From positions 384,001 through 448,000 of the forward strand of contig CAVWEH010000002.1 in the NCBI GenBank assembly GCA_963753975.1: a DNA stretch of 64,000 nucleotides, in the 5' to 3' direction. Positions 1 to 64,000 of this stretch are shown here, in pieces (positions within the stretch are counted from its first letter, which is position 1; each line of letters begins with the position of its first letter). The stretch comes from an uncultured delta proteobacterium (GTDB lineage Bacteria > Desulfobacterota > Syntrophia > Syntrophales > Smithellaceae). A program made the position numbers and the translations under genes. A model generated the notes under the pieces. The model saw nothing but the letters and a program-made list of their open reading frames with translations, did no database searches and was not told the origin of the DNA.

Positions 1-172
1 AGACCTCAGAAAGTATAACTTACAGTCCATTTTTACATCTATTGTCAAAATAACTTCATCCTATGATAAATAAATTATTACCCGCGAGGAAAGATTATTT
101 TGTGGAAAAATTTGACAAAACTGTCTATTAGCTAATAATGATGGTATCAGTAATTTAGGAGAAAGTCGTCTA

Positions 173-1348
173 TTGAAATATTTATATCGATTCTTTATAG
201 TTTTTTTAATCGGGACAACGCCAAATTACGGAACTTTTGTTGAAGAGATTTACGCCAGCGCTCCGCTTTCGTCCGGACAGGCTCTCATTGAAGCTATAAA
301 AATAAACGAGTCATTAACTTTCTGCAATGAACCGGTTCCCCTAAATGAACCTGATGTAAAAGAGAGATTGGAAAGAGAATTACTGATATCTTTGGATAGC
401 AGTGACGATGTGATTTTATGGCTTAAACGCGCCAATAGATATTTCCCTTATATTGAAAAAGTGTTGAAGAATAATTCCCTGCCCGATGATTTGAAATACA
501 TCGCTATTATTGAAAGTTCGTTGCGACCACTCGCCCGATCAAATAAAGGAGCTGTAGGATATTGGCAGTTTATCGAAAGTACCGGCACGAAATACGGTAT
601 GGCCATCAATAACGATATTGATGAGCGCCGCAATTTTTTTACTTCCACAGAAGCGGCGATAAATTATCTCAAAGACCTTTATGCCATGTTTGGCTCCTGG
701 ACGTTGGCCGCAGCAGCTTACAATATGGGGGAAGAAGGTCTAAAAACAGAAATACTGGTTCAAAAAGTCAACAATTACTATAAACTCGACTTATATCAGG
801 AAGCACAAAGGTATGTTTTTAGAATTTTAGCGGCGAAGATAATTATATCCAATCCGGAGAAATATGGGTACAGTCTGAGCCAGGATGATCTTTACAAACC
901 TATTCAATCCGACTGTGTCGAAATATCAGCAAATCAATCCGTACCTCTGTATATAATTGCTCAGGCGGCAAAGACTTATTTCAAAACAATTAAAGACCTT
1001 AATCCGCACATAAAAAACTATTATCTGCCCGCCGGCAAGTATAAACTGATGATTCCTTTGGGCGCGGCCATGGGTTTTTCCGAACGTTACGAAGATCTCT
1101 TCTCGCAATGGCTGGTGGAGAAAAATGAACATATTTACGTAGTTCAAAAAGGGGATAATTTATCGGTCATTGCTGAACGATTTAACGTCCCGGTAAAAGC
1201 AATTATGATCTGGAACGATATCACCAATGGCAAAAAAATATTACCCGGAAATAAGCTCTTCATCTTTTCCGACAAACTCAAGAAGGAAATTAATGCCAAT
1301 AAAATTGAAAATGCGCCGGCAGAAAATCCGGCTATCAAACTCTACTAG
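173..1348 (+). CDS. mltD: Lytic murein transglycosylase with C-terminal LysM domain (MltD-like)
   Basis: SLT motifs IIESS, GAVGYWQF, AAYNMG; C-terminal YVVQKGDNLSVIAERF LysM motif; TTG start preceded by AGGAG. Confidence 0.85.
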   Translation: MKYLYRFFIVFLIGTTPNYGTFVEEIYASAPLSSGQALIEAIKINESLTFCNEPVPLNEPDVKERLERELLISLDSSDDVILWLKRANRYFPYIEKVLKNNSLPDDLKYIAIIESSLRPLARSNKGAVGYWQFIESTGTKYGMAINNDIDERRNFFTSTEAAINYLKDLYAMFGSWTLAAAAYNMGEEGLKTEILVQKVNNYYKLDLYQEAQRYVFRILAAKIIISNPEKYGYSLSQDDLYKPIQSDCVEISANQSVPLYIIAQAAKTYFKTIKDLNPHIKNYYLPAGKYKLMIPLGAAMGFSERYEDLFSQWLVEKNEHIYVVQKGDNLSVIAERFNVPVKAIMIWNDITNGKKILPGNKLFIFSDKLKKEINANKIENAPAENPAIKLY

Positions 1349-1559
1349 TTAAATTTTCGAGCGTCGGTATTTTAGAAAGAGAAGCTGGTTGGATGAGTTT
1401 ATCCACATTCTGTTTATAAAGAATCTTACCGTTATCTATATCTACCGATAACGCAGCCTTCAGAGCTACAAGCCAATTTGGTTTTTCTAGTGCGACGGTA
1501 AAGATACGCAGAAACAATAATACCGATAATATGATTAATATTTCCTGCAAATTAATCAT
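1335..1559 (-). pseudogene. N-terminal remnant of a D-alanyl-D-alanine carboxypeptidase (peptidase S11)
   Basis: Signal-like N-terminus, then AALSVDIDNGKILY..N......PASLSK (SxxK); stops at 74 aa. Confidence 0.6.
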
Positions 1560-1796
1560 TGATAATTACCTGATTATTTTCGGGTAATTTAAGAGTTCAG
1601 GATAACAAGATCAATCATAAATCTGAAGTAAACAATCGTTTTACTTACAGTAATGCTACAATATAGCATCGGTCAGGACAACAACCGTGCTTTAAGATCA
1701 GGATTTTGTATCATTTTTTTACAGTTGTTTTTATGTAAAATTTATTATAGTGAATTCTATACCTTCATAAAAATTATTTTTTTAAGGATTCCCTTC

Positions 1797-2384
1797 ATGA
1801 TCAAGAAAACAAAAAATCATAACAAGATATTTTTGTTCATTTTAATCTTAATTTGCATAATCATTACAATTTCCTGCGAAAAATCAAAAACAGTTAAGCT
1901 CGATCAAGAAATCGCATGGGGGAAAAACATGCCGCTGGAAAAGGTCTATAAAAAAATAATTATTCAAAGATTCGAAATTGATCAGGATTTGGAAAAAGAT
2001 TTGCCCGATGCGGCTGTTAGCTGCGAAAGCACGGCACTAAATGAACTGCTAAAAAGCGATGTCACCTCGAAAATTGAAAAGTCCCGTCTAAGCACGTCGC
2101 GTGAGGCGGGAGCTCTTATTGTAAAAACACGTATTACTATGTTAAAGCTAGCCAGCAGTTCTGCCCGCGGTTTAGGCGGAGCATATGTGGGCAACTCGGA
2201 AATGGCCGCTGACATAAAATTAATCGACGCGGAAACAGGAAGAACTCTGCGCAAAAAGAATCTTTCTACGGCTAATAATACTTACGCGTCGTCATCGACC
2301 ACTGTCAGCGCTGATCTTACCATGCCTTCCGACTTGGGCAAGATGATCGCTGAATACATTACCGAAGCAGTCCGCGGCAATTAA
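1797..2384 (+). CDS. Lipoprotein, DUF4410-like
   Basis: Basic N-terminus, hydrophobic stretch and TISC lipobox; ARGLGGAYVG..MAADIKLIDAETG pattern; start moved to ATG 1797. Confidence 0.6.
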   Translation: MIKKTKNHNKIFLFILILICIIITISCEKSKTVKLDQEIAWGKNMPLEKVYKKIIIQRFEIDQDLEKDLPDAAVSCESTALNELLKSDVTSKIEKSRLSTSREAGALIVKTRITMLKLASSSARGLGGAYVGNSEMAADIKLIDAETGRTLRKKNLSTANNTYASSSTTVSADLTMPSDLGKMIAEYITEAVRGN

Positions 2385-2436
2385 GAAAGAATAAGCATTA
2401 CATTATATATTTCGTAGTTTATTACGGCGAGGCGAA

Positions 2437-3669
2437 ATGACCGACAACTTGAGAGAATTAATTGATGGCATTAAATTGATCGACCAGCATGCTCATCCAG
2501 GATTTGCCGGCTATTTCGAGGACTTTCCGCCGGAGAATAGAATTATTCTTGCTATTGATTCTTACCGCACACCGGAAAATTCCGGGGCCGATTTTCCTTA
2601 TTTGCGAGAAGCTCACTATGAAGCATATGAGAAACTTTACGGATTCAGCCCTGAAGACATTAACAATCCCGCCAAACAAGATGCTTTGGTCATAGAATAC
2701 GATCGCCAACGCAATAACCTGAAGCATTTTATCGATAAAGTAATGGATGCCGCCAACGTGGAACTCCTCATCGTTGAATCATTTCTTAACTATGACTTGA
2801 TGAATAAACCACAGATTAAATTTATCCCTGCAATCGATCCGCTTCTATTTCCGTTTGACAATACATACTTAACCAATAGAAGCCCTTTGACCACTTCCTT
2901 TTTAGCTGCTTTTGACCATATGCTAAATAGAATCAAGGTTAAAAACAATTACTCATCTAAAAATTTTACCGAATATCTCGAATTTGTCGACAGGGTTCTT
3001 GATTATTATGTCCAGAAGGGCGCAGTAGGTTTCAATTTTTTTACCGCTTTTGTGCGCAACACCTATTGCGAAAAAGTACTGCCATCCGAATGTCTAAGGC
3101 TTTTTGAACGCGCCAAAAAAGGCGAATCTGCCGCTTATAAAAGACTGCAAGATTTTCTTATTTGGCATGTAATGGGCAAATGCGTAGAATATAATTTACC
3201 CGTACAGTGGCATTTCGCTCTGTCCGACCCCCATATCAGTTGTTTTGACTGTCTGAATCTTTCAGAAATGATTTGCGATCCTATAGTCGGCAAAGCAAAA
3301 ATTGTTATTCTCAATGGCGGCTATCCACGTTTTGACAACGCAGAATTGCTGGCTTTGGCCGGTGGGATAATGCCCAATAACGTGTATATTGATATTTCCG
3401 GGTGCATTATGTTTATGAATCACCCGCGTATTCTTGCCGGCACTTTAAGGAAATGGCTGGAAAAACCGATTCTTTGGAATAAAATTATGTATGGTTCCGG
3501 TTCTCTGCGCGGGGAGCGGGATATATATGTAAGCTCCAAAGTCGGACGTGACGCCGTTTACTTTGCGCTCAAGGACATGATGGACGACGACATTATTGAT
3601 GAGAATACCGCCATGCTTATCGCCCGTAAGATATTACGGGAAAACGCGAAAAAAGTCTATAACCTTTAG
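2437..3669 (+). CDS. Amidohydrolase-family (TIM barrel) protein with degenerate metal ligands
   Basis: IDQHAHP, LPVQWH, NVYIDIS, KIMYGS, ILRENAKKVYNL motifs of amidohydrolase_2/FluG-N-like proteins. Confidence 0.8.
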   Translation: MTDNLRELIDGIKLIDQHAHPGFAGYFEDFPPENRIILAIDSYRTPENSGADFPYLREAHYEAYEKLYGFSPEDINNPAKQDALVIEYDRQRNNLKHFIDKVMDAANVELLIVESFLNYDLMNKPQIKFIPAIDPLLFPFDNTYLTNRSPLTTSFLAAFDHMLNRIKVKNNYSSKNFTEYLEFVDRVLDYYVQKGAVGFNFFTAFVRNTYCEKVLPSECLRLFERAKKGESAAYKRLQDFLIWHVMGKCVEYNLPVQWHFALSDPHISCFDCLNLSEMICDPIVGKAKIVILNGGYPRFDNAELLALAGGIMPNNVYIDISGCIMFMNHPRILAGTLRKWLEKPILWNKIMYGSGSLRGERDIYVSSKVGRDAVYFALKDMMDDDIIDENTAMLIARKILRENAKKVYNL

Positions 3670-3781
3670 GCATAAGCTCTCTCGTTTCCAGAACATTCCC
3701 TGCCTATAACCATCGCAACATTTGCCATTTTGAAATTTCCTATTGATATACGTCTTGACAAATATTTTTTTATGTTTTAAT

Positions 3782-3800
3782 TACTATTAAATAAATAGTA
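3782..3800. promoter_or_regulatory. Palindromic operator candidate upstream of rrf2
   Basis: TACTATT-N5-AATAGTA perfect inverted repeat shortly downstream of a TTGACA box. Confidence 0.4.
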
Positions 3801-3897
3801 TTTACATCATTTTAGGCTGTGGAAATAATCAGGAAAGCGTCAGAAAAATGGGCATTTTTCAAATAAACTCAATTTATTATTATTTTAGGTCATTTCA

Positions 3898-4347
3898 ATG
3901 AAGCTTTCCACCAGGTCCAGATATGGCGTACGATTAATGACGACATTGGCCTGCGGCAATGGAGTTAAACCTGTTTTGTTAAAAGATATAGCCGCTGGTG
4001 AAGAAATATCGGAAAAATATTTGAGTTTAATTGTGATACCGTTGCGAGCTGCCGGATTGATAAAATCGGTGCGCGGAGCCCGGGGCGGATACAATTTGGC
4101 TAAAGATCCAAAGGATATTTCTTTGCGCAACATTATCGAAACGCTCGAAGGAGAAATCTCTTTAGTGCATTGCCTTAAGAAACCTTCAAGCTGCACCCGT
4201 TTGGCAATTTGCCCGACCCGGGATATCTGGAATATTTTGGGAAATAAAATCGGTGAAACTTTAAACAGCATTACGCTGGCTCAATTGGCGCAAATAAAGA
4301 AGAAAAAATTAGCCCAAGCCAAACACATCGATAAAACCGGGAGTTGA
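3898..4347 (+). CDS. Rrf2 family transcriptional regulator (IscR/CymR-like, 3 Cys)
   Basis: MKLSTRSRYG, LIKSVRGARGGYNLA, C-x6-C-x5-C. Confidence 0.92.
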   Translation: MKLSTRSRYGVRLMTTLACGNGVKPVLLKDIAAGEEISEKYLSLIVIPLRAAGLIKSVRGARGGYNLAKDPKDISLRNIIETLEGEISLVHCLKKPSSCTRLAICPTRDIWNILGNKIGETLNSITLAQLAQIKKKKLAQAKHIDKTGS

Positions 4348-4356
4348 GACTTTTGT

Positions 4357-5262
4357 ATGGAAATAGCTGATAAGATAAAAAAACTGAAACAAGAAAGAAA
4401 CGCTGTCATTCTGGCGCACAATTACCAGCGGTCTGAAATTCAGGATATTGCCGATTTTGTCGGCGATTCTTTGGGTTTAAGCATTGAGGCTTCCCGTACC
4501 AACGCTGATGTAATAGTTTTTTGCGGGGTCCACTTTATGGCGGAGACCGCTAAGATACTCTCCCCACAAAAGACTGTCTTACTTCCGGATAAAAATGCCG
4601 GCTGCCCCATGGCCAATATGATTGATGCCGAAGGATTAAAATCTCTTCAGGAAAAACATCCTAATGCTGTAACCCTTTGCTATGTAAATACTTCTGCTGC
4701 AGTAAAAGCCCGGTGTGATTATTGCTGCACTTCATCCAACGCCCTGAGTATGGCGCAACATATATTAAAAAGTCAGGAAGAGATCATTTTCGTTCCCGAT
4801 AAATATCTGGCGCAATACGTTTCGGCTCAGGTGAGACACGATTTCATCATGTGGAACGGCTATTGCCCGACACATGTTAAAATCTTGCCGGAAAATATCG
4901 TTCGGGCTAAAAAGAGACATCCGCAAGCGAAGGTTCTTGTGCACCCGGAATGTAAACCGGATTTAGCTCCCCTTGCCGATTTTGTAGCTTCTACGGAAAA
5001 AATGTGCCGCTATGTCCAGAATACTGTCCAAACCGATTTCATCGTCGCTACTGAAAACGGCATAATCCACCGGTTGAAAAAAGAAAATCCGGCCAAGAAT
5101 TTCTATCCGGCAGCAGATGCGGCCGTTTGTCCCAACATGAAACGTATCACTCTCGAAAAGGTACTCTGGTCGCTTCAGGATTTATCTTTCGAAATTACAC
5201 TGTCTCCGGATATAATGGATAAAGCAAGACTCTCCATAGAAAGAATGCTGCAAATAATTTAA
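4357..5262 (+). CDS. nadA: Quinolinate synthase A
   Basis: ILAHNYQ, FCGVHFMAETA, GCPMA, CYVNTSA, VHPEC, CPNMK. Confidence 0.97.
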   Translation: MEIADKIKKLKQERNAVILAHNYQRSEIQDIADFVGDSLGLSIEASRTNADVIVFCGVHFMAETAKILSPQKTVLLPDKNAGCPMANMIDAEGLKSLQEKHPNAVTLCYVNTSAAVKARCDYCCTSSNALSMAQHILKSQEEIIFVPDKYLAQYVSAQVRHDFIMWNGYCPTHVKILPENIVRAKKRHPQAKVLVHPECKPDLAPLADFVASTEKMCRYVQNTVQTDFIVATENGIIHRLKKENPAKNFYPAADAAVCPNMKRITLEKVLWSLQDLSFEITLSPDIMDKARLSIERMLQII

Positions 5263-5321
5263 GCTAACTAAAATTTTCTTAATCGAATACGCAAAGGTAG
5301 ATTTAAACCTCAAAACAATTT

Positions 5322-6443
5322 ATGAAAAAAAATTCGTTAGGCATCGTTAGCCCCCGAACATTTTCATTTGCCCAGCCGCCGGCTACTTTAAAATTGGAAT
5401 CCGGACGGAGTTTAGGACCAATCACATTGACTTATGAAACCTACGGCCGGTTAAACGAGAAAAAATCAAATGCCATATTAGTCTGTCACGCACTCTCCGG
5501 AGACGCACATGCCGCCGGCTTTTACGCTGAAGAAAAGATTGCCGGCTGGTGGGACGATATGATCGGTCCTGGGAAAGCGATGGACACAAATCGCTACTTC
5601 GTAATTTGTTCCAATGTTATCGGCGGCTGCAAGGGAAGCACCGGCCCTTCCTCCATTAATCCCGAAACCGACAAACCTTATGCCCTTGATTTTCCCGTCA
5701 TTACCGTTGCCGATATGGTAGAGGCTCAGCGTCATTTACTAGATTATCTTGGGATTGAGAAACTTCTTTGTGTCATCGGTGGCTCGATGGGAGGAATGCA
5801 AGTCCTGCAATGGACGTCCGCCTACCCTGAAAGAATCACCGCCGCGATACCCATCGCTACAGCGTTAAAGCATTCGCCACAGCAAATCGCATTTGATGAG
5901 GTCATCAGGCAATCGATAATGGCTGACCCCGCGTGGCGCGGCGGATATTACTATGAACAAGGCCAGCCGGAAAAAGGACTTGCTCTCGCCCGTATGATCG
6001 GCCACATAACTTTCATGAGCGATCAATCCATGGAAGAAAAGTTCTCGCGAAAACTTAAAAATGACCATTTAAGTTTTCAATTCATTGACGATTTTGAAGT
6101 AGAAGGCTACTTGCGCTACCGCGGCTATAATTTCGTCAAACGTTTTGACGCCAATTCGTATCTGTACATTACGAAAGCAATGGACTATTTCGATCTTTCC
6201 GGAGAAAAGTTCATGCCCTCCGTAAAGAAAACATCCGTGAAGTTTTTGATATTGTCTTTTAAATCGGATTGGCTATATCCAACTCACCAATCGCAAGATA
6301 TTGTCCGTCTCTTAAAAAGAAAACATGCCTACACCACCTATTTTGATCTGAGCTCCAATTACGGACATGATGCTTTTCTAGTCGAGGTGGAAGACGAAAC
6401 GCGCTTAATAAAAAATTTTCTAGCCAACATCGCTTCCCATTGA
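5322..6443 (+). CDS. metX: Homoserine O-acyltransferase
   Basis: CHALSGDAH, GGSMGG nucleophile elbow, RFDANSY, GHDAFL. Confidence 0.95.
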   Translation: MKKNSLGIVSPRTFSFAQPPATLKLESGRSLGPITLTYETYGRLNEKKSNAILVCHALSGDAHAAGFYAEEKIAGWWDDMIGPGKAMDTNRYFVICSNVIGGCKGSTGPSSINPETDKPYALDFPVITVADMVEAQRHLLDYLGIEKLLCVIGGSMGGMQVLQWTSAYPERITAAIPIATALKHSPQQIAFDEVIRQSIMADPAWRGGYYYEQGQPEKGLALARMIGHITFMSDQSMEEKFSRKLKNDHLSFQFIDDFEVEGYLRYRGYNFVKRFDANSYLYITKAMDYFDLSGEKFMPSVKKTSVKFLILSFKSDWLYPTHQSQDIVRLLKRKHAYTTYFDLSSNYGHDAFLVEVEDETRLIKNFLANIASH

Positions 6444-6484
6444 GACAGCTAGAATTGAGAAGAACAAAGAAAGTTGTTTTATCA

Positions 6485-7066
6485 ATGAAATTCGACCACC
6501 AAATTATCGCCGAAATTATCGATCAAGAAGCGCATGTTCTGGATTTAGGCTGCGGCAGCGGTGAACTGCTCACGCTTCTCACACGGGAAAGAAATGCGTC
6601 CGTTCAAGGCATTGAATTAAACGATGAAGAAATGCAGAAATGCGTCGAGAACGGGCTCACCGTTCTCCAAGGGGATATAGAAAGCGGGTTGGTTGATTAC
6701 CCCGACAAATCGTTTGATTTTGTAATTTTGAATCAAATCATGCAGGAAATTAAGAAAGCCGATTTTGTCATCCAGGAATCGCTCAGGGTTGGGAAGCACG
6801 TTATTATCGGATTTCCCAACTTCGCCCATATTACAGCACGGCTGACTCTCTTCTTTACAGGAAAAACGCCGATTAATGAAGCCCTGCCGTACTATTGGTT
6901 TGAAACACCCAACATTCGTTTCTTGACTATTAACGACTTTATCGATTATTGTCACAAGAAAAATATTATTATTGAGCAAAAATTCTTTCTGGGTAAATCA
7001 AAACTAATTTATTTTTTGCCCAATTTATTCGCTCAAAACGCTATTTTTGTTGTTACCAAGCACTAA
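6485..7066 (+). CDS. metW: Methionine biosynthesis protein MetW (SAM-dependent methyltransferase fold)
   Basis: VLDLGCGSG, FPNFAH, WFETPNIRFLT; follows metX. Confidence 0.93.
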   Translation: MKFDHQIIAEIIDQEAHVLDLGCGSGELLTLLTRERNASVQGIELNDEEMQKCVENGLTVLQGDIESGLVDYPDKSFDFVILNQIMQEIKKADFVIQESLRVGKHVIIGFPNFAHITARLTLFFTGKTPINEALPYYWFETPNIRFLTINDFIDYCHKKNIIIEQKFFLGKSKLIYFLPNLFAQNAIFVVTKH

Positions 7067-7090
7067 TGATGGCTGAAATGGAGTATACCT

Positions 7091-7468
7091 ATGACAAAAA
7101 AAATTATTACCTCGGATAAACTTCCTGTTTTTGGACCATATTCCGCTGCGGTGGAAGCTGCCGGCCTTATTTTCATATCGGGCCAAATACCCGTAAATCC
7201 CCAAACCGGCGAGATCACCCGTGAAATCAAAACAGCTACCAGACAGGTGCTTGTCAACATTCAAACTCTACTTCAAGAAGCCGGATTGAAAATGACTAAT
7301 ATTGTCAAGACAAGCATCTTTTTGAGAGATATGAAAGATTTTTCAGCGGTAAATGAAATTTATTCCGGCTTTTTCCCCGAGGAGCCTCCGGCCCGCTCGA
7401 CTGTTGAAGTTTCGGCGCTGCCGAAAAATGCTCCATTGGAAATTGAAGCCATAGCCGTAAGAAACTAG
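7091..7468 (+). CDS. ridA: RidA/YjgF family deaminase
   Basis: GPYS, FISGQIP, PPARSTVEVSALP, EIEAIA. Confidence 0.92.
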   Translation: MTKKIITSDKLPVFGPYSAAVEAAGLIFISGQIPVNPQTGEITREIKTATRQVLVNIQTLLQEAGLKMTNIVKTSIFLRDMKDFSAVNEIYSGFFPEEPPARSTVEVSALPKNAPLEIEAIAVRN

Positions 7469-7473
7469 GTATT

Positions 7474-7905
7474 ATGGGTAAAATTCTATCCGTCAACATC
7501 AGTGCAAAAAAAGGTGAAAAAAAACATAATGTAGGGGTTAGCCGCGCTCTGATTGACATGGGGCTTGCCGATGATGCGCACGGCGGCATGGAATTGCGCC
7601 AAATAAGTCTGCTCGCCGCGGAAAGCATCGAAAAAATCCGGCAAAAGGGATTAAATGTAAGCTACGGTGATTTTGCCGAGAATCTCACGACGGAAGGCAT
7701 CGAGCTCTATACCCTACCGCTCGGCACAAAAATAAAAGTTGGCCGGGATGTGCTCTTGGAAGTCACACAGATCGGTAAAACTTGCGTCAAACCCTGTGCC
7801 ATTTTTTACGCTGTCGGAGATTGTGTCATGCCCAGGGAAGGCATCTTTGCCCGCGTCCTTTCTTCCGGGAATATCAAAATCGGCGATGAAATAACAGTCT
7901 GTTAA
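7474..7905 (+). CDS. MOSC domain protein
   Basis: DDAHGG, RQISLLA, GDFAENLTT, EVTQIGKTC, CVMPREGIF. Confidence 0.9.
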   Translation: MGKILSVNISAKKGEKKHNVGVSRALIDMGLADDAHGGMELRQISLLAAESIEKIRQKGLNVSYGDFAENLTTEGIELYTLPLGTKIKVGRDVLLEVTQIGKTCVKPCAIFYAVGDCVMPREGIFARVLSSGNIKIGDEITVC

Positions 7906-7964
7906 AACGTTTAGCATCTATTGGCGGTTTGTCTTCTCTTTGTCTCTACTTGACGCGAATTATT

Positions 7965-10900
7965 CTATTTTTCTTCCGCAGCCGCTTTAGAATGTTCCGC
8001 CGCCAAGAGCATATACATTCCGGGCACGACGAAAAGCGTGAACAAAGTGCCGATAGAAATACCCGTCATAATAACCAAACCCATATTAAAACGGCCTTCA
8101 GCGCCCGCTCCTGTTGCCGTAACCAACGGTACAACTCCGACAACCATGGCGGCGGTCGTCATCAGAATCGGCCTGAGCCGGATGCTGGCGGCCTTTTCTA
8201 TTGCCTCCCGCTTATTGACTCCTTCTTTCTGCAAATCATTGGCAAACTGAACGATCAGAATACCGTGTTTGCTGATTAAGCCGATCAAAGTCACGAGTCC
8301 GACCTCGGTGTAAATATTGAGGCTCGCACCGCCCACGCCGAGACTGATGAAGATCATGGCGCCGCAGATGGACATCGGCACGCTGATTAAAACGATCAGC
8401 GGATCACGGAAGCTTTCAAAAAGCGCGGCCAGTGCCAGAAATATTATAATCAAGGCAAAGAAAAAAGTTACCAGCAGCGCACTGGACTCCGTCACAAACT
8501 GCCTTGATTGGCCGGCATAATCGATGCTGTATCCCTGCGGCAGAAAATCACGGGCAATATTTCTGAGCGTCGTCAATGCATCACCCAGGGTTACGCCGGG
8601 TGCCGTTACCGCGGAAATTGTTGCTGCATTAAGTTGCTGAAAGTGATTAAGAGATTCGGGTACCACGTCAGTTCTCAGATCTACGATCGTGGAGAAAGGA
8701 ATGGACGCGCCGGTGGAGGTCTTAAAATAATAATTCCGTAATTGGCTTGTATTTAGCCTGTGCCGCTGCTCAACCTGCGGTATCACTTTATAAGACCGGC
8801 CTTGCAGATCAAAATAATTTACATAACCGCCTCCGAGCATTGAGCCCAGTGATTCGCCGACATCGCGCATGGTCAATCCCATCTGCGCGGCTTTGTTCCG
8901 GTCAATAATTAAAGTCGTCTGCGGTTTATCTATTTTCAGATCCGTATCCACATAGGCAAACATTCCGCTGCGATAGGCATTGACCAACACATTCTGAGAT
9001 ACTTCATTCAAATTATCGAAGGATTCCGTCGTGCCGATAATAAATTGCACCGGTAATCCGCTGGTGCCCGGCAGCGGCGGTCTCAAAAACGAAACAGCAC
9101 GAGCTCCGGCAATACCATTGAGTTGCAGCTGAACCAGCGGGTTTAATTGCATTGTTGTGCGCTTACGTTCATCCCATGGTTTGGTCACCATTCCCGCAAC
9201 ACCCGTATTGAGTCCGCTGACTCCGTCGAGCTGGAATACATGATCGGTTTCAGGATATGCTTTGACAATATTAAAAACCTGCCTGGTATTGAGTTGAGTT
9301 TGTTCCAGAGTAGCATCCGGAGCAGTCGTGATGAAAGAAATAACAATACCCTGATCTTCCTGCGGGGCTAACTCACTTTTTGATCCGATAAATAAAAAAT
9401 AATTGCTGCAAAGGATGAGGATCGCAAAGACGATTGTCACGGGCAGAGTAGTTCAAAGCGCCAGTCAGTAATTTTTGATATATCCGGCGCAAAAATTCGA
9501 ACTGGCCGTTGACAAATTTCTCAAAACGGCTCTGCGTGGTGTGGCCTCCTCCTTTCAAAAACCTCGAGCACATCATCGGCGATAGGGTCAACGCAATGAC
9601 AGCCGACACAGCGACGGCGGCAGCCAGTGAGTAGGCAAATTCGGTAAAGAGTGCTCCGGTAAGGCCACCCATAAAACCAATCGGCACATAAACTGCTATC
9701 AGCACAACGGTGATAGCGATAATCGGTCCGGCAAGCTCACGCGCTCCTTCGATTGCCGCCTGAAGCGGCGGTAATCCGTCTTCAATATGCCGGTGCGCGT
9801 TTTCCACAACGATAATGGCGTCGTCAACGACCAGCCCTATAGCGAGCACCAATGCCAAAAGGGTGAGCAGATTAATGGAATAGCCCAGAATAAGCATGAC
9901 AAAGAATCCACCGATGAGCGATAAGGGGATGGCAATTATCGGTATGATCACCGAACGGACTGTCGCCAAAAACAAATATATCACTATCGTGACGATCAAC
10001 AGCGCTTTGACTAAAGTGCTGATTACTTCCTTGATAGAGCTGTTTATATATTTTGTGGCGTCATAAACGATGCGGCCTTTGAGTTCTTCGGGAAATTGTT
10101 CCTGAATGGGCGGAAAAGCCTTGCGCACATTATCGATCACGGTAAGCAAGTTGGCGCCCGGCGCTACCTTAATTCCAATGTAGGTCGCTCTCTCGCCGTC
10201 AAAGGCGACGGCAGTATCGTAGTCCTCCGATCCCAGAGTAATTTTGGCAATGTCGTTCAGCCGGATAATTGCGTCATTCTGAGATTTGACGATGAGCTGT
10301 TGGAATTCGTCAACCGAATGCAGCGTTGTATCGGCAATCAGATTGATCGTAATCATCTGACCCTTGTGTCCGTCCTACAGCGGAAATGAAATCATTGCTC
10401 GCCAGCGCATTGCTTACGTCAGCAGCAGTTATACCGTAGGCTGCCATCTTTTCCGGATCGAGCCAGATGCGCATGGCAAAGCGCCGTGCTCCCAGAACTT
10501 CGGCCGTCTGCACTCCTTCCACCGCCTGTAATTTGGGCTGCACCACCCTGATCAGATAATCGGTTATCTTATTGGTCGGCATTTCTTTGCTGTAAAAACC
10601 GATGTACATGGAGTCAATTGTTTCGCCTATCGCCACCGTGATTACGGGTTGTTGCGCATCCTTTGGCAATTGATTGAGAACGGCGTTTACTTTTGTATTG
10701 ATCTCCGTGAGAGCCTTATTCGGATCATAATTTAGGCGCAAATTTGCCTGGATCGAACTGACACTCTGTGTGCTCGTCGAGGTGAGATAGTCAATGCCAT
10801 TAGCCTGAGCTATTGAATTTTCCAGAGGGGTAGTGATAAAACCCGCAACGACTGACGGATCAGAACCGGTATAAACAGTGGTAACCGTCACGACCGCATT

Positions 10901-11023
10901 CTGCGTAAACGGAAACTCCCGCACCTTTAACAGACCTATAGAACGTAATCCCAGCACCAATATCAGCAGGCTGACAACAACAGCTAAGACCGGCCGGCGT
11001 ATGAATATATCCGTAAAATGCAT
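7965..11023 (-). CDS. RND efflux permease (AcrB family), split by two +1 frameshifts (~10366, ~9447)
   Basis: MHFTDIFIRRPVLA start, GLVVDDAIIVVEN, IRLRPILMT; three ORFs join into ~1020 aa if one base is removed at each site. Confidence 0.92.
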
Positions 11024-11044
11024 TGATAATAATCCCTTTTCAAC

Positions 11045-12199
11045 TCATTCATCGACCGGTTTAGGCGCGGCATCATCTTTGGGCTGAACCTTATTATTGA
11101 TGACCACGGCACTGCCCGGCTTCAACTTGAAATGGCCGCTCGTAACAACAATATCGCCTTCTTTGACTCCGCTTAATATAGCCACCTGATCACCGCGGGT
11201 CGGACCAACAGTAACGAGAGTTTGTCTCACGGACAACGCCTCGTACCCCGATGCATCCTTTGCTCCCTTTTCGACGATAAAAACCATTTCTCCATAAGGA
11301 TTGAAGGACACAGCAGTCTGCGGCAGCGTCAAATACCTTTGTGTACCGCCCGTTTGAATTTCGACGGCAACGTACATCCCCGGAAGTAAGTCATGCCGGG
11401 AATTGCTGATTACCGATTCCACCTGAAAATTACGCGTATCCGGATCGACTTTCGGATTGATTGTTGTAATTCTTCCCTGAAAGGAGCGCCCCGGATATGT
11501 ATCGCTTACAGCTATGATCACCTGCCCTTTTTTAATATGTCCCAGTTCCTGCTGCGGCAGATAGAAATCATTATAGAGGGCATCAAGTGACTGCAACGTA
11601 ACGATCTTATCGCCGGGATTCAAATATTGCCCCAGATTAACGGCGCTAATCCCCAGCCGTCCGTTGAACGGCGCACGAATGAATTTTTTTTCCACCAGTG
11701 CTTTTTGCTGATCCAGCTGCGCCCGTTTACTCTTCAGATCGGCCTCGTCGGCATCAAGAACGGCCCGGCTAATTGCCTGAACGGCATACTGTTTGCTGTC
11801 TCGGTCGTAGACGGTTTTCGCGAGCTCAGCAACTGCCTCCAGGGAATGCAGCAGCGCTATATCCGAATCGGCATTGAGCTCGAGAAGAAGCTCGCCTGCG
11901 CTGACATTTTGTCCCGGCTTAAAATTAATAGAACGTACCAGGCCCGCTATTTCACACGTCACATCGACGCCGCGAACGGCGCGCAAGCTGCCCACAGCCC
12001 TAAGTCGCGGCTGCCAGCTTTTGAATTCCGCTTTTGCTGCTGTTACTGTGACGGGAGGCATTTTTTGGCTGGCCATTGATTTCTTGATCATCCGCATCTG
12101 GAATGTCTTGTATCCCAAAATACCGCCGAAAATGACTCCCACTGCCAGAAGCATGATCACCATGCCCCGGATAATTTTTTTTCTTTCGTCAGAGATCAT
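11045..12199 (-). CDS. RND efflux periplasmic adaptor (MFP)
   Basis: N-terminal TM, IRAPFNGRLG, lipoyl-like halves; between OMF and permease. Confidence 0.93.
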   Translation of the reverse strand: MISDERKKIIRGMVIMLLAVGVIFGGILGYKTFQMRMIKKSMASQKMPPVTVTAAKAEFKSWQPRLRAVGSLRAVRGVDVTCEIAGLVRSINFKPGQNVSAGELLLELNADSDIALLHSLEAVAELAKTVYDRDSKQYAVQAISRAVLDADEADLKSKRAQLDQQKALVEKKFIRAPFNGRLGISAVNLGQYLNPGDKIVTLQSLDALYNDFYLPQQELGHIKKGQVIIAVSDTYPGRSFQGRITTINPKVDPDTRNFQVESVISNSRHDLLPGMYVAVEIQTGGTQRYLTLPQTAVSFNPYGEMVFIVEKGAKDASGYEALSVRQTLVTVGPTRGDQVAILSGVKEGDIVVTSGHFKLKPGSAVVINNKVQPKDDAAPKPVDE

Positions 12200-13752
12200 G
12201 GAGATTTCTCCTTTAAAGGGTCTGCTGTTTCGGTATCCCGCGATTCGTTATTCCACCACCCGCCGCCCAGCGCTGCAAATAGGGCTGCCGTATCCGCAAA
12301 ACGGGCCGCCTGCGCCTGAACAAGGAGTATATGAGCTTCCTGATATTGACGCTGGGCATTAAGCAAGGAAAGATAGCTCACCGCACCCAATTGATACTGC
12401 TTCTGAGAAAGGTCAAGTGATTCTTGTGCGGCCTTTTCAGCGGTCGCTTGAGCCTGTAATGTCAGTGCGTCTTCTTCCAGTGCGCGCAGAACATCAGCCA
12501 CATTTTGAAAAGACTGCAAAATTGTCAGCCGGTATTGTGCCAAAGCCTGATCGTATACCGCTATGGCTGCGCGCCTCTTTGCTGTCAGAGTCCCGCCGTG
12601 AAACAGGGGTTGCACCACTCCCGCCCCGAAATTCCAGACAATCGCACTATTGTCGAAAAGATCACTGATGGTGTTGGAAGAAAGTCCGTAGGATCCTGTC
12701 AGCGTAATTTTGGGGTAGAGATTGGCTGTCGCCACACCAATTTCTGCGCTTGCGGCATGCAGCACCGTTTCGGCAGCCTTAATGTCCGGACGCTGATGCA
12801 CTAATGATGAGGGCATACTGACAGGTAGTTCCTGTGGTAAAGACATCGACTCCAACTCAAATTCGGGAAGCTGTATTTCACTGGGAAGTTTTCCAACAAG
12901 CACGGCAAGCTGATGGCGGCTAAATGACAGATTTTTTTCCAGTGCTGGTAATACTGCTTGACTTTGCGCCAGTTCGGCCCTTTGCGCCAGGACATCAGAA
13001 AGAGATACGGCCCCGGCCTCATAGCGTTTTTCGACAAGCTCCAATTGTTTTTTCTGAAAATCGATAATTTCCCCGGTCGCACTGAGCTGCAAGCGCAGGG
13101 AAGCTTCAAGCAGCGCGGTTGTGACGATATTGGAAGTGAGAATGAGATAGGCGGCTTCCAACTGATATCCCTGATACTCCACCTGGGCATCGAGGGCTTC
13201 CAATTCCCGTCTTTGCCCGCCGAAAATATCCAATGTGTAGGAAACGCCGACTGCGACATTAAACAGATTGAAAGAATCGATCGTGACATTGGGCTCTCCC
13301 AGGGAGGCGCCGGATATTCTCTGACGGCTGGCCGAAAGGCCGACATCGATCGCGGGCAGGAGTGTTCCGAATTGAGCGTTGCGGTTTTCGCGGGCTTCGC
13401 TCAACCTCGCTTTGGCCAGTGCCACACTCGGGCTTTCCCGAAGCGCGGTTCGGATCAACTGATCCAGAGCTGCCGATCGAAACAAAGACCACCACTGGCC
13501 GGGGATATCCTGTCCCGCGATGAACCTTTGTTCTGCACCGCCTGTTACTTCTGCAGCGACCGTTTTTTCCGGCAGCTGAGACTGTGTATATCTCTCGACC
13601 GAAGGAGCGTCAGGAGCACGGAAATCAGGGCCTACGGCGCAGCCGATTAACCAGAAAGAAAAAAAAGCTGCGAGCAGAATTTGCTCCCTTTGCCTTGAAA
13701 ATACATTTATATTCATGAGAACGCTCACGATTATTATTATCCGGCCTGCCAT
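12196..13752 (-). CDS. Efflux outer membrane factor lipoprotein (NodT/TolC family); start uncertain
   Basis: LIGCAVGPDF lipobox, QRPDIKAAE, ALGGGWW. Confidence 0.93.
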   Translation of the reverse strand: MAGRIIIIVSVLMNINVFSRQREQILLAAFFSFWLIGCAVGPDFRAPDAPSVERYTQSQLPEKTVAAEVTGGAEQRFIAGQDIPGQWWSLFRSAALDQLIRTALRESPSVALAKARLSEARENRNAQFGTLLPAIDVGLSASRQRISGASLGEPNVTIDSFNLFNVAVGVSYTLDIFGGQRRELEALDAQVEYQGYQLEAAYLILTSNIVTTALLEASLRLQLSATGEIIDFQKKQLELVEKRYEAGAVSLSDVLAQRAELAQSQAVLPALEKNLSFSRHQLAVLVGKLPSEIQLPEFELESMSLPQELPVSMPSSLVHQRPDIKAAETVLHAASAEIGVATANLYPKITLTGSYGLSSNTISDLFDNSAIVWNFGAGVVQPLFHGGTLTAKRRAAIAVYDQALAQYRLTILQSFQNVADVLRALEEDALTLQAQATAEKAAQESLDLSQKQYQLGAVSYLSLLNAQRQYQEAHILLVQAQAARFADTAALFAALGGGWWNNESRDTETADPLKEKSP

Positions 13753-13966
13753 TCCCGAGGATAAGGTGATCGGGATTAATTTTCCCAGTCTTTTCGGGTA
13801 ATGACAACTACTTCCAGGATTAATTAGCTTAAAAAGTTAATCGGAACAAGGGTAGAATATCCGTAGTTTATTGGTAGGGAAACGCTCTTGTGATATCGTG
13901 TGGTTTTAGAAAACTTCGGCGCGAAATTTTTCCCCATCTGGCTTTTCCCGACAACGTTTATTCCCC

Positions 13967-15079
13967 CTAGCGGGAATTGTTGTCGTTCATAAGCAAGACC
14001 GGCTTGATAGTCTTGCCTCTCAGAGAATCATTCATCGCTCGATTGACATCCCTAAAATTATAAAATTTTAAAAGATGATCAAAAGGAAATTTACCCGATT
14101 GGTATAACTTGATCAATCGAGGAATAAATAATTGCGGCACCGCATCACCTTCGACTACAGACAGAGCCTTTTTCCCCTTCGGCACAGAATCGGGGACGTC
14201 GTCGCCGGTAAAGAAGGCTGCTGTGCCGCGTTTTTTTATCACCTTGATAGCAAGCCGTAACAGCCGGGGACTGCCTGTAATTTCGAGGACATAATCAACG
14301 CCGCCCATAATAATGCCATTAATGCTTGAGGCAACATCAGCACGCTGACTGTTGATGACATGCGTCGCACCCATCTCCAGAGCCAATTTGAGACGAAGAG
14401 GATTAGTATCTACTCCAATAATCGGACGGGCGTGAACGATCCGCGCCGCCATGACAGCGGCTAGGCCCACTGCACCTGTGCCGAAAATGGCGATGCTTTC
14501 GCCAGCCTGAACGTGAAGCATGTTCATGACGGTGCTTGCACCTGTTTGAATCCCACACCCCAGCGGCGCGAGAATTTTCAGCGGCAGTTTTTTGGAAACT
14601 TTGACTATATTGCGTTCAGTTGCCAGAATGTAGGAAGAAAATGAGGACTGGCCGAAGAAATGTCCGTGCACACCGCTTTGCTCCAAGGCATTGCTGCCGT
14701 CCAAACGGTGAAAGCCGAAATTCAGTTCGTAAAATCGGCGACATTTTGTCGGCCGCCCGCTTTTGCACGAACGGCATGTACCGCACGATTGATAAGACAT
14801 AATGACATGATCCCCCGCTCGAACAGCCTTTATTTTTTTACCAATCAGTTCAACAATGCCCGCGCCTTCGTGCCCCAAGACCTGCGGGCCGTCAGCTTTC
14901 TCCCAGTGATGAACCATGCTGATATCCGTATGACATACGCCGGAAGCGACCATTCTTATGAGAATCTCTGCATCGCGTGGGCCTTCCATACTGAGTGTTT
15001 CGATCTTAAGTGGCCCGCCTTTTTTACGCAAAACAGCGGCCCGAATCTTCCTCGGCGTCATATTCTTGAAGCGATCCAT
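13967..15079 (-). CDS. Zn-dependent NAD(P) alcohol dehydrogenase (aryl-alcohol DH-like)
   Basis: GVCHTD, GHEGAG, CxxCxxC...C, FFGQSSFS, GTGAVG; AGGAGG RBS before ATG 15079. Confidence 0.9.
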   Translation of the reverse strand: MDRFKNMTPRKIRAAVLRKKGGPLKIETLSMEGPRDAEILIRMVASGVCHTDISMVHHWEKADGPQVLGHEGAGIVELIGKKIKAVRAGDHVIMSYQSCGTCRSCKSGRPTKCRRFYELNFGFHRLDGSNALEQSGVHGHFFGQSSFSSYILATERNIVKVSKKLPLKILAPLGCGIQTGASTVMNMLHVQAGESIAIFGTGAVGLAAVMAARIVHARPIIGVDTNPLRLKLALEMGATHVINSQRADVASSINGIIMGGVDYVLEITGSPRLLRLAIKVIKKRGTAAFFTGDDVPDSVPKGKKALSVVEGDAVPQLFIPRLIKLYQSGKFPFDHLLKFYNFRDVNRAMNDSLRGKTIKPVLLMNDNNSR

Positions 15080-15346
15080 TATCAACCTCCTCGCAGGCCA
15101 AAACGATAAACTTCTTTTTTTATAGTTCCCGCCGCTAAAAGCCGGAGTAACGAATTTAATAATTTATAAAATTGTTTATTGCAATACTCAAAGATAAATA
15201 GCGGATTGTCATGTCGGCATAGCGACGGAATATTCCTTTTAATCTGAGCTTTAACAATGTATAATAATTACATTAATAATGACTCGCGGCTGATTATACT
15301 TCAGGGAAACATTTTCACCATAAAGCTCAGGGGAGATTAATGGACT

Positions 15347-18300
15347 ATGGCTGTTAAACTCAAATCATCTGGTAAATCTAAATCAGCAGTTAAATCAATA
15401 TCAGTTATGAAAAAGACATTAAAAGTCAAACCATACAAAAAATCAACTTTCAAACAAAACGATTTTGCTAATCTGGCCAAAGCAATAATATCTAATGTTT
15501 CCGTCGGCATCTATATAATTCAAGACGGAAGGTTTGTTTACGTAAGCCCTCTTTTTCAGCGGCTCAGTGGCTATTCACATAGCGATTTATTAGGCACAAA
15601 CCCCCTTGATCATGTTCATCCCGAGGATAGAGAAATGGTGAGAGAAAGTGCCATAAAAAGCCTGAAAGGGAAAAACGGCGGTTATGAATACAGGTTCAGG
15701 AGGAAGAATGACGAATCAATATGGGTTTTGGAAAGGGTCGCTTCCATCACGTATAAAGGAAAGCGGGCCGTGCTCGGCAGCTTTATGGATATTACCGAAC
15801 ACAAGCGCATGGAAGAGATATTACTCCAGAGTGAAGAAAAATACCGGACTATTCTGGAAAATATCGAAGATGGCTACGTGGAGCTCGATCTCAAAGGCAA
15901 CTTTATTTTCTTCAATGAAGCCCTTTGCAGAATCCAGGGTTATCCCCGAAATGAATTAATAAAACTAAATTATCGTGATCTAATGGATGAAGAAAATGCC
16001 AAAAAAATCCGTGAAAAATATAACAAAGTATACACCACAGGTGAATCCGAAAAAGAAGTTCCCTATGAAATTATTACCAAAAGCGGAGATAGAAGATATT
16101 TAGAAACTTCGATAACCCCCATGAAAAACGCCGCTGGCCGGATATTTGCGTTTCGGGGCATTGTGCGGGACACAACCGAGCGCAAGCGAGCGGAAGAAGC
16201 GCTGCAAAAAGGTGAGGAGAAATACCGCAACATTTTGGAGAGCATCCAGGAAGGCTATTTTGAACTTGATCTTGCCGGTAATTATACTTTCGTCAATGAC
16301 GCTAACTGCTAGATATCTGGGATATACCAAAAAAGAATTGATCGGAATGAACTCCCGAAAGCTTTCAGACGATGAAAACTTTAAAAAAGCGCAACAGTAC
16401 TACTTAGAACTTTACCGGACAGGCAAACCGATAGAAAACCTGGAACTGGAGTGTATTAAAAAAGACGGAACGACGGGAATTTATGAAACTTCGGTAACTC
16501 TTATCAGGGACAATAAAGGTAAATCGGTTGGATTTCGGGGTGTTTCTCGCGACATGACCGAGCGCAAGCAGGCAGAAGAAGCGCTAAGCCAGAGTGAAGA
16601 AAGATATCGAACCATCATCGAGCAGATGGAGGACGGTTATTTCGAGACTGATCTTACCGGTAAGTTCACCTTTGTTAATGATGCAGAGTGCAGAAATATC
16701 GGATATACCCGTGAAGAATTAATCGGCCAGAATCGAAAGCTGTACACGGATGAAAAAAACGCTAAAGCGTCGGTCCGCCTCTTTATTGAAGTCTACGAAA
16801 CAAAAAAGCCGGTTACAGCATATGATTTAGAAATTACCAAAAAAGACGGGACTAAGGCCGTCCATGAAATATCCGTGTCTCTGATAAAAAATCCCAAAGG
16901 GGAAGCAATTGGGTTTCGCGGTATTTCCCGTGACGTCACCAACCGCAAGAAGCTGGAAGAAAAAATAAGACAGTCCGAAGAAAGATATCGAACCATAATC
17001 GAACAAATGGAGGACGGTTATTTTGAAACCGATCTTTCCGGTCATTTTACCTTCGTTAATGAAGCGGAATGCAGAAATCTCGGATATTCCCAAGAGGAAA
17101 TGCTCGGCATGAGTAACCGACAGTATACCGATAAAAAAAACGCTAAAATGTTAGTCCAGCTCTTTGTTGAAGTCTTCAATACAGGAGTGCCCGTTAAAGC
17201 CCATGACCTGGAACTTATCAAAAAAGACGGATCTATATCTTATGATGAAATATCCGTATCTCTCATCAGAAATTCCCAGGGTGAACCTACCGGTTTTCGT
17301 GGTATTGCCCGCGACATCACCAAACGCAACTTATTGGAAGAGAAGATCAGGCAGTCCGAGGAGAGATACCGAACCATTATCGAAGAGATGGAGGAATGGT
17401 ATTTTGAAACAGACCTAACCGGCAACATAACTTTTTTTAACGATATCTTCTCCAATGTCCTGGGATATTCCCAAAAAGAGCTAACCGGCCTGAATTTTCG
17501 AGACTTCATCAAAAAGGAAGATTTAGATTCGGTCTACAGGTTGTTCAATCAGGTTTTTAAAACAGGCAAGTCGACCAAAAATTTCCCTTATGAATTTGTC
17601 CGGCCGGACGGCACTGTCACCTCTGCCGAGTTTTCTATTTTCCCCAAACGGGACCAAGACGCCAAGATAGTCGGTTTTCGCGGAGTGGGACATGATATCA
17701 CTGAACGCAAACGCGCCGAAGAAAAGATTCAATATCTGGCCACACACGACGCGCTGACAGGGTTGCCCAACCGCTTAATGTTCAATCAACTGCTGAATCA
17801 CGCTATTCAGGCGGCGCGTCGTTATACGCGCCAGTTTGCTGTCTTATTCATTGATCTGGATCGTTTCAAGATTATCAATGACACTCTGGGCCACGAGGCG
17901 GGCGATCAATTACTACAAGAAATTGCCGCGCGCTTGAAGCAAACTCTGCGGGCAGTCGATGTTGTCGCCCGTCTGGGAGGAGACGAGTTTGTAATATTGA
18001 TTGAGGAGTTAAGCGATTTGAGTCAACTGGAAACGGTATCCCACAGAATACTTTCCGCCGTTATTAAACCTATGACACTTATAGGCGAAGAATGCCGCAT
18101 AACAGCCAGCATCGGGATCAGTATATTTCCGAAGGATGCCGAAGACGAACAATCGCTGATGAAAAATGCCGACATAGCCATGTATTTCGCCAAGGAAGAA
18201 GGCAAGAATAATTTTCAGTTCTACTCTATGGATATTCAATCAAAATCGTTAGAACGTCTGTCGATCGAAACACACCTGCGCTATGCCCTGGAGAAAAATG

Positions 18301-19037
18301 AGCTGTCTTTGCACTACCAGGCCAAAGTTGACTTCAAAACGAATGTGATAACCGGTGTGGAGGCTCTCCTGCGCTGGCAGAACCCATCCCTGGGCTCAGT
18401 CTCTCCCATGCAATTCATTCCGGTGGCCGAAGAAACAGGATTAATAGTATCGATCGGTAAGTGGGTAATGAAGATGGCGTGTGAGCAAAATGTTGCCTGG
18501 CAAAAGCAGGGTCTGCCCGTTGTTTGCATGGCGCTAAATTTGTCGCTGCGGCAACTCATGGATGAAAATCTTATAGATGATATCAGAACAGCGCTGAATG
18601 ATTCCGGCATGCCGCCGCACCTTCTCGAGTTGGAAATTACCGAAAGCATGGTGATGCAGAACCCCACGCGCATGATTGCCGTGTTAGCCAAAATCAAGAG
18701 CGTGGGTGTGCGGCTGGCTATCGACGATTTCGGCACCGGTTACTCATCTCTTGCCCAGATCAAGCACTTCCCTGTGGATACGCTGAAGGTGGACCGATCA
18801 TTCATCCGTAACATCCCCCAAGATGCCGAGGACAAAGCGATCACCGAGGCGATTATTGCCATGGGCAAAACTCTCAGTCTTACCGTCGTGGCCGAAGGCG
18901 TGGAAACTGTGGAGCAAATGAATTTCTTAAAAGAACATTCCTGCGATGAAATGCAAGGCTACTACTTCAGTAAGCCTATTGCGCCCGAACAGTTTGCCGA
19001 ACTCCTGCGCAAGCATGTTCCCTTTCCGCAAAAGTGA
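15347..19037 (+). CDS. 6xPAS-GGDEF-EAL diguanylate cyclase/phosphodiesterase, +1 frameshift at ~16310
   Basis: Six PAS/PAC units; RxxD I-site and GGDEF; EALLRW and DDFGTGYSS intact; an extra T in aac tgc t aga tat joins the two ORFs. Confidence 0.92.
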
Positions 19038-19153
19038 ATCTGAAGAGCAACCCGATATCTATGGTGCCTCTGTATTTGATTTTTGATTGATACCGGAAAT
19101 CAATTTTGGCCGCTCAGGTGAGCGGCCGTTATGATCACGGGCATAAGGATATA

Positions 19154-20140
19154 TTATTTGAAGCCCTTTTTTACCGCCTGGGCTTTAAATTTTTTCTCGC
19201 CGAAAATCAAATCTTGTTTTTCGATAAATACTTCCGTATCCGGCGGCACGGAATGAGTGATCCAGACGTTACCTCCGATAACCGAACGATCGCCGATAAC
19301 CGTCTCACCGCCAAGGATGGTCGCATTCGCGTAAATGATTACGTCATCTCCAATTGACGGATGGCGCTTTTTATTCCGTAAACGCTGACAGTCTTCTTTC
19401 GAGAGAGACAAGGCCCCCAAAGTGACTCCCTGATAGATACGCACATTGTTGCCTATCGATGCCGTCTCTCCGATGACTACGCCCGTCCCGTGATCAATGA
19501 AAAAGCTCTCCCCAATCTCGGCTCCCGGATGGATATCTATACCTGTGCGACTGTGAGCATATTCCGTCATGATGCGGGGAAGCAGAGGCACTTTGCTACA
19601 ATGAAGCTTATGGGCAATGCGATAAACCATTATTGCCCAGAGTCCCGGATAGCTGAATATTATTTCATCATAGCCTTTCGCTGCCGGATCTCCGTAGTAG
19701 GCCGCACGGACGTCTTTCGCTAAAAGTTCCCTTAATCCGGGAAGGCCATTCAAAAAGGTAACCGTTGTCTGATGCCCCAGATCTTCACAATTTACGCAAG
19801 GTTTATTCTGGCGAATGCATTCATGCCGTATAGCCAGAATAATCTGCTCTGAGAGTATTTCATGAAGAGCGGTAATTTGCTGACCCAAGTAATATTGCAG
19901 ATTGTTTTGATCCAGTCTCGTCTTGATGAAGTAGCCGGGATAAAGAACAAGTGCCAGACGTCGCAAAATATCGATCATGGCTTCCCGATACGGTATCGGT
20001 TCCGCACTCACATGATTGAAGCAGCCTTCCCTATTGCAGGATAATACGAGTTTATTAACAATACCCGGAATCTTTGTCCGGAAATATCTTACGGAATCAA
20101 TTTCTTCTTTACACTTTTTGTATTGGCGGGGATTCTTCAT
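19154..20140 (-). CDS. cysE: Serine O-acetyltransferase (CysE/EpsC type)
   Basis: GDPAA, TGIDIHPGA, FIDHGTGVVIGET, KRHP. Confidence 0.93.
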   Translation of the reverse strand: MKNPRQYKKCKEEIDSVRYFRTKIPGIVNKLVLSCNREGCFNHVSAEPIPYREAMIDILRRLALVLYPGYFIKTRLDQNNLQYYLGQQITALHEILSEQIILAIRHECIRQNKPCVNCEDLGHQTTVTFLNGLPGLRELLAKDVRAAYYGDPAAKGYDEIIFSYPGLWAIMVYRIAHKLHCSKVPLLPRIMTEYAHSRTGIDIHPGAEIGESFFIDHGTGVVIGETASIGNNVRIYQGVTLGALSLSKEDCQRLRNKKRHPSIGDDVIIYANATILGGETVIGDRSVIGGNVWITHSVPPDTEVFIEKQDLIFGEKKFKAQAVKKGFK

Positions 20141-20155
20141 TAATCCAAACGCTCC

Positions 20156-21337
20156 TTATTGATTGGTACAGGCTTGCTCGGCCTGCGTCCAGTAAGGCGA
20201 CATGCCGCGCAGCCGGTCGATGATCGCCGGCATTTTATCAATAACAAAATCAATTTCTTTTTCCGTATTATAAATACTCAGGCTGAAGCGGATGGAACCA
20301 TGGGCCATAGTGAAGGGAACGCCCATGGCGCGCAGAACATGTGAAGGCTGCAGAGAGCCGGAAGTGCAGGCGGACCCGGATGAAGCGCAGATTCCATGTT
20401 CATTCATCAAGAGCAGAATCGCTTCCCCCTCGACATACTCGAAGCTGATATTTGTTGTGTTGGGCAGACGGTTGGCCGTGTCTCCGTTAACGCGGCTTTG
20501 AGGAATTTTTGTCAGAAGCTGCTTTTCCAGTTTATCTCGCAGGCGCGGGACGTAAGTATTCTCTTTTTCCATGTTTTTGGCGGCAAGTTCACAAGCTTTC
20601 CCCAATCCGATGATACTGGGCGTGTTTTCGGTACCGCCGCGGCGCTCGCGCTCCTGATGGCCGCCGATGAGAAAAGGAGAAAATTTTGTTCCCCGGCGAA
20701 TGTAGAGAATACCGATACCTTTGGGAGCATGCAATTTATGCCCGGAAATCGAAAGCATATCGATAGCATTTTTTTTCATATTGATCGGAATTTTTCCGGT
20801 GGTCTGAACGGCATCGGTATGAAAGAGAATGCCCCGTTCATGCGCCATTTGAGCCGCTGCGGCGACCGGAAATACTACTCCCGTTTCGTTGTTTCCCCAC
20901 ATAAGGCTGACAACGGCAGTATCGGGAGTCATACTTTTTTCCAGATTTTCCAAATCCAGGAGGCCATTCTTATCCACCGGCAGTTCCGTCACGCGATAGC
21001 CCTGCGTCGCCAGGTGCGCGCACAAAGCGCGAATGGCGGGATGTTCGACACGGCTGGTTACGATATGTTTTTTATCCGGACGAGTCGCCAGCGCCGAGCG
21101 GATGGCGGCATTATCGCTCTCTGTTCCGCAGCTTGTAAAAATAATTTCGTCCGGCAGCGCACCTATCAGCGCCGCCGCCTGCTCGCGGGCTTCCCGAATT
21201 TTTTGTGCCACCTGTCCGCCGAAAGAATGCATGCTGGAAGGATTGCCGTATAAGTCGCGAAAATAAGGAAGCATGGCTCGCAGCACTTCTTTGGCGACTT
21301 CGGTCGTGGCGTTATTATCGAGGTAAATTATGCTCAT
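20156..21337 (-). CDS. nifS: Cysteine desulfurase NifS
   Basis: YLDNNATT, SGHKLH (PLP Lys), SSGSACTS; ATGA overlap with nifU. Confidence 0.96.
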   Translation of the reverse strand: MSIIYLDNNATTEVAKEVLRAMLPYFRDLYGNPSSMHSFGGQVAQKIREAREQAAALIGALPDEIIFTSCGTESDNAAIRSALATRPDKKHIVTSRVEHPAIRALCAHLATQGYRVTELPVDKNGLLDLENLEKSMTPDTAVVSLMWGNNETGVVFPVAAAAQMAHERGILFHTDAVQTTGKIPINMKKNAIDMLSISGHKLHAPKGIGILYIRRGTKFSPFLIGGHQERERRGGTENTPSIIGLGKACELAAKNMEKENTYVPRLRDKLEKQLLTKIPQSRVNGDTANRLPNTTNISFEYVEGEAILLLMNEHGICASSGSACTSGSLQPSHVLRAMGVPFTMAHGSIRFSLSIYNTEKEIDFVIDKMPAIIDRLRGMSPYWTQAEQACTNQ

Positions 21338-22158
21338 GAAGGCACCTCCTCGATTACCAGGTCGGGCGAGACAAGCTCCCGCAAACGCTGCTCCACAAAG
21401 TTTTTCAGAGTTATATCCGAAGCCTTGCAACTGGCACAGGCCCCTCTTGTCGCCACAACTACCCGATTGCCGATCACGTCAATGAGTTCGATATCTCCGC
21501 CGTCGTGTTTCAGCGAAGGCCGAATTTCCCTTGCCAGAGTTTCCTCGATCATTCGGATTTTCTGAATATTGGTAAGTCTCTGCTTTCCCTGCCCTTTCGG
21601 TTCACTCTTCACGCGATCGATTATTTTCTGAATTTCGTCATGACAGCCGCCGCAGCCGCCCCCCGCCTTGGTATAATTCGTCACTTCCTCTACGCTGTTC
21701 AGGTTGTTCTCCCTGATCGCCTGCTCGATTTCGTTGTCTGTAACGCCGAAACACTCGCAAATAATTTTGGCTCCAGTCTCGGCCGCCGGAACCCCCCGAT
21801 AATTCTCGATTGCTTTTTCGAGCGCCTGCTTTCCCATTACGGAACAGTGCATTTTTTCTTCGGGAAGACCGCCGAGATATTTGGCGATATCCTGATTGGT
21901 CACTTTCAAAGCTTCTTCCAGCGTCATTCCTTTGATTATTTCGGTAAGCGCCGAAGAAGATGCAATAGCACTGGCACAACCGAATGTTTTGAATTTAGCT
22001 TCTTTGATTTTCTTATTCTCATCCAGCTTAAACGTCAGTTTCAGAGCATCGCCGCAGGCAAGCGAACCTACCTCGGCAACCCCATCAGGGTTTTCAATTT
22101 CGCCGACATTGCGCGGATTGAGGAAGTGCTCTTTGACCTTTTCCGTATATTCCCACAT
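21334..22158 (-). CDS. nifU: Fe-S cluster assembly scaffold NifU
   Basis: IscU domain (CGD, FGCAS, KMHCS), central CxC...CxxC, C-terminal Nfu domain DGGD...GACxxC. Confidence 0.96.
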   Translation of the reverse strand: MWEYTEKVKEHFLNPRNVGEIENPDGVAEVGSLACGDALKLTFKLDENKKIKEAKFKTFGCASAIASSSALTEIIKGMTLEEALKVTNQDIAKYLGGLPEEKMHCSVMGKQALEKAIENYRGVPAAETGAKIICECFGVTDNEIEQAIRENNLNSVEEVTNYTKAGGGCGGCHDEIQKIIDRVKSEPKGQGKQRLTNIQKIRMIEETLAREIRPSLKHDGGDIELIDVIGNRVVVATRGACASCKASDITLKNFVEQRLRELVSPDLVIEEVPS

Positions 22159-22263
22159 AGTTTACTCCTTGAAGACCGGATCGTAACTTAATAATTTGTC
22201 TATTACCATTTAATCGTAAATAATTTCTTTAATCTTAATTAAACAAATTAAAAAACTTAATTT

Positions 22264-22346
22264 TGTCACTTCGACCGAAGGGAGAAATCTTTTAACATTA
22301 AATAAGATTCCTCGTCATCCTCCTTATGGCGGATTCCTCGGAATGA
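22264..22346. repeat. REP-like palindromic element (GTCA-type doublet)
   Basis: tgtcacttcgaccgaagggagaaatct...agattcctcg...ctcggaatga inverted arrangement. Confidence 0.45.
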
Positions 22347-22386
22347 AAAATATTTTTCAAATATTTCATTATAATCAAGTTACTTT

Positions 22387-22415
22387 TTGGTGGAGGCGGC
22401 GGGAGTCGAACCCGC
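22387..22415 (-). repeat. Displaced copy of tmRNA 3' end (att direct repeat)
   Basis: 29 bp ttggtggaggcggcgggagtcgaacccgc identical to 24925-24953. Confidence 0.93.
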
Positions 22416-22580
22416 TATCCGCCATCTAACTACATAATTTAATTAATTATTTATCGCGGCTGCAACCGTCTTGCAACCACTTCAACCAAAAGTTACACAT
22501 AAAATATAACCTTATACCCAACATTGTCAATGTAAAAAGGAGGGGATAAAGTGAAAAGACTAAATTTTTTATTTTTATTG

Positions 22581-23411
22581 CTAATAGCTGTATTCGTAAT
22601 CTTCATTCTGAACTACAGTAAAGTTCTGAGTTTCGATATTATATCGGCGACAAAAAGCAACTCGTCTCAGGATTCCATTACTGTCCGAGTAATCAATATA
22701 TCCGAAAAAGTGCAAAGCTTCGTTCCTATTAGGAAGCACTGCATCGAAGGTTTTCTCCGTATCGAAAGGAAGCTGTTGAGTAATGCTCACCCCACATTCA
22801 ATAGTTTTTTCACCGAGCAAGGATTCACCATAAGGCAAAATACCGTGCAACGGTTCTTTGAGTATTTTGGCTGCCAGACTTCTTGCCTTGATAGTTGCAG
22901 TACTTTCACCAATATTGCCTACGGTACACTCAATTTGATCTCCGATCCAAAAAACTGTATGCACTCTAAGCTTTGGTCGATGAGTCGCAATGAATTCCTC
23001 TCTGGCAAGATCGATACTTTTCTTAGCGGCATTAGCAGCTTTCCTCGTGTAGAGCCACAAGAGAACATTACAGACAAAAAGAAGACCTGTAAAAATCACC
23101 AGCCACAAAGTATATCTGGTTATGGGATCATCCTTAACAGCACCAAACTCACAGTCGCTGTTTTGTTTGTAGCTGTTTTTGGCGGCAGTATTGCTGTTGT
23201 GGGTGTCAAGCTTATCTATTGCGGGCGTCCGATTTGGGGATATATTGTAGTTGTTTTTGGTCTTTATATTACTTTTTGTGCTGGCCTCGGACTTGAGTTT
23301 CCTTGGTTGCGTTTGCCCTTTAGTAGCTGGTGGAGATGGCTCTTGTGAATATGAACTTATTCCCCCAAAGAGAAATAATATTAAGGAAAGCAAAATGATT
23401 ATTTTTTTCAT
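22581..23411 (-). CDS. Hypothetical exported/membrane protein (signal peptide, low-complexity linker, TM, beta-rich C-domain)
   Basis: MKKIIILLSLILFLFGG signal; TM WLVIFTGLLFVCNVLLWLY followed by TRKAANAAKKS...ATHRPKLRV. Confidence 0.75.
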   Translation of the reverse strand: MKKIIILLSLILFLFGGISSYSQEPSPPATKGQTQPRKLKSEASTKSNIKTKNNYNISPNRTPAIDKLDTHNSNTAAKNSYKQNSDCEFGAVKDDPITRYTLWLVIFTGLLFVCNVLLWLYTRKAANAAKKSIDLAREEFIATHRPKLRVHTVFWIGDQIECTVGNIGESTATIKARSLAAKILKEPLHGILPYGESLLGEKTIECGVSITQQLPFDTEKTFDAVLPNRNEALHFFGYIDYSDSNGILRRVAFCRRYNIETQNFTVVQNEDYEYSY

Positions 23412-23490
23412 ACGTGGCATTCCGATTAGAATACGGTCTTTAGGTTAAAAATCAAGTGTATTTTTAGGAAACGAATGATATTATGAATTC

Positions 23491-24105
23491 ATGTTCGATC
23501 CTAATACAAAGAAAAATATCGGTGCTTTTATCAGCTTTATTTGGGGAGATTGGTGGTCTGCAATGAGCGGGGCACTATCAATCCCTTTCATCTTTTTGGG
23601 GGTGTTTAATGCTTTTTCACAAAAAGATATTTTTTACCTTTTGGCAATCGTTTCTTTATTTGTGGTTGCATACCGAACTTGGATACGAATACGCGATATT
23701 TCATTGGAGCGACCACTTCGTTATAAGAATATAAATATAACCGTTACCGGAAACGATCTTCGTTTTGGAATAATGATAAAAAATGAGGGAAATAAACTAC
23801 TGAAATATAAGGTGACAAGATGTTCTCTCGAAGTTGACACCTTATTTATTCCTCAAGGTTCTAACTTCGATTCAGGAAGCCAGAGCATTGAAGCAAATGA
23901 GCAGCTTGTTCATTTTTACGGCGCGACTATTTCTATAAAGCCTAATAGATTTCCTCTTGTGGTTGTAATGGATTTTCTAATTGAATACGATAACGCACCA
24001 CCTTTGAGGGTGAGAAAAATGGGGAGACGGATTAGGTATGAAATAACTTCACTTGCACCCCCTAAGTCTACTGATCTGATTCTTTCTCACACAGATGAGC
24101 CGTAA
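23491..24105 (+). CDS. Hypothetical membrane-anchored protein (2 N-terminal TM, beta-rich domain)
   Basis: 204-aa ORF in AT-rich DNA with two hydrophobic segments. Confidence 0.7.
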   Translation: MFDPNTKKNIGAFISFIWGDWWSAMSGALSIPFIFLGVFNAFSQKDIFYLLAIVSLFVVAYRTWIRIRDISLERPLRYKNINITVTGNDLRFGIMIKNEGNKLLKYKVTRCSLEVDTLFIPQGSNFDSGSQSIEANEQLVHFYGATISIKPNRFPLVVVMDFLIEYDNAPPLRVRKMGRRIRYEITSLAPPKSTDLILSHTDEP

Positions 24106-24248
24106 AGATGTTAGGCTATAAGCTTTTTAAATTCCATTTTTGGAGCATTTAATAGTTTTATGAGAGCATCTCTGAATAAATATTGGGTGATTATTGAAGT
24201 GGTTTGTCAAGTAAACAGTTCCCTTAATTAATTCTAGGAGATTCAGCA

Positions 24249-24821
24249 ATGAATGCTTTAATATCTTGGTTGAATTATAATTCTGGATTTGTTTCAGCTT
24301 GTCTCACATTTGTTTATGTTGTGGCTACAATATTTATTCTTACTAAGAACCATCAACTTGTCCTTGAAATGCGTAGATCGAGGGAGCAACAGATTAAAGC
24401 AAACATCGTGGCCAGTTTTGAGACAAGACGCAAGGGGCTGATGTGTTTTGTATTGCGAAACATGGGAGGATCAGTAGCAAATGAATTAAATATAAATATC
24501 TCGGATGAATTCATAAACTCTTTGGATGAAAAAGAAGGTAATAAGCTTCGTAAATTAAAATCAGCATCCTTAACAATAATCCCGAAGCAAGAAGTAATAT
24601 TTGTGGCTGGCGTAGTTGGGTACTTTGCTAAGTTGACTCAGTCTCAGCTTAAGGGAACGATTACATATAAAGACGTCTTCGGAAAAAGCCAGATTGAGAA
24701 TTTCAACATCGACATTGAATCTTATGGGGAATCACTTCTTTATGGGCCTGGGCTTGACGAATTGACAACTATTATTGATCGTGGATTGGAAAATATTGCC
24801 AGTAGTGTAACGTCAAAATAA
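24249..24821 (+). CDS. Hypothetical membrane-anchored protein (1 N-terminal TM)
   Basis: AGGAG RBS; TM followed by EMRRSRE...RNMGGSVA beta-rich domain. Confidence 0.75.
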   Translation: MNALISWLNYNSGFVSACLTFVYVVATIFILTKNHQLVLEMRRSREQQIKANIVASFETRRKGLMCFVLRNMGGSVANELNINISDEFINSLDEKEGNKLRKLKSASLTIIPKQEVIFVAGVVGYFAKLTQSQLKGTITYKDVFGKSQIENFNIDIESYGESLLYGPGLDELTTIIDRGLENIASSVTSK

Positions 24822-24925
24822 TGATATCGTACTGATACTGGATTTACCAAGAAGTTGCAACCATTTTGCAACCAATTAAGTTACATGGCAAAAAGGGCTA
24901 AGTTATTGAAATTTAAATATTTTAT

Positions 24926-25279
24926 TGGTGGAGGCGGCGGGAGTCGAACCCGCGTCCGAAAACCTTCCGCTGGAGAATCTACGTACATAGCCTTCGATTT
25001 AAACCTTCACGCAGGTTTGCTCCCGAAGGCGGGATCGCACTACGCTATCCTGAAAGTGTTTCGCCGCCCTCCCCCAGGCAGAAAGTTTGGCTATCCTGTC
25101 TAAATGACGTCCTTACAAAGCCAACAGGAAAACCGTGCAGGACGTTAGCCGACCTAAGCGGCTAAGGCGTAATCGTAGTTGTCTGCGATTATATGTTTCC
25201 TACCTATTTAACGAGGCCTGTAGGAACCTCGGTGCGCATCTACAACTTCAAATGTCCCCGTCGAAACCGTGACGCCCCC
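24926..25279 (-). ncRNA. ssrA: Transfer-messenger RNA
   Basis: 5' GGGGGCG / 3' CGCCUCCACCA acceptor stem with G3-U, T-arm GTTCGA; tag ORF 25186-25154 encodes ADNYDYALAA*; smpB nearby. Confidence 0.97.
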
Positions 25280-25413
25280 CAATATTTATTTAATCGTAAT
25301 ATATTAATTTATCACTGATTTGTCAAAGGAAACAAAATTAACAATTGCCTTAAATGATCCCACTCTAAAATTTGGCTGGGAATGCGGATTCAGAATTCAT
25401 CCGGAAGATTTGA

Positions 25414-26326
25414 TCAGCCATGTTTTATGAACGTACCGTTATTATATTCTTCAAAAGCAATCTGCAATTCCTGCTGTGTGTTCATGACAATAGGACCATA
25501 CCAGGCAACCGGTTCACCGATGGGTTTACCGGATATCAAAAGAAAACGAACAGGTTCATTTTTAGTGGAAATAACCAGCTTCTTCCCCATTATCGAATAG
25601 AACAAGATTTCCATCTGTCAAGTATGCCTCTCTCTGAATGTCGAAATAATTTACCCCTTCGACTTCATAGCCAAAAGGATTATTTTCCCGGCAAAAACCG
25701 GCTTGGCCTTCGATAATGTAAGCAAAAACCGTGTGCTTCGGTTTTGTCCGGTGAATAAATTCAGTTTTCGGGGGAATCGTAATATCGCAATAGAAAGGGT
25801 CGGTAACGATATCGCGTACGGGTCCCTTTGTGCCTTCAACCTCGCCGCAAATAATTTTAATTTTCACACCGTCCTTTGCCGAAACTTCCGGAATTTGGCT
25901 TGCCTTTATATCACGATAACGCGGCGGCATCATTTTATGCGTTGCCGGAAGGTTAGCCCAAAGTTGAAAGCCTCCCATATAGCCTGCTTTATCGCCTTTG
26001 GGCATTTCCTGATGGATAACGCCGCTCCCGGCAGTCATCCATTGCACATCTCCGGGACCGATCACGCCACGATTCCCCATACTGTCTCCATGTTCGACAT
26101 TTCCGCCCAGCATATAAGTGATTGTTTCAATTCCCCGATGCGGATGCCACGGGAAGCCTTTGAGGTAGTGAGCGGGATTGCCGGATCGAAAATCATCCAG
26201 GAGCAAAAACGGATCCAAAAGCGGAACTTCACTGAACCCGAAAGCCCGCTTTAAATGAACGCCGGCCCCTTCCAGAGTCGGTTTGCTTTTGATGACCTTC
26301 CGTATCTTTCTGCATTTCATCAGCAT
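25414..26326 (-). CDS. Pirin family protein, +1 frameshift at ~25583
   Basis: DPFLLLDDF, HPHRGIET, QWMTAGSGVIHQE, GPIVMNT; two ORFs join. Confidence 0.92.
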
Positions 26327-26375
26327 GCCCTCGTTTGTTTTTCAATGATCCTTACTTCAGATTATTTATTTAACA

Positions 26376-26852
26376 TCAAACTTTGATCAGCTTTGATTTA
26401 AAGTCACGGGCAATATCGCGGCGCTCTTCGCGCGTCTTTATATCATGGCGCCTATCGTACAATTTTTTCCCCTTGCCGATGCCGATTTCCACCTTAACCT
26501 TGCCGTTTTTGAAATAAAGCTTCAACGGAATCAGCGATAAACCTTTCTCCCGCGATTTGCCGTAGAGTTTCCTGATCTCCCTTTTATGCAAGAGAAGCTT
26601 GCGCGTCCGCAGAGGATCATGATTATAACGATTGCCCTGTTCATACGGGCTGATATGCAATTCTCTGAGGAATACTTCCTCATCATTTACGAAAGCGTAA
26701 CTGTCTTTCAGATTAGCTTTCCCGGCGCGAAGCGACTTGACCTCCGTGCCCGTGAGGACCATTCCTGCTTCGTAAGTATCCGTTATCTCATAGTCTCGGC
26801 GCGCCGTTTTGTTCGAAGCAATCAGTTTTTGTGCTGTATTTTCTTTGGCCAT
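26376..26852 (-). CDS. smpB: SsrA-binding protein
   Basis: [35 protein letters not shown]. Confidence 0.98.
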
Positions 26853-26883
26853 AGTTAATTTTTACATTAAATTTCGGATATTG

Positions 26884-27648
26884 CTATAGCTTTTTTGACA
26901 AAGGCAAGAGATAATCGGGTTTTACGTGGCTCATGGCTTTAAAGATATTATCCCTGATGTCTTTATTCTCTCGGGCCAAATTATTCAGAAGGTTCTTCAC
27001 ATACATCCTTTTTGATATTCTGCTTGTCGGGCAATTATTTTCCACGGTTGGGAAAAACCGCTCCTGCTGATATTTTTTAATGAGTTCCTCGCGCAAATAA
27101 ACGAACGGCCGGATAATATGCAGTTTACCGCCGAATATCCTTTGTTTGGGAACCATCGTGCTGATTTCCCGGCCATAAAACATGTTAATCAGCAATGTTT
27201 CTATTATGTCGTCGCGGTGATGCGCAAAAACAATTTTATTGCACCCTTCGGCGGCGGCAATTTCGAAAATTCGTCTCCGGCGCAAGCGTGAGCACAAAAA
27301 ACAAGGATTTTTTTTATTATAATCACTGTGCGCCAAAAGGCCAATATCCGTTTTTTCCATCACATACCGGTAATCGTTCTCCTGCAGATATTTTTCGAGT
27401 GTATCGTAGCCCTCGTAAGAAGCATCGAAGCCCATATCAATATTAACGGCCAGAAGAGAAAACTTTGGAGTAAAGATCATGGGTGAATTGAGCAAATCCA
27501 AAAGCGCAAAGCTGTCCGCCCCTCCGGATACGCCGACGAGCAGCCTATCCCCTTCTTTGATCATCTTAAAATCCAAAATGGCCTTTTCCATCCATTTTTT
27601 TAAATGGAGAAATAGTTTCGTGTTTTTTTCTTTTCTAATATTATCCAT
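26884..27648 (-). CDS. ttcA: tRNA 2-thiocytidine biosynthesis TtcA-family PP-loop ATPase
   Basis: VSGGADS, CFLCSRLRR, HHRDD, IIRP. Confidence 0.8.
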   Translation of the reverse strand: MDNIRKEKNTKLFLHLKKWMEKAILDFKMIKEGDRLLVGVSGGADSFALLDLLNSPMIFTPKFSLLAVNIDMGFDASYEGYDTLEKYLQENDYRYVMEKTDIGLLAHSDYNKKNPCFLCSRLRRRRIFEIAAAEGCNKIVFAHHRDDIIETLLINMFYGREISTMVPKQRIFGGKLHIIRPFVYLREELIKKYQQERFFPTVENNCPTSRISKRMYVKNLLNNLARENKDIRDNIFKAMSHVKPDYLLPLSKKL

Positions 27649-27719
27649 TTGTAAAAACCAAATTTCGCTTCGAAAATAATACCTTTCAACATTCTATTTA
27701 TCCGAGTTTCCGGTGATAA

Positions 27720-29102
<1,383 letters not shown>

Positions 29103-29264
29103 GCCCTCCGCTTCGCGGGATAATTCGACCATCACGCTTCAGTCGTAGATGACCTTTAGGTTATGCACTCTGTTTCTGAAACTTGGGTCTCATTACAACT
29201 TACCGATTCCGCTGCGCCGCGCTTTCAAAGTTGGAGTTTCAGCAATAATTTCCATAAGCTAAAA

Positions 29265-29294
29265 CGGGCCGGCCTTCTTTAAGGCGCCGGCCCG
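29265..29294. terminator. Probable bidirectional intrinsic terminator between convergent eno and plsB
   Basis: cgggccggc...gccggcccg stem flanked by A/T-rich sequence. Confidence 0.6.
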
Positions 29295-29328
29295 CTATTT
29301 GTACTTGAGAAAAAAAATACAGACTTTT

Positions 29329-31959
29329 TTACAGCAGCTTGAAGAGGCGGCGACGCAGTACTTCCATTTCCGCCATGTTTTCGGTCAGGGCATAAGAAAT
29401 TTCTTTCTTACCGCCTTTTTCCTCTTTTAACATTCTGGTTATCAGTTCCGCTTCTTCCAGAAATCTGATCACATTGATATAGTTTGATTGAGAGAGAGCC
29501 TCCGACCGCAAAACCTCACCTTTGCGATAGAGCCTGTCTCCAAGGGTTCTGATTTTTTTCAGCCAATCCTTTTCTTCCAAGGGACTTTTCTTTAAATAAG
29601 AGCAACTTCTAATGACCACCCAGTATGATTCCAAGTAATTATGGATCAATCCGGCAAAAGGTTTCAATTTTACCCTGCCCCTTCCTTTTACTTCTATCCA
29701 AATCTGATCTTTACGTTCTTCGGGCTTGATCATCTTTCTGTTATATAAATAAGCAAGCACGTTATTTACTTCATCCACATCATCTTTGGTTTCATCGAAA
29801 ATAAACTCATTCCACAAAAGCCGCTTGAGAAACTTATAATCTCCCATAATCCGGTCCAGAGACATCACATCTTCATTGCTTTTTATCATGGAGGTAGCCA
29901 CGAAACATAAAGGCACAAAGAAATGCAATATGTTATTCTTATAATACTCCAAGTAGAGCCTTCTTTCGTCTTCCAGTGAATAAACTATCTCCTGCATTTC
30001 TTCCACTTCGTCTTCGTCAGCTTCAATTTTCGTGATGATTTCCGATTGCGTAAAAATATTCAGGGCGTCCGCTATCGCCTTTTCCCGGTAAGCAAAAGTC
30101 GCCGCAAACTTGACTTTCTTTATCGACAAATATTCATAGAATTCATTCAAAATATCCAAGAGCTCGCCGTGAGATATCCCCCGGCGGTCATGGCTCAAAA
30201 TCACGGCGGCAACAAGGGAAAAAGGCGTGACCACGGAGACTTTATTAATTTCCAGAACTATTTCGTAGCCGATTCTTCGATAAAGGCTTTGCCGTTCCTC
30301 CAGAGTCATTTGACCTATTTGCTTTTCCTGGGCTTCCAAATATGATTTCATAATAATCGGCTCGCCGATGTTGACATAAACACGGCCATAGCGCTTGCGC
30401 AATATTTTGCCGGTCTTGATTATCTCGGTTGTGTTTTCCGGAGACTTGGGCGCACCGGCCAGTTCTTTAAGATATGATTTTTCTTCTATCACCCGGTCGT
30501 AACCGATATAAACAGGGATGGCGGCAAAATTATCACAATATTTTTCCTGGTAGGCTTGAATAACCATGGAAAGAAGACCATACTTGGGCATTACCATTTT
30601 TCCGGTTCTGCTGCGTCCACCTTCGATGAAAAACTCCAACGGCAGCCCTTCTTTCAAGAGGATAGCCATATACTTGGCGAATACTTCGGCATAAATTTCA
30701 TTGCCTCTAAAACTGCGCCGCAGAAAAAAAGCTCCGGACTTGCGAAAAATATAACCCAGCGGGAAAAAGGATAAATTATTGCCGGCGGCAATGAAAGGCA
30801 ACTGAATATTATTTTTGTATAAAACATAAGAAAATAAAAGATAATCGATATGAGAACGATGACAGGGAATAATGACAAAAGGCATTTTTTTGGAAATGTT
30901 TCTTATTTTGGCCATGCCCTCGAGATCGATCAGCAAACCATCGTAAATGTTGTTCCACAGCCAATCAAGCAACTTTAACCAGATGTCGATAAATGTTTCA
31001 TTGTAATCGGCGGCAATTTCATAAAGGTACCGGCGCGCTTCTTTCTCCACCGTTGACCTTTCCTTTTTTTCCCTCGCCGCGTAATCAACGATAAACTTTT
31101 TCACGGATTCGTCACTCGAAACCATGCCGATGAGTTCTTCCCGTGATTTTAAGGCAGGTCCGACTACGGTGGTTTTTTCTCTGTCGATGCGGTCAATCAA
31201 TTCGCCCCGTAATTCATGAATAATCGCTTCCTGAGAAAGATCATTACTTTTATTTAAATATTCGGATAATTTAATCGGTTCCGCGGGGATAACAAAAGCA
31301 TTGCTGGAATAACGCATAAAAGTTATCAAACGGCGCCAAGCTCCCGTATGCTCCGTTTGTCCAAAAAGAATATTGATCAGGCTTTCGTTCTCTTTTTCGC
31401 GCCGGCGCCCGTAAGCAACCAAAACAGGCACGACAAAAATGGGAAAATCAACTCTTTTTTGCACATTGATGAGGCTGACGATCGCCCCTTCCGCCGATCT
31501 GCTCTCAATGAATTCCGATTCACCCAAATGAATAATGATACTGTTTTTTTCGCTAACTATCCTCTCTAAATAAGCGAGCTTGCCCAACCAGGCCTTCAGT
31601 TCTTTCCCAAAACGGCGTAAAAAGGACGACCAGAGAAATTTCAGCATTTCCGGCAGCGGCTGCCAAAGAGACATGTTCATGCCGTGGCAATACACCGGCC
31701 GCGGCAGACCCTTTCTCCCGGCAAGTTCATAAACGATGAGGCTATTGAGTTTACTTCTTTGTTTTAAAGCGTAAACCACAACTCCTTCCGCGGAGAGTTT
31801 TTTAATGGCCTCGACATATTCATCGGCAATGGAAACGCGAGAAAGGAATTCTTTGGCTACCTGGAACCGCAAAAAATCCTGCTCATCGTAAATACGTCCC
31901 GAGTAATATTCTTCGTCTTGAGTTTGCGCCTGTGCGGCCGGTTTTGCTTTTTCATTCAT
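29329..31959 (-). CDS. plsB: Glycerol-3-phosphate O-acyltransferase (PlsB-like)
   Basis: HRSHID (HxxxxD), GAFFLRR, FFIEGGRSRTG, 876 aa. Confidence 0.85.
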   Translation of the reverse strand: MNEKAKPAAQAQTQDEEYYSGRIYDEQDFLRFQVAKEFLSRVSIADEYVEAIKKLSAEGVVVYALKQRSKLNSLIVYELAGRKGLPRPVYCHGMNMSLWQPLPEMLKFLWSSFLRRFGKELKAWLGKLAYLERIVSEKNSIIIHLGESEFIESRSAEGAIVSLINVQKRVDFPIFVVPVLVAYGRRREKENESLINILFGQTEHTGAWRRLITFMRYSSNAFVIPAEPIKLSEYLNKSNDLSQEAIIHELRGELIDRIDREKTTVVGPALKSREELIGMVSSDESVKKFIVDYAAREKKERSTVEKEARRYLYEIAADYNETFIDIWLKLLDWLWNNIYDGLLIDLEGMAKIRNISKKMPFVIIPCHRSHIDYLLFSYVLYKNNIQLPFIAAGNNLSFFPLGYIFRKSGAFFLRRSFRGNEIYAEVFAKYMAILLKEGLPLEFFIEGGRSRTGKMVMPKYGLLSMVIQAYQEKYCDNFAAIPVYIGYDRVIEEKSYLKELAGAPKSPENTTEIIKTGKILRKRYGRVYVNIGEPIIMKSYLEAQEKQIGQMTLEERQSLYRRIGYEIVLEINKVSVVTPFSLVAAVILSHDRRGISHGELLDILNEFYEYLSIKKVKFAATFAYREKAIADALNIFTQSEIITKIEADEDEVEEMQEIVYSLEDERRLYLEYYKNNILHFFVPLCFVATSMIKSNEDVMSLDRIMGDYKFLKRLLWNEFIFDETKDDVDEVNNVLAYLYNRKMIKPEERKDQIWIEVKGRGRVKLKPFAGLIHNYLESYWVVIRSCSYLKKSPLEEKDWLKKIRTLGDRLYRKGEVLRSEALSQSNYINVIRFLEEAELITRMLKEEKGGKKEISYALTENMAEMEVLRRRLFKLL

Positions 31960-32085
31960 AAATGAAGCGATCCGTTATTAACAAAAGAAAATATTCGCGT
32001 TTTTTGTTGCCAATTTTTCGCCGGTTTATATTCAAAAAACTCTGTGCGCATCCGCCGGATTTTCCCGCAGGTGTGCTCCAACGGA

Positions 32086-33879
32086 CTATGAGCAATTTTG
32101 CTCTTCTTCCTTTTGAAATTCGCCCGGAAAACGTTCCATCATATAATCCTGAACATGAGAACGTACTTCGGAAGCGGTGCTGAATGTAAGGGCTCTGGCG
32201 AACAGTTCTCTGGATTCTTTCAGCGACGCTTCCCGTATTATTCGTTTAATTCGTGGAATGGCCAGGTGGTTCATGCTCAACTCGTCCAATTGCATTCCCA
32301 GAAGAATCAACGCATACAGGGGATCGCCCGCCATTTCCCCGCACATGGCTACGCGAATTTTCGCCTCATGAGCCGCGTCCACCACTCGCTTGATCAATCT
32401 TAAAATAGCCGGATGCAAAGGCTCGTACAAATAAGTCAGGCGCTCATTGGCTCTGTCTATAGCGAGTGCATACTGGGTCAAATCGTTCGTGCCGATGCTG
32501 AAAAAATCCACCTCTTGAGCCAGTTTGTCCGCAATTTCGACCGCGGCGGGCACTTCAATCATCGCCCCTACTTCCATTTTCGGGGCAATTTCCGCGCCTC
32601 TCTCCAAAAGTTCTTTTCGGGCTTGCTCCAGCAATCTCTTTGCTTCGCGAATTTCCTCGACGCTCGCAATCATCGGGAAGAGAATTTTAACTTTCCCTAC
32701 TGCACTCGCGCGCCAGACAGCCCTTAACTGGGTCTTGAAAAGCTCCGGCTCCCGGAGGCAGAATCGTATTGCCCGCAATCCCATTTGCGGATTCAGTTCT
32801 TTGACATGTTTTTGGTCGGGGGTTAATTTATCGCCGCCCAAATCGAAAGTTCTGATTGTCGACCAGAGTAAATCTTTGGCGCTGACTACCTGGATGTAGT
32901 TATCGTAATGATCTTCTTCCGTGGGTAAATCATGACGGCTTATATATAGGAACTCCGTCCGATAAAGACCGATGTATTCCGCGCCATGCGCAATTGCCGA
33001 AGGTATTTCTTCGACAAACTCGATATTACCTCCTACCTGCACCAGATAATTATCGGTAGTAACGGCCGGCAATTTCGCGTATTTCATATACTCGTCACTG
33101 GTCGCCAGGAAGTGCATCCTTTTTTCTTCGTACCTTTTGATCATTTCCGGATAAGGGTTAACAATGACCACTCCGGAGATGCCGTCCACAATCAATTCAT
33201 CCCCCGTTTTCACCAGCTGGGTAATATTGCCCAGGCCGGCTACGGCGGGCAGTTCCATCGCGCGGGAAACAATGGCCGTGTGTGAAGTCCGGCCGCCGAT
33301 ATCGGTGGCAAAACCGATAACTTTATCCATTTTCATTTGCGCTGTATCAGCCGGGGAAAGATCCGGCGCAATGACAATTACTTCCCCGCCGATTTCCAGA
33401 ACAATTTCTCTTTTTTCGCCGGAAAGATTGCGTAGAATTCTTTGACCGGCATACTGAACATCGCTGATACGGTCCCGGATATAAGCATCGCTCAAGCCTT
33501 CGAATACTTGTTTGTAGTGGTCCAGAGTCAAACGCACCGCCCATTCCGCGTTGATCCCCAAGCGGCGTATATATTTTATGGTGCGATTGCTGAATTTTTT
33601 ATCCTTTAAAATCATGATATGAACGTCAATGACATACAGAGGTTCGGTAATTCTTGATTTTTTGAGGTTTTCCTGAATTTCCAATAACTGGGCTTCCGAA
33701 TCTTTCAGAGACTTCCTGAACCTCTGTATTTCTTTGGGAATAGACGATGATCTCTTAAGTTTATAAAAGGAAATCTGGCTGTCCAGCGGATCGAAGCGAT
33801 AAGCCCTGCCGATAACAACACCCGGAGAAACACCGATGCCTTTAAGTGCAAATGTTTTCTTTGTTTGTTCAGCGGTCAT
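32086..33879 (-). CDS. ptsI: PEP-protein phosphotransferase (Enzyme I)
   Basis: GGRTSHTAI phospho-His, GLYRTEF, SIGTNDLTQY, MCGEMAGDP. Confidence 0.97.
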   Translation of the reverse strand: MTAEQTKKTFALKGIGVSPGVVIGRAYRFDPLDSQISFYKLKRSSSIPKEIQRFRKSLKDSEAQLLEIQENLKKSRITEPLYVIDVHIMILKDKKFSNRTIKYIRRLGINAEWAVRLTLDHYKQVFEGLSDAYIRDRISDVQYAGQRILRNLSGEKREIVLEIGGEVIVIAPDLSPADTAQMKMDKVIGFATDIGGRTSHTAIVSRAMELPAVAGLGNITQLVKTGDELIVDGISGVVIVNPYPEMIKRYEEKRMHFLATSDEYMKYAKLPAVTTDNYLVQVGGNIEFVEEIPSAIAHGAEYIGLYRTEFLYISRHDLPTEEDHYDNYIQVVSAKDLLWSTIRTFDLGGDKLTPDQKHVKELNPQMGLRAIRFCLREPELFKTQLRAVWRASAVGKVKILFPMIASVEEIREAKRLLEQARKELLERGAEIAPKMEVGAMIEVPAAVEIADKLAQEVDFFSIGTNDLTQYALAIDRANERLTYLYEPLHPAILRLIKRVVDAAHEAKIRVAMCGEMAGDPLYALILLGMQLDELSMNHLAIPRIKRIIREASLKESRELFARALTFSTASEVRSHVQDYMMERFPGEFQKEEEQNCS

Positions 33880-33885
33880 CTACGT

Positions 33886-34152
33886 TCAATCTTCTCCAAA
33901 TTTATTTTCAATCAGGTTTTCCAAAGCCTCTATAGCCTTTAATGCGTCAACACCATCGGCTTTTATTGTTAACATTCCGCCTTGGGGACAGGCGAGGGTA
34001 AGTATTCCCAGGATGCTTTTGCCGTTGGCAGTTTGTCCCTTGTGCTCCAGATGAATTTCCGCTTTAAACTGCTGGGCTACTTTTACGAACGCTGCCGCTG
34101 CCCGCGCGTGTATTCCTAATTTGTTTTTTAGCTTTAGGGTTCTAATCTCCAT
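33886..34152 (-). CDS. ptsH: Phosphocarrier protein HPr
   Basis: GIHARAA (His15) and NGKSILG (Ser46). Confidence 0.96.
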   Translation of the reverse strand: MEIRTLKLKNKLGIHARAAAAFVKVAQQFKAEIHLEHKGQTANGKSILGILTLACPQGGMLTIKADGVDALKAIEALENLIENKFGED

Positions 34153-34907
34153 CAATTAAATAATTCTCTGCAGGAAATAATAAGAAGAAATATTACAAAA
34201 GCGCCATAAATAATATGAATTTGCGATATACCTTTTTTAATCAGGAAAAAAGAAGGCAAAATAAAAGCCAACGCCGCCGATTTTACGATTAGTCCCGAAG
34301 CTTTTACGAAAGGCCAATACCAGCCATACGTAAGCCAAATGGCCAAAATGGTCAGCGTCAGCAAAGAAAGCCAGCGAAGTTTTACGGAAACACGAGGCAA
34401 GTCCATCTGCCGGATAAACTCAATACCCTGCTTTCCCCTCCGGTAGCCTTCGATGAAACCTTTAGCCCTCAGCCAGAAGTGAGCCGGCGTATAAATTACC
34501 AAAAAAGCCAGAGGAGCGATGACAAATCCCATCAAAGCCAAATAGACGGCGACAATTGCCGCCAGAGGTTTAAGCGCACCCCAGAAAAAAGTATCGCCGA
34601 TCGCGGCGTAAGGCCCCATCAGTCCCTGTTTGACCGCAATCACATCAGAAACGTCTTCCTTACCCCGATAATCTTCTTCCAGGCGGACAACCGAGCCGAT
34701 CAGCGGCGCGGAAAAGTAGGGGTGGCTGTTATACATCTGCAAATGTCTGGTCAGCATTGATTCAGAATCCTTTTCTTGCAATCGCCATTCCCGGATAAGG
34801 GGGATTATGGCCAGGGCAAAGCCTAAGTTTTGCATCCGTCGAAAATTCAGTGCCGCATGTATAAAAAAAGACCTCAAAAAAATTTTGATCAGTACCAATT
34901 TTTTCAT
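34152..34907 (-). CDS. PTS mannose/fructose/sorbose family IID subunit
   Basis: NFRRMQNLG, RHLQMYNSHPY, MGPYAAIGDTFFW. Confidence 0.9.
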   Translation of the reverse strand: MKKLVLIKIFLRSFFIHAALNFRRMQNLGFALAIIPLIREWRLQEKDSESMLTRHLQMYNSHPYFSAPLIGSVVRLEEDYRGKEDVSDVIAVKQGLMGPYAAIGDTFFWGALKPLAAIVAVYLALMGFVIAPLAFLVIYTPAHFWLRAKGFIEGYRRGKQGIEFIRQMDLPRVSVKLRWLSLLTLTILAIWLTYGWYWPFVKASGLIVKSAALAFILPSFFLIKKGISQIHIIYGAFVIFLLIISCRELFN

Positions 34908-35047
34908 TTTTTTTTCGGCCTTATTCGCATTTTATTTACCCATCAGTAAATTTTTTTTAGTGCATTTAGCTAACATAAATGACCTATTAAGTCAATTTAA
35001 TCAAGGAATCACGGGTACGAACTCCAAAGCAGAAAAAAATATTTTGT

Positions 35048-35482
35048 TTATTTGTAGCCGATTTCCGGCGTTAGTTTTACCTTGCCCTTAACGAAAACTC
35101 CACTGCCTCTGGCAATTTCTCTTTTTTCGACATCGTAGAGAATGGATTCTGCAAAATATTGGGTTCTGGTGGAATTAACGACTTTTCCGCTGGCTTTTAC
35201 AATACCCTTATCAACCGGCCGGAGGAGATAGATATTAAAACTTACAGTTAATACAAAAACATCTTCGACCAGCGAATTGACGGCGAAAAAAGCCGCGTTA
35301 TCCAGCGCCAGAAAATACATGGCGCCGTGCAGAGCGCCCGCGGCATGAAAAAGATTTTGATTTACGGGTAGGGTAATATCGGCCTGACCGTGGCTTATTT
35401 CCACGCGCACGCCGAGCATTTTTACAATCGGTGCGGAGTGCATCATGTTTTCGAGCTTTCGGTAATGAACGTCATTGGGCAT
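35048..35482 (-). CDS. PaaI family thioesterase
   Basis: HAAGALHGAMYF..LDNAA hotdog motif; GAGGAG RBS. Confidence 0.88.
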   Translation of the reverse strand: MPNDVHYRKLENMMHSAPIVKMLGVRVEISHGQADITLPVNQNLFHAAGALHGAMYFLALDNAAFFAVNSLVEDVFVLTVSFNIYLLRPVDKGIVKASGKVVNSTRTQYFAESILYDVEKREIARGSGVFVKGKVKLTPEIGYK

Positions 35483-35582
35483 TAAAATACTCCTCAAAAA
35501 CTGAAAATGGAAAATTGATTCCGCTGTGAATAGCGGCCTCAAAGTTAAGTCTAAAAGCAAGCTTGAAGAATAATGGCTTTAT

Positions 35583-36200
35583 TTATTCTTTGATATACTG
35601 CTCGGCGACTTCCCGCGTAATTTTAGTGTTTTTCGCCACATCGGCCAAGACCACGATCACCTCGGCAAGAAAATAAGAAAGCACCAGGACAATGAAGGAT
35701 ACCAGCCAGCCGCCAACAATGAACATCAGCCCGCCCATAAAATCGGAATTATATCCGGCAAAACCCGGCGTAAAGAGGCTTGACTTTCTGATAAAATAAA
35801 AGGCATTGCTGCCGATAAACCAGATAAGAATGCCGCCGGCTACGGCAACAACGACAGAGAAACAGGCATATATTTCTCCGCAGAGTTTAAGAGCGATAGA
35901 TACTATGGGGATAACGGTATAATCAGCATCCGGCAGTGCGGAAATATCACCGGCGCGAATAAACATGGTATGGACAACCATGTAAACAGCTATAACAAAA
36001 AATAACTGGAAAATAATAATTCCCAAAATTAATGAAGCGTCTTCGCCGGACATGGACTTCCAAATGCCAACGCAGGCCGCAAGACCGGCAATGCCAGTGA
36101 TTACAGCGAGTATTTGCAGAAAAATCGCAAAAGCTTTTCTAAAGAAATGACCTACCGAAATTAATTGCAGCACCGGTTTCATGAAAAGATACTTTTCCAT
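35583..36200 (-). CDS. Hypothetical 4-TM membrane protein
   Basis: Four hydrophobic segments; C-terminal DVAKNT motif; GGAG RBS. Confidence 0.75.
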   Translation of the reverse strand: MEKYLFMKPVLQLISVGHFFRKAFAIFLQILAVITGIAGLAACVGIWKSMSGEDASLILGIIIFQLFFVIAVYMVVHTMFIRAGDISALPDADYTVIPIVSIALKLCGEIYACFSVVVAVAGGILIWFIGSNAFYFIRKSSLFTPGFAGYNSDFMGGLMFIVGGWLVSFIVLVLSYFLAEVIVVLADVAKNTKITREVAEQYIKE

Positions 36201-36292
36201 AAAAATCTCCTTTGCATCGAAAAAATTTGTGTTTTCTATAGCATGATTGGGTAAAGATGGCGATAAAATTATGGACACACACTTTGTTATGA

Positions 36293-38406
36293 TTATTTTT
36301 TCACCTTCAGCAGCCGGGCATTAATCGCGACGATAATCGTGCTCGCTGACATCAAGACCGCTCCCATGGCCGGACTTACGATAATCCCCGTGCTATAAAG
36401 AACCCCGGCCGCAAGCGGTATAGCCAGAGCATTGTAGCCCGTCGCCCAAGCCAGATTTTGCACTAATTTATTATAGGTGGCTTTGGACAGACCGATAATA
36501 CTGAGAATATCCTGCGGGTTGCTTTTCACCAGAATAATATCCGCCGTTTCCAGCGCCACATCCGTTCCCGCGCCGATAGCGATGCCGACATCCGCCTGAG
36601 CAAGAGCGGGAGCATCGTTAATTCCATCGCCTGTCATGGCGACAACAAATCCTTTGGATTGCACCTCTTTTACTTTTGCCGCCTTCTCACGGGGTAATAC
36701 TTCGGCAAAATATTCATCAAGACCAAGCTCGTCGGCCGACCCATCTGGCAACCAGGTGGTTGTCGCCGGTAAGCATCATACATTTTATACCTGCCGCCTG
36801 CAAACGTGCGACAGCGTTTTTCGCTTCCGGGCGGATCAAATCCGCCAGGGCAATCGCTCCGAGCAATTTGCCTTCCCTCAGAACAAAAATCACGGTTTTG
36901 CCCTGTTCATGAAAGCGGAGAATTCTGTTATCCTGAATATCCAAATTATTTTCTTTAATGTAGCGAGGGCTGACTACTTTTACGTCTTTTCCGTTCACCT
37001 TCCCTTCGGCGCCGCTGCCCGGAATGTTCTTGAAGCGCTCCGGGTGGACAATTATTTTTGCAGCCGCTACAATGCCTCTGGCAATGGGATGTTCCGAATA
37101 CGATTCGATGGACGCAGCATACATCAACAGGTCTTCCCTAGCTACTTCCCCGTCAAATATTACCACATCCGTCACACCGAACTTTCCTTCGGTCAGCGTC
37201 CCTGTTTTATCGAAAATAACCGCTTGGACGTTTCTTGCCTGTTCGAAAGCCGACTCTGTTGCGGATTAAAAGCCCGTTGACAGCCGCGATGGAAGTGGAA
37301 ACGGCAACAACCAGCGGCACCGCCAGACCCAGCGCGTGCGGACAACTGATCACCATTACCGTAACCGCCCTTTCCAGGGAAAAAGCAAAATCCTTATTCC
37401 CTATGAAAAACCAGATCAAGATTGTCAGAACGCTCACTGTTATCGCGATTACCGTAAGGAAAAACGCAAAACGGTTCGCCGTATCCTGTGTTTTCGATTT
37501 ACTTTCCTGCGCTTCTTTCACTAATCGAATAACCTGCGCTAAAAAAGAATCCTTGCCCAATTTTTTTATCAGCACAGTAAGAGAACTATCGCCGTTAACT
37601 GATCCGCCGATTACTTCCGAGCCTTTATTTTTCTTCACCGGGTTGGATTCTCCGGTCAGCATCGCTTCGTTGATATAAGTCTCGCCTTCCTCTATTTCCC
37701 CATCCGCCGGCACTTTCTCGCCCGGTTTAACAACGACTCTATCATTGAGATTCAATTCCTGCAGAGGAACATCTTTTATGCTTCCATCAGCCATTATCTT
37801 ATGGGCAGAGGCAGGCATAAGGTTTGCCAGTTTTGTGAGCGCTTTGGAGGCGCCCATTACCGAACGCATTTCTATCCAGTGCCCCAAGAGCATGATGTCA
37901 ATCAAAGTGGCGAGCTCCCAGAAAAATATCGAGCCCGGCAATCCAAAAACAACAACACTGCTGTATAAATAAGCCGTGGTGATGGCAACGGCAATAAGCG
38001 TCATCATTCCCGGCCGGGAATATTTGAATTCTTCGGCCATCCCTTTCAAGAAAGGCCAGCCGCCATAGAAGAAAATAAATGATGACAAAACAAAAAGAAT
38101 ATAAACGTCGCCCTTAAAGCGCAGAGCGTTTCCGATATCGAGCAGCATTTGAATCATGGGGGTAAGAATTAAAATGGGCCCAGTTACCGCGAGCGAAATC
38201 CAGAACCTCTTTTTAAAATCGCCGATCATATTCTCATGGCCTCCCTGATGGTCGTGATGATGATCTTGCGGAGGTTGATGGTTTGTTTGCTTATGCGGGA
38301 TTGCGGGATAAGCGCTGCCTGTATGCTGCCCGTGCATGTGCTCCTGGTGCTGGTGATTATCTTGCTTTGCTGGGAGGGGGTTTATACGTGTGATTAGATT
38401 TGTCAT
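36293..38406 (-). CDS. copB: Copper-translocating P1B-type ATPase (CopB-like, CPH), two +1 frameshifts (~37254, ~36736)
   Basis: His-rich N-terminus, [16 protein letters not shown] (in corrected frame), [10 protein letters not shown] and MSAST motifs. Confidence 0.88.
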
Positions 38407-39065
38407 TCCGCTGGATAGCCTACCGCCTGCACCAGAATAATTTTCTGCTGGTCGCGAAGCTTCATGTCTTTGGACAGAGCGCTTCTATCCACCATGCCGC
38501 GGACACCCGTGGCCAGTCCCCGAGAAGCGCAATATAGATATACGTTCTGGGCAATGAAGCCGGTGTCCGCAAACGAATAGACCTTTTTATCCTCATCGTT
38601 CGCATCAAAACCCATCTTCGCATAGTCCGCCACATAGATCAGCTGCAGCGGCGCGTGCGCTACCGAGCTTCTTGACGGTTGAAGAAAAGCGGTCGTGTTC
38701 TTGCGCAGATCGCTTTTCAACACAGGCTCGAGCACATGAGCTTTTGCATTATAAAGATAAAGGCCTTCTTCCATAGCGACATAGACGTCGATTTCCTGCC
38801 AGTTGCGAGCGGACGGGGCCGTGCGTTTGCCGCTGTCCGGCCGGTTGACGCCGCAGGTCGCCCACATTAGATTGGAAAGCACTTCCAGGGGCAGTTTTTT
38901 AGTACTGAATGACCGCGAAGTTTTTCTCTCCTGCAAAGATTGCATCAGGGATTTCCCGCCCCTCAGATCGGGCGATAGTAGTTTAATCGGAATCAGTTCA
39001 GCGGCAAAGGAAAAAGAAGCCAAACAAAATATGGCGGCGACACTCGAAAATATTTTTTTCACCAT
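38403..39065 (-). CDS. Nitroreductase family protein (SagB/ThcOx-like) with signal peptide
   Basis: RKTSRSFS, RTAPSARNWQ, DTGFIAQNVYL, VGYP. Confidence 0.87.
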   Translation of the reverse strand: MVKKIFSSVAAIFCLASFSFAAELIPIKLLSPDLRGGKSLMQSLQERKTSRSFSTKKLPLEVLSNLMWATCGVNRPDSGKRTAPSARNWQEIDVYVAMEEGLYLYNAKAHVLEPVLKSDLRKNTTAFLQPSRSSVAHAPLQLIYVADYAKMGFDANDEDKKVYSFADTGFIAQNVYLYCASRGLATGVRGMVDRSALSKDMKLRDQQKIILVQAVGYPAE

Positions 39066-39182
39066 AATGCCCTCCGTCCTTAAATATCATTAACACATAT
39101 TTGCAAATATGGTGTTACGTTATAATTAAACAGAAACGTTGTCTAGATTACTGAAGATTAGCCGTGCAAAAATTCGGCCCCT

Positions 39183-39527
39183 TCACTTCTCTTTGGACAT
39201 CCTGGTTTTCAACATGTCCAAGAGCATTTGTACGTGGATTTGGCGGTCAGAAAATTCGATGAGCGGCATCAGCCGCGTCTCGGCAACCGTCCAAAGCGGC
39301 AAGCTGGTGATGATTCGATCGACCTCCTGCGGCGAGTTTGCCTCTACGATGAACCGGAGTGCAATACGTCCGGCCACGGGACCTCCGGCCACAATCTTCT
39401 TTTCCGCAACAAGTTGCCGGGCTCGGGCGAGAGTCGGAAAAATGATTTGCTCGATAAACGCACGGCCTGCTTCCGGCGTCGGCATTACGCCTGACTTTAC
39501 ATGGTCTAATTCGACGAGAAAAAACAC
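39183..39527 (-). CDS. Muconolactone isomerase/YCII-like small protein
   Basis: GGPVAGR...IVEANSPQEVDRIITSLPLW; GAGGAG RBS before GTG. Confidence 0.55.
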   Translation of the reverse strand: MFFLVELDHVKSGVMPTPEAGRAFIEQIIFPTLARARQLVAEKKIVAGGPVAGRIALRFIVEANSPQEVDRIITSLPLWTVAETRLMPLIEFSDRQIHVQMLLDMLKTRMSKEK

Positions 39528-39593
39528 CTGAATCTCCTCTAAATTCCGACCAACGCGTGCCCTTCGGCACATTGAATGATCGGGTTATCAAGT

Positions 39594-39632
39594 GGTAAGC
39601 CGGAGCAGCCTCACGGCTCGCTCCGGCTTACC
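39594..39632. terminator. GC-rich hairpin downstream of the dienelactone hydrolase gene
   Basis: ggtaagccggagc-agcc-tcac-ggct-c-gctccggcttacc (17 bp with one bulge); no clear U tract. Confidence 0.45.
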
Positions 39633-39652
39633 GCCCGACAGATAAAGCTCTG

Positions 39653-40459
39653 CTATTTCCTAAATATTTCGGTAAGAAATTTATCCAGTTCCGCCCACGA
39701 TTTTTTATCAGCGTCGGCGTTATACCCTACCGGCATATTAAATTTTTTTGCATACTTATCGGCATCAGGATTGGTGAAACTGTGCATTGCTCCCGGATAA
39801 GAAATAAACTTAAAATCAGCCCCGGCATTGGTCATTTCCTGCTTAAATGCTGCGACTTGTTCGGGTGTCGTGAACTTATCGGCATCACCGTTTAAAACAA
39901 GAATTTTTGCCTTGATTACGCCAGGCTCGGCGGGTTTTGCCGTAGCCAGCATTCCGTGAAAACTCGCCACCCCCTTGAGATCGACGCCCTGCCGCGCCAT
40001 ATGCAGCACGACTCCGCCGCCGAAACAATAACCAATAGCGGCTATCCTTTCCGGGTCAACGGTTTTTTGCTTTTTCAGGAATTCCAGAGCCGCCATAAAC
40101 CTGCCTTCCTCTACGGAAGCATTTTTCATAACTGCGTCGGCAAACTTCCCGGCATCGTCCGGATGCCTGGCCTGCATGCCGCGTCCATACATATCAAGAG
40201 CGAGCGCTGTATAACCCATTTTCGCCAACATCCGCGCACGTTTACGAATATAATCATTAAGTCCCCACCATTCATGAACAATAAGCACGCCCGGCCTTGC
40301 GCCTTTAATATTCTCGTCATAGGCCAGGTAACCTTTCAAAACTACGTCTCCGGCTTTGTAAGTGACAGTCTTGCCTTCAATCCCGGCTCTCGCAAAAGCA
40401 GGAAGGTAAAAGGCTAATACCAGTGCGGTTGCGGCCAATACCATAAATATTCTTTTCAT
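39653..40459 (-). CDS. Dienelactone hydrolase family protein (exported)
   Basis: HEWWGLN, GYCFGG, SFHG, HSFTNP; GGAGG RBS. Confidence 0.93.
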   Translation of the reverse strand: MKRIFMVLAATALVLAFYLPAFARAGIEGKTVTYKAGDVVLKGYLAYDENIKGARPGVLIVHEWWGLNDYIRKRARMLAKMGYTALALDMYGRGMQARHPDDAGKFADAVMKNASVEEGRFMAALEFLKKQKTVDPERIAAIGYCFGGGVVLHMARQGVDLKGVASFHGMLATAKPAEPGVIKAKILVLNGDADKFTTPEQVAAFKQEMTNAGADFKFISYPGAMHSFTNPDADKYAKKFNMPVGYNADADKKSWAELDKFLTEIFRK

Positions 40460-40641
40460 AACGGCCTCCTTATTGGTTTTTGATCCCCACATTGACCATT
40501 TTGAATTACCCCGCAGCTCTTCACAAAAAGAGGCAGACGCATCGATTGTTTGCCAATACGAATGATTTGGGGAAGCTTCGTCTGGAATAGCAAAAGTCCC
40601 CGGCATTGTTTAATGCCCGATCTAAAAAGCAAGGGGTATAA

Positions 40642-41010
40642 TTACTTTACGGTCAATGTTGAAGTTGTACTACCCCAGAGATTACAGGTCGCGGTGACCT
40701 CAAAAACATCTCCTTTTGCCGCCGGTATCTTATAAGTATAGGTAAAAAGCTCATCGGTCGGCTGGGTATCGTACTCATTTTTGCTGACGGCCGCACCATT
40801 TTTCTTGATTTCCACATATTTAATATGATGCATGCCGGCGAACAATGTGTAGTGATCTATGGTGACAGACAGTGTTTGTGTCTTCATATCATAAGCCAGG
40901 TCTACAGATTTCGGCGCAGTTGCATAAGATGGTTGCGCAATTATACACAAGAAGAAAAAGATAAAAAGAACAGCCTGCAAATATTTTGACTTAACCATAA
41001 ATTTTTTCAT
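40642..41010 (-). CDS. Exported hypothetical protein with superoxide-reductase-like motifs
   Basis: Signal peptide; H..HHIKYVEI and CNLWG; AGGAGG RBS. Confidence 0.6.
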   Translation of the reverse strand: MKKFMVKSKYLQAVLFIFFFLCIIAQPSYATAPKSVDLAYDMKTQTLSVTIDHYTLFAGMHHIKYVEIKKNGAAVSKNEYDTQPTDELFTYTYKIPAAKGDVFEVTATCNLWGSTTSTLTVK

Positions 41011-41174
41011 AGCCTACCTCCTGAATGATTAGTTTTCCTGTTATACCGCCAGGAATTTGAATTATTCTTACAAACTTCAGTTCCCAAAGCAATGGTGGTT
41101 AAATCTATGTAAATTGGCAGGTAAATACTACGAATGGGGAATTTATATCAATTCACGGAATCGCGCCCAATAGC

Positions 41175-41780
41175 CTACTTTGCGCGCTCGTAGGCGAACC
41201 GCGTGCGCAGGAGCACGTCCCATAGCGGCGTCGTAACGCCGAAGTTATTAGTGGGATGGCGGTGATGAATGAGATGATGAGCCGACCAGTGTTTGGCCCA
41301 CGACCGCTGAAAATGGGAGTGATGAATGGCATAATGCCAGAGCCCATAAGTGACGTAGCCGAAAGCTATCGTTCCGGTAAGGAGAAATGCACTCTCCAAG
41401 GGCACGAGCACGGCAAATATGCCCGTCAATACGAGCAGAACTATTGCGGGCAGAAAAAAAGGCAGAGAATCGTAGCCCAGTGGATTCAAATGGTGGGCGT
41501 GGTGGCCTTCCGCCATGATCCGCACCGATCCATGGAAGAGCCAGCGGTGAATGAAGTATTCGACAAAGCTAAAAAGAAACAGGCCGACTGCGACAGTCAG
41601 CAAAACCGCAAGCAAACTGAGTTCATGACGGCGCAAGCCCGCAAAGATCAACACAATACCTAAGGGAATATCGACGGCGAATTCACCCCAGTAATTGGCA
41701 CGGGTCTTGGACATATTCAAGATAAAACTCAGCACAACATCAAACACGCGTCCGATCATGTTTTTTTGCTCTTTGGGCAT
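41175..41780 (-). CDS. Sterol desaturase/fatty acid hydroxylase family protein
   Basis: His boxes HRWLFH, HHAHH, HYAIHH, HHLIHH; NFGVTTPLWD. Confidence 0.9.
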   Translation of the reverse strand: MPKEQKNMIGRVFDVVLSFILNMSKTRANYWGEFAVDIPLGIVLIFAGLRRHELSLLAVLLTVAVGLFLFSFVEYFIHRWLFHGSVRIMAEGHHAHHLNPLGYDSLPFFLPAIVLLVLTGIFAVLVPLESAFLLTGTIAFGYVTYGLWHYAIHHSHFQRSWAKHWSAHHLIHHRHPTNNFGVTTPLWDVLLRTRFAYERAK

Positions 41781-41897
41781 ACTGCCTACCTCCTTCTGCA
41801 AGAGTGGCACCGGCAAATCTATTTGTCAATCAAAAACGCCGCACCGTTAAAGGCCGGTATCCAGCATACAACTTAACCTTTAACCTTGCTTCCTGAC

Positions 41898-42572
41898 TTA
41901 TTTTGGCCGTGGCATCTTGCTCTGCAGCTCTGCAATAAATTTTTTATCAAGCTCGTTGCCGCGGGGTGCAGATTCCGCCAGTTCTATCTTTTTCCATGCC
42001 TCGGCATAGTTGCCTGCGTAATATAAAACTATCGCCCAATTTTGCAAATTCAGAACATTTTGCGGCGCCTTTCTATACAATTGTTCATAGCGATTGAAAG
42101 CATCCTTTAAAAGCACATCGTTTTTAGTTGCCACAGCCGCAAATCCAATCGTTCTGGCGTGGTCAACCGCAAAATCAATATCATTTCCTACAAATTGTTC
42201 AGCTTCGGAAAATAGCTTCAGTGATTCATTAATTTTTCCGGCTTTGCCTTGAATTGCCGCCATCCCCCAGAGCGCTGTGCCGTTCTCGTTGTCCAGAAGC
42301 CAAGCCTGATTGAAACGCTTCATTGCAGTTTCCATATCGCCCTGACGGTAAAATTGCCAGCCCCGCATCGCAGCATGTTCCGCCGCTTTTTTCAGGTCTC
42401 CCTTGTACAGTTTATCAATCGCAGCGAGAAATTCTTTATCCGCTGCCTGCTGTGCTTCACTTTTCGGCATTGGACCATATTTGGGAAGTAAATTACTTTG
42501 TCCGTAAGCTGTGTTGAATGAGAATGTTGCAATAATTAATAGAGTAAAAAAAGAAATGAGAATTTTACGCAT
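41898..42572 (-). CDS. Exported TPR protein
   Basis: Signal peptide; AMKRFNQAWLLD and helical TPR pattern. Confidence 0.8.
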   Translation of the reverse strand: MRKILISFFTLLIIATFSFNTAYGQSNLLPKYGPMPKSEAQQAADKEFLAAIDKLYKGDLKKAAEHAAMRGWQFYRQGDMETAMKRFNQAWLLDNENGTALWGMAAIQGKAGKINESLKLFSEAEQFVGNDIDFAVDHARTIGFAAVATKNDVLLKDAFNRYEQLYRKAPQNVLNLQNWAIVLYYAGNYAEAWKKIELAESAPRGNELDKKFIAELQSKMPRPK

Positions 42573-42601
42573 ATGATCTCCTGTCTGCATTATTTTATGA
42601 T

Positions 42602-42669
42602 ATGTAGTTGTCAATCAAAGTTGTGATTTCGACTTTATCTACTTCGTTTAGTTTTATTTTGTCCGGCAT
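42602..42669 (-). pseudogene. Truncated gene 5' end, copy B (MPDKIKLNEVDKVEITTLIDNYI)
   Basis: 63/68 nt identical to 43781-43848; resembles the N-terminus of an MBL-fold hydrolase. Confidence 0.6.
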
Positions 42670-42727
42670 TGGGATTATCTCAAAAGTGATTAATGAAGGA
42701 TAACGTTCCCCGGAATCCTCCCCTTTT

Positions 42728-42759
42728 TGTCATTGCCCGGCGTGACCGGGCAATCCAGT
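42728..42759. repeat. REP-like palindrome (GTCA-type)
   Basis: tgtc-attgcccgg-cgtga-ccgggcaat-ccagt. Confidence 0.6.
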
Positions 42760-42778
42760 CTTAAACTCAAACCGTTCT

Positions 42779-43609
42779 CTACTTTTTTAATTTATCCAAA
42801 CCAAATGTGTTGCTCATCATTTTATCCAGCATATTCACAGGCAGCTTCTTGAGAAACGGCAGACGCGTGGATTGCTTGCCGATGCGAATGATTTTGGGAA
42901 TCTTCGTCTGGAAAAGTTTGTCAATCAACACTTTGGAAAATTCTTCCACCGGCGTCGGATCTTTCTGTGAGGAGACTGCCCGCGCTTTGATGTAACCGGC
43001 CAGCGGCGCGTAAACAGAGTCTTCACATTGCCCGATATTTTTTGCGGCAGCATCCCCGAAACTGGATTTGATCGCGCCGGGTTGCACAGTGACAACGGAA
43101 ATACCAAAAGGCGCAAGCTCCACCCGCAGAGAATCCGAAAGCAACGATACCGCGGCTTTCGTCGCGCAGTAGGCTCCGGCAAAAGGTGTGGCGCAAATAC
43201 CCGACACGCTGCTGATATTGACGATAAGACCCGAGCGCTGCTTGATCATCTGCGGAGCAACAGCCTTGGTTAAAGCGGCAAGCCCGATGACATTGGTTTC
43301 AAACTGACGCCTCAAGTCTTCCATGGAAAGATCAATCACCGGCCCGATGAGTGCATAACCGGCATTGTTCACCAGCACATCAATTTTCCTGGCTTTGGCA
43401 ATCACCTCTTCCACGCAGGCATTAATGGATTTTTGATCGGTCACATCTAACGCCGCAATTTCCATCCTTTCTTTTTTCAGATGGCGGATCGTCTCCGGTT
43501 TTCGTGCGGTGGCAAATACCTTGCACCCGCGGGAAGCAAACTCTCTGGACAGAGCCAGCCCGATGCCCGATGAACAACCAGAAATTAATACAACTGAATT
43601 TTTATCCAT
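42779..43609 (-). CDS. Short-chain dehydrogenase/reductase
   Basis: SGCSSGIG, NNAG, YCATK (YxxxK), QPG. Confidence 0.94.
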   Translation of the reverse strand: MDKNSVVLISGCSSGIGLALSREFASRGCKVFATARKPETIRHLKKERMEIAALDVTDQKSINACVEEVIAKARKIDVLVNNAGYALIGPVIDLSMEDLRRQFETNVIGLAALTKAVAPQMIKQRSGLIVNISSVSGICATPFAGAYCATKAAVSLLSDSLRVELAPFGISVVTVQPGAIKSSFGDAAAKNIGQCEDSVYAPLAGYIKARAVSSQKDPTPVEEFSKVLIDKLFQTKIPKIIRIGKQSTRLPFLKKLPVNMLDKMMSNTFGLDKLKK

Positions 43610-43780
43610 GATTCTTCTCCTCATCTTGCCATTGCGAGCCCGCCGTAGGCGGATGTGGAAATCTTATTGATCTAACTGCCCCGGAATTACAAATATCTTC
43701 AAGACATTTTTTAAATACGGCTCCGATCCTACTTACCTTCGTCATTACCGTCCCGCATCTCATCAAACGCTACACCACCA

Positions 43781-43848
43781 ATGTAGTTATCAATCAACGT
43801 TGTGATTTCGACTTTATCTACTTCGTTTAGTTTTATTTTGGTAGGCAT
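43781..43848 (-). pseudogene. Truncated gene 5' end, copy A (MPTKIKLNEVDKVEITTLIDNYI)
   Basis: Direct repeat of 42602-42669. Confidence 0.6.
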
Positions 43849-44158
43849 GAGGTCCCTAATATTTCTTAAAACTAAGTATCTTTCTTTTCTTCTGATATTT
43901 CTGCCACATTGGTTTGATGAAATCAAGTTCCCACTGGCCTAAAACTCGCAGTTGATTATCGGAAGTCATGGTCAAAGGGCAGTTTTTATTTCTTCCAAAG
44001 CGCATATTAAAAAATTTGACCTAACTTCTTTAAAAGAAGCAATTTTTTGAAACAGATATTTTGTTCGATGTGAATAAATTGACATCAGTCGATATAGGGC
44101 TAAATTTATCTAATAAATACAATATATTGTGTCTGTACAACAAAATTAAAAAAATAGT

Positions 44159-44186
44159 TTGACAAATATTTAGAAATCTATATAAT
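44159..44186 (+). promoter_or_regulatory. Sigma70-type promoter of the retron-like operon
   Basis: Perfect TTGACA-N16-TATAAT. Confidence 0.8.
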
Positions 44187-44189
44187 AAA

Positions 44190-44665
44190 GTCAATCAAGC
44201 CGACGATTCGTTGGTAGCTCTTTGAAAATGAAACGGAGATATTTATGTCCGAAATTTGGCATCTCCTCGATTCCAGGTCAAGTGAGACCTTCCCTGTTTT
44301 ATAGGGGATAACAGACTGAGAAATCAGTCACCACATGAAAATGTGGTTTTTTAAAAGGCCATGGTGATGCGAGGTCCGTTGCCTATGATTCTGTATAACG
44401 CAGTCTGAACTGCGCAGAAAAGCATAGACAGCAGTCAATAAAGATTATTTTCTTGACGCCCCGTACAACCTGTCGCCACCGGTGGTTCACCCATGGATAA
44501 AATTGCGACGATTGAACAGCCGGCGGCCATAGCATGGCCGCAACCCGTGCGGGCAAAGGAATCAAAGAGCGTTCTGATTGATTTTCTTTGAAGTGAGGCG
44601 ATGCCATTTTATCAGGTGATAAGATCATTGCCTCCCTAATGCAGGGTAATCTAGAGAAAGGAGGC
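44190..44665 (+). ncRNA. Putative retron ncRNA (msr/msd-like or hybrid leader RNA), ~470 nt
   Basis: No long + strand ORF; long-range pairings 44191-44197/44575-44581 and 44217-44225/44562-44570; about ten local hairpins including two GAAA tetraloops; upstream of a retron-type RT. Confidence 0.72.
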
Positions 44666-44675
44666 CATAAACCAA

Positions 44676-44957
44676 ATGATAAAGAAGGACATAAAAACAA
44701 TTCGGGCAGATATGGAGATTGTCCGAGAGAGCCAGAATATTTTATTCCGGCTAAAATTTTCAATCGCCGTTTCTACAAGATCTAGTTTGAAAGAATATCT
44801 TCGAAAAGCTAAAAGACAGTTAGTTATTAGTTTCGTGATGTGTATTCTAAAGATGTCAGCAAATTCGATTGTAAATGCAACATCAACAGTGTTTTCCAAA
44901 GCCATTTCCGTCCTTCTAGAAATATGGCTTAGGATTAAACACGAACCGATCTTATAA
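44676..44957 (+). CDS. Small orphan protein, candidate retron effector
   Basis: 93 aa, AGGAGG RBS at 44659-44664, basic N-half and hydrophobic C-half; lies between ncRNA and HTH gene. Confidence 0.65.
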   Translation: MIKKDIKTIRADMEIVRESQNILFRLKFSIAVSTRSSLKEYLRKAKRQLVISFVMCILKMSANSIVNATSTVFSKAISVLLEIWLRIKHEPIL

Positions 44958-45002
44958 AAACCTGCACGGTTTTTTAAAACAATCCTCAATGAGGTGATAT
45001 TT

Positions 45003-45332
45003 ATGAAAGTAGGAGAGATAATTAAATTGATCAGGACCAAACGGGGGATATCCCAAAAGGAAATGGCAGACCAGTTTGGAATATCGCAAAATTACTTATC
45101 GCTTATAGAAACTCATAAAAAGAGACCAAGTATAGAAACAATCGACACTTTTGCAAAGAAATTTGGCATATCAAAAGAAGCCCTTTTGTTCGTTACGTCT
45201 GAAATACCTTCAGAGCTGGACGAAAATGCTAAACAGGATTTTAAAAAATTACAAGATAATATCCTTTATCTAATACTATTCGATGCCAACCGAGGTATTA
45301 ATTGTCTGCCGCGCGCCCAAAACGCCATCTAG
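45003..45332 (+). CDS. XRE/Cro-CI family helix-turn-helix protein
   Basis: IRTKRGISQKEMA..FGISQNYLSLIE..KKRPS; GAGGTG RBS; overlaps RT start. Confidence 0.92.
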   Translation: MKVGEIIKLIRTKRGISQKEMADQFGISQNYLSLIETHKKRPSIETIDTFAKKFGISKEALLFVTSEIPSELDENAKQDFKKLQDNILYLILFDANRGINCLPRAQNAI

Positions 45333-46180
45333 AGATTAGAAAACTCGATCATCTTTCTCTTCGTCTAGGTATTGCCCTGGACGAGCTCATCGCGGTAGCT
45401 AGTTCAATAAACCAATATTATATAGTTCGAAAGCTCCGGAAAAAAAACGGCGGCTTTAGGACAATAAGTGCGCCGCAGCCTCGTTTGAAAAGAATTCAAC
45501 TTAAAATACACAAGCTGCTAAAGGAGATTATTATAGACGATGCAGCTCACTGCGGAATTAAGGGTCGTTCAAACCTAAGTAATGCAAAGCAACACACTAA
45601 TAAACCAATGTTGCTGAACCTTGATTTAAGTAGTTTTTTCCCAAGTATTTCGCATCATCTAGTTTATAACATGTTTGTGCATTCCTTGAAATGCTCTCCA
45701 GCGGTATCTCGTATACTTACTCGTCTGTCTACTTACAATGGTGAAGTGCCTCAAGGTGGGCCAATGAGTACTGACATTGCAAATTTGATTTGCTGGAAAA
45801 TAGATAAGAGGTTATCAGGGCTGGCACGCAAGAACAATATCACATATACACGTTATTGTGACGACCTCTCTTTTTCAGGACAAACAATTTCTGAGCCATT
45901 TATTACCAAAGTGAAGGGAATAATTTCAGAAAGCGGTTTCAAATTGAACGCGGAAAAAGAATCTTTTCACAAAAGAACTAACTCCACAAGGATTGTTACG
46001 GGACTGTCTGTTAACGGCCCTCGTCCCAAAATTCCTAAATCAGCTTTAAAGAAACTACGCGCCGAAATACATATATTTGACAAATATGAATCTCATAGTT
46101 TAACAGAACAGTTATTGGAAAAAAGACAGAAGCAGATACGAGGAAAAATATCTTACAGAAATTATATAGAAAAGAATTGA
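45302..46180 (+). CDS. Retron-type RNA-directed DNA polymerase
   Basis: RKKNGGFRTISAP, NAKQH (NAxxH), DLSSFFPSI, PQGGPMS, YTRYCDDLSFS, IVTGL (VTG); TTG start with GAGG RBS. Confidence 0.93.
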   Translation: MSAARPKRHLEIRKLDHLSLRLGIALDELIAVASSINQYYIVRKLRKKNGGFRTISAPQPRLKRIQLKIHKLLKEIIIDDAAHCGIKGRSNLSNAKQHTNKPMLLNLDLSSFFPSISHHLVYNMFVHSLKCSPAVSRILTRLSTYNGEVPQGGPMSTDIANLICWKIDKRLSGLARKNNITYTRYCDDLSFSGQTISEPFITKVKGIISESGFKLNAEKESFHKRTNSTRIVTGLSVNGPRPKIPKSALKKLRAEIHIFDKYESHSLTEQLLEKRQKQIRGKISYRNYIEKN

Positions 46181-46431
46181 CGAATCTAATTCGGGGTATG
46201 CATCTATATTGCGTTTCCATCTTCATTCACTAAAAAGCGTTACAATATTAACTCAATCTTTTCATCTACTTATACTCGCAATTTTCTTTATTTCAATTCT
46301 TTTTTTGCACTAATAAATTACAAAGGTATTATCAATTCGTCCCAAATATCGCTTCTCTTTCCTTCTTGACCCTTCCAAAATCCTTTGCCAGCCTGCAAGG
46401 CAGGAACTAACAAAAAAAGGAGGAATTTTTT

Positions 46432-46563
46432 ATGAAGCTTAACCTCCGTACAACTTTCTTAGTTCTCACACCCATCACGTCAATACTTTCCGGTTGCAGT
46501 TACATCAAAATTATTATTAATAACGAAAGCAATCGAGCCGATTGCGCAATATACCAACCGTAG
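46432..46563 (+). CDS. Small putative lipoprotein or remnant (43 aa)
   Basis: AGGAGG RBS; MKLNLRTTFLVLTPITSILSGC with LSGC lipobox; below the ORF-track cutoff. Confidence 0.4.
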   Translation: MKLNLRTTFLVLTPITSILSGCSYIKIIINNESNRADCAIYQP

Positions 46564-46638
46564 AGAGCTTATAGAAAAACTTACGGAAGAAAACTGATTT
46601 CTAAACTCTTATAACCAATGATCCACAGGAGGTGTAGC

Positions 46639-48129
46639 ATGTCAGGATTCAGCGAATATGATAAATACGACGGCCTGGGTCTGGCCCAACTGGTACAAAA
46701 AAAAGAAGTCTCTCCCTTGGAGTTGTGTGAGGAAGCGATCATACGTATGGACAGAATCAATCCCAAAATCAACGCGGTCATTTACCGCATGGATAGTTTG
46801 GCGCGCGCCGCCGCCAAAGGCTCAATTCCTAGCGGCCCGTTTTCAGGCGTGCCTTTTTTGTGCAAGGATCTGGTCTCGGCCATAGCGGGCGTTCCCATGA
46901 ACAAAGGCAGCAAATCCTGTCGCAACTATGTGCCGACGCAGGATAGTGAAATGGCCAGACGCTACAAAGCCGCGGGACTGATTGTGCTGGGAAAAACCAA
47001 CACACCGGAATTTGGCTTGATGGGCATTACCGAACCCGAACTGCACGGCCCGACGCGCAATCCGTGGAATATCGATCACACTCCCGGCGGCTCCAGTGGC
47101 GGCTCGGCGGCGGCGGTTGCGGCAGGTTTCGTACCGATGGCCTCCGGCGGCGATGGCGGCGGATCGATCCGCATTCCATCGTCTTGCTGCGCACTGTTCG
47201 GTCTGAAAGTGACACGCGGGCGAAATCCGCTCGGCCCGGAAGCAGGAGAAATCTGGCAGGGTGCGGAAGTGGAAGGTGCACTCACCCGCTCGGTACGCGA
47301 CTGCGCCGCATTGCTCGACGCGACTAACGGCGCGGACCCCGGCGCACCCTATATCCTGCCCAAACCGGCAAGACCTTATCTGACGGACGTGGGGCAAGAC
47401 CCGCGCCCGCTGAAGATTGCCTTCACGGTCGAATCACCATTCAAAATCAAAATTCATCCGGAGTGCGTTGAGGCCGTCCAGAACGCCGCAAAACTTCTTT
47501 CGAGTCTTGGGCATATTGTCGAGGAAGCCCAACCCGGCATTGATGGCGTGGCTTTGGGCAAAAGTTATATGATGATGTATTTCGGCGAAGTCGCGGCGGA
47601 TATTGAAGAACTTAAAAGTGTTGTCGGCAGACCGCTTAATCATCACGACACGGAAGAAGCCACCTGGGCTTTAAACCTTCTGGGTAAAACTTTTTCAGCG
47701 GGCGATTTTGTCCTCGCTATGCGCCAGTGGAACGTGTTTTCCCGCCGGATGGCGAAATTCCATGAAACCTATGATCTGTATCTCACGCCGACAATTGCCA
47801 CCCTGCCGCCGCGGATTGGCGAACTGCAACAGACACCGGTTGAACAGCTCTTTTTAAAAATCATCAACTCCATGAATATGGGCAAGCTGCTCAAGGCGAC
47901 AGGCATTACCGACATTATGGCCACCAAAGGTCTTTCCAAAATGCCTTTCACCCAATTGGCCAATCTGACTGGTCAACCGGCCATGTCGGTGCCGCTTCAC
48001 TGGAGCAAGGACGGACTGCCCTGCGGCGTGCAGTTTATTGGACGATTCGGTGAAGAATCCCTTTTATTCCAGTTGGCGGGGCAACTCGAACGGGCGCAGC
48101 CCTGGTTTCATAAAAGACCGAATCTTTAG
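46639..48129 (+). CDS. Amidase (amidase signature family)
   Basis: [37 protein letters not shown]. Confidence 0.94.
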
Positions 48130-48512
48130 AATGCTGTTGTAAAAAATTTGAGGAAATTACCGTGGCAGTAATCACGATCAGTAGTCTGTGTCCGTAATAT
48201 GTGTTTGGGCCGACATTTGAATATATAACAGTTGTAAACTCAGGTATTGGCTTCTTCCTGTTAGCGTGATTTTCGCCATTGCTTAAAATTCTGAAGGTTA
48301 CAAATAGTAATTATTGGATTGTGGCTGCTTTAACGGACGTGTTCCCGTGTAAAAATGTCATATTTTTAACGTTGCTCAGGGTAGTTATACAGGATGACAT
48401 GATTCAATTAAAGTTTACCAAATATCTTTTTAAGACATTTTGTGATATAAATTCTTTGGCTTTCCTATACTGCCATGTGCAAAATCTTTGTATTCCTTTG
48501 GAAGGATGAAGA

Positions 48513-50951
48513 ATGAAAATGCACCGTGGCTTCATTAATTCTCGTCTTATGGGCTATGTCGTCTCGATTTGTATCACCGGGGCGGCGCTTCTGTTACACT
48601 TGGCGTTAGTGAAACTTGTTGGCGGTAATTTGCCGACATACATTTTCTTCTACCCAGCCGTGATAATCTCAGCACTTCTTGCCGGCTTTCGAGCCGGACT
48701 TCTGGCAACTGTAATGGCTGCAATTCTTGCGGATTACTGGCTTATTTCTCAGAAAGGAGGGTTTGCTATTTCGTCCCTTCCCGATGCAATAGGTCTGGCC
48801 ATTTTTTTGTTCACTGGCGTGCTTATAAGTGAAATAATCGAGCTTTACGGCCGTGCCCGGACAAAGGCAGCAAATTATGCGGCAGAGTTGGCACTCCGAG
48901 AGAGCGAAGAGAAATATCGAAATCTCATTGAAAATGCCAATGAGGCCATTATGGTGGCTCAGGATGGAAAACTGGTATTTTTCAATCCGATGACTGTCAA
49001 CCTGCTCGGCTATTCCAGTGAGGAGCTCGCGTCAAGGCCATTTGTTGATTTCATTCACCGGGATGACCGGGAAAAGGTTTATCATACATATCTTCAGCGA
49101 ATTGAAGGTAAGGAAGTTCCTTTCAGACATTCTTATCGGGCTATCCGTAAAGACGGCAACATCCTGTGGGTAGAGCGGAATGCTGTCTTGATAAAATGGA
49201 AAGGTAAACCTGCTACCTTGAATTTCTTGAGCGACATCACTGAGCGCAAGCAGGCCGAGGAGGCGTTAACCAATAGTGAAGCCCAGCTCCGCAAGGAACA
49301 GAAATTCAGCCAGCTCCTTCTTGACACTTCCCCTGCACTGATCGTGGCGATTGGTTTTGACGGAAAGACTCTGATGATGAACAAGGCGCTATTAGACATC
49401 CTTGAATATACGGAAGAAGAGATTAAAGGGTCCGACTACCTTACAACGTTTGTGCCGAAAGAAGACCAGGGAATGCTCTCCGATATATTCCGGAAGATCA
49501 TTCAGGACGGAATTGCGACAGTCAACGAAAACCGGATCATAAGCAAATGCGGCGGCACATATCTTATTGAATGGCATGGCCGGACGGTAAGCGATGAAGT
49601 TGAAGGTTTTGGCTTTTTCGTAGGAGTAGGGATCGACATTACCGCGCGCAAGAAAATGGAAGAAACGCTACGCCAAAGCGAGGAGAGATACAGAACCATC
49701 CTTGAAGATATTGAAGAAGGATATTTTGAGATAGACCTCGCCGGTAACGCAACCTATTTTAATGATTCCATATGCCGTATATTTGGTTACCCCCGTGAGG
49801 AATTGCTGCATATGAATTACAAACAGTATACAGATAAAGAGAACGGAGAAAAATGCTTTCAAATTTATAATAAGGTCTACAAAACGGGAAAATCTGACAA
49901 GGTATATGATTATGAGATTATAAGAAAAGATGGGACTGCTAGATACATGGAGACATTATTATCATTACAAAAAGATTCATCGGATAACCCGGTCGGATTT
50001 CGGGGTATTTCTCGCGACATTACCGAACGCAAGCGGGCTGACGATGCTTTAAAGAGAAACAGGGAAGAACTAATCAGGAAGAATCAGGAACTCGAGGAAA
50101 GCAGAAAGAATGTACAGCTTACGTTGGAAAGACTGGGAGTGGCCTATGAAGAACTGAAAACCACCCAGGCGAAGATTCTGCAGCAGGAAAAGATGGCTTC
50201 CATCGGACAACTGGCCGCTGGAGTTGCCCATGAAATAAATAATCCTATGGCTTTTATAGCCAGCAACCTGGGAACACTCGATAAATACATCCGCAGGTTG
50301 AAAGATTTTATCCAGGCACAGTCGGAAACAATTAAATCTCTTAAGGCCATTGAAGCTATCGAGAAACTTGATAAAAAGCGCAAAGAATTGAAACTGGACT
50401 ATACTATTGACGATATAGACCTCCTAGTTAAGGAATCCCGTGACGGTTCGGAAAGAGTGCAAAAGATTGTTCAGGAACTTAATCGCTTCTCCAGAATGGA
50501 TAATGCAGAATATAAAGAAGCTAACATCAATGAATGTATGGAAAGCAGCATTAATATTGTTTGGAATGAATTAAAACAAAAAGCCACTCTCCATAAAGAT
50601 TACGGCAATTTACCCCAGACTAAATGTTATCCCCTAAAACTGAATCAGGTTTTTATAAATCTTTTGATTAATGCCATACAAGCTATTGAGAAAAAGGGGA
50701 AAATAAAAATCAAAACATGGGAAAAAGGCGGCTCGATTTGGGTTACGGTATCCGATACGGGTTGTGGCATTACACGGGAGAATCAAAGCAAGATATTTGA
50801 GCCTTTTTTCACGACCAAGGAAGTGGGTAAGGGAACGGGTCTGGGGCTAAGCATTTCCTATGAAATTATGCAGAGACATAAAGGAGAAATTTCATTTGAG
50901 AGTAAAGAAGGAAAGGGAACGACATTTACCATCAGGATACCCCTTGCATAG
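48513..50951 (+). CDS. Membrane sensor histidine kinase (DUF4118-like TM, 3 PAS, HisKA, HATPase)
   Basis: AGVAHEINNP, NLLINA, DTGCG, FFTTK..GKGTGLGL. Confidence 0.93.
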   Translation: MKMHRGFINSRLMGYVVSICITGAALLLHLALVKLVGGNLPTYIFFYPAVIISALLAGFRAGLLATVMAAILADYWLISQKGGFAISSLPDAIGLAIFLFTGVLISEIIELYGRARTKAANYAAELALRESEEKYRNLIENANEAIMVAQDGKLVFFNPMTVNLLGYSSEELASRPFVDFIHRDDREKVYHTYLQRIEGKEVPFRHSYRAIRKDGNILWVERNAVLIKWKGKPATLNFLSDITERKQAEEALTNSEAQLRKEQKFSQLLLDTSPALIVAIGFDGKTLMMNKALLDILEYTEEEIKGSDYLTTFVPKEDQGMLSDIFRKIIQDGIATVNENRIISKCGGTYLIEWHGRTVSDEVEGFGFFVGVGIDITARKKMEETLRQSEERYRTILEDIEEGYFEIDLAGNATYFNDSICRIFGYPREELLHMNYKQYTDKENGEKCFQIYNKVYKTGKSDKVYDYEIIRKDGTARYMETLLSLQKDSSDNPVGFRGISRDITERKRADDALKRNREELIRKNQELEESRKNVQLTLERLGVAYEELKTTQAKILQQEKMASIGQLAAGVAHEINNPMAFIASNLGTLDKYIRRLKDFIQAQSETIKSLKAIEAIEKLDKKRKELKLDYTIDDIDLLVKESRDGSERVQKIVQELNRFSRMDNAEYKEANINECMESSINIVWNELKQKATLHKDYGNLPQTKCYPLKLNQVFINLLINAIQAIEKKGKIKIKTWEKGGSIWVTVSDTGCGITRENQSKIFEPFFTTKEVGKGTGLGLSISYEIMQRHKGEISFESKEGKGTTFTIRIPLA

Positions 50952-51039
50952 TGAAAACCGTCAAGAGAATTCAAATAAATATAACTCTTTCAATCGTTAA
51001 TCTTCACTTTTTTGAGCCCGCAGATTCTATTGAGTAGTA

Positions 51040-51259
51040 GGTGAAAGCGATAACCGAACAGTACTTGATTGGACAATATCTGCGAAATCAAATATAGATC
51101 ACCGGATGTGGACAAAAAGATTTTTTTGATCAACCCCCGGATTCACGACTTCGCGGCCTACGATTTCTGGCTGAAACCTCTGGGGCTTCTGTATTTGAGC
51201 GGTCTTTTGCGTCAAAACGGCCATCAGGTTCACTTTATCGATATAGATTGCCTTGACCC
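51040..51259 (+). pseudogene. Truncated duplicate of the radical SAM gene 5' end and upstream region
   Basis: ~90% identical by eye to 57317-57530; ATG>GTG, W>R, 6-nt insertion; similarity ends after CLDP. Confidence 0.85.
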
Positions 51260-51411
51260 ATGTCGGATGTTAATGTATAAAATGTATAAGAGGTGTAAAC
51301 TAAGGTATTGACTTCTTCCTGAAATCCTAGATTGACAAATTCTAGCATATTTGCAAGATTTCAATTCGTTATCGCAACAACTGTTATCAACAAATAGAGA
51401 GGAGAGTTTAT

Positions 51412-51930
51412 ATGAAAAGGAATATTTGCCTGCTCGGAGGAATTATTTTGCTGCTTTTTGTCTGGAGCACTAATTCCTGGGCTGCATACAAAATCGGTAT
51501 TATCAACATGAGGGAAATAATACAAAGTTCGGCCGAAGGAAAAAAAGCGGGAGAGGACTTAAGAGAAGTGGCGGAAAAGAAGCAATCTGCAATTTCTTCG
51601 GCGGAAAAAGAACTTAAGGAAATGAAGGACGAATTGGATAAACAAGGTTCCATTCTAACGGCTAACGCGCGCGTAGATAAAGAAGCTGCTTACCAGAAGA
51701 AGCTGCGCGACTATCAATTGCTGGTTAATGACGCCAATGAAGAACTCAAAAGGCGCGATCTGGAACTTTCTCAGAAGCTGTTTCCGGAAATAGTGAAAAT
51801 CGTACGCGCTATCGCGGAAAAAGAGAATTATACTTTGGTTATAGACATAGCCAGCACGCCGGTACCTTATTATGCTAAAGAAAATGATTTTAGCAAGAAG
51901 GTTATCGAAGAGTATAATAAATCAAAATAG
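51412..51930 (+). CDS. OmpH/Skp family periplasmic chaperone
   Basis: Signal peptide, KIGIINM, coiled-coil, IAEKENYTLVID. Confidence 0.88.
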   Translation: MKRNICLLGGIILLLFVWSTNSWAAYKIGIINMREIIQSSAEGKKAGEDLREVAEKKQSAISSAEKELKEMKDELDKQGSILTANARVDKEAAYQKKLRDYQLLVNDANEELKRRDLELSQKLFPEIVKIVRAIAEKENYTLVIDIASTPVPYYAKENDFSKKVIEEYNKSK

Positions 51931-52028
51931 CAGGGTAAATATAATTGTTTGCAGACCACTGATAAGAATACCGCTTCAAAAATAAATCAATGGGCTAAAA
52001 AAACAGAATTTAGCAAAAGAGTATCGTC

Positions 52029-52808
52029 ATGAAACCCCTTGATTTAAAGAACAGTATTTATATACATATCAAACGGAACTTGCTACGGCCCCCCGAATGG
52101 AAAAATAAATCTGCCACCTTTTTTAATCATGTGTTCTTTTGCCTTCTTCTTGCCGCCCTGTGTTTTGTTTTTGCCGGCTGTTGGGTCATTAAAGCCCCAT
52201 ACAAGGTGGTGAAGGGGACGATTAAGGGTACGTATTATACGGCGAGAGGGGCCTACGAACTGACTGCCGGCAGCACAAAGCTCGTTTACCATATCGGTAA
52301 ATTTACCTTCAAGGTGGTAAAGGCCCCCATTGACTGGGCCCTCACGAGTGACAGCATCGAGACTATAGACGGGCTTCCCCCCAAAGAAGCGATTCGCCTG
52401 GGAAGAGTGAAAAACGCGCCCTACAGGGTCAAAGGAAAGATGTACTATCCCATGTCCGTTGCGGAAGCACGCTCCTACCAGGAGACGGGTGTCGCCTCCT
52501 GGTACGGTTATGAAACGTTGCGCGGCAAGGGTGACCGAATGACTGCAAACGGTGAGGTCTTTGATCCGAGGGAGTTGACGGCCGCCCACAAGTATCTGCC
52601 TCTTCCTACCCACGTCAAGGTTACGAATCTCGAAAACAATCGCTGGGTTATCGTGAGGGTAAACGACCGCGGTCCCTTTCCCAGCGACTTCAATACCAGT
52701 TCCGGCGAGAGGATCATTGATCTAAGCGAGGGTGCGGCAAAGAATCTGGGTTTTCATGAAAAAGGCATGGCAAGAGTAAAGGTGCAAACCATTGAGCTGA
52801 AAGATTAA
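52029..52808 (+). CDS. rlpA: RlpA-family septal ring lytic transglycosylase lipoprotein
   Basis: FAGC lipobox, GVASWYG, TANGE, TAAHKYLP, VRVNDRGPF, IIDLS. Confidence 0.88.
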   Translation: MKPLDLKNSIYIHIKRNLLRPPEWKNKSATFFNHVFFCLLLAALCFVFAGCWVIKAPYKVVKGTIKGTYYTARGAYELTAGSTKLVYHIGKFTFKVVKAPIDWALTSDSIETIDGLPPKEAIRLGRVKNAPYRVKGKMYYPMSVAEARSYQETGVASWYGYETLRGKGDRMTANGEVFDPRELTAAHKYLPLPTHVKVTNLENNRWVIVRVNDRGPFPSDFNTSSGERIIDLSEGAAKNLGFHEKGMARVKVQTIELKD

Positions 52809-52893
52809 CTGGAAGCATATTGATGCCATGAATGATAATGAGATCGACACATCCGGTATTCCGCCGCTTCCTAAAGATTTCTTCCTGCGAGTG
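52801..52893 (+). pseudogene. Remnant resembling a BrnA-type antitoxin N-terminus
   Basis: Translates KINWKHIDAMNDNEIDTSGIPPLPKDFFLRV; no C-terminal DNA-binding part and no toxin seen. Confidence 0.45.
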
Positions 52894-53249
52894 AGTGTTC
52901 AGAATTTTTTACGGATATACTTTATTTCAAATGGTAATCCTTAGTAACTGTTATCCATAAATTTTTAATTCCGATTAACATGCCGGACTTTTAATTGTAA
53001 TAATTAAAGGCAGGACTGGAAGACAACACCTTCAGGCTACACAGCTTATGGAATAACCGTCCTCCAGCACCAGAAATTTGGCCACATTGCAGAACATAAA
53101 AGGGCAGAATCCTAACTTTAAATGTGGTACAATATACGATAGCAGATCACCTATTGGAGATGGAAGTGAATGTCAAATCTCTTGAGATGTGAAGCGTATG
53201 TCGTGCTTCCCTCTTCACGAGATATAAGGCACAAAGGGGCAGATATATA

Positions 53250-56200
53250 ATGACAAAAGAAGCCCGTTCTACAAAGAGCAATTCAAAATCTAAAACCAGC
53301 AAGCCGCAATCCCTCAAAGTATTGATAGTTGAGGATTCGGAAGACGATGCTTTACTGCTGATCCGCGAGCTGAAAAAAGGCGGCTACAATCCGGTGTATG
53401 AACGAGTGGAAACCGCTGCCGCAATGAAAAAAGCCCTCCAGGAGAAGCAGTGGGACATCATTCTTTGCGATCATAAACTGCCGAAATTCAATGCTCCTTC
53501 AGCCATTGCCGTATTAAAGGAAACAAACATCGACATTCCTCTCATCATCGTGTCGGGCGCTATCAGCGAAGAAACGGCTGCGGAAGGCATGCGTTTAGGC
53601 GCCCATGACTATATCATGAAGAATAACCTATCGCGTCTCTGCCCCGTCATAGCCAGGGAGTTACAAGAGGCAGAAACAAGCAACAAGCAAAAACAGGCAG
53701 AGGAAACAATCCTCCACAGCGAGAAACGGTTTAAAGCATTGTATCAGGAAAGTCCTATTCCAACATTCACCTGGCAAAAAAAAGGAGACAACTTCTTCCT
53801 TGTAGATTTCAACAGCGCCGCTATCCTGTTCACAAAAGGTAAAGCGGTCACCTATAGGGGAAAGAGTGCACAGGAGCTGTACCGGGAAAGACCGGAGATT
53901 ATCGATGACATGCTTCGCTGCTTTAAAGAACAATCCACCATTAGCAAGGAACTTGTTTCTCAACACTTTGTACCAAGAAGACTCCTATCCGTTTATTATT
54001 CGTACATTCCCCCGGATTTGATTATTGTCCATATGGAGGACATCACCGAGCGCAAGCGGGCAGAGGAGGCTTTACGCGAGAGCGAAGAACGTTACCGCAG
54101 AATTGTGGACAACTCGTTGATGGGCATAGGTATTTCTTGCGGAAACCAAGTCATCTTTGCCAACCCAGCTTTGTTGCGTCTGTTCGGTTACAACGATCTC
54201 GATGAATTTATCAAGATTCCCTTGCTCAATCATGTTGCGTCAGCATCACACGAATTTATTGCCGCCCGAATGGAAAAGATTGCCCAAGGGAAACCGGTAC
54301 CAGACGAGTTTGAGTACGATATCATCCGCAAAGACGGGCTAACCAGAACCTTGCTGGCAAGCAGCCAACGCTTTACGTTGGAGGGCAAGGCATACGCTCA
54401 AACTATATTCCAAGATATCACCGAGCGCAAGCGGGCAGAGGAAGCGTTAGCCAAGAGTGAAGAAAAATTCCGCAAGGCCTTTTATACCAGCCCGGACTCT
54501 GTGAACATCAACCGCCTCGAAGACGGTATGTATATCTCAATTAATCCAGGATTTAGCAAAATTATGGGGTATACGGAAGCGGACATCATCGGAAAGACCT
54601 CAGCAGAATATAATATTTGGGCCAATATCGAGGACAGGCGAAAGCTGGTAGCCGGATTAAAAAAAGGCGGAGAGGTCATTAACCTTGAAGCCGCTTTTCG
54701 AACAAAGACCGGTGAAATCCGCTATGGATTGATGTCCGCTTCCTTGATTGATCTTAATGGTGTACCCCATATTCTCAACATTACCCGGGACATTACTGAT
54801 CGCAAGCAGGCGGAAGAAGCACTGCGCTTGAGCGAAGAGAAGTATCGCCTCGTCGTAGAGAACGCGAGGGAAGCTATCATCATTACACAGGATGTGAAGA
54901 TACTCTTTGTCAATCGCGTCGCTATCGACATGATAGGATATTCCAATGACATATCAACATCCAAACCTTTTACAGACTTTATTCATCCCGATGATCGCGA
55001 TATGGTGGTCGATAATCATATAAGGAGAATAAAAGGTGAGGAAGTTCCACCTGTTTATTCTTTCAGGGTTATTAGCCAAGATGGAACTGTAATATGGGTT
55101 GAACTTAATGCGACTCTTATTCAATGGAAGGAAAGACCCGCTACCCTGAATTTTCTGAATAATATTACCGAGCGCAAAAAGGCGGAGGAGGAACTGCGGA
55201 AAAGTGAAGAAAACTTTCGCCGTTCCCTAGATGACTCCCCGTTGGGCATCCGCATAGTGACCGCGGAAGGTGAAACAATTTATGCCAACCGGGCGATTCT
55301 GGATATCTATGGCTACGATAGCGTTGAAGAACTGAAAAAAGTACCCCTTAGGCAACGTTATACGCCGGAGAGTTATGCTGATTTTCAGATAAGAAATGAA
55401 AAAAGAAGGCAGGGTAAGTTTAGTCCTTCAGAATATGCAATAAGAATCTTGAGAAAAAACGGCGAAATCCGGCATGTTCAGGTTTTCCGTAAGGAAGTCA
55501 TTTGGAACGGCGTAAAACAGTTTCAGGTTATTTACCATGATATTACCGAACAAAAGCGAATCGAGGAAGAACTGAAAAAGAGCGAGGAAAAATACTGGCT
55601 CACCTTTTCCAGCACCTCGGATGTCATTTTTACAGTGGATTCTGAATTAAAAGTTTCCAATATCACTCCCAGTGTCGAAAAAATTTTAGGCTATAAACCC
55701 GAAGAATTGCTCAACCAGCCTTTTAAAAATTTAAATCTTATGACTCCCGAATCCAGGGAAAGAGCAATTGCTAATGTGATGCGAGTATTATCGGGCGAGG
55801 ACGTTCCAATCACTGTTTATGAATTTATAACGAAAGATGGCATACGAGGAATAGGAGAGATAACCGGCTCACCCATTATTCAAGAAAATAAAATTATCGG
55901 TGTCACCTGCGTTGCCAGAGACGTCACCGAGCGCAAGCGGGCGGAGGAAGAAAGAGAAAAGCTGCAGGCGCAGCTTCTCCAGTCCCAGAAGATGGAGTCG
56001 GTAGGACGGCTGGCAGGCGGCGTTGCCCACGATTTCAACAACATTCTCACCACTATCCTTGGCCGTACGGCACTGGCGATGAAGCGCTGCAAACCAACCG
56101 GGCCTATCCATGCCCATCTCAAGGCAATTGAGAAATCCACCCTCCGTTCCGCTGACCTCATCCGGCAGTTGCTGGCCTTTGCCCGCAAGCAGACCGTGGC

Positions 56201-57113
56201 ACCCAAAGTTTTGGACTTGAACGACACCGTGGCGAATATGCTCAAAATTATCCAGCCGTTGATCGGCGAGGATATTAATTTTGCCTGGATACCAGGCGCG
56301 AACGTGTGGCCGGTCAAGATCGATCCCACCCAGATCGACCAACTTCTGGCTAATCTTTGCGTCAATGCCCGCGACGCAATCTCTGGGGTGGGCAGAATCG
56401 CCATCGAGACCGAGAACGCCGTCTTCGATGATGCCTATTGTACTGTGCATCATGGTTTTAACCCCGGAGAATATGCAACGTTGGCAGTGAGCGACGACGG
56501 TTGCGGAATGGACAAGGATGTCCTTGATCATATCTTCGAGCCGTTCTTTACTACCAAGGAGGTCGGAAGGGGCACCGGCCTAGGTCTTGCCACAGTGTAC
56601 GGTATCGCTAAGCAAAACGAGGGATTCATCAACGTATACAGTGAACCTGGAAAGGGTTCAACCTTCAAGATCTACCTGCCTCGATTTGTGGGGGAGGCCA
56701 TGGAACCAACGGTCGAAAGTACTGCGGAAACGCCCAAAGGTCGTGGGGAGACGGTGCTACTGGTGGAGGACGATGTGGAGATTCGGGACGTTAGCCAAAT
56801 AATGCTGGAACAATTGGGTTATAAGGTGCTGACTGCCAGCACGCCGGGCGAAGCGCTCCGTCAAGCTAAAGACAAAACAGCTGAAATAGAGTTGCTGATT
56901 ACCGATGTGGTTATGCCGGAGATGAATGGTCGGGACCTGGCGAAATTGCTCGGCGAGATCAGGCCAGGCCTCAAATGCCTTTTCGCATCCGGTTATACAG
57001 CCAATATTATCGCTCACCAGGGCATTCTGGACGAAGGCGTGCATTTCCTTAAGAAACCATTCTCTATAAAAGATCTGGCGATCAAAGTTCGCCAGGCGTT
57101 GGAGCAAGAATAG
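53250..57113 (+). CDS. Hybrid sensor kinase REC-6xPAS-HisKA-HATPase-REC (cytoplasmic)
   Basis: N-terminal receiver (VLIVED, ILCD), PAS repeats ending DITERK, GGVAHDFNN, GRGTGLGL, C-terminal receiver (LLITD, KP). Confidence 0.94.
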   Translation: MTKEARSTKSNSKSKTSKPQSLKVLIVEDSEDDALLLIRELKKGGYNPVYERVETAAAMKKALQEKQWDIILCDHKLPKFNAPSAIAVLKETNIDIPLIIVSGAISEETAAEGMRLGAHDYIMKNNLSRLCPVIARELQEAETSNKQKQAEETILHSEKRFKALYQESPIPTFTWQKKGDNFFLVDFNSAAILFTKGKAVTYRGKSAQELYRERPEIIDDMLRCFKEQSTISKELVSQHFVPRRLLSVYYSYIPPDLIIVHMEDITERKRAEEALRESEERYRRIVDNSLMGIGISCGNQVIFANPALLRLFGYNDLDEFIKIPLLNHVASASHEFIAARMEKIAQGKPVPDEFEYDIIRKDGLTRTLLASSQRFTLEGKAYAQTIFQDITERKRAEEALAKSEEKFRKAFYTSPDSVNINRLEDGMYISINPGFSKIMGYTEADIIGKTSAEYNIWANIEDRRKLVAGLKKGGEVINLEAAFRTKTGEIRYGLMSASLIDLNGVPHILNITRDITDRKQAEEALRLSEEKYRLVVENAREAIIITQDVKILFVNRVAIDMIGYSNDISTSKPFTDFIHPDDRDMVVDNHIRRIKGEEVPPVYSFRVISQDGTVIWVELNATLIQWKERPATLNFLNNITERKKAEEELRKSEENFRRSLDDSPLGIRIVTAEGETIYANRAILDIYGYDSVEELKKVPLRQRYTPESYADFQIRNEKRRQGKFSPSEYAIRILRKNGEIRHVQVFRKEVIWNGVKQFQVIYHDITEQKRIEEELKKSEEKYWLTFSSTSDVIFTVDSELKVSNITPSVEKILGYKPEELLNQPFKNLNLMTPESRERAIANVMRVLSGEDVPITVYEFITKDGIRGIGEITGSPIIQENKIIGVTCVARDVTERKRAEEEREKLQAQLLQSQKMESVGRLAGGVAHDFNNILTTILGRTALAMKRCKPTGPIHAHLKAIEKSTLRSADLIRQLLAFARKQTVAPKVLDLNDTVANMLKIIQPLIGEDINFAWIPGANVWPVKIDPTQIDQLLANLCVNARDAISGVGRIAIETENAVFDDAYCTVHHGFNPGEYATLAVSDDGCGMDKDVLDHIFEPFFTTKEVGRGTGLGLATVYGIAKQNEGFINVYSEPGKGSTFKIYLPRFVGEAMEPTVESTAETPKGRGETVLLVEDDVEIRDVSQIMLEQLGYKVLTASTPGEALRQAKDKTAEIELLITDVVMPEMNGRDLAKLLGEIRPGLKCLFASGYTANIIAHQGILDEGVHFLKKPFSIKDLAIKVRQALEQE

Positions 57114-57384
57114 GTGCACGGTATCGCCGAACAATACAAAGAGATCATCGAGGAGCTGTATAAAAGCGGAGAGTAGCCCGTTCTTTAAATGATCCGTGAT
57201 ATAACAATCGGGGCTGTATGTTACTTCCTGAAATGTTGTTTTCTAATTTTACCTGCCATAAAGCATTTCAAACGTAAATCATTGAAATATTTATTCACTA
57301 TACCTGTTTCTTTGTCGGTGAAATCAACAACCGAACAGTACTTGATTGGACAATATCTGCAAAATCGAATATAGATCACTGGAT

Positions 57385-58741
57385 ATGGGCAAAAAGATTC
57401 TTCTCATCAACCCCTGGATTCACGACTTCGCGGCCTATGATTTCTGGCTGAAACCTCTGGGGCTTCTATATTTAGGCGGCCTTTTGCGTCAAAACGGCCA
57501 CCAGGTTCATTTTATCGACTGCCTCGACCCTTACCACCCGGCGATGCTGGCGAGAGGCCTCAAACAACCGCAGCGTCATCTCTACGGCCGGGGCAAATTC
57601 TTCCGACAGGTTATTCCCAAACCCGCGAGCTTAAAAATGATTCCGAAAAATTATTGCCGTTATGGAATTCTGCCGGAAATTTTTCGCGAGGAGCTAAGAA
57701 GCCGTCAAAATATGGACATCGTTTTAATCACTTCGATGATGACATACTGGTATCCCGGAGTTTTTGAGGCAATTAAAATAATCAAAGAAGCATTGCCTTC
57801 CGTTCCCATTGTGCTGGGCGGTAAGTACGCAACCTTGTGCCCGGAACACGCCGCAAAATATTCCGGTGCTGATTTTGTGATTTCCGGCGCGGGAGAAGAA
57901 CCAAATTCTTGCAATTGCTGCAAGGATTTATTTGACGAAGAACCATCTTTTATACCCGATGAGTGAAAACCTTGATTCTCTTCCCTACCCCGCTTTCGAC
58001 TTAATCCGCAAAATCGACCAACTACCCATTACCACATCGCGCGGCTGTCCGTATCGCTGCAGTTACTGCTCCTCGCCTATACTCAACAAAAAATTTATTC
58101 GGCGCGATCCGATTAAAGTCGCCGATGAAATCGAACACTGGCAGAAAAAATCCGGCGTGAAGAATTTCAGTTTTTACGATGACGCTCTCCTCGTTGAACC
58201 GGATAAAATGATTATCCCGCTGTTAAATGAACTCCATAAACGAAATTTGTCCTGCCAGTTCCATTGCCCGAACGGATTACATCTGAGGGAAATCAATCCG
58301 GAGTTAAGCGAATTACTTTTTCAGTCCGGTTTTGAGACAATTCGCTTCGGTTTTGAAACAGCCGATTTCCGGAGACAAAAGCAAACAGGCGGCAAAGTCA
58401 AAAATGAAGAATTAGTAAATGGCGTGCGCTTCTTAAAAAAAGCAGGCTATAAAACCGATGATATAGGAATTTATCTTCTCTGTGGCCTGCCGAATCAGAG
58501 CGCGGCAGAAGTAAGGGAAAGCATCGATTTTGTTCAAAAATGCGGCGCCAAGCCGCTTCTTGCCGAATATTCCCCCATTCCCGGCACAAAGATATGGGCA
58601 GAAGCTGTAACCGCTTCCCCCTTTGACATTCAGAACGAACCGCTATATCATAACAATTCAATGCTTGTCTGCCGGAGCGATGATTTTAGCTTTGCCGCAT
58701 ATACGGAGCTTAAAGCGGCGCTAAGAAAGAAGAGTAATTAA
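57385..58741 (+). CDS. B12-binding-domain radical SAM protein, disrupted by clustered +1 indels at ~57900-57965
   Basis: LLINPWIHDFAAYD, PLGLLY, TSRGCPYRCSYC (CxxxCxxC). Confidence 0.88.
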
Positions 58742-58758
58742 GAAGGCTGTGTTTAATA

Positions 58759-58998
58759 ATGACTATTCTTATCTGGATTAAAAATATTGCTATCCTGTTT
58801 ATTTCTTTGTTTTTTCTGATTAGCGGCATTAATACATTGCTCGGCGCGTATAAGCTGAACGATCCGCAGGTGTTTTTGATGTATTTTTTTTCCGCTTCCC
58901 TTTTAATTTTAGTTTGTATTGTCGGGATCATCTACTTTTTCGTTCGCTTACTTCCCCAAAAACAACAAAATGGAATTGATAAAGATGAAGCAAAATAA
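58759..58998 (+). CDS. Small 2-TM hypothetical protein
   Basis: Two hydrophobic helices; fills the operon gap and overlaps the next start. Confidence 0.7.
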   Translation: MTILIWIKNIAILFISLFFLISGINTLLGAYKLNDPQVFLMYFFSASLLILVCIVGIIYFFVRLLPQKQQNGIDKDEAK

Positions 58999-60481
58999 TA
59001 TTGCCCGCTTTGTTTTTGTGTTCGCGGCTGTTTTTTTACTTTTCGGCCATTCTTACGGATTTGATCTGGAAAAAAGGGTTGTTAAAGCCAAGCTGAAAAA
59101 CGGCTTAACCGTGCTGATGCTGGAGCGGCATTTAAGCCCCACTGTCTCTCTCTACATCCGGCATCGCGTCGGTTCCGTAGACGAAACTGCCGGCGAAAGC
59201 GGCGCCGCCCATCTACTGGAGCATATGATGTTCAAGGGTACCACAACTATCGGCGCTAAAAATTACCCTGTCGAAAAAAAGATTCTGGATGAGATCGAAA
59301 AAGCAGGCACTGCCCTCGACAAAGAAAAACTAAAAGGCCAAAAGGCCGATCCGAAAATTATTCAAGAACTATCCCAAAAGCTAAAGAAACTGCAGGAGCA
59401 ATGCAAAAAATATTTCATTCCCAACGAAATCGATCGTCTCTACACGAAAACGGCGGATTGGATATGAACGCCTCCACCGGCCAGGATGTTACGACTTATC
59501 AGGTCAGCCTGCCCGCCAATAAAATCGAGCTCTGGGCAAGAATTGAAGCGGATCGCTTGCTCCATCCCGTCTTTCGCGATTTCTTACACAGAACGCGATG
59601 TGGTAATGGAGGAAAGAAGGCAGCGCGTCGAAGCCGACCCCGAAGGTAAATTGTACGAACATTTTTTAAGCACTGCTTATGAAATACATCCTTACGGAAG
59701 GCCGATACTGGGCTGGACTCGAGATATAATGCATTTAAGCCCGGCAGCGGTAAAGAAAATCTTCGCCGAATATAGAGCGCCGGATAGTATTGTGATTGCC
59801 GTGGTCGGCGATATCAATCCGCGGGATACATTAAAAATAATTGAAAAATATTTCGGCCGGATTCCGGCGAACTCTGAAAAGAAAAATGTGGTCCCGGCGG
59901 AGCCTCCGCAAACCGCAGAAAGAAAAGTGGAAGTTATCTTCGATGCCAGTCCCATGATGATTATCGGCTATCACAAACCCACGGCTCCCGCCTACGACGA
60001 CTACGTTTTCGACGTTCTGGAAACAATCCTGACCACAGGCAGAACGAGCAGATTATATAATTTACTGGTAACGAAAATGGGTATCGCGGAAAGCGTGGAC
60101 GCTTCCAACGGCGTACCGGCGACAAGGTATCCCAACCTTTTTACGATTTTTGCCAAGCCCCGTTACCCCCATACCAATACGGAACTCGAAGAAGTTATTT
60201 TTCGCGAAATAGAAAAAATTAAAACTCAGCCGGTAACGGATACGGAGCTGGCCCAAGCGAAAAATCAGCTCAGAATGGATTATATTAAAAATCTTGATTC
60301 CAACAGCGAACTGGCCTCAATGTTATCTTATTATGAATTATTGCTGGGCGATTACAGATATATATCCAATTATTTAAATATTATTGATAAGGTTTCGGCG
60401 GAAGACATCCAAGGGGCGGCTAAACTTTATTTAAATAAAGAAAATTGTACGATCGCCGAATTAATTAAGAAAAAGGATTAA
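58985..60481 (+). CDS. M16 (pitrilysin) zinc peptidase, catalytic subunit; compensating -1/+1 indels (~59446, ~59584)
   Basis: LKNGL, AHLLEHMMFKG (HxxEH), NAST, ERDVVMEE, HPYGRP, SRLY. Confidence 0.9.
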
Positions 60482-60493
60482 ACGCGGACTTTT

Positions 60494-61942
60494 ATGACCA
60501 AAGAAAAAATCATTAATCTATCGACAGAATTCGTCCTCCTAGCTGTCTTTTTCTTCCTGCTGGCGGGAGGCGTTGCGCCCGCAGCAGTAGCGGCCGATAG
60601 CCTATTCGCCAATCCTGACAAAATTAAATACCCGCCGCTGAAATTTAATTTGCCGCAGGTGCAGCGGGTTCTCTTGAATAACGGCATTGTTCTGTATATT
60701 CTGGAAGACCATGAACTGCCGCTGGTTAATATCAACGCCGTCATTAGAACCGGAACAATGTATGACCCGGAAGGCAAGGAAGGCGTTGCCGAATTGACCG
60801 CCTATATGATGAGAACCGGAGGCACGGAAAAGTTAGATAGCGCGGAAATTGACTCTCGCCTTGATTTTATGGCCGCGTCGGCAGCAATAACAATGTCCCT
60901 GGATTCAGCTCAGGTCGGTTTTTCCGTTTTAAACAAAGACCTGGACCGGGGGCTCGATCTTTTGGCACAAATAATTATTCAGCCCGCTTTTGAACAAAAA
61001 AAGTTCGAGCTGGCGGTGCAATTAAAGAATGAAGATCTGCGCAGATTACAGGATGAGCCGCAAAGACTGGCTTTCCGGGAATTCAACCGCCTTATTTACC
61101 GCGGCGATCCGCGCGGCCGCTTTGCCTCCATCAAATCGCTGGCTAATATCGATCGCGATGATTTGATCAAATTTCACCGTCGTTTTTTTGAGCCCAATAA
61201 TATTATGTTTGCCGTAACCGGAGACATAACCAGGCAGCAGGCGATAGATAAATTAAGCCATTATTTTGGAAGCTGGAAGGCCGAAAACTCTCCTATCCCG
61301 ACGGCTCCGCCGCCGCAGCATTCCAATGCCGGGCTTTATTACATCAACAAAGAAATTCCTCAATCCACTATCATCACCGGCCAATTCGCCCCCGGCAAAA
61401 CCGACCATGATCTTTATACATTTACTGTTCTCGATTTTATAACCGGGAGCGGCGGTTTCCCCTCGCGAATTTTCAACGCCGTGCGTAATAACGAAGGCCT
61501 GGCCTACAGCGCCGGCAGTTTTTACCGGGCCAGACCAACGTACGGAGTTTTCGGCACTTATGCGTTGACGAAAACATCCACAACGCTCAAAACCCTCGCA
61601 TTGATTAATTCCGTGCTGGACAATATTAAATCCGACACCATAACCGGAAAAGAACTGGCCTGGGCCCAAACATCGATCAATAACGGCTTTATTTTTTCTT
61701 TTACCAGCGCCGAAAAGATCGCAGACCAGCAAATGAACATCGAATACGAAAAATTACCGGCGGATTATCTCGTGAATTACCGCGAAAGAATAGAAAAGGT
61801 AACCCTGAAAGATGTCAACAGAGTCGCCTCAAAATATCTGGATAAAACGAAAACAGCGGTTTTAATCCTGGGTGACAGCAAAAATTTCGACGAACCTTTA
61901 ACCAAATTCGGTCGGCCTATTTTAATAACCCCCGAGGAATAG
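60494..61942 (+). CDS. M16 peptidase non-catalytic partner subunit
   Basis: LNNGI, no HxxEH, SRI..VRNNEGLAY (R/Y pair). Confidence 0.88.
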   Translation: MTKEKIINLSTEFVLLAVFFFLLAGGVAPAAVAADSLFANPDKIKYPPLKFNLPQVQRVLLNNGIVLYILEDHELPLVNINAVIRTGTMYDPEGKEGVAELTAYMMRTGGTEKLDSAEIDSRLDFMAASAAITMSLDSAQVGFSVLNKDLDRGLDLLAQIIIQPAFEQKKFELAVQLKNEDLRRLQDEPQRLAFREFNRLIYRGDPRGRFASIKSLANIDRDDLIKFHRRFFEPNNIMFAVTGDITRQQAIDKLSHYFGSWKAENSPIPTAPPPQHSNAGLYYINKEIPQSTIITGQFAPGKTDHDLYTFTVLDFITGSGGFPSRIFNAVRNNEGLAYSAGSFYRARPTYGVFGTYALTKTSTTLKTLALINSVLDNIKSDTITGKELAWAQTSINNGFIFSFTSAEKIADQQMNIEYEKLPADYLVNYRERIEKVTLKDVNRVASKYLDKTKTAVLILGDSKNFDEPLTKFGRPILITPEE

Positions 61943-61963
61943 TTTTCCTTAAAAGATCCCCCT

Positions 61964-63205
61964 ATGATTAATCCGGATAAATTTAAACAAATCACTCAAA
62001 GAATCGATTCCTACCGCGAGGCAATGATCGAACTGCAAATAGCTCTCAGCGCCGTTCCTGCCGTCGGGCCGGAAAACGGCGGCGAGGGCGAATTATTGAA
62101 GGCTAATCTACTGGAAAAACAGCTGCAGGAATTAGGCTTCAAAAATTTCCGGCATTATGATGCCCCGGATAAAAGCGTCCCCTCCGGCATCCGGCCGAAT
62201 TTCGTAACGACAATCGAAGGCAAAAATAAAACCCGCTTTGTCTGGATTATAACTCATCTGGATATAGTTCCTCCGGGAGAAATCAAGCTTTGGACAAGCG
62301 ATCCATATAAAGCTTACGTAAAAGACGGCTATATTTACGGCCGCGGCGTGGAAGACAATCAGCAGGATATGGTCGCCTCCATTTTTGCCGCCAAGGCAAT
62401 TTTGGATGAAGGAATCACATCGTCTAATTCCATCGGCCTGGCTTTTGTTGCCGACGAGGAAACATCCAGCAAAATGGGCGCCTGTTATATGTTGGATCGC
62501 GCCGATCAGCCGTTTCACCTCGCTGATTTAATTGTCGTTCCCGATTCCGGAAATCTTCAGGGAACATTAATTGAAGTCGCTGAAAAAAGCATGCTCTGGC
62601 TTTCTTTTAAAACAAAGGGGAAACAATGCCACGGCAGCAATCCGCAACTGGGCAATAACGCCTTTGTCGCGGCATCTTATCTGGTGACAAAACTGGCGGC
62701 ACTAAAAAAATCCTTTCCTCAGTCCGATCCGCTTTTCGATCCTCCCGCCAGCACCTTCGAACCGACGAAAAAAGAAGCCAATGTCGCGAACATCAATACG
62801 ATCCCCGGCGAAGATGTTTTTTACATGGACTGCCGCGTCCTTCCCGATTATCCGCTGGAGGACGTTATGGCGGCGATAAAAAAGACTATCGGCGGCATCG
62901 AAAAGAAATTCAAAGTACAAATCGAAATATCTCCCGTCCAATACCTGCAATCGCCAAAACCGACCTCTCCTATCGCTCCCGTCGTCCGGGCGCTCGCCGC
63001 AGCCATCCAGACTGTTTACGGAATAGAAGCTTTTGCCGGCGGAGTCGGCGCCGGAACCCTGGCCGCTTATTTTCGCCAGATGAATTTTCCAGTCGCTGTC
63101 TGGTCCAAAAACAACCAAACGGCTCATCAGCCGGATGAAAACTGCCTGATCGACAACATGATCGGCAATGCCAAAGTCTTTGCCCACTTGTTTTTGCAAG
63201 AGTGA
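61964..63205 (+). CDS. M20 family metallo-hydrolase (DapE/ArgE-related)
   Basis: THLDIVP, GRGVEDN, ADEE, AHQPDE. Confidence 0.9.
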   Translation: MINPDKFKQITQRIDSYREAMIELQIALSAVPAVGPENGGEGELLKANLLEKQLQELGFKNFRHYDAPDKSVPSGIRPNFVTTIEGKNKTRFVWIITHLDIVPPGEIKLWTSDPYKAYVKDGYIYGRGVEDNQQDMVASIFAAKAILDEGITSSNSIGLAFVADEETSSKMGACYMLDRADQPFHLADLIVVPDSGNLQGTLIEVAEKSMLWLSFKTKGKQCHGSNPQLGNNAFVAASYLVTKLAALKKSFPQSDPLFDPPASTFEPTKKEANVANINTIPGEDVFYMDCRVLPDYPLEDVMAAIKKTIGGIEKKFKVQIEISPVQYLQSPKPTSPIAPVVRALAAAIQTVYGIEAFAGGVGAGTLAAYFRQMNFPVAVWSKNNQTAHQPDENCLIDNMIGNAKVFAHLFLQE

Positions 63206-63298
63206 ATTGTGTTGCTTTGGATAAAGCTAAGTGATAGAAGCTCTCGCTTGATTTTAGGACAAAATAAGACGAATCGAAACAGGAGAGGTTGATAACTT

Positions 63299-64000
63299 TT
63301 GAAGCAAACAACTAAAAATGATTCCGTAGAGAAAATTTCTTTCGCCGATCACCATTTGCTGAAGAATCTCTGCGGCGAACATGATAAACATTTGAAATTC
63401 ATCGAGAATCTGGAACCAGTCCGGATAAGAGCCTGGGGAAATTGCATTTCCATTGAAGGCAATGAAGGCAACGTCCGCAAGATCAGCGCTCTCTTACAAC
63501 AGCTCTATTCGATAATGGAGAGGGGGTGGCAGATGCACACCTCCGATATCGATTACGCTCATCGCATTCTTTCCCAAGACGCAACCTTCGAATTAGCGCG
63601 GATATTTCTCGACACGGTTTTCATTTCTTCCAAAAAAAGGATAATTACGCCTAAAAGCATCGCGCAGAGTCTTTATATAGAATATATGAGAAAGTTCGAT
63701 ATGGTTTTCTCCATTGGGCCTGCTGGAACCGGTAAAACTTATCTGGCGATGGCCATGGCCGTATCTGCCTTACTGGAAAAGAAAGTCGAGCGTATAATTT
63801 TAGCGCGCCCCGCGGTGGAAGCAGGTGAGCGCTTGGGTTTTTTGCCGGGAGACCTGGCAGAAAAAGTTAACCCCTATCTTCGCCCCCTGTATGATGCACT
63901 CTACGATATGATGGACCTGGAAAGAGCGGGCACGCTGATCGATAAAGGATTGATTGAAGTCGCGCCTCTCGCTTTTATGCGCGGCAGGACTCTCAACGAT
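63299..64000 (+). CDS. phoH: PhoH family ATPase (runs off window end)
   Basis: Own translation from TTG 63299: GPAGTGKTYLA, RPAVEAGERLGFLPGD, PYLRPLYDAL, FMRGRTLND. Confidence 0.93.
   Translation, partial: MKQTTKNDSVEKISFADHHLLKNLCGEHDKHLKFIENLEPVRIRAWGNCISIEGNEGNVRKISALLQQLYSIMERGWQMHTSDIDYAHRILSQDATFELARIFLDTVFISSKKRIITPKSIAQSLYIEYMRKFDMVFSIGPAGTGKTYLAMAMAVSALLEKKVERIILARPAVEAGERLGFLPGDLAEKVNPYLRPLYDALYDMMDLERAGTLIDKGLIEVAPLAFMRGRTLND

Follow-up and report, generated by a model that had tools for sequence, protein, structure and literature searches.

A Type VI retron with a predicted toxin gene inside its long structured RNA in a Smithellaceae genome

In the genome of an uncultured delta proteobacterium (Smithellaceae; GCA_963753975.1, contig CAVWEH010000002.1), a compact operon places a promoter and a long non-coding stretch ahead of three small genes, the last of which encodes a reverse transcriptase (RT). 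Is this an intact retron, of which type is it, and how might it restrain the toxin that it is predicted to encode? We addressed these questions in a window of 64,000 nucleotides, the whole stretch of DNA analysed here, to whose numbering coordinates refer unless another locus is named. We conclude that the locus is a real and intact Type VI retron, and thus of a known kind that has already been characterised experimentally in two preprints, on Vpa2 (bioRxiv 10.1101/2025.10.22.683967) and on Sen3 (bioRxiv 10.64898/2026.04.27.721009). In both, the small protein (SP) is a toxin, cells depend for their viability on the helix-turn-helix (HTH) protein, which binds the RT, defence requires RT catalysis, and the trigger comes from phage recombination functions. 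In Vpa2, induced msDNA releases translation of the SP; in Sen3, the SP and RT-DNA are made constantly, the SP is controlled via the HTH protein, and the trigger is inhibition of RecBCD. The enriched RNA of the Type VI retrons studied extends through the SP gene. Here and below, what we say of these preprints, and of the classification of Mestre et al. 2020 (PMC7736814), refers to the accessible parts of these sources.

Results

A consensus promoter, a structured RNA and three intact genes

A sigma-70-type promoter, TTGACA-N16-TATAAT, lies on the plus strand at 44159-44186 and matches the consensus at 12 of 12 positions. The 2.43-Mb genome holds 12 sites with the perfect consensus and 16-18 nt spacing, three of them with a spacer of 16, and the position of TTGAC is kept in all 13 related loci that were aligned. 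Transcription would start at about 44193. The non-coding stretch at 44192-44680 (489 nt) is strongly folded (z = -5.1), with none of 100 shuffles equally good, and leads into three co-oriented ORFs:

44676-44957, plus strand: small protein (SP), 93-aa ORF with a ribosome-binding site (RBS); predicted toxin
45003-45332, plus strand: Cro/C1-type HTH protein, 109 aa, with an RBS; HTH_3 E 8e-13, PADLOC HTH_VI E 2.7e-23
45302-46180, plus strand: retron RT, 292 aa, TTG start; RVT_1 E 1e-18, PADLOC RT_VI E 2.1e-79

The RT ORF begins at a TTG inside the end of the HTH gene, the overlap being 31 nt. A first-pass annotation, made from the sequence alone, had described the perfect promoter, some 480 nt of structured non-coding sequence and the three co-oriented ORFs (93, 109 and 292 aa) with their RBSs and the RT overlapping the HTH gene, all of which are present. 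Its statement that everything here is AT-rich holds for the ORFs (35-39% GC, GC3 0.34-0.37, against 44% GC for the genome) but not for the RNA region, at 45.5% GC. A copy of 43822-46290 that is about 96-97% identical occurs on two contigs of sequencing run X1, and none of the four indels listed between this copy and the window falls within an ORF. No RNA run holding the locus was listed among the sequencing runs; runs X2-X4 cover it only as short pieces.

The RT forms a lineage of its own among retron RTs

The RT carries NAKQH (residues 94-98), YCDD (185-188) and VTG (232-234), the first and last of which bear out the retron signatures NAxxH and VTG noted at first pass. RT_VI and HTH_VI are the best PADLOC models for the RT and the HTH protein, RT_VI being ahead of RT_III-A by only 16 bits and the next model for the HTH protein standing at E 2e-9. 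The same two models are the top matches for L036, L044, L048 and P0031. This PADLOC run, which the annotation had proposed as a check, thus assigns the locus to Type VI. The 12 best solved-structure matches of the RT include the retron RTs Ec86, Ec67, Kva2, Ec83 and Ec78 (E 2e-46 to 3e-24), with group II and DRT chains at E 1e-10 or weaker. None of the NCBIfam retron models was above its cut-off for the RT (St85, 190 bits where 235 are needed).

A protein search with the RT gave 78 matches at E <= 1e-30, 28 of which are 46-72% identical across most of their length. We built a tree from 41 of 91 rows (LG+G4), preceded by a quick 91-row tree that agreed with it; the rows include neither annotated Type IV RTs nor named Vpa2 or Sen3 sequences. 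The 13 sampled clade members form one branch (support 98/99). It is nested in a larger branch of 32 rows (100/96), whose further members include Type V RTs, gammaproteobacterial SP-HTH-RT loci and one locus bearing SP_VI; Type III-A RTs fall outside these 32 rows. The phylogenetic placement suggested at first pass therefore puts the RT inside a retron branch, in the company of Type V and SP-HTH-RT RTs. Within the 32 rows the branching is poorly resolved, and the SP_VI-bearing locus (L104) groups with Type V. We rejected YCDD as an unusual site, since it is the commonest active-site motif of the clade (11 of 29 RTs; YVDD 7, FVDD 5, YIDD 3, FNDD 2, HCDD 1).

Named clade members come from Desulfobacterium, Desulfobacula, Desulfobacterales and Syntrophobacteraceae, with one Patescibacteria record; this is a lineage of sediment anaerobes, apparently without prior study. 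L081, from a genome of the same phylum as the host, has the same RT match, ORFs and RNA match as L036, a Desulfobacterium record, and by this agreement the host phylum appears to fit. P0031, inside the clade, is a 414-aa HTH-RT fusion, which may be a true fusion or a sequencing frameshift.

Gene order is conserved across the clade

Collecting homologous loci, as had also been proposed, showed a conserved gene order: SP-HTH-RT is found in 17 of the 18 distinct clade loci having at least 300 nt upstream of the RT, the exception being L040. L042 (87 nt upstream only), L055 and L056 were left out of this count for too little DNA, and L046 and L081 as duplicates. A single-protein scan of the genome contigs for similar loci gave no match, but an alignment-based search did find loci. 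The 14 loci with complete RNA represent about 8 related groups and are not independent.

Three relatives are broken (L040, L054 and L055). L054 keeps SP-HTH-RT, but other DNA replaces the 5' part of its RNA; the RT of L040 is accompanied by an HTH tail only, behind a 20-nt direct repeat. L085 (G108, minus strand, 2420-2671 and 1486-2364) has a related RT, a similar 5' hairpin and arm, and an 83-aa SP, without an HTH gene between SP and RT. Behind its SP stand a possible counterpart of the repeat termed IR2 below and a U-run, the duplex being at shuffle level; a transposase-like ORF follows. L085 is possibly an HTH-less Type VI form.

The SP belongs to a family without a PADLOC match

SP homologues of 77-96 aa lie upstream of the HTH gene in the same 17 of 18 loci, and the family profile finds 43 representatives among 1.84 billion proteins. 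The view of the SP as an orphan was rejected; it is one only to a single-sequence word search. The SP is without a Pfam, PADLOC, convincing NCBIfam or usable Atlas match. None of 16 family members matches PADLOC SP_VI at E up to 1; the SP of L104, used as a positive control, does so at E 1e-30, and two Vpa2-like SPs are likewise without a match ('Vpa2-like' is our label for L089, L099-L102 and L107, given from SP and RNA size). Comparison of the family with the SP_VI-positive L104 protein by hhalign gave 0.2%, and no profile links were found from the SP to the SPs of L104, L099 and L084. The predicted model of the SP is all-helical with two long helices (pLDDT 67.5) and found no fold match in the PDB. 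All eight family members inspected are basic and have a stretch that is both hydrophobic and amphipathic; in the window SP the C-terminal half is hydrophobic. By analogy with Vpa2 and Sen3, we predict that the SP is a toxin.

Structure prediction for the SP with an HTH dimer weakly suggests contact (0.60, against 0.00 for the best control). One of three runs gave 0.14; the contacts agreed to at least 19%, and the partner had a pLDDT of 56 or more. The mark is reached by 116 of the 157 solved pairs and by 2 of the 215 mismatched ones, and at or below 0.60 by only 18 solved pairs and both mismatches; a pass at this level is wrong more often than not, unless the pairing is likely beforehand. The window HTH protein extends a few residues beyond the usual stop.

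The predicted RNA is long and would close around the SP gene

The following RNA elements were located in the window, all on the plus strand:

44199-44215, plus strand: 5' stem-loop adjoining the 5' inverted repeat, in a Sen3-like position
44217-44225, plus strand: 5' arm of the terminal inverted repeat (a2-like); complementarity suggests pairing with 44562-44570
44235-44347, plus strand: msr-like domain with five hairpins (44235-266, 44275-290, 44291-308, 44314-329 and 44330-347)
44348-44541, plus strand: variable msd-like domain, the predicted RT template by analogy with Vpa2 and Sen3
44542-44553, plus strand: IR1, 5' arm of a long-range helix around the SP gene
44554-44590, plus strand: X:Y hairpin, formed by 44554-61 and 44583-90; it encloses the a1-like arm (44562-44570) and crosses the a2:a1 helix
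44595-44665, plus strand: riboregulator-like region; stem 44595-603 with 44626-34, whose 3' strand can alternatively pair the SP RBS at 44657-44665
44961-44977, plus strand: IR2 (44961-71), then a U-run; the hybrid RNA is predicted to end here
44984-44994, plus strand: small hairpin covering the HTH RBS

The order in the RNA is promoter, 5' hairpin, a constant 8-nt arm, five hairpins, variable domain, IR1, X, a1-like arm and Y, and then a stem before the SP RBS, the SP gene, IR2, the U-run and a small hairpin on the HTH RBS. In the 14 loci the inferred start precedes the SP gene by 388-483 nt and the HTH gene by 682-810 nt, the window being the longest; the RNAs of two Vpa2-like phage loci measure 450-474 nt. 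The 5' domain was found in 14 of the 15 relatives with sufficient DNA, with nothing better than E 0.045 outside the clade, and a search of Rfam gave no match for the RNA. Two-sided changes occur in 12 of the 18 consensus pairs of the 5' domain. Its 5' stem-loop has four consensus pairs, none of them broken in 11 sequences and two with two-sided changes, and three of the five msr-like hairpins are in the consensus structure. The msd-like domain, which ends in a hairpin at 44523-44541, is 197 nt long in the window versus 98-152 nt in 13 relatives, and the predicted template of about 190 nt folds well as DNA (z -3.6). At 44330-44355, the fifth hairpin and a T-run score as a terminator within the RNA, which may mark an RT stop or an attenuation point.

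The helix IR1:IR2 is the strongest of the RNA results. In the window it reaches -18.2 kcal/mol, equalled by none of 300 shuffles. Its letters vary between lineages, and yet the cognate pair ranks first in 9 of the 14 loci and above every out-of-lineage spacer in 12; an unanchored search reaches IR1 in 13 of 14. The X:Y hairpin, in which X is a purine and Y a pyrimidine tract, and the riboregulator stem together have two-sided changes in 10 of 16 pairs, a result found in 0 of 500 shuffles and above all slid controls. Covariation did not support the alternative pairing of the SP RBS (93 of 500 shuffles). In whole-RNA equilibrium folding of 11 of the 14 loci, IR1:IR2 was close to 0 in 10 and a2:a1 was 0 in all 11, and the SP RBS was unpaired only at 0.01-0.45. 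Local folding gave no clean on/off switch (mean RBS unpaired 0.29, 0.30, 0.25 and 0.45).

Vpa2 has a conserved 7-nt direct repeat, in its msd loop and riboregulator loop; no such repeat was found in the 14 loci, where the last 75 nt before IR1 were compared. The longest repeats there are 5-9 nt, differ per locus and are at shuffle level in 13 of 14; the 7-nt repeat that the window has at 44525-31 and 44663-69 is no better than chance (52 of 200). In several loci the eye also picks out a purine repeat between X and the SP RBS; it was dropped as well, the modelled pairing of the RBS with Y being about 0 in the whole RNA. By eye, the Vpa2-like phage loci L099-L102 show, upstream of the SP, two loops that each contain a GGCGA-type repeat; TCGCC, its complement, stands close to the RNA 5' end and could pair either loop, and these two words form the 5' hairpin in the present clade.

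Two possible priming sites

We lean slightly towards priming of reverse transcription at IR1:IR2. The 3' end of IR2 is aimed at the part of the variable domain that immediately precedes IR1, a primer-like geometry, and in 13 of 14 loci no G lies within 8 nt after IR2. At least four U follow IR2 directly in 8 of the 14 loci; in two others the computed helix takes up the run, and four have none. Intrinsic terminators consist of a GC-rich helix with a U-run behind it, which is what IR1:IR2 resembles. A terminator at IR2 would determine where the RNA ends and place a free 3'-OH on the template. More speculatively, and on balance improbably, IR1:IR2 with the U-run would be an intrinsic terminator with the whole toxin gene as its 'loop', its free 3'-OH would prime the RT just 5' of IR1, and the system would constitute a third Type VI control circuit, watching AddAB rather than RecBCD. 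If true, reverse transcription would yield a linear RNA-DNA molecule without a branch, and a transcript could be copied only if it contained a complete toxin gene. Priming from a 3'-OH would also explain the free 5' end of Sen3 DNA after RNase A/T1. The main text of the Vpa2 and Sen3 preprints names neither the priming nucleotide nor the RNA-ending signal, and 'terminat' is absent from it.

Branch-G priming, the textbook route (Mestre 2020, PMC7736814), is in our estimate a weaker candidate than IR1:IR2. Here 44217-44223 would pair with 44564-44570, the 2'-OH of G44224 would prime, and the DNA would start with the complement of X and IR1, opening IR1:IR2. The 8-nt arm is identical in all 14 loci, each with a complementary arm 254-346 nt downstream (3-14 kcal/mol); in 4 of 14, the C that faces the G is not kept. 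However, the arm served as the search anchor, so that its constancy is in part circular; the covarying X:Y hairpin is predicted to sequester a1; and in Vpa2 the 5' end of the DNA is the last msd hairpin, its authors likening the 3'-end repeat to a1/a2 (bioRxiv 10.1101/2025.10.22.683967).

The retron occupies a swappable slot

Two boundaries enclose the locus:

43761-43853, minus strand: R1, left boundary; what remains of the 5' part of a metallo-beta-lactamase-fold gene, found repeatedly in the genus
46271-46311, minus strand: R2, right boundary; recurring intergenic repeat, promoter-like on the minus strand by eye

In five relatives the R1-R2 interval holds, respectively, a Type IIG restriction enzyme, a PDC-S60-like pair, a kinase/radical-SAM/IrrE block, one unknown ORF, and nothing. 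R1-R2 is a swappable, genus-wide defence slot. L108 and L110-L113 are the same slot with other, in part defence-like, cargo; the empty slot measures 57 bp in G005, and the retron, unlike the other cargo, faces against R2. The block in L108 (4829-9932, G006) comprises a radical SAM protein (weak viperin match), a thymidylate kinase with a 5-hmdU kinase helical domain, an unknown ORF, IrrE-like and HTH proteins and a small protein, a possible defence or DNA-modification system. An integron origin of the flanking repeats was dropped, R1 being a gene remnant and R2 an intergenic repeat, with no integrase among the 40 proteins scanned (window ORFs from 19157 on).

No close RT was found in 14 same-genus genomes (58-98% complete) or in 46 other relatives searched, and one clade member was found among 400 genomes of the phylum; together with the complete ORFs, this agrees with the earlier reading of an intact, horizontally acquired system. 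A second R1 copy, 93% identical, lies one gene leftward at 42602-42669, so that an SDR gene also stands between R1 copies. L109 (4111-6094, G010), from the same genus, is a different retron, with an RT and a DUF3800 protein, Type VII-A2-like. Elsewhere in the window, at 36293-38406, a heavy-metal P-type ATPase gene is split up over three ORFs, one with the E1-E2 ATPase part and two with pieces of the hydrolase.

Discussion

The best explanation of the locus, to which we give a probability of roughly 85%, is an intact Type VI retron acting by abortive infection. The anatomy, gene order, helices and RT placement come from the loci analysed here, and for toxicity, the complex and the trigger we draw on Vpa2 and Sen3. 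One promoter would give a hybrid RNA of about 780-810 nt, comprising RT-binding hairpins, a template of about 190 nt and the SP gene, and closed by IR1:IR2; the HTH protein and the RT would be supplied by read-through. At rest, the RT, the HTH protein and the RNA would form a complex in which the SP RBS is mostly paired, and the HTH protein would also restrain any SP made. Phage recombination proteins, or a blocked host end-resection nuclease, would disturb the complex, after which RT activity would be required for release of the toxin and hence arrest of the cell. In the host genome (95% complete), RecC had no match and RecB none over the cut-off, and an adjacent gene pair is AddAB-like, AddAB being our reading. 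Given that RecC has no match, the published trigger cannot carry over literally and probably differs in detail. Within this explanation we put translational release, as in Vpa2, at even odds, since a translational layer is favoured by the stem conserved where the SP begins and by an RBS that is mostly paired in the models. Post-translational release, as in Sen3, is the less probable route, though the long SP, the 5' hairpin and the weak SP-HTH prediction lean towards it; some other route is left with a small share.

The layout that the first-pass annotation had recognised as Type VI is borne out by PADLOC, the tree branch and the SP-HTH-RT order. That annotation overlooked both the reach of the enriched RNA across the SP gene in the Type VI retrons studied and the experimental work on the type. 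The locus resembles the Type VI retrons of RT clade 3, a clade shared with Types IV and V (Mestre et al. 2020, PMC7736814), in its RT with NAxxH and VTG, a Cro/C1 HTH protein of 91-110 aa and a small helical accessory protein, which at 77-96 aa is here outside the PADLOC model. With Vpa2 and Eco12, of the Type VI 'Large' lineage, it shares the order RNA-SP-HTH-RT and an SP gene within structured RNA; as in Vpa2, the 3' end is predicted to fold back on the first arm via an inverted repeat, and the models place the SP RBS mostly in stems. It differs in predicted RNA size (682-810 nt, where the entire Vpa2 RNA has about 470 nt), in the SP (55 aa in Vpa2), which is unrelated in sequence to those of Vpa2-like loci, in the 7-nt repeat, and in RT branch from the Vpa2-like phage loci, Vpa2 itself being outside the tree. 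Sen3, of the Type VI cl2075 lineage, shares with the locus its terminal inverted repeats and the hairpin that immediately precedes the 5' one; in both, the template arm has IR1 at its 3' end and IR2 comes after the stop codon of the SP gene, the SP is long with two helices, and the C-terminal helix of the HTH protein is the likely SP contact. Unlike Sen3, where the RNA starts about 280 nt before the SP, it starts 388-483 nt before it here, the SP family is without an SP_VI match, the RT is far from that of the SP_VI-bearing L104, which groups with Type V, and the host seems to be without RecBCD.

Could the same system work by Sen3-like control only, with constant RT-DNA and SP, the HTH protein as an antitoxin that binds the SP, and the RNA as a scaffold? 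We regard this as rather unlikely, even though the SP has, like that of Sen3, an N-terminal helix and an amphipathic C-terminal half at a length far from the 55 aa of Vpa2, the hairpin ahead of the inverted repeat is as in Sen3, the Vpa2-type repeat was not found, and the SP-HTH prediction, weak as it is, stands above its control. Its sequence nonetheless does not link the SP to SP_VI, the covarying conserved stem adjoins the SP RBS, and the sister-type locus L085 has RNA, SP and RT without an HTH gene between them. A silent or decaying passenger is improbable. The broken relatives, a window RNA that is the longest of 14, an HTH protein that runs past the usual stop, and an R2 that may drive antisense transcription would suit it; against it stand the full-length ORFs, the intact catalytic residues, promoter and helices, and indels that, as listed against the X1 copy, avoid the ORFs. 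Least probable by far is a DRT, group II or other RT that merely neighbours an unrelated regulator: scores below the cut-offs of the NCBIfam retron models and the empty Rfam search leave room for it, but the solved-structure matches, with retron RTs first, and a gene order and RNA fixed across the clade have already largely refuted it.

The claim of a new subtype survives only in part. YCDD and the orphan SP fall away as grounds for it, whereas the long RNA stands and is a property of the whole clade. What is distinct here is the RT lineage, the SP family without a PADLOC match, the size of the RNA relative to that of Vpa2, and the absence of a conserved 7-nt repeat from the stretch compared. 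The lineage, the SP family and the larger RNA appear to be undescribed in the literature searched, and may sit unnamed in the heterogeneous 'Large' group or in the 292-RT tree of Type VI.

Type VI retrons that share one gene order are controlled by at least two circuits of opposite kind, as Vpa2 and Sen3 indicate. Should the system merely repeat one of these, the gain would be modest, a new SP family and an RNA model for the annotation of defence systems. The lineage offers 14 complete, divergent RNAs in which the long-range helix, the U-run and two competing helices are individually mutable, and it adds a new family of predicted small toxins in a host without a RecC match.

Follow-up and report, generated by a model that had tools for sequence, protein, structure and literature searches.

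The window analysed here, a stretch of 64,000 nucleotides from a contig of an uncultured delta proteobacterium, carries a small operon on its plus strand, in which a folded non-coding RNA leader is followed by the genes for a 93-aa small protein (SP), an HTH protein of the Cro/C1 type and a retron reverse transcriptase (RT). The features of the locus are listed in Table 1. A first-pass annotation, made from the letters of the sequence, had described an RNA of about 470 nt upstream of the RT. The association with the RT was borne out; the RNA does not adjoin the RT gene directly, since first the SP and then the HTH gene lie between them. The HTH gene and the RT start overlap by 31 nt, and the gene order is that of the type VI retrons Vpa2 and Sen3.

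Table 1. Features of the retron locus (positions in the window)
Feature	Coordinates	Strand	Remarks
Sigma-70-type promoter, 12/12 consensus	44159..44186	+	TTGAC hexamer at the same place in 15/15 leaders
P0 5' arm	44191..44197	+	Pairs with 44575-44581; probability 0.88; own partner beats foreign partners, p = 0.005 (10 representatives)
5' stem-loop right before a1	44199..44215	+	95.5% of cells paired; double changes in 3/6 pairs
a1-like arm GCTCTTTGA	44217..44225	+	Invariant in 15/15
Four short conserved hairpins (44275-90, 44291-308, 44314-29, 44330-47)	44275..44347	+	96-98% of cells paired
Variable long hairpin domain and last hairpin (44523-44541)	44349..44544	+	Long and short hairpin in homologues
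IR1, 5' arm of long-range SP-closing helix	44545..44553	+	Pairs with 44961-69
Alternative hairpin, purine box 44554-61 with pyrimidine box 44582-90	44554..44590	+	90.6% of cells paired
a2-like arm	44562..44570	+	Pairs with a1; 91.7% of cells paired
Riboregulator, hairpin 44595-44634 hiding anti-SD (44630-35)	44595..44665	+	82.7% paired
SP, small protein, 93 aa	44676..44957	+	Homologue here in 18/18 close loci examined
IR2 (44961-69), then run of six U	44961..44975	+	U-run of at least 5 after the stop in 9/15
Small hairpin holding HTH ribosome site	44984..44994	+	
Cro/C1-type HTH protein, 109 aa, ATG 45003	45003..45332	+	PADLOC HTH_VI; Pfam HTH_3
Retron reverse transcriptase, 292 aa	45302..46180	+	PADLOC RT_VI best; NAxxH, YCDD, VTG

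The HTH protein matched the PADLOC model HTH_VI with an E-value of 3e-23, 14 orders of magnitude ahead of the next model (1e-9), and it is 47-53% identical in 16 homologues. For the RT, the RT_VI model scored 264.7 bits against 249.2 for RT_III-A, a margin of 15 bits, compared with the 186 bits by which RT_VI leads the other models in a core type VI RT. The RT motifs are intact (NAxxH at 94-98, YCDD at 185-188 and VTG at 232-234) and the best solved relative is the Ec86 RT (E 3e-31). In its available part, the published classification defines type VI retrons by a clade 3 RT, a Cro/C1 HTH protein and often a small helical protein, with clade 3 also holding types IV and V (PMC7736814). An RT tree of 56 rows, with the long branches L206 and L207 left out and the references labelled from their neighbouring genes, placed the lineage as a separate clade (100/100) outside an 88/78 group of type IV/V/VI-like references; a 100/96 branch joined it with these references, against the II-A, Ec107-like and I-C ones. 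The locus is taken to work like a type VI retron, and the lineage is probably a deep branch of that type. No description of this lineage, and no paper on retrons, reverse transcriptase and ncRNA together in Desulfobacterota, was found in the literature searched, where the supplements of two type VI preprints may list members; the available part of the Minerva preprint (10.64898/2026.09.22.753630) does not treat a system of this kind.

Among the close loci the SP measures 77-95 aa and is basic (charge +4 to +11); its C-terminal half is hydrophobic as well as amphipathic. Its structure model, of modest confidence (pLDDT 69, pTM 0.33), is all-helical with two long helices. No match was found in PADLOC, Pfam or Foldseek (PDB), and the ESM Atlas gave no usable one. 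PADLOC had no family for these SPs, nor for seven SPs of other type VI-like loci; the SP clusters of type VI retrons named in the available sources are cl2075, cl2760, cl3272 and cl3897. A single-sequence search for relatives returned only the SP itself, and a 17-member profile matched 48 of 799 candidates, none of them with a Pfam domain. By analogy, the SP is likely a toxin, and with its homologues it forms a candidate toxin family without annotation.

The cassette is AT-rich (GC 0.29-0.40), with the RNA itself at 0.44-0.47 and the flanking genes at about 0.50-0.64. The RT was not found in any of the 14 same-genus genomes searched, many of them incomplete, and the gene to the left of the cassette has other neighbours in one relative. 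The cassette is likely an acquired island. In this 95% complete genome, recC was not found, nor were RecB or AddA above the family cut-off; what turned up were weaker helicase matches. At G000:C2:647318-650108 (minus strand), an 843-aa helicase frame stands ahead of a second, short frame whose AddA match covers the C-terminal portion of the model and stays below the cut-off; the pair reads as a divergent or split AddA-like gene. Elsewhere in the window, a heavy-metal P-type ATPase-like gene, named by eye from its translations, lies on the minus strand in three frames (37207-38406, 36717-37175 and 36293-36751, spanning 36293-38406), possibly through frameshifts or assembly errors.

Homologues were collected through the RT, with 44 of 1680 candidate proteins matching at E <= 1e-40; 27 of these, 46-72% identical and near full length, formed alignment A1. 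From the scans, the best 80 of 492 confirmed metagenome stretches, the best 80 of 535 stretches from genomes and 40 viral stretches were kept, and 5 of 401 phylum genomes matched the RT. Among the loci so collected, 22 encode an RT 44-56% identical to the query, and all 18 with enough upstream DNA have the HTH gene and a homologous SP gene in the layout ncRNA-SP-HTH-RT. The named carriers are mostly Thermodesulfobacteriota. The leader set comprised 14 full leaders, or 15 with the window, after leaving out the duplicates L086 and L204, L004 (contig end) and L014 (leader replaced). In L014 (positions 1-572) the SP-HTH-RT cassette keeps only the riboregulator hairpin and the anti-SD, with the 5' part of the RNA replaced by unrelated sequence; this locus could be a decayed element, a rearrangement or a misassembly.

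Folding of positions 44190-44665 gave -164.7 kcal/mol, compared with -129.5 +/- 6.2 for 100 dinucleotide shuffles (z = -5.68), and none of the shuffles folded as well, in agreement with the dense folding claimed at first pass. Twenty-five other 476-nt stretches of the window gave z-scores of -2.4 to +3.1 (12 shuffles each), and all 15 leaders folded with z of -3.9 to -8.3 (20 shuffles each). All eleven helix pairs that had been named were recovered, displaced by no more than 1-2 nt from the places given. In the ensemble of 44190-44665 the outer helices have probabilities of 0.88-0.89, most of the small stems 0.79-1.0 and the 44235-66 stem 0.41; the 44291 stem is part of the minimum free energy structure and covaries among homologues. 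The 44359/44496 helix, although present in the sequence, has an ensemble probability of 0.0 and was rejected. A coding role for the leader was also rejected, the longest plus-strand ORFs being 29-48 aa, with no conserved ORF seen in the homologues.

Covariation was found among the 14 related loci, in which compensatory changes preserve the helices. In a MAFFT alignment of the 15 leaders, 81.9% of cells pair and double changes occur in 31 of 53 pairs, where shuffles gave 15.8 +/- 2.2 (0/500 reaching 31) and slid controls 4-13; in this count two of the ten helices (a1:a2 and the HTH hairpin) are out of register, MAFFT having shifted the window row by two columns. That the leader might be a new RNA class unrelated to the RT, or a product of chance folding, is very improbable. 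Rfam had no family for 44190-44665, the one match in the window being a tmRNA gene (24926-25279, minus strand, RF00023, 183 bits), and an RNA model of the 5' domain found no match in the core type VI loci among 91 sources, as might be expected of a new class. Among these same sources, however, the model matched only the 15 training loci and L206, all of them with the RT-HTH-SP cassette; L206, which lies outside the training set, was found at E 5e-6 and has the same layout. In 150 phylum genomes the model picked out L206 once more, plus a single weak hit (E 8e-4) that has no RT in its neighbourhood, and chance folding is excluded by the covariation. The leader is a real conserved RNA of a known kind of system, and not a free-standing new RNA class.

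The 5' end had been well placed at first pass, as the promoter ends at 44186 and predicts a transcription start at about 44191-44193. The 3' end had been set at 44665, by the SP ribosome-binding site, and the prediction here is instead an RNA of some 790 nt that continues across the SP gene and ends at about 44975-44990; the U-run ending at 44975 is a possible 3' end of such a hybrid RNA. The leaders of the 15 close loci measure 388-483 nt, that of the window being the longest (483 nt), and 682-810 nt separate the leader start from the HTH gene. The evidence for a longer unit comes from a long-range helix, IR1:IR2, that encloses the SP gene. An IR helix of 8-16 bp, lying 110-136 nt before the SP start, was found in 15/15 loci with the top or a tied score. 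In a cross-pairing test with 10 representatives, of which L003 and L085 are related to each other, cognate arms paired at -14.3 kcal/mol and foreign arms at -7.0 (permutation p about 1e-5), with the cognate partner best in 8/10; this is the strongest covariation of all helices tested. Since the covarying helix surrounds the SP gene, the unit under selection would include that gene, as a hybrid RNA of about 790 nt in the window.

The closing helices named by the first-pass annotation, P0 and the a1/a2-like pair, stood up, as did its remark that the RNA is longer and more branched than a textbook msr-msd, whereas the SP reading frame and the downstream arm IR2 had been missed. P0 prefers its own partner in the cross-pairing test (Table 1). 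For a1:a2 the same test gave p = 0.8, as expected because the helix is invariant; recounted with the window row still shifted, it has no double change within the 15 leaders, and the one double change occurs in L206. The best partner of a1 is a2 in 12/15 loci and the SP ribosome site (SD) in 3/15, and the latter is also the best partner in the sister locus L034. G44224, which lies at the 3' end of a1, could be the branching guanosine: it is invariant in 15/15 leaders, although unpaired or wobble-paired (its C partner being absent) in 5/15, and its position is a C in 3/9 sister loci.

The four short hairpins at 44275-44347, with double changes in 15/18 core pairs, are likely the msr, the RT-binding part. 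The variable domain that follows is 27-42% identical to its homologues, compared with 43-54% for the 5' domain; in the 15 leaders it consists of one long and one short hairpin, with 118-218 nt to a2, and its complement folds as DNA with z = -3.0. It is likely the msd template. Downstream of IR1, the alternative hairpin holds a2 and the P0 3' arm in its loop; double changes occur in 4/7 of its pairs, its cross-pairing p is 0.006, and it is also present in L206. The riboregulator hairpin (44595-44634), with double changes in 6/9 pairs, competes with pairing of the anti-SD to the SD (44659-64); the anti-SD motif occurs in 10/15 loci, with a cross-pairing p of 0.007 for anti-SD:SD. No conserved loop-to-loop repeat of at least 6 nt, of the kind of the 7-nt direct repeat in the msd and riboregulator loops of Vpa2, was found in the 15 loci. 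Conserved repeats here take the form of purine boxes and pyrimidine boxes instead, with an AAGGA-type box ahead of a2 that recurs in the SD (8/15) and TTTGAA present in a1 and again after a2 (8/15).

The RNA could be a canonical retron, with a free-standing msr-msd of about 390 nt (44191-44581) closed by P0 and a1:a2, primed at G44224 and giving constitutive msDNA, the SP gene being merely the next cistron. The probabilities of 0.88-0.89 for both closing helices when 44190-44665 is folded alone, and the invariance of a1 and G44224, fit this arrangement. It is nevertheless improbable, as the helix that spans the SP gene, IR1:IR2, covaries most strongly, the alternative hairpin in which a2 lies buried is also conserved, and published tests of type VI retrons found an extended transcript, according to the available parts of the two preprints (10.1101/2025.10.22.683967; 10.64898/2026.04.27.721009).

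Helix a1:a2 crosses IR1:IR2, and a2 and the P0 partner fill the loop of the alternative hairpin, so that the two sets cannot form together as nested helices. Given these crossing helices and the place of a2 within a conserved hairpin, the RNA probably has two conformers. Folded alone, 44190-44665 prefers P0, a1:a2 and the anti-SD-hiding hairpin (0.88-0.89); with the SP gene added, the unconstrained full-length ensemble gives 0.91 for the alternative hairpin, 0.74 for anti-SD:SD and 0.0 for IR1:IR2. When constrained, the conformers lie within about 4 kcal/mol of each other in 8/12 loci (the window: 1.2); in the a1:a2 conformer the SP ribosome site is harder to open in 7/12 loci and easier in 2/12. 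With the 23 nt 5' of a2 blocked, these being the first bases of the putative template, opening of the SP site became easier by more than 1 kcal/mol in just 1/11 loci and harder in 3. Folding calculations on two candidate rules, that msDNA opens the ribosome site and that the a1:a2 conformer is the open state, failed or pointed the opposite way.

We favour, with a probability of about 0.58, a reading of the leader as the 5' non-coding portion of a type VI-like retron operon, likely anti-phage, in which an RNA predicted at about 790 nt, extending through the SP gene, would keep a likely toxic SP down until phage infection lets reverse-transcribed DNA build up. It builds on the observed operon layout, protein families and conserved helices. 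The model is Retron-Vpa2, whose preprint, in its available part, describes a hybrid RNA of about 470 nt holding the msr-msd and the SP toxin gene, an HTH protein that represses reverse transcription, accumulation of msDNA upon the action of phage recombination proteins, and derepression of SP translation by this msDNA (10.1101/2025.10.22.683967). By analogy, the RT and HTH proteins would bind the RNA, with the HTH protein holding reverse transcription down; phage recombination proteins would release it, and the msDNA would lift the repression of SP translation, leading to arrest of the infected cell. From the anatomy of this lineage, the RNA would probably alternate between a conformer with its 5' end closed and one with the SP gene closed, and copying of the template, putatively the whole or a portion of the variable domain (44349-44561; at most about 210 nt), would shift the balance. 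One possible priming site is G44224 on a1:a2, from which copying would open up both the alternative hairpin and IR1:IR2; the other lies just 5' of IR1, in line with the Vpa2 mapping in the available part of that preprint (10.1101/2025.10.22.683967). We take the Vpa2 logic as the most likely, since selection has maintained a dedicated anti-SD module. Weighing against this reading are the folding results on blocking and on the two conformers, the low local cost of opening the SP site in the window, the probability of 0.0 for IR1:IR2 in the unconstrained full-length ensemble, the small RT_VI margin, the C in place of G44224 in 3/9 sister loci and the lack of a Vpa2-type loop-to-loop repeat among the 15 loci. 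As recC, and RecB or AddA above the cut-off, were not found in the genome, the trigger may differ from the RecBCD link of the E. coli tests.

A serious though less probable alternative keeps the type VI-like retron and its long RNA but has them work as in Sen3, for which the available part of the preprint reports that SP and ssDNA are constitutive, that the HTH protein neutralises SP and that the trigger is RecBCD inhibition (10.64898/2026.04.27.721009). SP and ssDNA would then always be made, the HTH protein would neutralise SP as a protein, and the helices would be a scaffold and not a translation switch. The SP, with its size of 77-95 aa and its amphipathic C-terminal helix, is nearer to the described Sen3 protein than to that of Vpa2, the stem-loop before a1 is a reported Sen3 feature, and the pairing of a1 with the SP ribosome site in 3/15 loci and L034 is as reported for Sen3. 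The SP ribosome site of the window is also not unusually closed in local context: opening it there costs 3.7 kcal/mol, less than in all 16 control genes (6.4-14.8); in the full RNA the cost is 11.5. Compensatory changes, however, maintain both the separate anti-SD and its competing hairpin, which points to selection for control of translation, and Sen3 is described as watching RecBCD; in this genome recC was not found, nor RecB or AddA above the cut-off.

Going further than our favoured reading, one may picture a deep-branching lineage outside the described type VI groups, in hosts without a found RecBCD, whose RNA of about 800 nt would be a two-state switch of three purine and three pyrimidine boxes. 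Copying from G44224 would unzip the alternative hairpin and the toxin-closing helix, making the RT a mechanical trigger of toxin translation in response to a signal other than RecBCD inhibition. We consider this extended proposal rather doubtful.

Type VI retrons invert the usual retron logic, and both preprints, in their available parts, leave two questions: the site at which reverse transcription is primed, and the way in which its DNA product switches the toxin on. The present lineage is divergent enough to give clear covariation on the key helices, including the one that closes the toxin gene, and its a1:a2 module is separate from the ribosome site; paired-mutation tests of both questions are therefore easy to design. 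It extends the system to anaerobic hosts of the Thermodesulfobacteriota type, one of them without a RecC match. New here are the larger RNA, the separate a1:a2 module with a riboregulator, the unannotated SP family and the host range. The RNA had been proposed at first pass as possibly an undescribed class; its gene order, HMM matches, RT tree, 5' stem-loop and SP-flanking repeat instead match the type VI hybrid RNAs, as these are described in the available parts of the two preprints (10.1101/2025.10.22.683967; 10.64898/2026.04.27.721009).

Long leaders are not unique to this lineage, since those of other HTH-linked loci measure 323-462 nt, that of the window being the longest measured. A second type VI-like lineage (L017, L018, L019 and L205) has SP genes for 110-133 aa upstream of the RT, overlapping the HTH gene in L017-L019, and structured leaders of 413-462 nt that are unrelated to the present RNA model. 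The leader of L218, a type VI locus with a helical SP, contains three tandem copies of a unit of about 24 nt. In the leaders of L172/L217, L208, L215 and L184 a short motif (GGCGA, or GACGAC in L184) occurs twice in the last 135 nt, and its complement (TCGCC, or GTCGTC in L184, a double change) lies at about +23, counted from the predicted start; this type of repeat was seen in 4/11 short-SP, Vpa2-sized loci with a called promoter. If the motif corresponds to the 7-nt repeat described for Vpa2, msDNA would mimic the 5' segment and could displace it from the riboregulator.

Compared with Retron-Vpa2, as described in the available part of its preprint (10.1101/2025.10.22.683967), the locus shares the ncRNA-SP-HTH-RT order, the SP gene inside a structured transcript, an inverted repeat that returns the 3' end to a point before the riboregulator, hairpins around the SP ribosome site and a short hairpin after the long one, just before the repeat. 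The Vpa2 authors liken the SP-closing repeat to a1/a2, and a helix at the place of IR1:IR2, described for both Vpa2 and Sen3, was also seen in Vpa2-sized loci. The two differ in size: Vpa2 RNA is reported at about 470 nt in all, with a 55-aa SP, whereas the window RNA is predicted at about 790 nt (~1.7x), with an SP of 93 aa. The agreement of the first-pass length of about 470 nt with that of Vpa2 is a coincidence, since the Vpa2 figure includes the SP gene and the leader alone here already measures 483 nt. In the loci that resemble Vpa2, a likeness inferred from sizes alone, leaders are of about 248-286 nt and the start lies 435-494 nt from the HTH gene, compared with 388-483 and 682-810 nt in this lineage, and the present SP has no detectable kin among them. 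Unlike Vpa2 as described, this lineage has four conserved msr-like hairpins, a separate a1:a2 and an a2 within an alternative hairpin.

Sen3, of the type VI lineage cl2075, resembles the locus in its conserved stem-loop right before the 5' inverted repeat, which was shown to be essential in Sen3, in IR1/IR2 flanking the SP gene, in two predicted conformations and in an SP some 80 aa long whose C-terminal helix is amphipathic, according to the available part of its preprint (10.64898/2026.04.27.721009). There, the ncRNA falls within some 280 nt of the SP start, and its basal stem conceals the ribosome site of the SP gene, whereas in 12/15 loci here a1 has as its partner a dedicated a2, some 110 nt upstream of that start, with the riboregulator in between. 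Partner specificity of IR1:IR2 is clear in this lineage, whereas the Sen3 preprint reports no significant covariation for that stem; the host phylum also differs, and RecC was not found in the genome here. With a canonical msr-msd such as Ec86, as far as the available parts of the sources describe it (PMC7736814; PMC10849725), the locus shares the RT motifs NAxxH and VTG, an a1/a2-like repeat and a conserved G at the 3' end of a1, but its RNA is much longer, includes a coding region and contains a second long-range helix that crosses a1:a2.
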